From: Desulfocapsa sulfexigens DSM 10523 | GTDB lineage: Bacteria > Desulfobacterota > Desulfobulbia > Desulfobulbales > Desulfocapsaceae | NCBI RefSeq assembly: GCF_000341395.1 | Contig: NC_020304.1 | Coordinates: forward strand, 420,001 to 452,000 | Length of the DNA: 32,000 nucleotides | Reading direction: 5' to 3' | In this document: positions 1 through 32,000 of the stretch, one piece after another | Layout of the letters: every line of letters begins with the position of its first letter | How positions within the stretch are numbered: position 1 is the first letter of the stretch | The notes under the pieces: generated by a model | What the model was told of the DNA's origin: nothing | Databases searched by the model: none | The model's input: only the letters and a program-made list of their open reading frames with translations | Translations under genes and position numbers: made by a program

Positions 1-22
1 GAGCTGATTTCATATTCGGATT

Positions 23-2467
23 TTAACCGCTTGTGCCATTCAAACCTTTTTTCAAAATATTCTGCAGCTGATCCATGATGTAGGAGGCTTCTTTTTTCAG
101 ATTCTTAAACAGCTGTTCACAGCCACCAAGGTTTCCTTCTCTTCCCTGCGTCTCCAGAGTATTGCAAATTTCGGACATCATGACGGCCCCCACTGCGCCG
201 TTCATTGATTTCATAGTATGGGCCGCCTGGTGTAAGGCTTCGACATCCTGATTGCTGATTGCATCAGCCAGGGACTGCATTAAGATTGGAGCTCTCTCAA
301 AATAGCTTTCAATAATACCCCTGATAATGTCAGGTCCGCCCTGTTGTTGTATTTGGAGGTAACTCTGCAACATTTGAACATCAAAGCGCATTTTTTCAGA
401 TGGCAGATCATCCCCCTCATCATTCTCCCTGACGGTTCCACTCGTCTCCTGCTCCCATCCAGATGCCCATCTACTGAGGACAGAGTGAAGGTCCTTCTGA
501 CATAGAGGTTTGCTCAAATAGTCATCCATTCCGGCTGCAAGACAGCGTTCACGGTCACCACTCAACGCGTGGGCTGTCAGGGCTATTATAGGAGTACGAG
601 AGCTTCCGTTCTGTTTTTCGAACCTTCGTATTTCATCAGTTGCCATATAGCCATCAAGCTCGGGCATCTGGCAGTCCATGAAAATCAGATCATATTTCTT
701 CCGTTTAACTGCTTCAACTGCCTCTCTGCCATTTACGACCAGATCTACCCTGCAGCCAAAAAATTTCAGCATCGCCTCGGCAACAATCTGATTGGTCCGG
801 TTATCCTCGGCAAGGAGTACCTGGTAGTCATATATCCGGTTCTCCAGCACCTGTTCCTCCTCCTGGTATTCTGACAGAGCAGTGTCCTGATCTTGAGGGA
901 TCTGCAAAAGAATGGAAAACCAGAAAACCGAACCTTTCCCGGGTTCACTTTCCACATCAATTGTTCCCTCCATCATTTCCACCAGTTGCCGTGAAATTGT
1001 CAGCCCCAGACCAGTCCCCCCATATTTTCGTGTTGTACTGCTATCTGCCTGGGAAAAGGTGTCAAAGACAGTTTTTATCTGTTCTCTAGCAATCCCGATT
1101 CCGGTATCACGCACCTCAAAACGCAACAGGCATGCCCCATCCCGCAGTTCTACAAGTAAGGCATTAACATTCACACTGCCGTGATTGGTAAATTTAATTG
1201 CATTACCAATGAGGTTAATAAGAATCTGACGTAATCGTGCCGGATCGCCATAGACGATTCTGGGAACACCTTCTTCAACACTAGTGGTCAGGGATAATTT
1301 TTTTTCATTGGCTGCCTGGGAAAACAAATCATAAACGGATTCGATCATCTCCCTGAGATCAAAATTGATTCTATCAAGTTCAAACCTCCCCGCCTCGATC
1401 TTTGAAAAATCAAGAAGCTCGTTGATTACATACAGAAGGTCTTTTCCGGAAGCGTGAATGGTTTGAACAAGCTGTCTGTGTTTCTCTGGCAGGTCTGCAT
1501 GAAGGAGCAAATCAGCCACCCCGAGAACCCCGTTCATTGGCGTTCTGATCTCGTGACTCATGTTGGCAAGAAATTCACTTTTGGCACGATTGGCTGCCTC
1601 AGCAGCGTCCTTTGCTGCGAGCAGTTGAACGGTCCGGTCTGCAACTTTTTGCTCAAGGGTCTGCTGGTATTGTTTAACTTCTTTTTGCGAAGTGCGCAGC
1701 CTGTCTGTCATCATGTTGAAATTCTCAGCCAAAACAGAGAGTTCAAGTCCACCTTCTATTTCAATACGACCAGTCAGATCACCTGTAGCGATTTTCTGGG
1801 TCGCCTTCGTCAGTGTTTTAATAGGGTTCGTGATTTTTCTGGTCAGGAACAGGGTTGCAAGTATGGCCAGGGTAAGAATACTGAAGGTAAGGGTAAAAAT
1901 TGCCCGTATGGCGTCATTAATCTGCTGACGCATGGGCTGTTTTGAGAGAATTAGACGGACGTAGCCGATCACTTCCGGCAAACCACTCTCCAGAGTACCA
2001 TCATCAAGCTCCAATGAGTCACTGGTTGATCCCTGATTGACAATCGGACAAATAAACTGAATATCTTCCTCCTGTTCGAAAACAGTTACAACATCTTCAA
2101 AAGAAGAGTTGTCTTCCTTCGGTCCTGCAGGGAAGTCAGGGAGGGGGGCTGGCTTGAAACCAGTAACATGGTATTTTTCAATAAGTACCGTTTTATCGGC
2201 ACGAAGCAGAGACAGGTAAACGGTTTCTTCATCTGTTATCACTGTTGCATGCTGAAGGCTCTCCCGGTCTTCGGCAAAAACCGCATATTCGCTGAACCTA
2301 GCTATCAGCTTACTTTTTTCTGTCCCTTGAGTCAGCAGAGCTTCAAGTCCGTCAAGGTGTTTCTGATATACTTCAACAGCTGTTATGCATAGACCTGTAG
2401 TCAGAACCAGGAATATTGACAAGAGGTTGAATTTACCAGCTAGACTTGATCCTTTTCTGTGGCTCAT
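23..2467 (-). CDS. Hybrid sensor histidine kinase (periplasmic sensor, HAMP, HisKA, HATPase_c, REC, C-terminal HPt)
   Basis: 814-aa ORF. Two TM helices ([19 protein letters not shown]; [19 protein letters not shown]) flank a ~150-aa periplasmic segment. H-box [10 protein letters not shown] (His codon 1553-1555). G-boxes DTGIGI and GGTGLGL. Receiver [14 protein letters not shown] (Asp codon 674-676) plus SKPL. HPt motif HTMKSMNG (His codon 218-220). SD GAGGA lies ~10 nt upstream of the ATG at 2467. Confidence 0.9.
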
Positions 2468-2483
2468 ATTTTGCTTTTCCTCA

Positions 2484-3440
2484 CTAGTAAACCTCCGCGG
2501 CCTCTTGAATCAGAAGAGGATCAAGTGTCAGGCGAAGATGGTCTGCAGTTTTCAAATTCAGCTCATACATTACCTTCTCGGGGGTGACTGGTGCGATATC
2601 ACTCACCTTCGTTCCAGAGAAAATTTTTTCTGCAATCACACCACATTGCCTGCCCAAATCCATATAATCCCATGTGAGAGCAAAAAGTGCCCCTGCTTTC
2701 ACCCAGGATGAAGAAAGGCCGACGAAAGCAATATGGTTACGGAAGGATGAGAGCAGCACAGCCTTGGCCGTTTTATTTGAATAAACCGTATTGTCCGGGA
2801 TCCCAAGCAACATACTTGCTTTTCGACCAAGGGATTTGAGTGCAGGGGGAAGATCTGTAATCGTTGCCACCGGGATTGCATCAATCTCGATGCCAAACTG
2901 TTCTGCACTTTTTTTCATGACGGCAACTAACTGGCTGTTTTCCTCAGGATTGTACAGTATGGCTATACGGTCAATGGCGGGGAAGAAACGTCGGACCCAC
3001 TGAAGCCGGACCTCTGGAGGATAACATAACAGAACACCTGTTGCCCTGGGAGAGTGAACAAAAACCTGCTCGTTCAACACCATGGCTGCAACCAGTGGTA
3101 CATCGGGAATTGAGTTCAAGCCAACTTGGGTTGCGTTTGAACCAATGGTTAACAGAAGAGCCGGCTTTTGCTCATTGATTTCCTTTATAATTTTTCTGTT
3201 CTCTTCCTCTGTTCTTTGTAAAAAGTAATGCTCAAATCTTGCATCCGGAAACTTCTCAAGCACCTGTTTCCTGAATCCTTCGATCACCAGAATGCAGTAT
3301 TCAGAGTTATGACTGCTCAATGAGACTATGGGCGATCTTTCCATGGCCAAAAGGCCCCGCCAAGCAAGAACAACACAAAATATCACTCCAATCAGGATGA
3401 GGTACAGTGATGATGACCATTTAGGCATTGCTGAACGCAT
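2484..3440 (-). CDS. Periplasmic solute-binding protein of the ABC_sub_bind (PF04392-like) type; no permease or ATPase partner in the window
   Basis: 318-aa ORF with an N-terminal signal-anchor ([16 protein letters not shown]). Family-typical blocks read by eye: [61 protein letters not shown] lies 5 nt upstream of the ATG at 3440. It starts 12 nt after the receptor stop, and its stop lies 16 nt upstream of the kinase start. Confidence 0.7.
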
Positions 3441-3452
3441 TGGATCACCTGA

Positions 3453-5468
3453 TTAAAATGAATAATCGAGTTTAACTCTAAATGTACGACCATCCTGATC
3501 AATGGCGTCCTGATAATGTTCTTCCGAAGCGGGATAGGCATATTTTCGATCGAAAAGGTTGTATATGCTTGCTGACAAGGTCACACCTTTAATCACATTC
3601 TTGCTGAGAAAAGTAAGATTTGTCAGGAAAAAATCATCGGTCATATTCTCATTTAATGTCTTACGCCCACTTTCATATTGCACTTCCAGGCCTGCCATCA
3701 GTTTGTTTTCTAAAAGAGGAATCATGACATTAGCCTTAGCCATATTGAGCGGTGAATTAACCATCCTTTCACCAGTCGATTTGTTTTTGGCGTTCTGGTA
3801 GGAATAACTGACTGATCCAGCCCACCCGTTATCCCAACGCCCCTCAATCTGAACCTCTCCTCCCATGGCTTCTGCCTTCCCTAGATTTTTAAAAACAAGC
3901 AGTTCATCGGCAGGGTCTGTGGTCAGGACAAGCAGGTCTTTAATCTTGTTATGGTAGGCTGAAAATACTGCCCGTGTATTCTCAGTAATTTTTTGCTCTA
4001 CTATGACCTCAAAGGTTTCAATGGTCTCAGGAACGAGATTATCAGCAAGCTTCTGTGTGATATCTCCGTCGTGGTAATAGAGTTCATATGCATTGGGTGC
4101 TCTAAAAGCGGTACCATAGAGCAGTTTCAGATTAGTTCGGGAAAGAGGCGTATAGATGAGGGCAATCCTGGGATTTGTAGTGGAACCAACTGTATCGAAA
4201 TAGTCGTAGCGGACTCCCAGATTAAGAAACAGATTATTCAGAATCCTGATTTCATCCTGCAGAAAAAACGCCCAGGTAAAATCGTTTGATTTGGAATCAA
4301 GATACAGCTCATAGGCATCCCATTCTTCCTGCTCCTGACGCAGACTGTCACGAAGTTCTGCTCCAAAGGTCAGTTTTTGCCCTTCAAGCAGGGAAAGAGT
4401 TGCTGAAGCTTCAGCTCCCCACCATCTGCCCATGGCCCAGTCAGAAAATTTCTGGAGATCTGAGAGATCACCTTCTTCGGAGTAGTCAACGATCCAGTCG
4501 CCATCATATTGATACTGGTCATAGTAGAGACGACCAGTCAATTCGATTGAACTCTCTGTTAAATGTTCGTATTTAAGATCAAGATATGAGTGTTTATCCC
4601 AGGTGCGGGTACCGGAATCATTGAATACCGTATCATAGGGTGCTGTTGGAACGCCTTTCTCCCGATTCACATATGCGCCTTCCAGAGTAAAATCACCAAA
4701 AGAAAGTTTGCCAAAAAGGTTCTGGAAGTTTTCATCATCAGCTCCGGCTGCAATGCCATGGTTACTGGCTGGATCATCAAATGCCTCAAAGTAAAGATCA
4801 TCCCCGTTGCTGTCGTGGTAAGTACCTGAGATAAGTAGCTCGAAGCCGTTAGCAAAACGTTTTCCGTAACTCAGGCGTCCCTGGTAACGATCGAAACTGC
4901 CGGCTGCTCCTGAAACTTCACCCCCTTGAAAATCCCGGCCTTTTTTGGTTATCACATTGACCACTCCAAAAAAAGCACTGTTACCGTACAGGGATGAGCC
5001 TGGCCCGCGCACCACCTCAACTCGATCGATAAGATCAACATCCAGGATAAAGCCACCATCAATGTAGCCACTGTCGTAGATGTTGTCATTCATCCGGTGA
5101 CCATCGACCAGTTGTAGAAACTTGCTGTTATAATCTCCTCCAATACTGAAACCACGTGAACCGGAATACCCGTAGTTACGATCATAATTCAGATAAAATC
5201 CGGGTAAACTGTTGAGGATATCGGCAAGTGTCCTATACCCATATCGCTGGATTTCCCTGGCAGTAACGATACTGATTCTGGCTGGTGCTTCGGTAACTTT
5301 CTGGTCGTATTTAGAAGCTGAGTAGACTGAGGCAATGTCCTGAAAGAGTATTTCTTCGCTTGCCACTTCACCCAATCCCAGATCATCTGACTGAGCCATT
5401 CCTGAGACAGGCCAGGCCAGAGTAGACAAAGCAAAAAGCATACCTGCGACTTTACAGTACGATTTCAT
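3453..5468 (-). CDS. TonB-dependent outer-membrane receptor
   Basis: Signal peptide MKSYCKVAGMLFALSTLAWPVSGMAQ. Plug-domain blocks (VTEAPARISIVTAREI, LPGFYL, RGPGSSLYGNSAFFGVVNVITK). Long beta-barrel ending in the terminal Phe motif (RVKLDYSF). I prefer the ATG at 5468 (SD AAGGGA 7 nt upstream) over the TTG at 5486 used in the ORF track. Confidence 0.85.
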   Translation of the reverse strand: MKSYCKVAGMLFALSTLAWPVSGMAQSDDLGLGEVASEEILFQDIASVYSASKYDQKVTEAPARISIVTAREIQRYGYRTLADILNSLPGFYLNYDRNYGYSGSRGFSIGGDYNSKFLQLVDGHRMNDNIYDSGYIDGGFILDVDLIDRVEVVRGPGSSLYGNSAFFGVVNVITKKGRDFQGGEVSGAAGSFDRYQGRLSYGKRFANGFELLISGTYHDSNGDDLYFEAFDDPASNHGIAAGADDENFQNLFGKLSFGDFTLEGAYVNREKGVPTAPYDTVFNDSGTRTWDKHSYLDLKYEHLTESSIELTGRLYYDQYQYDGDWIVDYSEEGDLSDLQKFSDWAMGRWWGAEASATLSLLEGQKLTFGAELRDSLRQEQEEWDAYELYLDSKSNDFTWAFFLQDEIRILNNLFLNLGVRYDYFDTVGSTTNPRIALIYTPLSRTNLKLLYGTAFRAPNAYELYYHDGDITQKLADNLVPETIETFEVIVEQKITENTRAVFSAYHNKIKDLLVLTTDPADELLVFKNLGKAEAMGGEVQIEGRWDNGWAGSVSYSYQNAKNKSTGERMVNSPLNMAKANVMIPLLENKLMAGLEVQYESGRKTLNENMTDDFFLTNLTFLSKNVIKGVTLSASIYNLFDRKYAYPASEEHYQDAIDQDGRTFRVKLDYSF

Positions 5469-5746
5469 AACAATTCCCTTCTGCAAATAGCCGGATTAAT
5501 ATCTATCTGGTACAACATTTCCAGTTCATACGTTATGGTACATGGAGGAGCACGGTTATTGCGTCCATTTTTCCAGGTACAACTCTTAAGCATCCTCACT
5601 TATAAGTCTATCACAGGACCCCTCCGACATTCAAGAGAGGCAGATCATTCTCCTGACTCTTACAGAGAAATATTGCTTTTCCCCTCTCTCGTGCTACCAT
5701 TGAAAAGTTGCATCAACAAAGAACCTTATCGATTGGAAGTGAAACC

Positions 5747-6442
5747 ATGAAATCATTGTCTGTCTTCTGTGTAAGTCTTTGCTGCACCGTAATGAGTTAC
5801 CTGCCATCCGCCTATGCAGTTGACGCCAGGTGGCATTTCATCGACACCTTTGAAGGGGTGAATCTCTATCGTGCCCAGGAAAACAAGGAAGGGCTTCTCC
5901 CCTTTAAAGCCACAGCGGAGCTTGACATCCCCTATCAACAGATAGTTAAGACCCTCGTCGATACCGAAAAAAAACAGCAGTGGGCACCAAAACTCAAATC
6001 AACGACCATTCACAATCAATTTTCAGCAAACCGTTTCGAGTACAGCGAATACTACACCACACCCTGGCCTTTTGAAGATCGGGAATTCCTGCTCATGGGT
6101 ACAGTGACATACGAAAAGGATCAGATCCTCTTTTCAGGAGTGAACTCTACAAATAAGGCCCTGGCTGCTGATGATCACACCCTGGCTAACGTCGATATTC
6201 TTGAATTTGCAATCTTTCCATTGGATGCACAGCGCAGCCGGGTAGAATTCACCTTTTCCGGCGATATGGGCGGCTGGATTCCGGATTTCGTCAAGACAAT
6301 TATCCAAAAGAAATGGCCGGTACGGTTCATCCAGGCCCTGCAAAGCTATATTAACGAAAACCCAAGCCTTGACACTCTGAGATATAAGAATTTAGAGAAA
6401 GGTGAGGTGGTCTTTTCAACCAGACTGTCCACCCAGTCATAA
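5747..6442 (+). CDS. Secreted START/SRPBCC-fold (lipid-binding type) domain protein
   Basis: Internal ATG at 5747 gives the signal peptide MKSLSVFCVSLCCTVMSYLPSAYA. START-like blocks: PWPFEDREFLLMGTV and GDMGGWIPDFVKTIIQKKWP. The 13-aa extension in the ORF track has no signal-peptide character. Confidence 0.6.
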   Translation: MKSLSVFCVSLCCTVMSYLPSAYAVDARWHFIDTFEGVNLYRAQENKEGLLPFKATAELDIPYQQIVKTLVDTEKKQQWAPKLKSTTIHNQFSANRFEYSEYYTTPWPFEDREFLLMGTVTYEKDQILFSGVNSTNKALAADDHTLANVDILEFAIFPLDAQRSRVEFTFSGDMGGWIPDFVKTIIQKKWPVRFIQALQSYINENPSLDTLRYKNLEKGEVVFSTRLSTQS

Positions 6443-6910
6443 AAGCCCCTCTCTTTTCCTGGAATTACCAGTAGCTTTTCGGGAAAATCTTCCCTCTGGT
6501 TATTTTTTTCTTGCAGAAAAATACGTTATAGAGCATTATAGGCAAAGACGTTCGAGTTCTACTTTAAGTAGAAGCATGTTCTTTCACGTATTCCCGCCTA
6601 AGTTGTTCTCTTCGTACATCATTCGCTATCGTAGAAATTATTTGCTAATCACCCGAGAGAAACAGCATAAAACTGCATACCAACAGCCGCTCCTGCATTA
6701 CTACTGAATTGGAATCAAGAAATTCTTTTCCAGCAGGAATCTTTTGGCAAATGCCTCAACACAGTATTCTCTCAAAAATTTACCGATAGAGCAGAAATCA
6801 ATCCTCACTGATTGTCAACATACCAGCAGCAACAAGCTGCATTATAGAGTACGGGTGGGAAAAATGATTTCATACCCCCAGTACTTATCTATCCCCCAGA
6901 AGGAGTTTTA
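6443..6910 (+). promoter_or_regulatory. Long 468-nt intergenic leader/promoter region upstream of the DEAD-box helicase gene
   Basis: No credible ORF. Possible sigma70 elements TTGCAG-N17-CATTAT near 6510-6545. Small hairpin TTCTACT/AGTAGAA near 6560-6580. A 15-codon uORF (6864-6911) has a stop that overlaps the helicase ATG. The strong helicase SD GAAGGAG is at 6899-6905. Confidence 0.35.
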
Positions 6911-8140
6911 ATGAGTTTCACAGTATTCCAGTTTCACCCCCAGATCCAGAAAGCCCTTGATACTAGTGGCTATGCATCACCTACCCCCATTCAGGCACAA
7001 TCTATCCCTCCGGTCTTAGCCGGACGTGATCTTCTTGGCCTTGCCCAGACCGGCACAGGCAAAACCGCAGCTTTTGTTCTCCCCCTCCTGCAGCGCCTGC
7101 ATACTGGCCCAAAGGGAAAGGTTAGAGCTCTGATTATTGCCCCTACCCGGGAACTTGCAGAACAGACCCATAGCTATATCATCAAGATGGCAGAACATAC
7201 CCACCTGCGCAGCATGGTAGTTTATGGTGGAGTCAGCAAGCAGTCCCAAATCAATGCTATCCGGAAAGGTGCAGAGATTATTGTAGCCTGCCCGGGTCGT
7301 CTCCTTGACCTGGTAAACACAAAGATCATCAATCTCTCCACCGTCGAGATGCTGATCCTGGATGAAGCAGACCACATGTTCGACCATGGCTTTTTACCAG
7401 ACATTCGACGGATTTTGAGTAAGGTTCCACGGCAGCGACAGACCCTTGTCTTCTCCGCCACCATGCCCAAAGAGATTCGTTCCCTGGCAGAAGACATTCT
7501 CACCAATCCTGCCACCGTGCAGATCGACCATACCAAACCGACGGCATCGATCTCTCACTCATTTTACCAGGTTGAACAGAGAAACAAGACAAACCTGCTT
7601 CAAAAGATTCTGCTACAAAAAGAAATTACAACAGCCATTGTTTTCACCAAAACGAAACACAAGGCCAAGAGTCTTGCCTACCAACTGCAAAAAACAGGTT
7701 GCAGAGCAACTTCTCTTCAAGGCAACCTTTCGCAACAGAAACGACAGTTAGCCCTGGAAGGATTCAAAAGCGGAACATACAATGTTCTCGTAGCCACCGA
7801 TATTGCCGCTCGCGGCATCGATGTTTCCGGAATTTCTCATGTAATCAACTTTGACATGCCTTCAACAGCAGAAACGTATACCCACCGTACCGGACGAACA
7901 GGACGGGCAAGTTGTAGCGGTGAGGCATACACCTTTGCAACCCCGGACGATAATAAAATGACCAGAGCCCTTGAACGTTCTTTAGGGAAAAAGCTGGTGT
8001 ACAAAAAAGAATCGGGCCTTAAAGAAAAGATGCAGTTTTCAGGAGATAGAAGAGAACACCAACCATCCGCCGGGATCAGTAAAAAAGTGTCACTCACCGC
8101 GGGAACAAGAAAATTCCCCCGGAGCCAGACCGTAGCATAA
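6911..8140 (+). CDS. rhlE: DEAD-box ATP-dependent RNA helicase, RhlE-like
   Basis: Q-motif GYASPTPIQ, Walker A AQTGTGKT, PTRELA, DEAD, SAT, HRTGRTGR, and a basic C-terminal tail. 409 aa. Confidence 0.93.
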   Translation: MSFTVFQFHPQIQKALDTSGYASPTPIQAQSIPPVLAGRDLLGLAQTGTGKTAAFVLPLLQRLHTGPKGKVRALIIAPTRELAEQTHSYIIKMAEHTHLRSMVVYGGVSKQSQINAIRKGAEIIVACPGRLLDLVNTKIINLSTVEMLILDEADHMFDHGFLPDIRRILSKVPRQRQTLVFSATMPKEIRSLAEDILTNPATVQIDHTKPTASISHSFYQVEQRNKTNLLQKILLQKEITTAIVFTKTKHKAKSLAYQLQKTGCRATSLQGNLSQQKRQLALEGFKSGTYNVLVATDIAARGIDVSGISHVINFDMPSTAETYTHRTGRTGRASCSGEAYTFATPDDNKMTRALERSLGKKLVYKKESGLKEKMQFSGDRREHQPSAGISKKVSLTAGTRKFPRSQTVA

Positions 8141-8177
8141 CAGCAGTATTAATATAGCAATAGCAACAAAACAGTTA

Positions 8178-8201
8178 CCGGATCGTATTTAGACGATCCG
8201 G
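8178..8201 (+). terminator. Perfect 9-bp hairpin between the helicase gene and csp (terminator, attenuator or processing site)
   Basis: CCGGATCGT (8178-8186) pairs with ACGATCCGG (8193-8201) around a 6-nt loop. It starts 38 nt after the helicase stop. The downstream tract is only weakly T-rich. Confidence 0.35.
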
Positions 8202-8252
8202 CTCTATTACAAAAAGGTTCTTAAATGAACCAGCACAAAGGAGTAGTACACA

Positions 8253-8453
8253 ATGGCCGAAGGAACAGTTAAATGGTTTAATGATTCAAAAGGTTTTGGT
8301 TTTATAGAAGAAAATGGTGGAAAGGATGTCTTTGTTCATCATTCAGCAATTCAGGGCGACGGTTTCAAGTCTCTCGACGAAGGTGCACGAGTAACCTTTG
8401 ACATTGTCGATGGCCCTAAAGGACCAGCTGCAGAGAATGTTGTCAAACAGTAA
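8253..8453 (+). CDS. cspA: Cold-shock protein, CspA family
   Basis: 66 aa. RNP1 KGFGFI and RNP2 VFVHH motifs. SD AAAGGAG lies upstream of the ATG. Confidence 0.95.
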
Positions 8454-8471
8454 CACATTTCTTTGACAGGA

Positions 8472-8520
8472 GAGCAAAAGACCTCGCTAAATGCAAGGCC
8501 TTTTGCTCTCACAATATTTT
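8472..8520 (+). terminator. Rho-independent-type terminator after csp
   Basis: GAGCAAAAG (8472-8480) pairs with CTTTTGCTC (8500-8508), followed by TCACAATATTTT. Confidence 0.5.
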
Positions 8521-8554
8521 CACACCGAATATACGAAACCAACAGGAAAATACC

Positions 8555-8728
8555 TTGGCCAGAACAAATTATTCATACGAGAAACGCCAGAAAGAATTAG
8601 CAAAGAAAAAAAAGAAAGAAGAAAAAAAGCAGCGCAAGATTGCGAAACAGGAGGATACGACCGAGCAAAAAGACGATCTATCTTCGTCTGAAGATGGTAG
8701 TGACAACTCCTTGTCACAGAGCATCTGA
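8555..8728 (+). CDS. Possible small (57-aa) highly charged protein with a TTG start
   Basis: Below the length cutoff of the ORF track. Reading from the TTG at 8555 gives (M)ARTNYSYEKRQKELAKKKKKEEKKQRKIAKQEDTTEQKDDLSSSEDGSDNSLSQSI. SD AGGAAA at 8544-8549 lies 5 nt upstream. Hairpin GTGACAA/TTGTCAC (8699-8716) and a T-run follow near the stop. Confidence 0.35.
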   Translation: MARTNYSYEKRQKELAKKKKKEEKKQRKIAKQEDTTEQKDDLSSSEDGSDNSLSQSI

Positions 8729-9117
8729 CCGTTTTTTTGTTCCACACCTTCAACATCGCCTCTGCTTGAGGCTTGTTCCTCCACTGTCACAATAACGTTC
8801 TCATGACAGACTGCCCTCCCCCCCCTGTGTGGTAAGTACGTAAAATAGCCTCGGTCTTCTGTGGTGGAAATCTTCGTGAATACTGCTCCAAAGGGCGATT
8901 TGTACCCTGCGATCTCTTTTTAAAAGATCCCTGTCACCGATATTTCTGATGCTCTTTTAGATCCAGAAGGAAAGGCCAGCCCCACAATCAGTTCCCCATT
9001 TTCATTTTATCCTTTCGAACAGTTTTAGGTAACAGCCCCCCTTTTTTTACTGGCACCCTGATCTTTTCGGGTTTTATCGCCATCGAATGCTCTCTTTACT
9101 TTTGTTTTCTGCAATCA

Positions 9118-9620
9118 TTGTATTACTATGTGCTCCTTCAAGGAGAATCACGAGATAAAAATGCACTATCGTCCATAGCAAATCTTGTCCTGATATTTGG
9201 ATTTTTATTCGTAATTTCCTGCTATAAAGACCGACAGGATGGAAAATCAAGCTTTATGGTCAGAAAGAACGCGACATCTTTTGTACGGAAGTACTCCCAT
9301 ATACTTGGCAGTGATGATGCGAAGGTGTATATTGTCGAGTTTATAGATCCAGCGTGTGAAACTTGTGCAGCATTTGTCCCCTTTATAAATAGGGAAATTC
9401 CTTTTTCAGGTTGGACTTGATATGGAACGGCTCAAACCGGACATAAAGAATCCTGCAATTACCGCACTTGTTACGCAGGATCTAGCTAACGCCAAAATCT
9501 TAAATGTCCGAAAGACACCTACCTGGACTTTATCAACAACAAACCGTTACAGGAGGTCTGGTTTACGCTGAACTCCGAGAAGCTTATCAGAAAGAGAAGT
9601 GCAGACTTACGGATTAATTA
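9118..9620 (+). pseudogene. Decayed DsbA/thioredoxin_4-family thiol:disulfide oxidoreductase gene
   Basis: The first frame carries a TM segment and the active-site block VYIVEFIDPACETCAAF, then stops at 9418-9420. The +1 frame continues with a C-terminal-type block VGLDMERLKPDIKNPAITALVTQDLANAKILNVRKTPT. A third frame gives YLDFINNKPLQEV...LIRK. About 90 residues normally found between the CXXC and the C-terminal block are missing, and there are at least 2 frameshifts. Confidence 0.55.
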
Positions 9621-9622
9621 AC

Positions 9623-10132
9623 ATGACGAAATCACTATTCTTACCACTCTTGTTTTGTTGTTCTCTTTTACTCCTTGTGGCCTGTGGAGCCCCTCCGGAA
9701 GTGGCGGTGGTTGGAAAACCTGCTCCGGATTTCAGCCTTGTCGACAGGCAGGGAAAAACCTGGACGCTTTCCGAATTAAAGGGCCAGGTGGTCTTTGTCA
9801 ATTTCTGGGCCACCTGGTGTGCTCCTTGTCGCGAAGAGATGCCCGCAATGCAGGAACTGCATGAAGAACTGCCTAAGGACAGATTTAAGATGCTGGCCAT
9901 ACTGAATAAAGATGAACCAGCCCTGGCTGACAGCTTCGCGGCAAAGCTTGGACTCAGCATGCCAATCCTCGATGATCAGGCGAATACGGTTGGCGTAAAA
10001 TATGGCCTCACCGGCGTACCCGAGACTTTTATTATCAATAAAGAAGGCATCGTTGTGAGAAAGTTCATCGGCCCCGCCCAATGGAATTCTCCCAGATACA
10101 TTCAGATGCTGAAGCAATTTATGGATCAATAA
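9623..10132 (+). CDS. TlpA/ResA-family thioredoxin-fold thiol:disulfide oxidoreductase, lipoprotein
   Basis: Lipoprotein signal MTKSLFLPLLFCCSLLLLVAC. Active site WCAPC (Cys codons 9818-9829). Blocks GKPAPDF, VFVNFWATWC and GVPETFIINKEG. I prefer the ATG at 9623 over the GTG at 9599. Confidence 0.85.
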   Translation: MTKSLFLPLLFCCSLLLLVACGAPPEVAVVGKPAPDFSLVDRQGKTWTLSELKGQVVFVNFWATWCAPCREEMPAMQELHEELPKDRFKMLAILNKDEPALADSFAAKLGLSMPILDDQANTVGVKYGLTGVPETFIINKEGIVVRKFIGPAQWNSPRYIQMLKQFMDQ

Positions 10133-10296
10133 TGAAAAAGAAAAACCAATCTCCACCAGTGAAAATCCGCAAAGCTCCATTTATAACAATCTTTGTTTTT
10201 CTAGTTCTTGGGGCCGTGGGGATCAGCCTGGGCGAGCCGTCACGAGTTCTTGAGCAGGCAACCCGAATATGCCTCTCCTGCATAGGAATAGGCTGA
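10132..10296 (+). CDS. 54-aa membrane peptide with a C-terminal CXXC motif
   Basis: MKKKNQSPPVKIRKAPFITIFVFLVLGAVGISLGEPSRVLEQATRICLSCIGIG: basic N-terminus, one TM helix, CLSC at 10270-10281. The ATG overlaps the tlpA-like stop (TAATG, 10130-10134). The stop overlaps the next ATG (TGATG, 10294-10298). From memory, it resembles the short peptides labelled CD1871A-family CXXC proteins. Confidence 0.6.
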   Translation: MKKKNQSPPVKIRKAPFITIFVFLVLGAVGISLGEPSRVLEQATRICLSCIGIG

Positions 10297-11213
10297 TGGA
10301 ATTCGTTCGCAAATGGGTTCAGGCCCTATTTTTCCTGATCACGAACGGCTACTGGAATTTTCCCGTCACCAAAGGAATATACCAGGGGCCCCTCAAAGTA
10401 ATCTGTTCGCCCGGACTGAACTGTTATTCCTGTCCTGCCGCCACAAGTTACTGTCCCCTTGGCGCACTGCAACAACTCATGGGCGGAATCCGCCTGGCTC
10501 TCGAAAATGGCCAGATGTATGTCGGCTTTTATGTAATAGGAGCCATGGGCGCAATTGGCAGCTTTGTCGGCCGGATGGTTTGCGGCTGGGCCTGTCCATT
10601 TGGCCTTTTCCAGGAACTTCTCCATAAAATTCCTTCCCCAAAATTCGGCATCTGGCGACCGTTGCGCTTTATAAAATACGCCCTGTTACTTTTTATGATT
10701 GTGCTGCTGCCCCTCTTTGCAGTCGATGCCTTTGGGTTTGGCCAGACCTGGTTCTGCAAGTATGTCTGCCCAGCAGGTACTCTGGAAGCCGGCTTGCCAA
10801 TGCTTATACTCCAGCCGGATCTTCGAGCGAGCCTGGGCATGCTTTTCCTGAACAAACTTGTTATCCTTATCTTTTTCGTTTCCTGGTCAATTGTAGCTAG
10901 TCGACCTTTCTGTCGAACGGCCTGTCCCCTTGGTGCTTTTTACGCCCTGTTCAGCAAAACAAAACTGGTCAAGCTACGCCTTGACACTGACCGTTGTACC
11001 AACTGCGAGGCCTGCCACCCTGTTTGTCCCATGGGGGTGCATTTCAATGAGTCACCGGACGATATGGAATGTATCTCCTGCCTTGCCTGCAGCAAGGCCT
11101 GTAAGTTTAATGCAATTTCTCTTGAAATTGGGGGTATCCCTCTCAGTAACCAGGCACCTTACCGACCCCAAAAAGGCTCAACTGGAACAATAGCAACTCG
11201 GATCGAAGGATAA
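10296..11213 (+). CDS. Integral-membrane polyferredoxin (NapH/MauN/FixG-like 4Fe-4S binding protein)
   Basis: Several TM helices. Repeated membrane-proximal Cys-Pro motifs (CYSCPAATSYCPLG, WACPFG, CKYVCPAG, CRTACPLG). C-terminal 2x[4Fe-4S] ferredoxin motifs CTNCEACHPVCP and CISCLACSKAC. I prefer the ATG at 10296 (MEFVRKWVQALFF) over the one at 10269. Confidence 0.8.
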   Translation: MEFVRKWVQALFFLITNGYWNFPVTKGIYQGPLKVICSPGLNCYSCPAATSYCPLGALQQLMGGIRLALENGQMYVGFYVIGAMGAIGSFVGRMVCGWACPFGLFQELLHKIPSPKFGIWRPLRFIKYALLLFMIVLLPLFAVDAFGFGQTWFCKYVCPAGTLEAGLPMLILQPDLRASLGMLFLNKLVILIFFVSWSIVASRPFCRTACPLGAFYALFSKTKLVKLRLDTDRCTNCEACHPVCPMGVHFNESPDDMECISCLACSKACKFNAISLEIGGIPLSNQAPYRPQKGSTGTIATRIEG

Positions 11214-11366
11214 AATGCACCCTGTCAGGATGTCAGTCTTCTGTTTTTTATAAAAGCAAAAAATAGATCTCAACAAAAGTCAAGAATATGACGAAGAGTT
11301 ACTAGAGAGATCGTATAGATGTTTATTGGCCGCGACAAAAGACATGGTTACGGCTAATTAAAAATC

Positions 11367-11382
11367 TGGCTCGGAAATTGCT
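11367..11382 (+). promoter_or_regulatory. Candidate sigma54 (-24/-12) promoter
   Basis: TGGCTC-ggaaa-TTGCT matches the consensus TGGCAC-N5-TTGCW at 10 of 11 positions, with the invariant GG (11368-11369) and GC (11380-11381). It lies ~25 nt upstream of the ATG at 11407 and just upstream of SD AGGAGG (11395-11400). Confidence 0.35.
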
Positions 11383-11406
11383 TAAGGGAGAATCAGGAGG
11401 ATTATC

Positions 11407-12177
11407 ATGCTTGAATACCAGGTACAAAAAGGCGACACCATAACAGAGGTTACCCGGCGACTGAACACAAACTGGGAAACACTGCGCAAAAACAATCCAG
11501 ATGCAATCGGTCGTTCGACAAAAAACGGAAACTGGTTTTTAAAAGAGGGCTCCATCATAGGGTCGGAAAACTCTTTTGCAAAATCATTACAATATGCCGA
11601 GCAGCAACAAAGGCAGGAAATCGCTGCAGCTAATCCGATTTCCATTCCCAGAGCCAACAGTAAAATTGTATTTCCGATTCCACAACCTCCTCCCAGCACC
11701 CCTCTCCAAGAGGTGGAAAAACAGGGGCGAATAGTTGAACATACCATTCAGGAAGGCGAAACTCTCTGGGGACTTGCAGTGAAAAAATACCATGTCCACG
11801 TCAAGGATATCATGGCAGACAATGGCATAAGTGACCCGACAACATTGCAGATAGGCCAGACTATCAAAATTCGCCTCCCTGAAAGCAGTGGCGAAGAACC
11901 GGTTGTTGCCAGCTGGTACGGCCAGGATTTTCACGGTAAGCCAATGGCCAACGGGGATATCTACGATATGCACGCCGCCACAATCGCCCACAAGGAAATG
12001 CCCCTAGGAACCAGGGTGGAGTTAAAAAACACTGAAACCGGCGAAAAAGTTCGGGCGGTGGTTACAGACCGTGGCCCGTACATTGACGGCAGGGATGTGG
12101 ATCTTTCCTATGGTCTTGCCAAGAAACTCTCGCTTGTGGAACAGGGCGTGGGCAGTCTGGTGATGCGGGTCCTGTGA
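11407..12177 (+). CDS. rlpA: LysM-LysM-RlpA (double-psi beta-barrel) peptidoglycan-binding or lytic transglycosylase-like protein
   Basis: Two LysM blocks (YQVQKGDTITEVTRRL...; HTIQEGETLWGLAVKKY...LQIGQTIKI). RlpA DPBB block ASWYGQDFHGKPMANGDIYDMHAATIAHKEMPLGTRVELKN...VVTDRGPY. Strong SD. An in-frame TAA at 11383-11385 rules out an N-terminal extension. Confidence 0.85.
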   Translation: MLEYQVQKGDTITEVTRRLNTNWETLRKNNPDAIGRSTKNGNWFLKEGSIIGSENSFAKSLQYAEQQQRQEIAAANPISIPRANSKIVFPIPQPPPSTPLQEVEKQGRIVEHTIQEGETLWGLAVKKYHVHVKDIMADNGISDPTTLQIGQTIKIRLPESSGEEPVVASWYGQDFHGKPMANGDIYDMHAATIAHKEMPLGTRVELKNTETGEKVRAVVTDRGPYIDGRDVDLSYGLAKKLSLVEQGVGSLVMRVL

Positions 12178-12195
12178 TCATAAAACAGGGTTTCT

Positions 12196-13284
12196 TTAGG
12201 ACTCGCCGTATTCCTGCTCATCAATGTACTGCACACCTTCCATAATAAGGCCCATGAAACCGCCGAAGGGTGGTTGGTTTTCCAATTCCATGGGAAGCCC
12301 CTTGGTGTAGGAAAAGTGGCCATCTTTCTTTGCCAGCAGTGAGAAAAGAGCTTCCTTATCCTTGAGACCACGGTATCGGATCTGGATCAGTTCGCCTTCA
12401 TTAAAAAAGACTGTGGCTTTGGCATCATCAAAAAGCAATTCTATGCGCCCCGTCTTCTGGCTGGTATTCATCAGCTGCAGGAGTTCCACGATACTTATCT
12501 CATCAAGTTCTCCAGACATTCCTGAAGTGATATTACCGGAACGCAGAGCCATGGCCTGGGCACGATCCACGAGCATTTTCAGGAGAAACAACTGCAATAC
12601 CGGATATTTTTTCAACACATGTTTGAAATTTTTAATACTTAAAAGCGCTGCCTCCGTTTCACGGAGGGAATGGATAGAGCAGGAAACCGGTTCACCGGAC
12701 AAGAGACTCATTTCACCAAATATTTCTCCCCTTCCCATTTCTGCCAGTCGCAAACCATCATCTCCGATAACACCAACCTTTCCGGAAAGTAAGATAAAAA
12801 GATGGGCACCGGGTTCTCCTTTCTTCAATACGATTTTATCTTTAGGGTAGGCCTTGAGTTCCAGAAGTTCAGCAAGATCGTAGAGGGCACCATCGTCCAG
12901 AGATTCAAAGAGCTGGAAGTCACGCAGCTTACTGTAGAATCTGTCGAGATGTTTCTTTCGTCTCAGCTCCTCCGCCTCGGAAAGAAGCTTCATCTGCAGG
13001 GTGGAAAACCCTTTGGCCTTCTTATATTCAAACTGGAGCATCCCCTGGCAGCCGCCACAGGAAAATTTGGCCCTTTTCGCACCCAGTTGGGAAAACTGTT
13101 GAAAACTCTCTTTCTTAGCAGTTATCTCAATGAGTTTTTCAACAAGAATCATACAGACCGGTTTTGCTTCCGGCAGGACGGCGCAGAGTTCCTCCACCTT
13201 CAGTTCTTCACCAGCATTATAATGCGGACAGGATCGCTCTTCAGTAACAACGAAAATGGCATCACGGAATTTTTTTTGCTGCAC
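12196..13284 (-). CDS. Cyclic-nucleotide-binding protein with a Cys-containing N-terminal domain and a DUF4388/PatA-N-like C-terminal domain
   Basis: cNMP-binding block GEPGAHLFILLSGKV...GEIFGEMSLLSGEPVSCSI. C-terminal block GELDEISIVELLQLMNTSQKTGRIEL...ATVFFNEGELI resembles DUF4388. The N-terminal ~95 aa carry Cys19, Cys34, Cys44 and CGGC. GTG start at 13284, with SD AGGAGG (13289-13294) 4 nt upstream. Confidence 0.8.
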   Translation of the reverse strand: MQQKKFRDAIFVVTEERSCPHYNAGEELKVEELCAVLPEAKPVCMILVEKLIEITAKKESFQQFSQLGAKRAKFSCGGCQGMLQFEYKKAKGFSTLQMKLLSEAEELRRKKHLDRFYSKLRDFQLFESLDDGALYDLAELLELKAYPKDKIVLKKGEPGAHLFILLSGKVGVIGDDGLRLAEMGRGEIFGEMSLLSGEPVSCSIHSLRETEAALLSIKNFKHVLKKYPVLQLFLLKMLVDRAQAMALRSGNITSGMSGELDEISIVELLQLMNTSQKTGRIELLFDDAKATVFFNEGELIQIRYRGLKDKEALFSLLAKKDGHFSYTKGLPMELENQPPFGGFMGLIMEGVQYIDEQEYGES

Positions 13285-13308
13285 GGTGCCTCCTGGCTAT
13301 TTAAAAGA

Positions 13309-15090
13309 TTATTGCTTCTTTTCCAATCGGGAACACTTTGTATCTTTCGTGTACACCCTCCACATGGGATCCTCATAGCGATCATGGCAGCTTACGCATT
13401 GTCCCACTAAAAGAATACTCCGCAATTCTTCTTTATTAAAGGGACGTAATTCAGGTCTCGAACCATGCTGCAGTGCTTTCCCTTCTATATTCACAAAGGC
13501 ATCAAAGGGAACAGTTTGTCCTTCAAGAGTATCCACGCCCTGATCGAGTGGTGTAAATGACCAGATACCGTTTGTATCAATGGAGACAGTCCCTTCACCA
13601 AGGCCAACGGTCTTCGTTGACTGGTGACAGTCGGCACAGCTTCTTCCTTTGGCCTGTGTGGTATGAGGATTGATGGCTGCCATGGTAAAGCGATTAAAAC
13701 CGCCCTCAACATTGCCATCCTTATCAATAAGAGTCACAACATCCTGGCAGCCGGGCGTCACAATAACCACCTCATCATTCCAGACTGCAAGCATTGGTTT
13801 TTCATAACGAATATAGGATCGCCCCTCTTCCCACATTCCCGGAGTCTCTTCAAGAGTCAGTTTATCCAGATGTTTCTCTGTTTCATCCCGCTTGGCATGG
13901 CAGCCATAACACTGCGGCACCCAGGTTGAATGGCAGGCCTCACAGGTTATCCGCTTGTGACCGCTGAAATCACAAACCCCTTTTTTGGGTCCGACCAGAG
14001 GATAGACCTTGTCGTTGACCCGGCCGGTCATCTGATATTTTTCTTCTTTTTTGAAAATATTTCCCACAGGATCACCTTTTCTGGTGATTCCGGGCTTGTC
14101 AGAATGGCACATTTCACAGGAAATTTCGAGCTGGTCTTCGTAATGTGCGTAACTGGTACCATCCCCCATGATCTCATTACGGGTATGACAATCTATGCAG
14201 GCCATCTCCTTCTGGTGGTGAATATCTTCTGCAATTTCCAGATAAAAGCGCTGCCCTGGAAGTTGCTTCGAACTCATTCCACCATGCTCATAGGGGGTTC
14301 CATAGCCCTCGGATTCAAAGATCCCTGTGTAGGAAATTCCAATGCGTCCTGATCGATTGTGACAGCGAATACAATTTTCTTCAGCCACTTTTTTTATGAT
14401 AAGTGGATGTGCTTTCTTTTTTTCAGTCTTTGTTGCATCACCAAAACCAGCTACTCCCTTCAGTTCCTCTCCTTCGGGCAGCAGATAATGACAGGCAGAA
14501 CAGCCGCCGCCCTTTTCATTGAAGAAATCAGGCGCTCCCGGCAGGTCATTTTTCTGTTTCCAAAGGTGACAGGTGGCACAAAGCTTCCTGAAATAATCGA
14601 GTGCCAGAGAAGTTTCGCCACTGTTTATCAATTGTTCCACGGTAAGATCAGTATCCTGGGAATCGCTTTCCCCCCAGTAGAAGAGGAGGGTTCCGATAAT
14701 GCCGCGATTGGTGGCCATAAGTGAATTCATCACCTTTTTGACATCCGTTGGATGACAGCCCTCAACCCCGCATGTTTTCTCCACAACTCTTAGATCACCA
14801 GGATTCATGACCATGCCCTTATGAGCCTGCTCCTTATCAATAGCCAGAGCATCGCCAAGATGGCAGGAGGCACAGCCAATCACCCGTGGATCATGTGCAG
14901 GATCAAGCTTTTCTTCCCTATGGCAGGAGAGACACATATCGACGCGACCGCTGGTGGTAATATGTACCTGATCCGGTCTCTCTGTCAATACTTCACGAAC
15001 GACAAGCACCCCCACAACAATAAGGAGAAGAAGCCAAAACAGCTGCTTCCTAAACGACCAGTTTGTGTCTAATGTATTTGTTTTACTCAT
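13309..15090 (-). CDS. Membrane-anchored multihaem cytochrome c (11 CXXCH plus 1 CX4CH)
   Basis: N-terminal signal-anchor LFWLLLLIVVGVLVV. Haem motifs in order: CLSCH, CASCH, CGVEGCH, CATCH, CSACH, CIRCH, CIDCH, CEMCH, CEACH, CYGCH, CADCH, CVSCH. The ATG lies 3 nt downstream of the nadE stop. Confidence 0.9.
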   Translation of the reverse strand: MSKTNTLDTNWSFRKQLFWLLLLIVVGVLVVREVLTERPDQVHITTSGRVDMCLSCHREEKLDPAHDPRVIGCASCHLGDALAIDKEQAHKGMVMNPGDLRVVEKTCGVEGCHPTDVKKVMNSLMATNRGIIGTLLFYWGESDSQDTDLTVEQLINSGETSLALDYFRKLCATCHLWKQKNDLPGAPDFFNEKGGGCSACHYLLPEGEELKGVAGFGDATKTEKKKAHPLIIKKVAEENCIRCHNRSGRIGISYTGIFESEGYGTPYEHGGMSSKQLPGQRFYLEIAEDIHHQKEMACIDCHTRNEIMGDGTSYAHYEDQLEISCEMCHSDKPGITRKGDPVGNIFKKEEKYQMTGRVNDKVYPLVGPKKGVCDFSGHKRITCEACHSTWVPQCYGCHAKRDETEKHLDKLTLEETPGMWEEGRSYIRYEKPMLAVWNDEVVIVTPGCQDVVTLIDKDGNVEGGFNRFTMAAINPHTTQAKGRSCADCHQSTKTVGLGEGTVSIDTNGIWSFTPLDQGVDTLEGQTVPFDAFVNIEGKALQHGSRPELRPFNKEELRSILLVGQCVSCHDRYEDPMWRVYTKDTKCSRLEKKQ

Positions 15091-15093
15091 TCG

Positions 15094-16740
15094 TTAGCCT
15101 TGGAAATTCTGCACATTTGGAAACCTGCGTCCATAGCCAAAAGCCTTACTGGTAACCTTCAGACCCAAGGGAGCCTGTTTACGCTTATACTCATTCAACC
15201 GTACCCGACGCAGCACATCGACAACCATATCCTTTTCAAAGCCATGAGCAACTATCTCTTCCACTCCAAGATGCTCTTCGAGGTGCAACTCCAGAATCCG
15301 GTCAAGGATTGCATAATCGGGGAGATCATCCTGATCACACTGGTCGGGCTTCAACTCTGCCGTGGGGGCCTTAGTCATGGTACGAAGGGGAATAACCTCT
15401 TTATCTCTGTTGACGTACCGGGACAACTCGTACACCAGCAGCTTGGGAACATCTGAAATGACAGCCAGCCCGCCGTTCATGTCACCATATAATGTACAGT
15501 AGCCAACGGCCATCTCACTTTTATTCCCGGTGGACAGAAGCAGGTAGCCAAATTTATTGGACAACGCCATGAGCAGGTTCCCGCGAATACGGGCCTGCAG
15601 GTTCTGCTCGGTAAGGTCAGAAGGAGCCACAGGGGTGTCACCAAACAGAGGGCACAGACTTTCCTTAAAGGAATTAAAGAGATTGCTGATGGGAATCACT
15701 TCAAATCTGCAGCCCAGATTTTCTGCCAACTCCTTCGCATCCTCCATGGAATCATCGGAACTGTATGGTGACGGCAGAGCCACACCTAGGACATTCTCGG
15801 GCCCAAGTGCCCTGACGGCAATAGCTGCTGTTAACGCAGAATCAATCCCTCCTGAGAGTCCAAGAACCACGGAACGAAAGCCACACTTTCTGACATAATC
15901 ACGAACCCCCATCACCAGCGCGTCATGTACTGCTGCCAGACTGTTTTCTTCCGCCTTTTCATGCAAATCTCCGCTCCAGCTGCTACTCTCAATAATAAGC
16001 ATGTCCTCCACAAAACCACGGGCCTTTGCCTTGATAATTCCGTCCCCATCCATTAACATGCTGCGTCCGTCAAAAAGCAGCGAATCCTGCCCCCCCACCT
16101 GGTTTACATAGAGCAGAGGAACCTTATGACGGGTACAAACCGTCCTGAAAAGGCGATGGCGAACGGACTCCTTGCCCCGCTGAAAAGGGGATGCTGACAT
16201 ATTAATAAGACAATCCACTCTATTACCACTATTGAAAAACGTTTCCACGGGATCAGTATTGTATTCGTCAATTTCAGAATGCCAGATATCTTCACAGATG
16301 GTAACGCCAAAACGCAGACCGCCACACTCGATAACGCCGGGAACATTCCCTGCCTCAAACCAGCGTTTTTCATCAAAAACATCATAGGTGGGCAAAAGTT
16401 GCTTCTGTATCCGCTGCACCACGGAAGATTTACGGATAAGAAAACCGCTATTATACAGTTTCTTTCCATATCCTTTTCCGACCCGTTTTTCTATACAGCC
16501 AAGAAGGACATCGATCTCCGGAAGGGCAGAGCACAGGTGCTCAAGAGCCTGATCATGAGCCGCAAGATAGGCCGGTCGTTCCAATAAATCGTAAGGCGGA
16601 TAGCCCGACAGAGATAATTCCGGAAAGATGATAAGCTCGCATCCACTCTCCTGTGCCTCATGACAGGCATCAAGAATTTTCCGGCTGTTCCGGGAAAAAT
16701 CACCAATCACCGGATTTATTTGTACCAGGGCTATTTTCAT
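15094..16740 (-). CDS. nadE: Glutamine-dependent NAD+ synthetase (CN-hydrolase domain plus NAD synthase domain)
   Basis: N-terminal nitrilase-type domain starting MKIALVQINP. ATP-PPase P-loop GLSGGIDS. C-terminal NadE blocks. I prefer the ATG at 16740, because the 22-aa extension to 16806 in the ORF track is not family-like. Confidence 0.92.
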   Translation of the reverse strand: MKIALVQINPVIGDFSRNSRKILDACHEAQESGCELIIFPELSLSGYPPYDLLERPAYLAAHDQALEHLCSALPEIDVLLGCIEKRVGKGYGKKLYNSGFLIRKSSVVQRIQKQLLPTYDVFDEKRWFEAGNVPGVIECGGLRFGVTICEDIWHSEIDEYNTDPVETFFNSGNRVDCLINMSASPFQRGKESVRHRLFRTVCTRHKVPLLYVNQVGGQDSLLFDGRSMLMDGDGIIKAKARGFVEDMLIIESSSWSGDLHEKAEENSLAAVHDALVMGVRDYVRKCGFRSVVLGLSGGIDSALTAAIAVRALGPENVLGVALPSPYSSDDSMEDAKELAENLGCRFEVIPISNLFNSFKESLCPLFGDTPVAPSDLTEQNLQARIRGNLLMALSNKFGYLLLSTGNKSEMAVGYCTLYGDMNGGLAVISDVPKLLVYELSRYVNRDKEVIPLRTMTKAPTAELKPDQCDQDDLPDYAILDRILELHLEEHLGVEEIVAHGFEKDMVVDVLRRVRLNEYKRKQAPLGLKVTSKAFGYGRRFPNVQNFQG

Positions 16741-17040
16741 ATATTCTTCAAAACAAAAAGTTACGGAAAACTCACAAACTATACGCTCTCTTACCACATT
16801 CATCATTTATGGCCAAGCACTGACACTTCCAATTCAGCTACGGCATACTAGTATATACTTTTCTCAGATGGGAACAGCAAAAACATGAATTTCCTTGAAT
16901 CACCCGAAATAACTGAACAATCACAAGACTATCATCGGAGTTACATTTATCATATCAACAAGTTAAAGCTGATTTTCATTTCATTTTCCATGGGAATTTG
17001 CTAACATTTTATTTTCAGGGGTTTTCTTCATAAACCAAAC

Positions 17041-18270
17041 ATGACAGCTCTTCCCACAATGCAGGTATCTGTGCCAATGAATCATCATGACAAGGCTGAT
17101 TTTCCCTTAGACAAAGAGCTCCTGCAACAAAAGATTCTCCTCTCACTCAGCAGTAACCCCGGTGACTCCACGGTGCAGTGCCGTTGCCTGCAACCCCTTC
17201 TTGAAAGTATGAAAAAAGAAGCCTGCGAGCTCATACTTTACAATCTTGTGCAACTGAACTTTACCCGGGATAATGCCTGTAAACATTGGGATGCCATTGT
17301 CAAACATGCCGAAACAATGCAAAACATTCTGAACCGCAAGGTAGGCCTGGCCACTGCCGCCTGTGACTATTTCAGTACCGTAGAGCCATACCTCAACAAC
17401 CCCAAACTCATAGAATTCAAGCGCTACGAAGAAACTCTCAAGTCAGCCCGCCATGACTTCCTTACAGGATTACTGAGTCGAGGGGCATTTCAGGATTTAT
17501 TTGACCAGGAAATGTCGCGAGCCACACGACACAACCACAATACAACCCTTATTTTTCTCGATCTGGACAATTTCAAAGAGACAAATGACCTCCATGGTCA
17601 CCTTGCAGGAGACAGTGTCCTCAGGCAGGTTGGCGAAATAATCATCAATTCAAAGCGTAAAGAAGATCTCGCTTGCCGCTTTGGCGGGGACGAATTTGTA
17701 ATCCTGCTTCCGGAAACAAATAAATTCATGGGATTGCTGGTGGGAAAAAAGCTTCTGGATCAGATTAATACTCTGGTTATTCACCATGGGGAAGAGGACA
17801 TTTCCGTTACCTGTAGTGGTGGCCTGGCCTCTTTCCCTCTGGACAGTCGCAACGGGAAAGAGCTGCTTTTCTGTGCAGATCGTGCCCTCTATCAGGCGAA
17901 AAGTCGTGGCAAACATGAACTCAACCTCTTTGCAGAAGAAAAAAGAGTCTTCACAAGAATTCATTTTGAACAGGATATCACCATACGACCATTGGGAAAC
18001 AGCAAAGAGGACGGAACCAGCAAATCAAAAAATCTCAGCGAATGTGGCATTCTTATTTCCAGCAGCAGTAGCTATCACATCGGAACACTGCTGGAATTAA
18101 CAATCCCCATACAGAAAAATTCAATTCTGACAATAACTGGTTCTGTGGTACGGGTGGAACAGTTCGACACCGACCTCTTTGACATAGGACTCAGCTTCCT
18201 CCAACATGATTCCAACAGTGATACCACCAAGGCTATTGCTGACCATATCATACAACAACTTGCGCAGTAA
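17041..18270 (+). CDS. Diguanylate cyclase (GGDEF with I-site) fused to a C-terminal PilZ domain
   Basis: GGDEF at 17683-17697. I-site RKED at 17656-17667 has the same spacing as the I-site as I recall it from PleD (RxxD-x3-Rx-GGDEF). PilZ motifs are RVFTR (17944-17958) and NLSECG (18031-18048). The N-terminal ~145 aa are an unassigned helical domain. Confidence 0.9.
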   Translation: MTALPTMQVSVPMNHHDKADFPLDKELLQQKILLSLSSNPGDSTVQCRCLQPLLESMKKEACELILYNLVQLNFTRDNACKHWDAIVKHAETMQNILNRKVGLATAACDYFSTVEPYLNNPKLIEFKRYEETLKSARHDFLTGLLSRGAFQDLFDQEMSRATRHNHNTTLIFLDLDNFKETNDLHGHLAGDSVLRQVGEIIINSKRKEDLACRFGGDEFVILLPETNKFMGLLVGKKLLDQINTLVIHHGEEDISVTCSGGLASFPLDSRNGKELLFCADRALYQAKSRGKHELNLFAEEKRVFTRIHFEQDITIRPLGNSKEDGTSKSKNLSECGILISSSSSYHIGTLLELTIPIQKNSILTITGSVVRVEQFDTDLFDIGLSFLQHDSNSDTTKAIADHIIQQLAQ

Positions 18271-18302
18271 CCGCTACTGTCACCTTAACCGAAAAGGCTA
18301 CT

Positions 18303-20474
18303 GTGAATACTCAAGAACTCAGCCAGGCACAGAAAAAAGAAACAAAACAACTGACCGAACTTCTTGCATTCATTTATCTCGCTCTCAAGAACATCCAGAT
18401 CTATCCGGCTGGACATTCACTTGTCAAAAACAGGCTTATAATTGCCCACCAGCATCTCAGCAGGCTCCTTGGCACCAGAAACACAATACTCTTTGGTGTT
18501 GCGAGAAATGTCATCACCTTTAATGAACGCCCCATTGGAGAGGACTCGCAGGCATGCTCTGCACTGGCTAAAATTCTGAGCAGCCATGAAATCGCCTCGT
18601 TCAGTTTCTCCCACGGCATCAGCAAGCATTCTCTCCTGCAGTTTCTTAAAACCGTGGGAGTACTGCCGGAACAGAATCAGTCGGGAAAAACTCTGGGGCA
18701 GGAACTCTCCACGCTCAACCTTTCCCATATCAATGTGGAGTTCATCAATTACAATTACCTGGATCGCAGCAGCAAAAAAGATTCCGGCACAGATACAGGC
18801 GAGCCGCTAACCTGGCTTTCTTTTACCCGGAAATTAACAAGTGGAGTCCTTGGCTATTCTGAAAACGATGAAGAAACCAATTCTGGCAACAGGAGTCCAT
18901 CCCCGGAAGCTCTGGCTGCCGCCATAAACAGACATGCTGCAAGACAACCGGAAATTATAATGCAGTTTGCCACCCTTCTCGACCAAACGTTGAAGGACCT
19001 CCCACAGGAGCAATCTTCTCCAGCATCCTTTGGTGGCCGGGAACTCGATCAGATTCTGGTATCACTCAACCCGAAGATTCGCGAACAATTCATCAATACA
19101 ACTCTTGAACGCTGTGATCAGAATATACGGAGCGGCACCCCCGAAAAGATACTGGAATCATTTTCTAACTCCGTTGTACTGGAAATGGTTCAACAAATAA
19201 ACAAGAAGAATGTCCGCGTCTCTCCTGCGTTAATTAACCTTGTCAGGAAAATTTCCACTATACGATCCACTCCAGGATCTACAACATCTGCAGCAACTGC
19301 CCGGCAAAAAAACGTCAGCAATCTCCTGAACCCGGAAAGCTACAATAAACATGTCGGTTCAGACTACCACGACACACTGCAGCATCTGGCAAAGTCTTCA
19401 CCATCACCGGATATTCTTCCGGAAGCTTTCCCCCTGGATCAACACCTGGAAAGCCTGAGCGAAGATCACTTAAACAGACAAATTGTCCGTGTGACACTTC
19501 TCCTGATGGAACAGACTGTAAATGAAAAAGAATATGAGGCACTCGCCGCAAGACTGATGGAAACATGTTTGGTGCTTCCCGACACAGGAACCTATGAGCT
19601 TCTGGTGACAACAGCCAAAACGCTACAGCAGCAGGCAACGGCAAAAGGAGAGCCCCTCATCAGAAAGACTGCCGGAAAATGCCTTGAGCAACTCACAGCA
19701 CTCGACTTTCTTGACTACATTTATTCAATTCTACCCGAGGCAACTGAGCAGGAAAGAGAAAATGCAATAGAGTTGTTCAAACTCTTCTGCCCCGGTATCA
19801 TTGACAAACTCCTCAAAATATTCTGTATGAAACCAATGATATCCGAGGAAGATCCGCTGGTCCCCATATTCAGGACCTTCAGACTGGATGCACTTAAACA
19901 GATTTTTACCCTGCTCCCCAAAACAACCACCAGCAACATGCGTAAACTCCTGACCCTTGTCGGCTATCTCGGTCTTCAGGGAACAGTCCGCCTCCTCCAC
20001 CCATTTCTGGATAATGAAGATCCGGATATCCGTATGCAGGTTCTCAACCTCCTCCTCCCCATAAATGACAACGAAGCAATCGCCACCCTTATTGCCATGC
20101 TGAAATCGGAAAACGAACACACTATAAATACGGCAATAGAGCTTTGCACTACCCACAATCCACCCGCCTGTGTCCCGAGTCTTCTGAATCTCCTTGAATA
20201 CCAGTTTGTCAAACAGGCAAGTATTGAAAGAAACCGAAAACTCTTCATGATACTCAGTCACATCGGTGATGCCAGGGCTTTGCCATGCCTGGAAAAAATT
20301 GCTTTCACAAAATGGCTCTTCCATAGAGAACAGATAACAAACATGAAACGAATCCTCTTTTATTCTTTGAAAGGCTATAAGAATAAGGATAGAATGGAAC
20401 TGGTGAAGAAGGGAATGCAAATAGACGATACTGAGATCCATAAAATATGTGAGGCACTTCTCCCTGTCCAATAG
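18303..20474 (+). CDS. 723-aa protein of unknown function: N-terminal domain paralogous to that of the downstream HD-GYP protein, C-terminal HEAT/armadillo-like repeats
   Basis: GTG start with SD AAAGG ~7 nt upstream. HEAT-like repeats in the C-terminal third (LLHPFLDNEDPDIRMQVLNLLLPINDNEAIATLIAMLKSENEHTINTAIEL). No catalytic motif recognised. Gaps of 32 nt and 17 nt to the flanking genes. Confidence 0.7.
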   Translation: MNTQELSQAQKKETKQLTELLAFIYLALKNIQIYPAGHSLVKNRLIIAHQHLSRLLGTRNTILFGVARNVITFNERPIGEDSQACSALAKILSSHEIASFSFSHGISKHSLLQFLKTVGVLPEQNQSGKTLGQELSTLNLSHINVEFINYNYLDRSSKKDSGTDTGEPLTWLSFTRKLTSGVLGYSENDEETNSGNRSPSPEALAAAINRHAARQPEIIMQFATLLDQTLKDLPQEQSSPASFGGRELDQILVSLNPKIREQFINTTLERCDQNIRSGTPEKILESFSNSVVLEMVQQINKKNVRVSPALINLVRKISTIRSTPGSTTSAATARQKNVSNLLNPESYNKHVGSDYHDTLQHLAKSSPSPDILPEAFPLDQHLESLSEDHLNRQIVRVTLLLMEQTVNEKEYEALAARLMETCLVLPDTGTYELLVTTAKTLQQQATAKGEPLIRKTAGKCLEQLTALDFLDYIYSILPEATEQERENAIELFKLFCPGIIDKLLKIFCMKPMISEEDPLVPIFRTFRLDALKQIFTLLPKTTTSNMRKLLTLVGYLGLQGTVRLLHPFLDNEDPDIRMQVLNLLLPINDNEAIATLIAMLKSENEHTINTAIELCTTHNPPACVPSLLNLLEYQFVKQASIERNRKLFMILSHIGDARALPCLEKIAFTKWLFHREQITNMKRILFYSLKGYKNKDRMELVKKGMQIDDTEIHKICEALLPVQ

Positions 20475-20491
20475 AGCCTTCAGGAAGAGCC

Positions 20492-21703
20492 ATGATACCT
20501 CTTGGAATCAAGAAGCAAAACAGATCCCAGCAGCAGATCTTCAACACACTGTATCTGCTGAGGATAGTCATCAGCAACACCCGCCTCTACTCCCCCGATC
20601 ATCCAAAAACCATCGAAATGATCGCCGAGGCATACAGAAGCCTCAACAAGACCCTGCAGACCACCAGAGAACTCACTCTCCTGATTATTGACAATGATAT
20701 TATTATTAACGACAAAGCCATTCGTCCTGAAGAAGCTGATTATTTTGCTCTTTTTATCACAGTTCTCAAGCAGAAAGAGATCAGCCACATTGTTTTCAGA
20801 AAAGGAATTACCCTCAAGGAACTGAGCCGCTTTCTCTTCGATCTTGCATCCTCTGCAGGGAAAACCGTATACACCAGCCCTACTATCAGCTCGGGTAAAC
20901 TGGGACTGGTTGAAGATCACAGAAGTAGCTTATCACCAGGCGACCCGCTCTTAGCAACAAACAACCTGGCCAAGCCAGGGGATGAACCCCTGAATCTCAT
21001 CGCAAAATTAAAATCCCTCTCAAACGAACAGTTGGTTCTGGCCCAGGAACTCTACTTCTCCATCAGAAAAAAACAGGATTGCGACCTACGCGGAGTACAG
21101 GACAGCATATCTAACTTTGTGAAGCTTTTTTCAAGAAATCTCAATCCGCTTTCTTTGCTCACCACTCTGAAAACAAGCGATGAATATACGTTCACCCATG
21201 TAATCAATGTTTGTATTCTGACTTTGGCCCAGGCAGAATCGCTGGGATTTACCGATCAGCATCTGTATGACATAGGAATCACCGCCACCCTCTATGATAT
21301 TGGAAAGACCTTTGTCGCTGAAGAAATTCTGAATAAACCGGGGAATTTGGACATTGAGGAGCAGAAACTTGTAAAAGCACATGCAGTAAAAGGTGCAGGA
21401 TATTTACTCAACCTTAATGATGCCCCTAAACTGGCTGTACTGGCTGCCCTTGAGCACCATATCCGTTTTGATGGTGGCGGCTATCCTGCTATCGGCAAAA
21501 CCTGGACCCCGAATATTGTAAGCCAAATGATCGCAATTGCTGACACCTATGATGCCATGCGATGTAGCAGACCCTACCGTAAAGCAAGCTCAGAAAAACT
21601 CATCCGTAACCTTCTGGTGAAAGAAAAAGGATTGAGCTTCCATCCTTTCCTCGTTGATAATTTTATCTCCATTATCTCGAAAAATCAGGTCCTTCCAAAA
21701 TAA
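20492..21703 (+). CDS. HD-GYP domain c-di-GMP phosphodiesterase
   Basis: HD block HVINV (His codon 21197-21199) ... LYDIGK. HHIRFDGGGYP at 21455-21487. IADTYDAMRCSRPYRK. SD AGGAAGAG upstream. Confidence 0.9.
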   Translation: MIPLGIKKQNRSQQQIFNTLYLLRIVISNTRLYSPDHPKTIEMIAEAYRSLNKTLQTTRELTLLIIDNDIIINDKAIRPEEADYFALFITVLKQKEISHIVFRKGITLKELSRFLFDLASSAGKTVYTSPTISSGKLGLVEDHRSSLSPGDPLLATNNLAKPGDEPLNLIAKLKSLSNEQLVLAQELYFSIRKKQDCDLRGVQDSISNFVKLFSRNLNPLSLLTTLKTSDEYTFTHVINVCILTLAQAESLGFTDQHLYDIGITATLYDIGKTFVAEEILNKPGNLDIEEQKLVKAHAVKGAGYLLNLNDAPKLAVLAALEHHIRFDGGGYPAIGKTWTPNIVSQMIAIADTYDAMRCSRPYRKASSEKLIRNLLVKEKGLSFHPFLVDNFISIISKNQVLPK

Positions 21704-21793
21704 GTTACGAAAGAGTTAGTTGATAAAATCTCGCCTGCAAACACTCTCTCTTTCTGTTCACCGAAGAGTACATTTAGCAAACAGAAATTTTGT

Positions 21794-22843
21794 TTATTTT
21801 TTTTCTTTTTTCGATCGCTGATACTTCTTCACCGCCCGGTTATGTTCTCGAAGATTTTTTGAAAAGATATGACTGCCTTCATTGTTTGAAACGAAATAGA
21901 AGAAATTACTCTCGGTGGGATGCAAAACAGCATTCAGGGCTTCTTTACCCGGATTACAGATGGGGCCAATTGGCAAGCGTTTCAGAGTATAGGTGTTGTA
22001 TGGAGAGGGGGTCTGCAGATCTTTGCGACTAAGTGTACCTGAAAAATCTTTAATCCCGTATATAACGGTAGGATCCGACTGCATACGCATGCTTTTTTTC
22101 AGCCGATTAAAGAAGACACCTGCAATAAGAGGACGTTCCGAGGCCTTGGCTGCCTCTTTTTCCACCATGGAAGCCAGAATAAGAACTTCATAGGGAGAAA
22201 GTTCCAGGGGAGCAGTTGTCTTGATATCATTCCAGACAGTAAAGAAATGACGAACCTGCATGCGGAGAAGGTCTTCTGCTGTCTGCTCTTTTCTGGTGAG
22301 GTAGTAGGTATCCGGGAAAAGATATCCTTCTAGACTTTTGTGCGGCTCAAGTCCCAAACTCTTTATAAAATCGGAGTCATTTGCCAGGCGAATAAATTCC
22401 TCCGCGTCACACCAGCCTCCACCTGCAAAGGCAGCTGCGGTCTCGGCAATGGTCAAGCCCTCCGGAATCGTAACGACATGTTGAATGGGTTTTGCTGAAG
22501 CGAGCTCCCTTAGTAACTCCGAGGGAGTCTGACCACGGTGCAGTGCAAATTCACCAGCCTGGAGTCTCGCTGCAATCCCGAGATAACGGGCAAGTACAGG
22601 AAAACGGACATCATTCTGGACAAGACCTGCCTGCGCCAGAATCCGATTTATTTCCACTACGGAGGATCCGGGAGGGACAACAACAACCTCCGTTTCGCTT
22701 TGGTCTCCTGGCGCAGCCTGATTTGCAAAATAGAGAAACCAGCCTCCAATCCCCCCCAGAACTGCAAAAAGAAAAAGGATCGCCACAAGAGCGATCCTTT
22801 TTCCTGTAAAACGGCCACAGGACCTCTGGTCATTGCTTTCCAT
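21794..22843 (-). CDS. mltG: Endolytic murein transglycosylase MltG (YceG-like)
   Basis: N-terminal TM anchor. Blocks LQAGEFAL, TIPEGLTI, EGYLFPDTYY, ILASMVEKEA, FFNRLKKSMRMQSDPTVIYG, SPYNTYTLKRLPIGPICNPG. It starts 7 nt after the lon stop. Confidence 0.9.
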   Translation of the reverse strand: MESNDQRSCGRFTGKRIALVAILFLFAVLGGIGGWFLYFANQAAPGDQSETEVVVVPPGSSVVEINRILAQAGLVQNDVRFPVLARYLGIAARLQAGEFALHRGQTPSELLRELASAKPIQHVVTIPEGLTIAETAAAFAGGGWCDAEEFIRLANDSDFIKSLGLEPHKSLEGYLFPDTYYLTRKEQTAEDLLRMQVRHFFTVWNDIKTTAPLELSPYEVLILASMVEKEAAKASERPLIAGVFFNRLKKSMRMQSDPTVIYGIKDFSGTLSRKDLQTPSPYNTYTLKRLPIGPICNPGKEALNAVLHPTESNFFYFVSNNEGSHIFSKNLREHNRAVKKYQRSKKEKK

Positions 22844-22850
22844 CGTCCTA

Positions 22851-25256
22851 CTACGGTTTTTTTATTTCCTTCTTCTTTACTGTCCTGTTAAAAGCGATTT
22901 CCACAACCTCGTCCATATTTTTGACTGGGTAGAATGTCATGGTTTTACGAATTTCAGCTGGAATCTCAGCCAGGTCCTTCTCGTTCTGTGCAGGTATTAT
23001 AACCTTGTTAAGACCTGCCCTGACGGCAGCCAGAGCTTTTTCCTTTAACCCGCCAATGGGTAAGACACGTCCACGAAGAGTAACTTCTCCGGTCATAGCG
23101 AGCTTCCTGAGCACCTTCTTTCCGGTAACAGCAGAATAGATGGCCGTGGCCATGGTAATGCCCGCCGAAGGTCCGTCTTTGGGAATAGCCCCCGCCGGGA
23201 CATGCACGTGAATATCGTGTTTTTCAAAATAATCTTCTTCGATTCCAAGATCATCACAACGACTTCTGCAATAGGTCAAGGCAGCCTGTACCGACTCTTT
23301 CATCACATCACCAAGCTGCCCGGTGAGAATCATCTTGCCCTTCCCTGGCATGAGATTGACCTCGATCGTCAGGATCTCACCACCTACTTCTGTCCAGGCA
23401 AGACCGGTAACAAGCCCCGGCTGACGCAAAGCTTCAAGCTCAGACTCTGGAATAATTTTTGGAGGCCCGAGATACCGATCCAGAGTGTTACGACTGATAG
23501 CATATGGCCCCTTACCACCCTCAGCAATCTTTCGGGCCACCTTCCGGCAGATTTTACCGATTTCCCGTTCAAGATTTCGCAGCCCCGCCTCATGGGTGTA
23601 GTGACTGATGATATACTCAATAGCCGTATCGGCAAAACGCAGATGCCGGGGCTGAATACCATTTTCGGTAATCTGACGAGGCAGCAGATACTTTCTTGCA
23701 ATAACCGCCTTTTCTTCAAGCGTATAGCCGGAGAGGCGAATAATTTCCATCCTGTCGAGCAGTGGCCCGGGGATGGTATCAGATCTGTTTGCCGTGGTAA
23801 TAAACATAACCTTGGAGAGATCGAAGGGCATATTCATGTAGTGATCTGAAAACTCAAAATTCTGTTCCGGGTCAAGTACTTCCAGAAGAGCAGAGGAAGG
23901 ATCGCCCCTATAATCAGATCCGATCTTGTCAATCTCATCCATCATGAAGACAGGGTTATTGGAGTTTACTGTTTTTAATCCCTGTAAAATCCGGCCGGGC
24001 ATCGCACCTATATAAGTACGGCGATGACCGCGAATCTCGGCTTCATCACGCATGCCTCCCAAAGAGAGACGATAAAACTTGCGTCCCATGGCTCTGGCAA
24101 CAGATTTTCCAAGCGATGTTTTCCCCACACCGGGAGGACCGACAAAACAGAGAATTGGTCCCTTGGTTTCGGTGTTGAGTTTTCGTACCGCAAGATATTC
24201 GAGAATCCGCTCCTTAATCTTTTCGAGACCGAAATGATCATCGTCGAGCACCTCTTTGGCAGCCTTGAGATCAAGCCTGTCTTTAGTCCCCTTTTTCCAG
24301 GGAACATCAAGAATCCAATCAATATAGGTACGAATAATTGTTGCTTCAGAAGAATCGGGATGCATCATCTCCATGCGGCTGACCTGTTTTTTGGCCTCCT
24401 TACGCACGGGTTTCGGCATTTTGGTTTTTTTGATCTTACGCAGCAGATCATCAATCTCCTGGCCACGTTCATCTCCATCACCAAGTTCTTTCTGCAGAGC
24501 GTGAAGTTGCTCCCGCAGATAATACTCGCGTTGGGATTTGCTCATCTCCTCCTTGGCATCGGACTGGATCTTTGCCTGTACCGTCGAAACCTCAAGTTCC
24601 TTGGCAAGCAGATCATTCACAAGCTTTAAACGTTTAATAGGGTCAGCTTCTTCAAGGATGGCTTGAGATTCAGTTATTTTCAGACGCAGATTTGAACCGA
24701 CAAGGTCAGCCAAACGCCCCGGCTCCTCGATGTTATTAATGATCATCATCAGGTCGGCGGAAAGAATCCCACGGAGTGACATGATCTTTTCCGTCTGTTC
24801 ACGTACGGTACGCATCAGCGCTTCAGTGGCCACATCCGTCTCTCCAATCTCAGCTTCGACGATTGGTTTGATCTTCACGAGACAGTAGGGCTCGGTCTTT
24901 ACATATTTTTTAACTTTTGCCTTGGAAACAGCCTGAACAAGAACTTTTAATCTGCCATCCGGAAGCTTCAGGGTGCGCATGACCATGCAGACCATTCCTA
25001 CGGTGTAGAGATCCTCTGGTTCGGGGTTGTCACGAGTCGCATCTTTCTGAGTGAGCAGCATAAGCAGCTTATCACCAGCAAGAGCTGCGTTGACAGCCTC
25101 AACGGAACTTGGACGCCCTACAAAGAGGGGGATGATCATATAATTAAAAACAACAACATCCCGAACAGCCATCATCGGCAATTCGTCAGGAATAACCATA
25201 TCCTCATGGTCAGTAAAATCATCCATACCTATGGATAAAGAATCGTTAAAATCCAC
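22851..25256 (-). CDS. lon: ATP-dependent Lon protease (LonA type)
   Basis: LON N-domain, AAA+ Walker [10 protein letters not shown], Walker B FMMDEIDK, and S16 protease block [14 protein letters not shown] with the catalytic Ser. GTG start at 25256, supported by a strong SD GGAGG 5 nt upstream. Confidence 0.95.
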
Positions 25257-25470
25257 AAAAACCTCCTCTATTCAAAAACAGAAAAAAACCTGCAGCAATC
25301 GTAATTTGTCACAGAAACGTAAACACGGTCTATATTGAAGTCAAGCCAGCAATCACTCCCATATCTTCTTCCTTCATTTTTTCTTGTATATTTTACTCTT
25401 TTCCTCCATACTGCCACTCCCATCTACATCCAATTATATATGCCAGAGCATTTTTCACCGAGAGAAAAGA

Positions 25471-26271
25471 ATGTTATCGACAAAATCCTTTTTTGACCTT
25501 TGCGAATTCCCCCATACTGCTCTTTTTGATAATGACAAACCAGTATGGGAGGCACTGAACAGCTTAAAGAAATATATGGATGAACATCAGTACCCCGAAC
25601 TCGATGCCAAACTCATTCCGGATGGCATCCCTCTTCCCTTTCCCGTTATTTGTCACGAGGGACACTGCTTCCCTACTGACGGGTTTACAGTCGAGTACGG
25701 GGACACCACCAGGGGCAAGCTCAGGGTTACCAAAGGTGATGAAGAACTGACAGGTGCAGCACTAATTATGGCAGGTGCTATTCTTATTGGCGGTAAAATT
25801 GATATTGCCAAGGGGGTTCTTATTGAAGGAGGAGCCCTGATCAAATCACCGGCCATCATAGGTGACTGCACAGAAGTACGCCAGGGAGCATATCTTCGCG
25901 GCTACTGCCTTACCGGGAAAAGATCTGTTGTGGGTCATACCACTGAAGTAAAACATACGATTTTCCTCAATGATGCCAAAGCCGGTCATTTTGCCTACCT
26001 TGGAGACTCTATTCTCGGCCGGAACGCTAATCTTGGTGCTGGAACAAAATTTGCCAACCTCAAATTTCTGGGTGGCAATGTCTCTATCCGTACGGAAAAT
26101 GGATTAGTGGACACCGGACGACGTAAATTTGGTGCCATCTTGGGCGATGAGGCCCAAACTGGCTGTAACTCGGTCACCAATCCAGGCACTATAATCGGAA
26201 AGGGAGGAATCCTTATGCCCAACACCACAGCCCCTTCCGGATACCATTCCCCCCGAACTATTATTCGCTGA
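25471..26271 (+). CDS. Left-handed beta-helix (hexapeptide-repeat) acyltransferase resembling the GlmU C-terminal domain
   Basis: Hexapeptide repeats. The block KAGHFAYLGDSILGRNANLGAGTKFAN resembles the GlmU acetyltransferase core. I see no nucleotidyltransferase domain. I prefer the ATG at 25471 over the TTG at 25384. Confidence 0.7.
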   Translation: MLSTKSFFDLCEFPHTALFDNDKPVWEALNSLKKYMDEHQYPELDAKLIPDGIPLPFPVICHEGHCFPTDGFTVEYGDTTRGKLRVTKGDEELTGAALIMAGAILIGGKIDIAKGVLIEGGALIKSPAIIGDCTEVRQGAYLRGYCLTGKRSVVGHTTEVKHTIFLNDAKAGHFAYLGDSILGRNANLGAGTKFANLKFLGGNVSIRTENGLVDTGRRKFGAILGDEAQTGCNSVTNPGTIIGKGGILMPNTTAPSGYHSPRTIIR

Positions 26272-26323
26272 TCCTTGAGGCCACCAAGAAAAAACTTATT
26301 TTTATTCACTTCACTGTTTTTCC

Positions 26324-26351
26324 CTTGATTTTGTGCATATTACCATTATAG
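26324..26351 (+). promoter_or_regulatory. Candidate sigma70 promoter for the NifX-like/MinD-ferredoxin cluster
   Basis: TTGATT (26324-26329), 16-nt spacer, TATAGT (26346-26351). It lies ~65 nt upstream of the ATG at 26415 and overlaps the first copy of a TTTTGTGCATA direct repeat. Confidence 0.3.
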
Positions 26352-26414
26352 TTTTTTTGTGCATAGGCACGCAACGGATCTGTTTTTCGGATTTTAAAAT
26401 CTCAGGAGGCATCA

Positions 26415-26903
26415 ATGAAAATTGCAATCACCGCAACAGGAAACACCTTAGATTCCATGGTTGACCCTCGCTTTGGCAGAGCTGCATGGTTCCTTATTAT
26501 AGATACTGAAACAAAAGAGCTACTTCAGGCAATCAATAATATAGCAGGAAAAGAAGCTGCCCATGGCGCTGGAATCAGTGCAGCAGCACAGGTTGCAGAC
26601 ATCGGAGTGGAAGCCCTGCTCACCGGAAGAGTTGGTCCCAAGGCCCTGCCCGTTCTTGAAAAAGCAGGTGTTAAAGCAGTAAATGATGTCAGCGGTAGCG
26701 TACGCGATGCCATGGCAAAATATTCCGGAACGACGGGATCACCCCCTAAAACTGAAGAGCCATCACAGCCATCTCCATCTCCTACCCAGGGGCAGGGCCA
26801 AGGCCAGGGAAGAGGAGAGGGCTGCGGCTGTGGCAGAGGACAGGGGCAAGGCAGGGGGATGGGACAAGGCAAAGGTCAGGGACGCGGACAGTGTCGTCGA
26901 TAA
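26415..26903 (+). CDS. NifX/NifB-family (dinitrogenase FeMo-cofactor-biosynthesis-domain) protein with a Gly/Gln/Arg/Cys-rich C-terminal tail
   Basis: N-terminal 100 aa: MKIAITATGNTLDSMVDPRFGRAAWFLIIDTET...HGAGISAAAQVADIGVEALLTGRVGPKALPVLEKAGVKAV, typical of COG1433-type proteins. The tail runs from 26724. Strong SD AGGAGG. Confidence 0.8.
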   Translation: MKIAITATGNTLDSMVDPRFGRAAWFLIIDTETKELLQAINNIAGKEAAHGAGISAAAQVADIGVEALLTGRVGPKALPVLEKAGVKAVNDVSGSVRDAMAKYSGTTGSPPKTEEPSQPSPSPTQGQGQGQGRGEGCGCGRGQGQGRGMGQGKGQGRGQCRR

Positions 26904-26950
26904 GCCGCTGTAAAAAAATAACATAGCCAATAAATCAACCGAATCGGCAT

Positions 26951-27004
26951 AAGGAGCCGTAACGAAATCAATATAAATGGCCAGGTTATTTCGTAACGGT
27001 TCCT
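26951..27004 (+). other. Long imperfect hairpin in the intergenic space between the NifX-like gene and the first MinD-ferredoxin gene
   Basis: AAGGAGCCGTAACGAAAT (26951-26968) pairs with ATTTCGTAACGGTTCCT (26988-27004). About 16 pairs with one A:A mismatch and one G:U, around a 19-nt loop. No T-run follows. Confidence 0.5.
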
Positions 27005-27030
27005 AAGCAGACAGCAAGGAGAGTAGCAGT

Positions 27031-27870
27031 ATGCAAATAGCAGTCGGCAGCGGGAAAGGTGGAACCGGAAAGACCACTATCTCAACCAGCCTGGCTCTCA
27101 GTGCAGGCACAGATGTTCAGTACCTGGACTGTGATGTGGAAGAGCCAAACGGACATATCTTTCTCAAACCGAAACTCACTCACAGAGAAACTGTTGTCGT
27201 CACTGTTCCCCGGCTGGACGAGTCACGATGCACAGCCTGTGGAAAATGCCGGGACATTTGTGCATTCAATGCAATTGCTCAGTTTGGCAAAACGGTAATG
27301 ATATTTCCAGAGATGTGCCATTCCTGCCTTGGCTGTTTCAGGGTATGTGAGGAGGATGCACTCATCGAAGACACACGGGAAATTGGTATTCTCGAATCTG
27401 GAATGGCTGGTGATATTCATTTCGTTCATGGCCGTGTCCGGATCGGTGAGGCGATGGGCGTCCCGCTCTTAAAAGCCGTCAAACACAAGGCCGAACAAGA
27501 CAGGCTGACCATCATCGATGCTCCCCCGGGGACATCATGCCCTTTTGTGGAAAGTGTCAATGATGCCGACTATGTGATCTTGGTAACCGAGCCCACACCC
27601 TTTGGCCTTCATGACCTGAAACTTGCTGCCACGGTTCTCAAGAACTTCAAGATTCCCAGTGGTGTAATTATTAATCGATCCGATCTCGGTGACGACAGGG
27701 TACAGCGCTATTGTGATTCTGAGAACATTCCTGTTCTCCTTGAGATTCCATTCCAGCGTGCCATTGCAGAAGGCTATGCACGGGGTATAAATCTTGTGGA
27801 CACTGTACCTGAGCTACGCACTGTTTTCAGTGACCTTCTAACTCGGATTGCCTTTGAGGTAGCCCAATAA
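27031..27870 (+). CDS. MinD/ParA-superfamily P-loop ATPase with an inserted 2x[4Fe-4S] ferredoxin domain (COG1149 type)
   Basis: Deviant Walker A GSGKGGTGKTT, DCDVEEPN, ferredoxin motifs CTACGKCRDIC and CHSCLGCFRVC, Walker B-like IIDAPPGTSC. SD AAGGAGAG. Confidence 0.85.
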   Translation: MQIAVGSGKGGTGKTTISTSLALSAGTDVQYLDCDVEEPNGHIFLKPKLTHRETVVVTVPRLDESRCTACGKCRDICAFNAIAQFGKTVMIFPEMCHSCLGCFRVCEEDALIEDTREIGILESGMAGDIHFVHGRVRIGEAMGVPLLKAVKHKAEQDRLTIIDAPPGTSCPFVESVNDADYVILVTEPTPFGLHDLKLAATVLKNFKIPSGVIINRSDLGDDRVQRYCDSENIPVLLEIPFQRAIAEGYARGINLVDTVPELRTVFSDLLTRIAFEVAQ

Positions 27871-28745
27871 TGGAACAGACAATTAAAGAAGTATTGATCC
27901 TCAGCGGCAAAGGCGGTACCGGGAAGACCAGTATCGTTGGATCCTTTGCTCATCTGGCAGAAAACAAAATTCTCGTGGACTGTGACGTTGACGCGTCCGA
28001 CCTCCACCTCCTTCTCGCCCCAAAGCCAACTGAGACCCATGACTTCAAGTCCGGAGTCAAGGCCCGGGTAGAGGCGGATAAGTGCAGCGGTTGTGGCATG
28101 TGTGCTGAGCTCTGCCAATTTGAATCAATTACCATGGGGGAAACTGCGGTCATTTCACCACTCAACTGTGAAGGATGCGGTGTCTGCGCCCACTTCTGTC
28201 CGGAAGAAGCCATTGTACTCCAAGAGAATCATTGCGGTTCCTGGTACATTGCAGATACCGCCTACGGGCCTCTTGTTCACGCCCAGCTTTTCGCAGGGGA
28301 GGAAAACTCGGGCAAGTTGGTCTCCCACATCAAAAATCAGGCAAGACAGCTCGCTGAAACAACAAATACCGGTCTGATCCTGATCGATGGCGCTCCTGGG
28401 GTGGGATGTCCGGTCATCGCATCACTCTCCAATGTGGATCTTGCCGTCGTAATAACCGAACCTACCCTATCCGGAAAACACGACCTGGATCGCATCCTTG
28501 ACCTCACCGAACACTTCAAAATCCCTGCACTGGTTTGCATAAACAAGTGGGATCTTCACTCCGAGATGAGCGATAGCATAGAGAAATCCTGCAACGATCG
28601 CGGAGCTAACGTTCTTGGAAAAATCCCATTTGATCGCCAGGTTATTACCTGCCAGATTCAGGGAGTGCCGGTGACAGCTGATGATACCAGCCTGGCCGGG
28701 TACTCAATTAAGGCGATATGGAAAAAACTAAAGGAACACCTATAG
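27870..28745 (+). CDS. Second MinD/ParA-ferredoxin ATPase, paralogue of the preceding gene
   Basis: SGKGGTGKTS, DCDVDASD, CSGCGMCAELC and CEGCGVCAHFC, LILIDGAPGVGCP. The ATG overlaps the upstream stop (TAATG, 27868-27872). Confidence 0.85.
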   Translation: MEQTIKEVLILSGKGGTGKTSIVGSFAHLAENKILVDCDVDASDLHLLLAPKPTETHDFKSGVKARVEADKCSGCGMCAELCQFESITMGETAVISPLNCEGCGVCAHFCPEEAIVLQENHCGSWYIADTAYGPLVHAQLFAGEENSGKLVSHIKNQARQLAETTNTGLILIDGAPGVGCPVIASLSNVDLAVVITEPTLSGKHDLDRILDLTEHFKIPALVCINKWDLHSEMSDSIEKSCNDRGANVLGKIPFDRQVITCQIQGVPVTADDTSLAGYSIKAIWKKLKEHL

Positions 28746-28832
28746 AAGAGCTTTTCCTTCAGTTTTTTCCTTCTGGTGGTATATACTCTAAAAAATAGTC
28801 TGCCTTTTTAACTCCTTTTTTGAGAGCCATAT

Positions 28833-30356
28833 ATGACCACCATAATCAGTAGCCAGGATTTTATTGCCTCCATCGCAGAGAGCCTCCAGTACATTTCCTA
28901 CACCCACCCTCGTGATTTCGTTCAGGCCATGGCCCGTGCATACGAGCGTGAAAAAAGCCAGGCGGCAAAGGATGCCATGGCTCAAATCCTGATCAACTCC
29001 AGGATGGCAGCCATGGGCCAGCGTCCAATCTGCCAGGACACGGGTATCGTTACCGTCTTTCTGCAAATTGGCATGGAATGCCGCTTCGACACCACCACAG
29101 CCATTCAGGAACTGGTGGATGAGGGTGTTCGAACGGCCTATAATAATACGGACAATCCACTTCGTGCGTCTGTGGTTGCCGATCCGGCCGGCAAACGAAT
29201 TAACACCAGAGACAACACCCCGGCAGTTATCTACACCGAGCTGGTTGCAGGCTCCAGTGTTGATATCCGTATTGCTGCCAAGGGTGGTGGATCCGAAAAC
29301 AAAAGTAAATTTGCCACCCTCAACCCCAATGATTCCATCGTCGATTGGGTGGTACGTACCGTACCCACAATGGGGGCCGGCTGGTGCCCCCCCGGAATCC
29401 TTGGTATTGGTATCGGTGGCACCGTTGATAAGGCCATGGTACTTGCCAAAGAATCGCTGATGCAGCCCATCGACATTCAGGAGCTGATAGCAAAAGGTGC
29501 CGACAACACCATAGAAGAACTGCGGCTTGAAATATATTCAAAGGTAAATGAACTCGGAATAGGAGCCCAGGGTCTGGGTGGGCTTACCACCGCTCTCGAT
29601 GTCAAGATACTGGACTGTCCAACCCACGCAGCATCCCTTCCCGTCGCAATGATTCCAAACTGTGCCGCAACCCGGCATATTCACTTCACTCTTGATGGCA
29701 GCGGTCCTGCTCACTTTACTCCGCCACGACTGGAAGACTGGCCTGAAATCAAATGGGAGGTTGGTGAAAGTGTCAAACGGGTACAGCTTAATGGAATCAC
29801 CAGGGAAGAAATTGCAACCTGGAATACTGGAGAGACACTGCTTCTGAACGGTACCATCCTCACAGGACGCGATGCAGCCCATCGCAGAATTCAGACGTTC
29901 CTCAAGGAAGGAAAACCATTCCCCAATGGAGTTGACTTCAGGGGGAAATTTATCTATTACGTGGGACCCGTTGATCCCGTAAGAGACGAAGCCGTTGGCC
30001 CCGCCGGCCCTACAACCTCCACCCGCATGGACAAATACAGTGACATGATGCTGAAAGAAACCGGCCTTATCGGCATGATAGGAAAATCGGAACGAGGTGA
30101 TGCAACCATCGAATCCATTCGCCAACACGGCGCTGTATACCTTATGGCTGTTGGAGGAGCTGCCTATCTTGTATCAAAGGCAATCAAGAAAGCACGAGTG
30201 GTGGCCTTCGAAGATCTCGGCATGGAGGCAATCTATGAATTTGAGGTTGAAGATATGCCTGTAACGGTAGCCGTCGACAGCCGGGGCGAGTCAGTCCACA
30301 AGACAGGTCCTGCTCTCTGGAGCCAGAAGATCCGCGATTATCGGAGTCACAAATAG
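28833..30356 (+). CDS. fumA: Class I (Fe-S dependent) fumarate hydratase, single-chain alpha+beta form
   Basis: 507 aa. N-terminal catalytic block with ICQDTGIVTVF, GGSENKS, and a C-terminal beta-domain block GTILTGRDAAHRR...GKFIYYVGP...GPTTSTRMD. Confidence 0.9.
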   Translation: MTTIISSQDFIASIAESLQYISYTHPRDFVQAMARAYEREKSQAAKDAMAQILINSRMAAMGQRPICQDTGIVTVFLQIGMECRFDTTTAIQELVDEGVRTAYNNTDNPLRASVVADPAGKRINTRDNTPAVIYTELVAGSSVDIRIAAKGGGSENKSKFATLNPNDSIVDWVVRTVPTMGAGWCPPGILGIGIGGTVDKAMVLAKESLMQPIDIQELIAKGADNTIEELRLEIYSKVNELGIGAQGLGGLTTALDVKILDCPTHAASLPVAMIPNCAATRHIHFTLDGSGPAHFTPPRLEDWPEIKWEVGESVKRVQLNGITREEIATWNTGETLLLNGTILTGRDAAHRRIQTFLKEGKPFPNGVDFRGKFIYYVGPVDPVRDEAVGPAGPTTSTRMDKYSDMMLKETGLIGMIGKSERGDATIESIRQHGAVYLMAVGGAAYLVSKAIKKARVVAFEDLGMEAIYEFEVEDMPVTVAVDSRGESVHKTGPALWSQKIRDYRSHK

Positions 30357-30423
30357 GTTCTCGTTGTCCCTGACAGAGACCCGTTAACACTCTCCACTTC
30401 TTCCACCGCGGGGCCCTAATACT

Positions 30424-31641
30424 ATGACAAAACTTTCCCGAAAATTAAACAACGCCCTTGAAATCACCGCAGGATGCACAGAACCGGCAGCTATCGCCTT
30501 CTGTGCCAGCTTTGTAGGAAAATACCTGGACGACATCCCTCAAGAGATACTCTTACGTATTGATCAGCGTACTTACAAAAATGCCTTCGGAGCCGGAATT
30601 CCACGAGCAGGTGACAAACGTGGCAGTGAATGGGCCCTGCTCTTTGGCTTTGTCATGGCCTGCCCGGAAAAACGGCTTTCGATCTTTTCTGGATTGGAGA
30701 AAGATGCCATCACCCGGGCACAAGCTCTGCATGACCGCGATATTCTCAAAGTTGAACTGGTTGAAACGGAAACTCTGCTGATCGCTGTCTCGGCACGAGG
30801 AGCCACAAACCATGTTGAAGCACGTATAGAAGGCGGGCACACCAAGGTGACGGCTGTCACTTTAAACAACAGAACTATTGATATAGCAGAGGAAAAAGAA
30901 AAAGAGGCAGCAGCAGCTTCTCTTCCCTATGAGGATGCGATATATGAAGCTCTGAACTGGCCGGAACTCATTGAAGAGTGCTACAAAGACCAGACCCTGC
31001 AAACCACGGTTCGCCAGGGAATTGCCTATAATATGGCAGCAGCCCTACACGGCCAGAAATATGTTAAAAGTGGCCATGGTGCAGATTCCCTCGTAATGGG
31101 AGCCATCTACTCAAGAATGAACGGCGACCCTATTCCCATTATGAGCTGTGCAGGGTCCGGTAACAAGGGACTGACCTGTATGGTCCCCGTGGTGTGTTAC
31201 AGCAGGGATCTTGACCTTGGAGAAGAACTGGAAATTAAGGGTGTACTCGTTGCAGTATTACTGACCAGCCTCATCACCTCACGTTTTGGTGAAGTTTCTT
31301 CGGTCTGTGGAGCCCAGTATGCTGCAGGTGCCGGTGTTATCGGGGGCATCCTGTATTTAAAAAACAAACTGGAGCTCTTTGACGGCGCCTACAACAACTT
31401 TATATCAGCCATTGGCGGAGGATTCTGCGACGGTGCCAAGGGAAGCTGCTCCATGCGGGGCAATGTTGCTGTAAGTACTGCCCTCACCGCCATCAATCAT
31501 GCAGAAAACGGATTTCTGGTTTCCGGACGGGACGGTTTTCTTGGCACGACCTTCCATGAAACTCTGGATCATCTTACCCAGTACAATCCACTTATTGCAA
31601 AATTTGAGCGTGAAACCATTGATATTTTACGTAATAAATGA
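30424..31641 (+). CDS. UPF0597 / serine-dehydratase-alpha-like protein (L-cysteine desulfidase family, YhaM/CdsB-like)
   Basis: 405 aa. Starts with the ...ITAGCTEPAAIAF block. Central MSCAGSGNKGLTCMVP and C-terminal CDGAKGSC blocks are as I recall them for this family. Confidence 0.7.
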   Translation: MTKLSRKLNNALEITAGCTEPAAIAFCASFVGKYLDDIPQEILLRIDQRTYKNAFGAGIPRAGDKRGSEWALLFGFVMACPEKRLSIFSGLEKDAITRAQALHDRDILKVELVETETLLIAVSARGATNHVEARIEGGHTKVTAVTLNNRTIDIAEEKEKEAAAASLPYEDAIYEALNWPELIEECYKDQTLQTTVRQGIAYNMAAALHGQKYVKSGHGADSLVMGAIYSRMNGDPIPIMSCAGSGNKGLTCMVPVVCYSRDLDLGEELEIKGVLVAVLLTSLITSRFGEVSSVCGAQYAAGAGVIGGILYLKNKLELFDGAYNNFISAIGGGFCDGAKGSCSMRGNVAVSTALTAINHAENGFLVSGRDGFLGTTFHETLDHLTQYNPLIAKFERETIDILRNK

Positions 31642-32000
31642 GTCTTTTCTACTCCGGCGTATAATCCCGTTCATCCGCCCCTGAGTCAGAGGCGGTTCTG
31701 TATGAAGAAACAAGCGGTTACCGGGGTTAGCACGACTTATCACCTCCCCCTTTTCGGTCTCCATACGGACAACGGTTAAGGGAATACAGCTAATCCCGGG
31801 AAGCATATACTCCACCTGATTCCCCGTTTCCAGGACATTCCTCGCTTCAACCAGTGGTGCCTCACCCTCTCCTCTGATCACGGCCACTGGCTCAACTTCC
31901 ATCTGAACCCGGGGACTGGTATAGAGCATCTCAGAACTCCCTGGCACATGTCTGAAAAAATTTTCACTGGTACCACGGGTTCCGGTTTTGGCAATCTCTT
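31627..32000 (-). CDS. Partial CDS (C-terminal part): probable U32-family peptidase C-terminal beta-barrel domain
   Basis: The frame stays open to the window edge (upstream codons read ...EIAKTGTRGTSENFFRH). The pattern ETGNQVEYMLPG...VVRMETEKGEVISRANPGNRLFL resembles the U32 C-terminal domain. The 3' end overlaps the convergent gene by 15 nt. Confidence 0.4.
   Translation of the reverse strand, partial: EIAKTGTRGTSENFFRHVPGSSEMLYTSPRVQMEVEPVAVIRGEGEAPLVEARNVLETGNQVEYMLPGISCIPLTVVRMETEKGEVISRANPGNRLFLHTEPPLTQGRMNGIIRRSRKDSFIT

Follow-up and report, generated by a model that had tools for sequence, protein, structure and literature searches.

Within a 32,000-nucleotide stretch of the Desulfocapsa sulfexigens genome, hereafter the window, three overlapping genes encode a TlpA-like thioredoxin-fold lipoprotein, a 54-residue membrane microprotein with a CXXC motif and a membrane polyferredoxin. 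We propose that this trio forms a single redox module, conserved in the envelope of strict anaerobes, that would pass cytoplasmic electrons to an exported thioredoxin, a reading that we hold to be a serious possibility falling just short of probable. Whether the polyferredoxin and the microprotein form an unrecognised class of transmembrane disulfide reductase, in which Fe-S clusters would carry ferredoxin-level electrons and two cysteines of the outer catalytic centre would come from the microprotein, is put forward tentatively, as possible though somewhat doubtful. Reduction of exported thioredoxin-like proteins in strict anaerobes is understood only through CcdA/DsbD-type cysteine relays. 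A description of the module was not found in the literature, and the remark in the preliminary description of this DNA that such a relay had no experimental precedent agrees with our search. The three genes are best annotated and studied as a single unit.

Organization of the locus

The trio and the neighboring features discussed below are located as follows.

9060..9158, + strand: dsbB remnant, last ~33 codons (tblastn with residues 114-146 of the DsbB from locus L001, 67% identity, E 5e-6)
9157..9526, + strand: decayed dsbA (Thioredoxin_4), detected in two pieces by tblastn with the L001 DsbA, the first piece also matching Pfam Thioredoxin_4
9623..10132, + strand: TlpA/ResA-type thioredoxin-fold lipoprotein, 169 residues from the ATG at 9623 (ORF, sequence and Pfam)
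10132..10296, + strand: CD1871A-family microprotein, 54 residues (NF040920 above cut-off, conservation, AF2 secondary structure)
10296..11213, + strand: membrane polyferredoxin, 305 residues with 18 cysteines (Pfam Fer4_5 three times and Fer4 twice, cysteine invariance, predicted topology)
13309-15090, - strand: multihaem cytochrome gene with 12 sites, 11 CxxCH and one CGVEGCH

The three ORFs and their 1-nt stop/start overlaps (TAATG at 10130-10134 and TGATG at 10294-10298) match the preliminary description base for base. Its deduction of a fixed stoichiometry does not follow, as a stop/start overlap testifies to tight coupling and is no proof of stoichiometry. Because a sigma-54 regulator occurs in relatives, sigma-54 promoters were sought as well; the 19 matches do not differ significantly from the 17.3 expected. 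Around the operon, sigma-70 promoter-like matches were at chance level (4 versus 4.5 expected), and terminator-like matches (7 versus 3.5 ± 1.9 expected) provided no usable operon boundary.

In Desulfobulbaceae relatives, the trio lies in one operon with dsbB and dsbA, and the DsbB of L001 is intact. In the window both genes have decayed: the N-terminal 80 codons and the C-terminal 49 codons of dsbA are in different frames, with ~60 codons missing (the matches to the L001 DsbA lie in frame 1 for residues 2-80 and in frame 2 for residues 140-188). The decay of dsbB and dsbA beside an intact trio argues for an independent, complementary role of the latter. The count of 12 haem sites in the nearby cytochrome, as previously given, is correct; the functional link drawn from its proximity is not borne out, since this gene is syntenic with the trio in no relative. 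Most carriers of the module are Clostridia, which as a rule do not have c-type cytochromes, so cytochrome c maturation cannot be its general role and was rejected as such.

The microprotein belongs to the CD1871A family

The microprotein (MKKKNQSPPVKIRKAPFITIFVFLVLGAVGISLGEPSRVLEQATRICLSCIGIG) consists of a basic N-terminus, a membrane helix at about residues 14–33, a GEP turn, a second helix (residues 37–50) and a C-terminal IGIG. It is a member of NCBIfam NF040920 (36.9 bits, E 2.4e-9, curated cut-off 32), with residues 19–54 aligned to positions 3–38 of the 38-position profile, and it has the features of that family seen in the sequence and in the logo of 218 members: a small protein with one membrane helix that ends in C-L-x-C-I-G-I-G. 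The identical protein is named in RefSeq as a CD1871A family CXXC motif-containing protein. NF040920 is a naming model only, and no paper or assigned function was found for the family.

The preliminary description had made its proposal dependent on the conservation of this small ORF, which proves to be strong. The C-terminal half is nearly invariant in 74 close homologues, and a profile search retrieved at least 408 clusters at 50% identity that share the basic N-terminus, the single membrane helix and an invariant C-terminal CLxCIGIG. Both cysteines are invariant in all 218 tabulated family members. The pattern A-x-x-I-C-L-x-C-I-G-I-G-stop, searched as a 39-base degenerate DNA sequence, has at least 120 matches in a 596-Gb genome collection, against about 0.2 expected by chance under uniform base composition; among the 120 matches listed, every one terminates a small ORF that encodes a single membrane helix. 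Judged by this conservation, the small ORF is a real gene.

The polyferredoxin carries eighteen conserved cysteines

Four membrane helices are predicted in the polyferredoxin, with a Cys...CP-x-G motif after each, and its C-terminal 2x[4Fe-4S] domain is predicted to be cytoplasmic. The first motif is C37-x5-C43-x2-C46-P-x5-C53-P-x-G and the further membrane-associated ones are C96-x3-C100-P-F-G, C154-x3-C158-P-A-G and C206-x3-C210-P-L-G; the ferredoxin motifs are C234-x2-C-x2-C-x3-CP and then C259-x2-C-x2-C-x3-C. The earlier count of four CxxCP/CPxG motifs and two [4Fe-4S] motifs is thus correct. All 18 cysteines are invariant or nearly so among 100–116 homologues of ~40–90% identity. At 90% identity, the matches to the corresponding profile fall into at least 7,918 clusters. 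No natural fusion of the polyferredoxin to the peptide or to a thioredoxin occurs among the 240 homologues listed, the longer ones being internal duplications or assembly artefacts.

The protein belongs to the Fer4_5 superfamily (PF12801, 73.4 bits, three stretches; PF00037, two stretches), so that its designation as NapH-like holds at the superfamily level. It does not extend to NapH proper: the scores are 68.2 bits for NapH/MauN TIGR02163 (cut-off 213), with the best stretch covering residues 181–277 only, 54.1 bits for NapH NF007013 (cut-off 234) and, for CcoG/RdxA/FixG TIGR02745, 25.3 bits confined to the ferredoxin motifs (cut-off 316.7). Pfam scans at E<=1 detected neither DsbD_TM (PF02683) nor the FTR catalytic-subunit domain (CPC...CPC...CHC) in any protein of the trio. 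In the PDB, searches by fold and by sequence found counterparts of the ferredoxin domain only (residues 213–285), leaving the membrane domain unmatched. The AF2 model has a mean pLDDT of 85; its sole low-confidence region, below 50, is the four-cysteine loop at residues 36–50, as expected of a site that needs a partner or a cofactor.

The topology was derived from hydropathy and from the bias of lysine and arginine. The density of these residues is 0.41 at the N-terminus of the polyferredoxin, 0.16 in loop 2 and 0.13 at the C-terminus, against 0.06 in loops 1 and 3. The microprotein has a net charge of +3.7 ahead of its helix and of -0.5 behind it, and its C-terminal tail has a fixed length of 21.6 ± 1.3 residues. 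This charge bias places six polyferredoxin cysteines and the microprotein CXXC on the outer face, a topology that stays a prediction because the first membrane helix of the polyferredoxin is weakly hydrophobic on family average. The preliminary description would have failed had the peptide CXXC faced away from both partners; instead the CXXC, the TlpA-like lipoprotein and the two cysteine-bearing loops of the polyferredoxin are all predicted on the outer side.

Among the top 60 covarying pairs between peptide and polyferredoxin, half fall in loop 1, which holds 14% of the variable columns, and none in loop 2; we give this mutual-information result little weight because clade structure, with S versus E at the CLxC position, confounds it. 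In the AF2 secondary structure, C47 and C50 of the microprotein both lie within the second helix, a predicted geometry more suited to ligating a metal than to forming a classical CXXC disulfide. These two cysteines could equally be cluster ligands.

The lipoprotein is a TlpA-like redoxin

The first protein of the trio has a signal peptide with the lipobox LLLVAC, a thioredoxin fold and the motif FWATWCAPC with the active site WCAPC. Its Pfam matches are AhpC-TSA (PF00578, 102 bits) and Redoxin (PF08534, 92 bits). The lipobox predicts anchoring on the outer face, which together with the fold and the W-C-x-x-C motif is typical of TlpA-like extracytoplasmic thioredoxins. The curated cut-offs of TlpA NF047696 (94.5 bits versus 230), ResA NF002854 (112.9 versus 170) and DsbE-CcmG TIGR00385 (81.1 versus 123) are not reached; by sequence, the protein can be assigned to the wider TlpA-like redoxin group but to none of these equivalogs. 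Nearly all TlpA-like partners at related loci have a signal peptide, a lipobox and an x-C-x-P-C motif, and the closest solved relatives in the PDB are 3KCM, ResA, TlpA, CycY, Etrx and DsbE. The motifs and these relatives favor the original assignment as a periplasmic thioredoxin of the reductase type.

Gene order, carriers and the relation to CcdA

The neighborhood was compared in 120 listed loci from Bacillota, Spirochaetota, Synergistota, Bacteroidota and Desulfobacterota. The polyferredoxin gene directly follows the peptide gene in 103 of the 109 usable ones. With the polyferredoxin start set by a nearest-ATG rule, 93 of 113 spacings lie between -8 and +20 nt, 61 of them being overlaps. Look-ups that began from the polyferredoxin recovered the same trio in four out of four. 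A TlpA-like lipoprotein adjoins the pair in 56 of the 79 loci with enough flanking DNA, and in 48 it is orthologous and in the same position as here. The gene order of the trio is therefore kept across several phyla, a point on which the preliminary description had also staked its proposal. An adjacent TlpA-like gene is absent from 29% of the loci, and a paralogous peptide-polyferredoxin pair in Desulfocapsa MAGs stands beside unrelated genes; TlpA is therefore either not the sole partner or encoded elsewhere. No other neighbor family is conserved beside the pair among the 120 loci listed.

A tblastn search of the window with a CcdA gave no match, and CcdA is found in the flanking DNA at two distinct places among the ~120 loci. 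With CcdA so rarely linked, the pair holds the position that CcdA usually takes beside such thioredoxins. The relay had been presented as independent of CcdA/DsbD. This claim has to be weakened: a single related locus, present in the metagenomes of two samples (L002 and L003), carries a thioredoxin and CcdA 1.3 kb downstream of the trio operon, so that the module is not simply a replacement in CcdA-less genomes. All named carriers are anaerobes, as would befit an Fe-S device that is sensitive to oxygen.

Proposed relay and its relation to known systems

In the relay that we infer, the polyferredoxin and the microprotein would form a two-subunit membrane complex. Its cytoplasmic 2x[4Fe-4S] domain would accept low-potential electrons from ferredoxin or a ferredoxin-linked enzyme and hand them to two cysteine motifs, C96/C100 and C206/C210, where helices 2 and 4 end on the inner side. 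From there the electrons would reach an outer-face redox centre made up of loop 1 (C37, C43, C46, C53), loop 3 (C154, C158) and the two microprotein cysteines; the membrane centres might be clusters or disulfides. The outer centre would then reduce the CXXC disulfide of the TlpA-like lipoprotein, much as the Fe-S cluster of ferredoxin:thioredoxin reductase does, and the lipoprotein would in turn reduce envelope proteins. The module would thereby be a non-homologous stand-in for CcdA/DsbD. Quinol, named earlier as a possible donor, was rejected: it is unlikely thermodynamically, and many carriers are quinone-poor fermenters. We know of no assembly route for Fe-S clusters on the outer face, which counts against the relay.

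The resemblance to CcdA, DsbD and ScsB lies in the kind of client, a membrane-tethered thioredoxin lipoprotein of the TlpA/ResA type (ResA, TlpA, CcmG and Etrx being known clients), in the adjacency of the thioredoxin gene to that of the membrane partner and in the proposed transfer of cytoplasmic reducing power across the membrane. There is no homology, the polyferredoxin being devoid of the DsbD_TM domain. It has two ferredoxin clusters and ten further cysteines, whereas CcdA/DsbD have two transmembrane cysteines; the trio also has the extra 54-residue subunit, and its likely donor is at the ferredoxin level instead of thioredoxin. FTR and HdrB share the proposed chemistry, the two-electron reduction of a disulfide by one-electron Fe-S carriers at a cysteine-flanked cluster, but they are soluble or peripheral and unrelated in sequence (the Pfam scan found no FTR or CCG domain), and the trio is membrane-spanning.

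With NapH, MauN, NosR, PceC and CcoG, the polyferredoxin has in common helices ending in C-x3-C-P and a C-terminal cytoplasmic 2x[4Fe-4S] domain, as well as a proposed role, NapH-like proteins having been put forward as modules that conduct electrons across the membrane to extracytosolic partners (PMC8238504). It is far below every family cut-off of the NapH/MauN/CcoG type and differs by a third C-x3-C-P motif and the four-cysteine loop, both predicted on the outer face, by the lack of an FMN-binding domain and by its pairing with a CXXC microprotein and a thioredoxin. Genes for NapG/NapAB or mau partners were found neither in the Pfam-scanned ORFs of the window nor among the conserved neighbors of the 120 loci listed, and the same applies to NosZ and reductive dehalogenase partners in the window and among conserved neighbors. 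The microprotein recalls DUF4266, a small secreted CXC protein of DsbD/flavinylation clusters (PMC8238504): each is a tiny envelope protein whose C-terminus has a conserved pair of cysteines, and each is encoded in a cluster together with a transmembrane electron carrier and a thioredoxin-like protein. The families nevertheless differ, DUF4266 having CXC, no membrane anchor and DsbD as partner, and the microprotein CLxCIGIG, a membrane anchor and the polyferredoxin.

If the proposed function is correct, the module would be a new way to move reducing power across the membrane, would link thiol homeostasis in the envelope directly to the ferredoxin pool, and would provide a first function for a catalogued, unstudied microprotein family and a first defined acceptor for one branch of the poorly understood NapH-like superfamily. 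As a reductase class, it would solve the problem of DsbD/CcdA in a second, oxygen-sensitive way and would be widespread in gut and sediment anaerobes, among them Clostridia, Treponema and relatives of cable bacteria.

Alternative interpretations

If the dependence is reversed, the TlpA-like lipoprotein would be a maturation factor that keeps the outer-face cysteines reduced for insertion of an Fe-S or metal cofactor, the complex itself being a NapH-type conduit to another, unlinked extracytoplasmic acceptor. We regard this as rather unlikely. Relatives of TlpA, ResA and CcmG do reduce cysteines that later bind a cofactor (ResA and CcmG act on apocytochrome c, TlpA on ScoI and CoxB), the eight outer-face cysteines equal the need of two cubane clusters, and the microprotein cysteines are helical in the AF2 prediction; the loci devoid of TlpA and the paralogous pair also fit, and the CcdA and thioredoxin of the L002/L003 locus could feed TlpA. 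Yet no candidate terminal acceptor is conserved beside the pair, the near absence of linked CcdA would deprive TlpA of a nearby reductant, and a dedicated thioredoxin for one small complex, kept in 71% of the loci, would be unusual. It is improbable that the pair handles metals, as a CcoG-like reductase of Cu(II) or of another metal or metalloid with the lipoprotein as a Sco/TlpA-like chaperone or reductase. C-terminal CXXC peptides typically bind metal, there are weak similarities to CcoG and to SCO1/SenC, and CsoR, cation-efflux, ArsR/ArsP, MerR or TerD genes occur near some loci; however, these neighbors are sporadic and heterogeneous, the CcoG score (25.3 versus 316.7 bits) comes from the ferredoxin motifs only and the SCO1 match reflects generic thioredoxin-fold similarity. 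Moreover, the carriers are mostly fermentative Clostridia, which generally do not have haem-copper oxidases.

An oxidising, DsbB-like system, in which the thioredoxin-like protein would give up electrons to the cytoplasm by way of the peptide and the polyferredoxin and so allow quinone-poor anaerobes to make disulfides, is very improbable. The operon shared with dsbB and dsbA in Desulfobulbaceae relatives would accord with it, as would the general view that many carriers are devoid of quinones, but electrons would have to move uphill to pass from a thiol/disulfide couple to clusters of the ferredoxin type, and the C-x-P-C motifs and relatives of the partners are of the TlpA/ResA and not of the DsbA type. 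DsbB and DsbA, where present, already constitute an oxidising arm, and in the window they have decayed beside the intact trio. That the small ORF is no subunit, and instead a regulatory leader or the precursor of a modified peptide, was suggested by the position of a short cysteine-bearing ORF upstream of an Fe-S protein, as in SCIFF/radical-SAM pairs. This has the slightest probability of all the readings considered and the precursor was rejected: Pfam finds no radical-SAM domain in the polyferredoxin, the peptide, unlike leader/core precursors, has a conserved membrane helix and a tail that is conserved from end to end, and no protease or exporter gene is conserved nearby.

Literature matches for CD1871 concerned only a C. 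difficile locus in a conjugative transposon or the name of an ABC permease. Culturable carriers of the module include Paraclostridium bifermentans, Treponema species and C. difficile 630, the strain to which the CD1871A family owes its name.

Organization of the locus

The TlpA-like thioredoxin lipoprotein, the CXXC microprotein and the polyferredoxin are encoded by three ORFs on the + strand of the window with overlapping stop and start codons, the A at 10132 being common to TAA and ATG and the A at 10296 to TGA and ATG, exactly as the preliminary description had it. The ORF listing also contains a longer TlpA-like ORF starting from GTG at 9599; the ATG at 9623 is favoured because the relatives have 168–169 aa. 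For the polyferredoxin, a second ATG is present upstream, at 10269, and the family N-termini agree with 10296.

Features of the trio locus and of the remainder of the window.
8253–8453, +, CspA-type cold-shock protein ORF, 66 aa (motif; sequence reading only)
8555–8728, +, lysine-rich ORF, 57 aa, MARTNYSYEKRQKELAKKKKKEEKKQRK..., following the CspA-type ORF (likewise read from the sequence)
9060–9158, +, dsbB remnant, last ~33 codons left
9157–9526, +, broken dsbA, about 60 internal codons lost, frame changed
9623–10132, +, TlpA-like protein, 169 aa from the ATG at 9623
10132–10296, +, CXXC peptide, 54 aa
10296–11213, +, polyferredoxin, 305 aa
11367–11382, +, sigma-54 -24/-12-like site TGGCTCGGAAATTGCT, one base off consensus
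13309–15090, -, multihaem cytochrome, 593 aa, with 11 CxxCH, one CGVEGCH and an N-terminal membrane anchor
26415–28745, +, NifX/NifB-like Nitro_FeMo-Co domain protein, then two MinD/ParA-type NTPases with 4Fe-4S ferredoxin inserts

Close metagenomic relatives from the Desulfobulbaceae carry a longer operon, in the order histidine kinase, DsbB, DsbA, TlpA-like protein, peptide, polyferredoxin and sigma-54 response regulator. The dsbB and dsbA genes are intact directly upstream of the trio in four related loci (L001, L003, L053 and L087), and the kinase and regulator genes flank the operon in L001 and L003; neither of these two flanking genes is present at the window locus. Since the trio is intact beside decayed dsbB and dsbA, its upkeep appears independent of the oxidising DsbA/DsbB arm. 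Nothing resembling CcdA was found within the 32-kb window, and CcdA occurs at just two distinct places in the DNA fetched around the surveyed loci. In one relative, represented by two samples (L002/L003, 8782–9883), thioredoxin-like and CcdA (DsbD_TM) genes lie 1.3 kb downstream of this operon, past the sigma-54 regulator, so that this organism has both systems side by side; the proposed independence of the module from CcdA is unproven.

The TlpA-like lipoprotein

The TlpA-like protein is a redoxin with a thioredoxin fold (Pfam AhpC-TSA, 102 bits; Redoxin, 92 bits). It carries LLLVAC as its lipoprotein signal and WCAPC at the active site, and scores too low to pass the curated thresholds for the ResA, TlpA and DsbE equivalogs. 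The nearest solved structures are 3KCM, ResA, TlpA, CycY, pneumococcal Etrx and DsbE/CcmG; these are exported reductases normally held reduced by CcdA/DsbD. At the related loci, nearly all TlpA-like partners have a signal peptide, a lipobox and x-C-x-P-C motifs. Many of the partners in Firmicute and Treponema loci are long lipoproteins of 340–444 aa (L085, 1543–2685; L048, L064, L092 and L124–L127), with an added N-terminal extracytoplasmic domain ahead of the redoxin domain; that of L085 has two tandem redoxin domains.

The CD1871A-family microprotein

The 54-aa peptide belongs to NCBIfam NF040920, "CD1871A family CXXC motif-containing protein" (score, 36.9 bits; cut-off, 32), a name that RefSeq already gives to the identical D. 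sulfexigens peptide. This family is a naming model only, and our literature search found no mention of it. An alignment of 36 of the 74 close homologues gave a near-invariant C-terminal half, GISLGEPSRVLEQAxQICLSCIGIG, and, at E<=0.001, a profile run against 1.84 billion representative proteins retrieved 408 clusters. Of these profile matches, the 150 listed are 36–149 aa long, most of them 43–77, with the alignment nearly always reaching the final one or two residues. Across 218 members, both cysteines are invariant, the net charge is +3.7 over the 15 residues preceding the membrane helix and -0.5 following it, and the tail after the helix measures 21.6 +/- 1.3 residues. AF2 predicts a helix at 14–33, a break at G-E-P and a helix at 37–50 carrying C47 and C50. 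The C. difficile 630 CD18710 region, from which the family name derives, is listed within a conjugative transposon (PMC12772354), so the module may be horizontally mobile in some Clostridia.

The polyferredoxin

Pfam places three Fer4_5 units in the polyferredoxin, together with a pair of classical 4Fe-4S motifs. It belongs to the NapH/NosR/CcoG superfamily, yet falls below every family cut-off (NapH, 68 vs 213 bits; CcoG, 25 vs 317), and its 18 cysteines are all invariant or nearly so among 100–116 homologues of about 40–90% identity. Of the membrane helices indicated by family-averaged hydropathy, three are strong and the fourth is weak. The K+R density is high in the N-terminus (0.41), loop 2 (0.16) and the C-terminal region (0.13) and low in loops 1 and 3 (0.06 each), which, by the positive-inside rule, would place C96, C100, C206, C210 and the ferredoxin domain on the cytoplasmic side and C37, C43, C46, C53, C154 and C158 outward. 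The latter six are thus predicted on the same outer side as the lipoprotein and peptide C47/C50, giving eight outer-face cysteines and four on the inner face. The AF2 model has a mean pLDDT of 85, with values <50 at residues 36–50, the four-cysteine loop; low confidence confined to that loop is consistent with a site that a partner or cofactor completes. No solved structure matched the membrane domain in sequence and fold searches.

Distribution and synteny

A degenerate DNA pattern covering the last 12 codons and stop of the peptide gene gave at least 120 matches in one genome per species from 185,579 species, and all 120 matches listed close a small ORF with a single membrane helix. The carriers among them are anaerobes without exception: Bacillota (Lachnospiraceae, Oscillospiraceae, Clostridiaceae, Peptoniphilaceae, Negativicutes, Syntrophomonas), Treponema and other Spirochaetaceae, Synergistaceae, a Bacteroides sp. 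and Desulfobulbales, including Ca. Electronema. Neighbours were assigned by ORF calling and phmmer at loci with enough DNA. Among the matches listed, pairing is near-obligate, a polyferredoxin gene following that of the peptide in 103 of 109 loci, and linkage to a thioredoxin is frequent: a TlpA-like gene adjoins the pair in 56/79 (71%), immediately upstream in 48 and immediately behind the polyferredoxin in eight. With the polyferredoxin start set by the nearest-ATG rule, the gap between the paired genes is -8 to +20 nt in 93/113, with overlap in 61. Starting from the polyferredoxin instead, all four look-ups (Paraclostridium, Inediibacterium, Faecalispora and Clostridium ganghwense) gave a Redoxin gene, a 45–52-aa ORF ending in ...CLECIGIG and the polyferredoxin, each with an 8-nt overlap. 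The outer neighbours are heterogeneous (transporters, glycosidases, kinases, regulators).

Conservation of the small ORF, synteny and predicted topology all agree with the reductant relay put forward in the preliminary description, and the trio is real, no artefact of the D. sulfexigens genome.

A second, paralogous pair, whose peptide ends in ...ICLDCIGIG, occurs in MAGs of Desulfocapsa and related organisms (L013, L033, L037 and L106). It stands behind parA-parB (L013; matching gene sizes in the other three) and an MTH1187/YkoF-like (Thiamine_BP) gene, is adjoined by no TlpA-like gene at the four loci, and is followed in two of them by a gene for a bacterial SH3-domain protein.

Proposed function

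In the best-supported reading, microprotein and polyferredoxin would form one membrane complex that carries low-potential electrons from the cytoplasm to an outer-face cysteine/Fe-S centre, which in turn would maintain the exported TlpA-like lipoprotein in the reduced state. Quinol, also considered in the preliminary description, is an unlikely donor. Eight outer and four inner cysteines are numbers compatible with cubane clusters or with sites that combine a cluster and a disulfide, as in ferredoxin:thioredoxin reductase, and the peptide may serve to ligate a cluster and not as a disulfide shuttle. Between the peptide tail and the polyferredoxin, loop 1 provides 30 of the top 60 covarying pairs vs 14% of variable columns and the cytoplasmic loop 2 none; as phylogeny confounds these counts, they lend weak support.

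The strongest rival reverses the service, TlpA reducing the outer cysteines of the complex for cofactor insertion; in its favour are the 29% of pairs without an adjacent TlpA-like gene among the matches listed and the TlpA-less paralogous pair of the Desulfocapsa MAGs. Metal reduction by the module, an oxidising role, or a small ORF encoding a modified-peptide precursor are weaker rivals, each less supported.

The module would be analogous in function to CcdA/DsbD with its TlpA-like clients and is non-homologous to it. The polyferredoxin joins NapH, NosR, PceC and CcoG at the superfamily level and fails each family test, differing from them by extra outer-face cysteine motifs, other partners and the lack of an FMN-binding domain. 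Méheust et al. (2021; PMC8238504) describe NapH-like proteins as modular conduits for electron transfer across the membrane, with flavinylated extracytosolic partners coupled to them; we found no description in the literature of a NapH-like protein coupled to a thioredoxin and a CXXC microprotein. We rate the module as a candidate NapH-type conduit, in which a thioredoxin would be the acceptor and the microprotein an obligate subunit. Its substantial interest lies in its very wide distribution, its uncharacterised state and the direct tests that it allows.

Other features of the window

The multihaem cytochrome, which the preliminary description had brought into connection with the trio, is not encoded beside it in any related locus examined, and its proximity is coincidental. 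The site TGGCTCGGAAATTGCT ends 25 nt ahead of the start codon of a LysM/RlpA-like gene (11407–12177); sigma-54-like matches across the window are at chance level (19 vs 17.3 expected). The genes at 26415–28745 possibly form an Fe-S or cofactor-handling cluster.

Follow-up and report, generated by a model that had tools for sequence, protein, structure and literature searches.

Does a single gene cluster of Desulfocapsa sulfexigens DSM 10523 hold a complete circuit for making, sensing and breaking c-di-GMP? A sequence-only reading of the 32,000-nucleotide stretch of NC_020304.1 analysed here (the window; all coordinates are counted from its first letter) had proposed so, with three genes acting as one self-contained operon around a large protein. 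We followed this up using domain searches, structure prediction and a comparison of related loci. The features discussed are as follows.

16807..17076, + strand: leader, the divergent intergenic stretch that separates nadE (- strand) from G1; presumably holds the cluster's promoter (ORF map, sequence)
17041..18270, + strand: G1, 409 aa; predicted diguanylate cyclase with a C-terminal PilZ domain (ORF map, Pfam, NCBIfam)
18303..20474, + strand: G2, 723 aa, GTG start; predicted non-catalytic protein (ORF map, Pfam)
18336..18662, + strand: N-domain copy in G2, residues 12-120 (hhalign against the G3 N-terminus; domain-only AF2)
G2 residues ~150-385, + strand: middle of G2; helical, low confidence (AF2 model)
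19461..20462, + strand: HEAT/ARM-like alpha-solenoid of G2, residues ~387-720 (AF2, Foldseek, Pfam)
20492..21703, + strand: G3, 403 aa; N-domain, linker and HD-GYP domain as a YD-GYP variant (ORF map, Pfam)
20525..20848, + strand: N-domain copy in G3, residues 12-119 (hhalign against the G2 N-terminus)
21164..21676, + strand: HD-GYP domain of G3, residues ~225-395 (Pfam HD_5/HD, PDB relative 4MCW, residue census)
21293..21295, + strand: codon TAT of Tyr268, at the HD-dyad His position (PmGH H221, Bd1817 H183; alignment to 4MCW)

The ORF map confirmed three co-directional genes separated by 32 nt (G1-G2) and 17 nt (G2-G3), and Pfam bore out the domain content that had been read from the letters, namely GGDEF-PilZ, a non-catalytic 723-aa protein and HD-GYP. 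G2 and G3 do not overlap in the D. sulfexigens window. By gaps and direction, the three genes plausibly form an operon. Shine-Dalgarno-like sites precede G2 (AAAGG) and G3 (AGGAAG), and no strong + strand terminator was found within the cluster. The leader contains one weak sigma-70-like match (16820-16849), a count not above shuffled expectation, and neither an Rfam family nor a riboswitch came up at E<=1 in the leader or the cluster. Judged from the relatives' loci, the adjacency is far beyond chance. A role as an anti-phage defence component was also considered and rejected, as the PADLOC models of known systems matched neither G1 nor G3 and matched G2 only through a generic HEAT-ARM repeat (21.7 bits). 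A search of the literature on c-di-GMP in D. sulfexigens found nothing specific.

G1 is predicted to make c-di-GMP with product feedback in cis, because its active site and I-site are intact, as are the canonical motifs of its PilZ domain. The GGDEF domain (PF00990) spans residues 136-291 (nt 17446-17913; E 3e-41, 141.2 bits against a cutoff of 23.8), and the NCBIfam model TIGR00254 scores 157.1 bits against a cutoff of 37.4. The active site and I-site read KRKED-LACRF-GGDEF, with the RxxD five residues upstream of GGDEF; both motifs are kept across 12 G1 orthologs, with RNED in one. A DxD motif, LDLDNF, was read directly in the protein. The PilZ domain (PF07238) covers residues 300-393 (nt 17938-18219; 29.1 bits, cutoff 22.5), and its motifs RVFTR (RxxxR) and NLSECG (N-x-S-x-x-G) are present in 12/12 orthologs. 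The start codon is more likely ATG 17077 (Met13) than 17041, because the orthologs all begin at the former in the alignment. Conservation of residues 26-130 (67 %) is on a par with that of the GGDEF domain itself, with Cys62 and Cys107 invariant. No PDB relatives of this N-terminal region were found. We asked if it is a copy of the domain shared by G2 and G3 described below, but hhalign showed the two to be not homologous.

Judged from its sequence and its AF2 model, G2 is a non-catalytic alpha-solenoid without a catalytic signature. Its sole Pfam match is HEAT_2 at residues 550-611 (38.6 bits, cutoff 27.7). The AF2 model has pLDDT values of 80-90 across an N-terminal domain and the solenoid. 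A Foldseek search with the full model returned only generic HEAT/ARM scaffolds (PP2A-A, SF3B1 and importins among them), with E values no better than 4e-6 and low TM, and a PDB profile search returned only alphaRep/HEAT proteins. An exhaustive search at E<=1e-30 places G2 in a family of 305 clusters at 50% identity, whose members are annotated merely as "HEAT repeat" or "hypothetical."

The N-termini of G2 and G3 are homologous to each other. Alignment with hhalign gave 95 % probability, an E value of 4e-8 and 107 collinear columns, with controls below 2 %. The shared N-domain is ~110 aa long, and in the G2 copy AF2 predicts an alpha-alpha hairpin followed by three strands, a helix, a strand and a final helix; the domain-only model has a pLDDT of 91 and a pTM of 0.83. 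The loop of the hairpin carries an invariant Y34-P35-x-x-H38 in G2, and this Y-x3-H loop is invariant in both paralogs, with Tyr and His exposed. No Pfam family covers the domain, and a fold search of its model against the PDB gave nothing significant (best E 1.3); PelD, GAF and PAS-like fold matches were too weak (E>1) and were set aside. HMMs of the G2 and G3 copies cross-match each other's proteins in distant loci, and across ~100 loci the domain is confined to G2 and G3 ORFs. On these searches, the N-domain is previously undescribed. The earlier view that the proteins have neither an input domain nor a TM segment holds as far as databases and hydropathy go: there is no database-recognised input domain, and in the three proteins no 19-residue stretch is TM-like (maximum Kyte-Doolittle 1.41). 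However, G1 has its conserved residues 26-130, and two of the three proteins, G2 and G3, do have an unrecognised regulatory domain, as judged from a shared N-domain with neither a Pfam family nor a PDB fold match. We also looked for co-evolution between the two copies using a mirror-tree/partial-Mantel test, which failed to single out the N-N pair; its partial r is 0.22 versus 0.53 for HEAT-HD-GYP, and all segments correlate at 0.85-0.94 via shared phylogeny.

Next, we compared the cluster with loci in relatives, both in the Desulfocapsa group and in distant relatives at ~20-30 % identity (Desulfosarcinaceae, Geobacteraceae and Nitrospirae-labelled MAGs). In these loci G2 and G3 are always together. 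A G3-type gene lies right after G2 in 72/73 testable distant loci, or 73/73 when L071 is counted, where an over-extended ORF start had hidden its G3; the sampling behind these counts is not unbiased, as 80 metagenomic loci were retrieved by one peptide pattern from one subgroup. Independent look-ups of L019, L020, L022 and L023 show the linkage too, and G3 directly follows G2 in every Desulfocapsa-group locus. The two genes overlap by exactly 4 nt in 61/72 distant loci. The pair also behaves as a unit in differing contexts, both in L009-L012 compared with the nadE/mltG synteny and among the varied flanks of distant loci, and insertions occur on either side of the pair but never between G2 and G3. 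In contrast, a GGDEF-PilZ gene upstream of the pair was found in none of 45 distant loci and is confined to the Desulfocapsa group, where it is present in 12/14 loci (the exceptions being L012 and L017). Other c-di-GMP parts, including PilZ-TPR, REC-PilZ, PAS-GGDEF-EAL and GGDEF proteins, sit next to the pair sporadically elsewhere. Clustering of the flanking genes identified no third gene consistently linked to it, the largest cluster being heterogeneous sensor kinases, and no account of an HD-GYP protein paired with a HEAT-repeat protein turned up in a literature search. By gene neighbourhood, the conserved unit is the G2-G3 pair and the G1 cyclase is a later add-on, because the GGDEF-PilZ gene is missing at the distant loci and at L012 and L017. 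The co-occurrence expected by the sequence-only reading thus applies to two of its genes, and the trio as one conserved unit was not borne out. Its suggestion that G2 is a scaffold or effector fares better in part, as a non-catalytic solenoid strictly linked to G3 would suit a scaffold or partner.

The HD-GYP domain of G3 is real; Pfam matches HD_5 and HD at residues 233-367, and the closest solved relative is PmGH (4MCW, E 6e-24). The HD dyad, consensus HDxGK, reads LYDIGK, with Tyr268 in place of His. In a residue census, the HD His is present in 63/63 distant homologs, while the Desulfocapsa group has His in 6/16 and Tyr in 10/16. The Tyr variants, encoded by TAT in some and by TAC in others, form one monophyletic sub-clade, to which D. 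sulfexigens belongs. The Tyr state is uncorrelated with G1, which accompanies HD as well as YD forms and is absent in one case of each kind. The other binuclear ligands H236, D269, H297, H322, H323 and D351 (PmGH H189, D222, H250, H276, H277 and D305) are invariant in 79/79. Against the consensus HHExxDGxGYP, G3 reads HHIRFDGGGYP, retaining HH, DG and GYP with Ile for Glu; the family has HH[M/L/I] in place of HHE, plus Tyr at the PmGH-E185 position. In PmGH, E185 is the third-metal ligand and is associated with the pGpG-to-GMP step (PMC4159591). G3 has Tyr232 there (Y-T-F) and so falls in the Y/F subfamily, whose metal site is predicted to be binuclear (PMC4159591). Residues for c-di-GMP recognition, KPG and RxY[K/R] (10.1101/2021.11.05.467447), are present as NKPGN and RPYR.

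The lost His is a metal ligand (M1) in Bd1817 (PMC3188283), and its substitution in PmGH, H221A, abolishes activity (PMC4159591). The YN-GYP protein PA2572 is inactive yet regulatory (PMC3411652), and inactive HD-GYPs work via protein-protein interaction (10.1101/2021.11.05.467447). G3 here probably hydrolyses c-di-GMP poorly or not at all while still binding it, because the HD His is replaced by Tyr and all other metal- and c-di-GMP-binding residues are invariant. However, the loss of hydrolysis is not certain, because Tyr268 could still hold metal and because the Borrelia HK-GYP, with its non-consensus dyad, is active according to a citation within PMC3188283. Calling G3 the "breaker" of the cluster is doubtful in this genome.

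How do these parts fit together? What the data show are the order and linkage of the genes, the homology of their domains and the identity of key residues; from these we infer a physical complex, a role for the N-domains, the loss of hydrolysis and an output. The reading we lean towards, somewhat above even, is that a scaffold-plus-HD-GYP complex gained a feedback-controlled cyclase of its own and that its G3 turned sensor in this sub-clade. Its core would be an ancient two-gene module, a G2 HEAT-type solenoid and a G3 HD-GYP protein encoded by adjacent, usually translationally coupled genes, whose products would assemble with each other. In this complex G2 would serve as scaffold or regulatory subunit, setting the position of its HD-GYP partner or gating it; the complex may be held by pairing of the paralogous N-domains, and the solenoid surface would be offered to a target. 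The Desulfocapsa lineage would then have put a soluble GGDEF-PilZ cyclase (G1) directly upstream, feeding the module c-di-GMP locally. In the D. sulfexigens sub-clade, with the metal-ligand His of the HD dyad changed to Tyr, G3 would serve the complex as sensor or trigger, not as breaker. A bolder form of the proposal, which we hold only tentatively and think doubtful as it stands, is that G2-G3 makes up a heteromeric HD-GYP "holoenzyme" of a new class, one widespread among Desulfobacterota and Nitrospirota-labelled MAGs. Here the Y-x3-H N-domains would join catalytic and HEAT-solenoid targeting subunits in a PP2A A/C-like manner, and in the D. sulfexigens sub-clade one His-to-Tyr change would have made a c-di-GMP-sensing switch with its own cyclase.

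The original idea, an obligate self-contained loop in which c-di-GMP is synthesised by G1, sensed by its PilZ domain and actively degraded by G3, with G2 as the scaffold for all three, seems unlikely to us. It draws on the presence of all three domain types in co-directional genes with short gaps, on a trio kept in 12/14 Desulfocapsa-group loci, differing genomic contexts included, and on the intact GYP, RxYR and 6/7 binuclear-site ligands of G3; a non-consensus dyad may also be active, as the Borrelia HK-GYP cited in PMC3188283 suggests. Yet the GGDEF-PilZ gene is upstream in 0/45 distant loci and missing in L012 and L017, and G3 has Tyr where His is invariant in 63/63 distant homologs and where H221A kills PmGH (PMC4159591). 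Alternatively, the N-domain could be a sensory input for one ligand or cue via Y-x3-H, with G2 (HEAT, a separate target) and G3 (c-di-GMP) responding in parallel without a complex. We think this decidedly unlikely. The 4-nt overlap in 61/72 loci and the 100 % co-occurrence are more typical of fixed-ratio subunits; generic sensor domains are usually promiscuous, whereas the N-domain occurs in no other architecture across ~100 loci and its fold matched no known ligand-binding domain. These points outweigh, in our view, that HD-GYP N-terminal domains are usually sensors (10.1101/2021.11.05.467447), that both paralogs present the invariant Tyr and His on an exposed hairpin loop, and that the mirror-tree shows no specific N-N co-variation.

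The paralogy of the N-domains could also mean that G2 is an antagonist, its N-domain competing with G3 homodimerisation so that inactive heterodimers hold the phosphodiesterase off until a cue. HD-GYPs act as dimers, their N-terminal domains have been proposed to aid dimerisation (DUF3391), and HnoD offers a precedent for inhibition in c-di-GMP PDE networks (10.1101/2021.11.05.467447). We nonetheless give this little credence, since it leaves a conserved solenoid of >300 residues unexplained and since ~1:1 co-translation would leave the enzyme permanently off. Finally, adjacency might be inherited synteny without functional coupling, given that most Desulfocapsa loci also share their broader surroundings (cytochrome, nadE, mltG, lon). 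The persistence of the pair in distant loci effectively refutes synteny as the sole explanation, to which we assign a negligible chance: the pair is kept at ~20-30 % identity in unrelated contexts, in 73/73 loci and with stop and start codons overlapping, and genes have been inserted on both flanks but never between G2 and G3.

To our knowledge, almost nothing is known about the targeting or regulation of HD-GYP enzymes in deltaproteobacteria. These enzymes are the predominant c-di-GMP hydrolases there (10.1101/2021.11.05.467447). The analysis defines a large G2 protein family, its obligate HD-GYP partner and a domain common to both, and so provides a testable case of a dedicated accessory subunit for an HD-GYP enzyme. 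The HD and YD sister clades offer a natural experiment in the passage from active phosphodiesterase to sensor, and the cyclases and PilZ proteins recruited here and there show local c-di-GMP circuits being built around a fixed core. The cluster is a composite, and a variant of local c-di-GMP signalling not described before.

Several known systems resemble parts of the cluster. The same three domain types make up the RpfG/GGDEF/PilZ complex of Xanthomonas campestris, a tri-protein complex that depends on GYP and DxD motifs and whose output can be independent of enzymatic turnover (PMC3749722). Both required motifs are also here, as GGGYP in G3 and LDLDNF in G1. However, the Xanthomonas proteins come from three separate unlinked genes, whereas GGDEF and PilZ are fused here and a HEAT-protein partner is obligate; the Xanthomonas HD-GYP protein has a REC domain, whereas G3 has the new N-domain and no Response_reg match. 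PA2572 of P. aeruginosa, like G3, has Tyr in place of the HD His (PMC3411652), and PA2572, HnoD and ECA3548 show no detectable c-di-GMP hydrolysis and still regulate by protein-protein interactions (PMC3411652; 10.1101/2021.11.05.467447). In PA2572 the Asp is gone as well (YN) and a REC domain is present, whereas G3 retains Asp along with all its other ligands (YD-GYP) and may thus have some residual metal binding or activity.

Bd1817 (DUF3391-HD-GYP; PDB 3TM8; PMC3188283) shares with G3 an N-terminal domain of ~120 aa, a helical linker and a binuclear HD-GYP domain. However, DUF3391 begins with four strands and the G3 N-domain with two long helices, and Bd1817 has no described partner protein with a paralogous domain. 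Residues 1-200 of G3 gave no Pfam match to DUF3391 (PF11871) at E<=1 and the Bd1817 match is limited to the HD-GYP region, so assignment to the Bd1817 family was rejected. The HD-GYP enzyme PmGH (PDB 4MCW) is active and contains a trinuclear iron site (PMC4159591). G3 has equivalents of its H189, D222, H250, H276, H277, D305, GYP and R314, but belongs to the Y/F subfamily (Y-T-F at 185-187), has Tyr for H221, lacks the Glu of HHE and carries another N-terminal domain where PmGH has a GAF domain. By analogy with HEAT scaffolds of the PP2A A-subunit type, the G2 alpha-solenoid could act as a holder for a binuclear metallophosphoesterase, presenting the enzyme to targets; the fold similarity is generic only (TM ~0.2, 11-13 % identity), no homology is claimed, and the PP2A-C enzyme fold differs from HD-GYP. 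The local c-di-GMP modules of E. coli, with paired DGC/PDE and trigger enzymes (PMC5635695), use EAL enzymes and other partners, with no HEAT subunit or shared N-domain described there, but resemble the proposed G1-G2-G3 arrangement in that dedicated enzymes act on a specific target and not on the global pool.

The ORF map of the window gives three co-directional genes, with gaps of 32 nt between G1 and G2 and 17 nt between G2 and G3, exactly as in the sequence-only reading, which had proposed a self-contained c-di-GMP operon.

17041-18270, + strand, GGDEF-PilZ cyclase gene (G1)
18303-20474, + strand, gene for the 723-aa HEAT-type protein UWK_00371 of Desulfocapsa sulfexigens DSM 10523 (G2), GTG start
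20492-21703, + strand, HD-GYP protein gene (G3)

Shine-Dalgarno-like sequences lie 5' of G2 and of G3. No convincing internal terminator was found within the cluster, and searches of it for Rfam elements and riboswitches gave none. Divergent nadE and a multihaem cytochrome gene flank it upstream, and convergent mltG/yceG and lon downstream. All 12 G1 orthologs start at a Met aligned with window Met13 (ATG 17077) rather than at the ORF start (ATG 17041), and at this end of the gene (17041-17079) the first 12 codons of the longer ORF are without conservation. Therefore, G1 probably starts at 17077 and the real protein probably has 397 aa.

A word-indexed search with G2 returned 31 clusters at 48-100% identity, and the family looked narrow. 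However, an exhaustive profile search showed it to be much wider, with 2,624 matches at E<=1e-3 and 305 at E<=1e-30. The best 150 matches are almost all full length (700-790 aa). Sources include Desulfosarcinaceae, Geobacteraceae and a Nitrospirae-labelled MAG, with annotation as "HEAT repeat" or "hypothetical" only. The genome loci with the cluster (15/15) are from Desulfocapsa or Desulfobulbaceae MAGs. G2 is followed by G3 in every locus of this Desulfocapsa group, and 12 of the 14 testable loci have G1 upstream. The two exceptions are L017, where G2 directly follows nadE, and L012, in which the upstream genes encode an ABC-F ATPase and a small protein. Loci L009-L012 hold the cluster genes in a different genomic context; elsewhere there are insertions to either side, but never between G2 and G3. 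Four distant members (L019, L020, L022 and L023) have an HD/HD_5 gene immediately 3' of the G2-type gene.

A metagenome scan added 80 further loci (L024-L103), whose ORFs were scored with HMMs from the Desulfocapsa orthologs. A G3-type gene, with both its N-terminal domain and HD-GYP, lies directly 3' of G2 in 72 of 73 testable loci, and the two genes overlap by 4 nt in 61 of these 72. The sole miss (L071) is caused by an over-extended ORF start. Upstream of the pair, a GGDEF gene of any kind was found in 2 of 45 testable loci and a GGDEF-PilZ gene in none. The linkage, the overlaps and this upstream result show that G2 and G3 are an ancient, translationally coupled pair, to which G1 is a lineage-specific, facultative addition. 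Of the trio in the sequence-only reading, obligate linkage thus holds for G2-G3 but not for G1. No third partner common to all loci emerged when the flanking genes were clustered. A few metagenomic loci carry same-strand c-di-GMP genes (PilZ-TPR, REC-PilZ, PAS-GGDEF-EAL and stand-alone GGDEF), a variety that suggests repeated but variable recruitment.

The following genes were seen at the borders of the cluster or pair:

L001 1846-4463, MBOAT and AlgX-like genes (polysaccharide O-acetylation type), inserted between nadE and G1
L001 9554-11707, double-Cache chemoreceptor, inserted after G3
L003 9393-11828, double-Cache hybrid histidine kinase, inserted after G3
L055 2603-3352, L057 1839-2588, L099 2914-3702 and L036 138-854, PilZ-TPR or REC-PilZ genes adjoining the pair, same strand

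The insertions are possible hints to inputs or outputs, and the PilZ-TPR and REC-PilZ neighbours are candidate dedicated receptors or possibly solenoid partners. The G2-type gene of the metagenomic locus L041 (1661-3853), with a PAS-GGDEF-EAL gene directly upstream, is broken into ORFs of 462 and 258 aa, which points to a frameshift, a misassembly or a pseudogene.

G2 and G3 also have an N-terminal domain of ~110 aa in common. BLASTP aligned G2 residues 8-131 with G3 residues 7-126 weakly (E 0.012). When the ortholog alignments were compared profile against profile, the match had a probability of 95% (E 4e-8) and spanned 107 collinear columns; none of five controls reached 2%. At distant loci, each N-domain HMM matches the other protein too. 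The two N-domains are paralogous by these comparisons. Across ~100 loci the domain is confined to G2 and G3 ORFs, and six "N-domain only" matches are G3 genes truncated at contig ends. In a confident domain-only AlphaFold model (pLDDT 91, pTM 0.83), two long helices come first, followed by three short strands, a helix, another strand and a last helix. Both paralogs have an invariant Tyr and, four residues on, an invariant His ("YPxGH" in G2, "YSxxH" in G3), placed in the loop that joins the hairpin helices. A Foldseek search of the PDB gave no significant match (best E 1.3), the domain is absent from Pfam and NCBIfam, and it is not DUF3391.

G2 is a solenoid protein. Pfam finds HEAT_2 only (residues 550-611), and the full-length model predicts both the N-domain and a helical solenoid (~387-720) with confidence. 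The middle (~150-385) has low model confidence, yet contains near-invariant motifs including W171, LNPxLRxQF and Y355. Structure and sequence searches returned generic HEAT/ARM scaffolds only (PP2A-A, SF3B1, importins, alphaRep) at low TM. Domain, structure and sequence searches gave no indication of catalysis or a known c-di-GMP-binding motif, in agreement with the HEAT-like, non-catalytic protein first described.

In G3, Pfam identifies HD_5 and HD (residues 233-367), and the closest solved relative of the catalytic domain is PmGH (4MCW; E 6e-24). The binuclear-site ligands, GYP, and the R and Y of RxY[K/R] are invariant in all 63 distant homologs, and HH[M/L/I] replaces HHE in all family members. 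The PmGH-E185 position is Tyr (Y-T-F) in 61 of the 63. The family therefore belongs to the Y/F subfamily, for which a binuclear site is predicted and which has been linked with hydrolysis that ends at pGpG (PMC4159591; 10.1101/2021.11.05.467447). Among metagenomic G3-type genes, the Asp of "DGxGYP" is Asp in 32 and Asn in 31. Their RxY[K/R] specificity residue, linked in the literature to c-di-GMP versus cGAMP preference, is R, H, S, C, E or Q by sub-clade.

The HD histidine of the window G3 is Tyr268 (codon TAT, 21293-21295). In an NJ tree the sequences with this Tyr-Asp (YD) state, ten in all, group as a single clade inside the HD sequences; Tyr is encoded by both of its codons, and all other ligands are kept. 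YD is thus fixed and selected, and neither sequence error nor decay. The HD histidine ligates M1 in Bd1817 (PMC3188283), and PmGH H221A has essentially no activity (PMC4159591). PA2572 (YN-GYP) is a regulator of virulence despite having no detectable activity (PMC3411652). Inactivity of the window G3 as a hydrolase is likely, not certain: activity is known for an HK-GYP enzyme of Borrelia (cited in PMC3188283), and iron could in principle take a tyrosinate as ligand. The "breaker" of the sequence-only reading does have an HD-GYP domain, but probably not the phosphodiesterase activity.

G1 has GGDEF (residues 136-291, also by NCBIfam) and PilZ (300-393) by Pfam, as expected of the proposed cyclase, a fusion architecture already listed (10.1101/814665). 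Its GGDEF motif, its RxxD I-site and its two PilZ motifs are all intact, and 12/12 orthologs keep them. Residues 26-130 (window 17116-17430) are nearly as conserved as the GGDEF domain (mean identity 67% vs 72%), so G1 also has an N-terminal domain, as yet unassigned. It has no match in Pfam, is without relatives in the PDB and is not homologous to the N-domain of G2 and G3. Cys62 and Cys107 are invariant and two other Cys mostly conserved; the domain could serve as a redox or metal-sensing input in this sulfur-disproportionating organism. None of the three proteins has a TM-like stretch, as noted earlier. The accompanying claim of no recognisable input domain is right for Pfam and NCBIfam, but overlooks these conserved N-terminal regions.

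Elsewhere in the window are:

12196-13284, - strand, 362-aa protein with a cyclic-nucleotide-binding domain and DUF4388/PatA_N
23-5486, - strand, co-directional block of a hybrid histidine kinase (HAMP-HisKA-HATPase-REC-Hpt), an ABC-type substrate-binding protein and a TonB-dependent receptor
5708-6442, + strand, 244-aa ORF with TTG start and no Pfam match at E<=1e-5

In most Desulfocapsa loci the 362-aa gene keeps its synteny with nadE and the multihaem cytochrome gene, and therefore places another nucleotide second-messenger receptor near the cluster. The 23-5486 block is unrelated to it.

We infer that G2 and G3 would form a complex with G2 as scaffold or regulatory subunit, that G1 would supply c-di-GMP locally under I-site/PilZ feedback, and that G3 of this genome would act mainly as a c-di-GMP-binding subunit. 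An indirect test of N-N co-evolution gave no discrimination. The weightiest alternative is a literal make-sense-break loop with G3 active, which has the retained ligands and the Borrelia enzyme on its side and Tyr268 against it. Parallel sensing, where the N-domain would bind a ligand common to G2 and G3, carries less weight. G2 as an antagonist ranks lower again, and mere synteny is effectively excluded.

No description of the HEAT-protein/HD-GYP pair was found in the literature, and neither G2 nor the N-domain has a database family. As general ideas, local modules of c-di-GMP signalling and degenerate regulators of the HD-GYP type are already known; the widespread two-subunit architecture with a common new domain, and the natural HD-to-YD transition beside a recruited cyclase, are new. 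For c-di-GMP specialists this is a solid, testable lead rather than a new signalling principle. The closest working precedent is the Xanthomonas RpfG/GGDEF/PilZ complex. That complex depends on GYP and DxD motifs (PMC3749722), and both are present in the window proteins.
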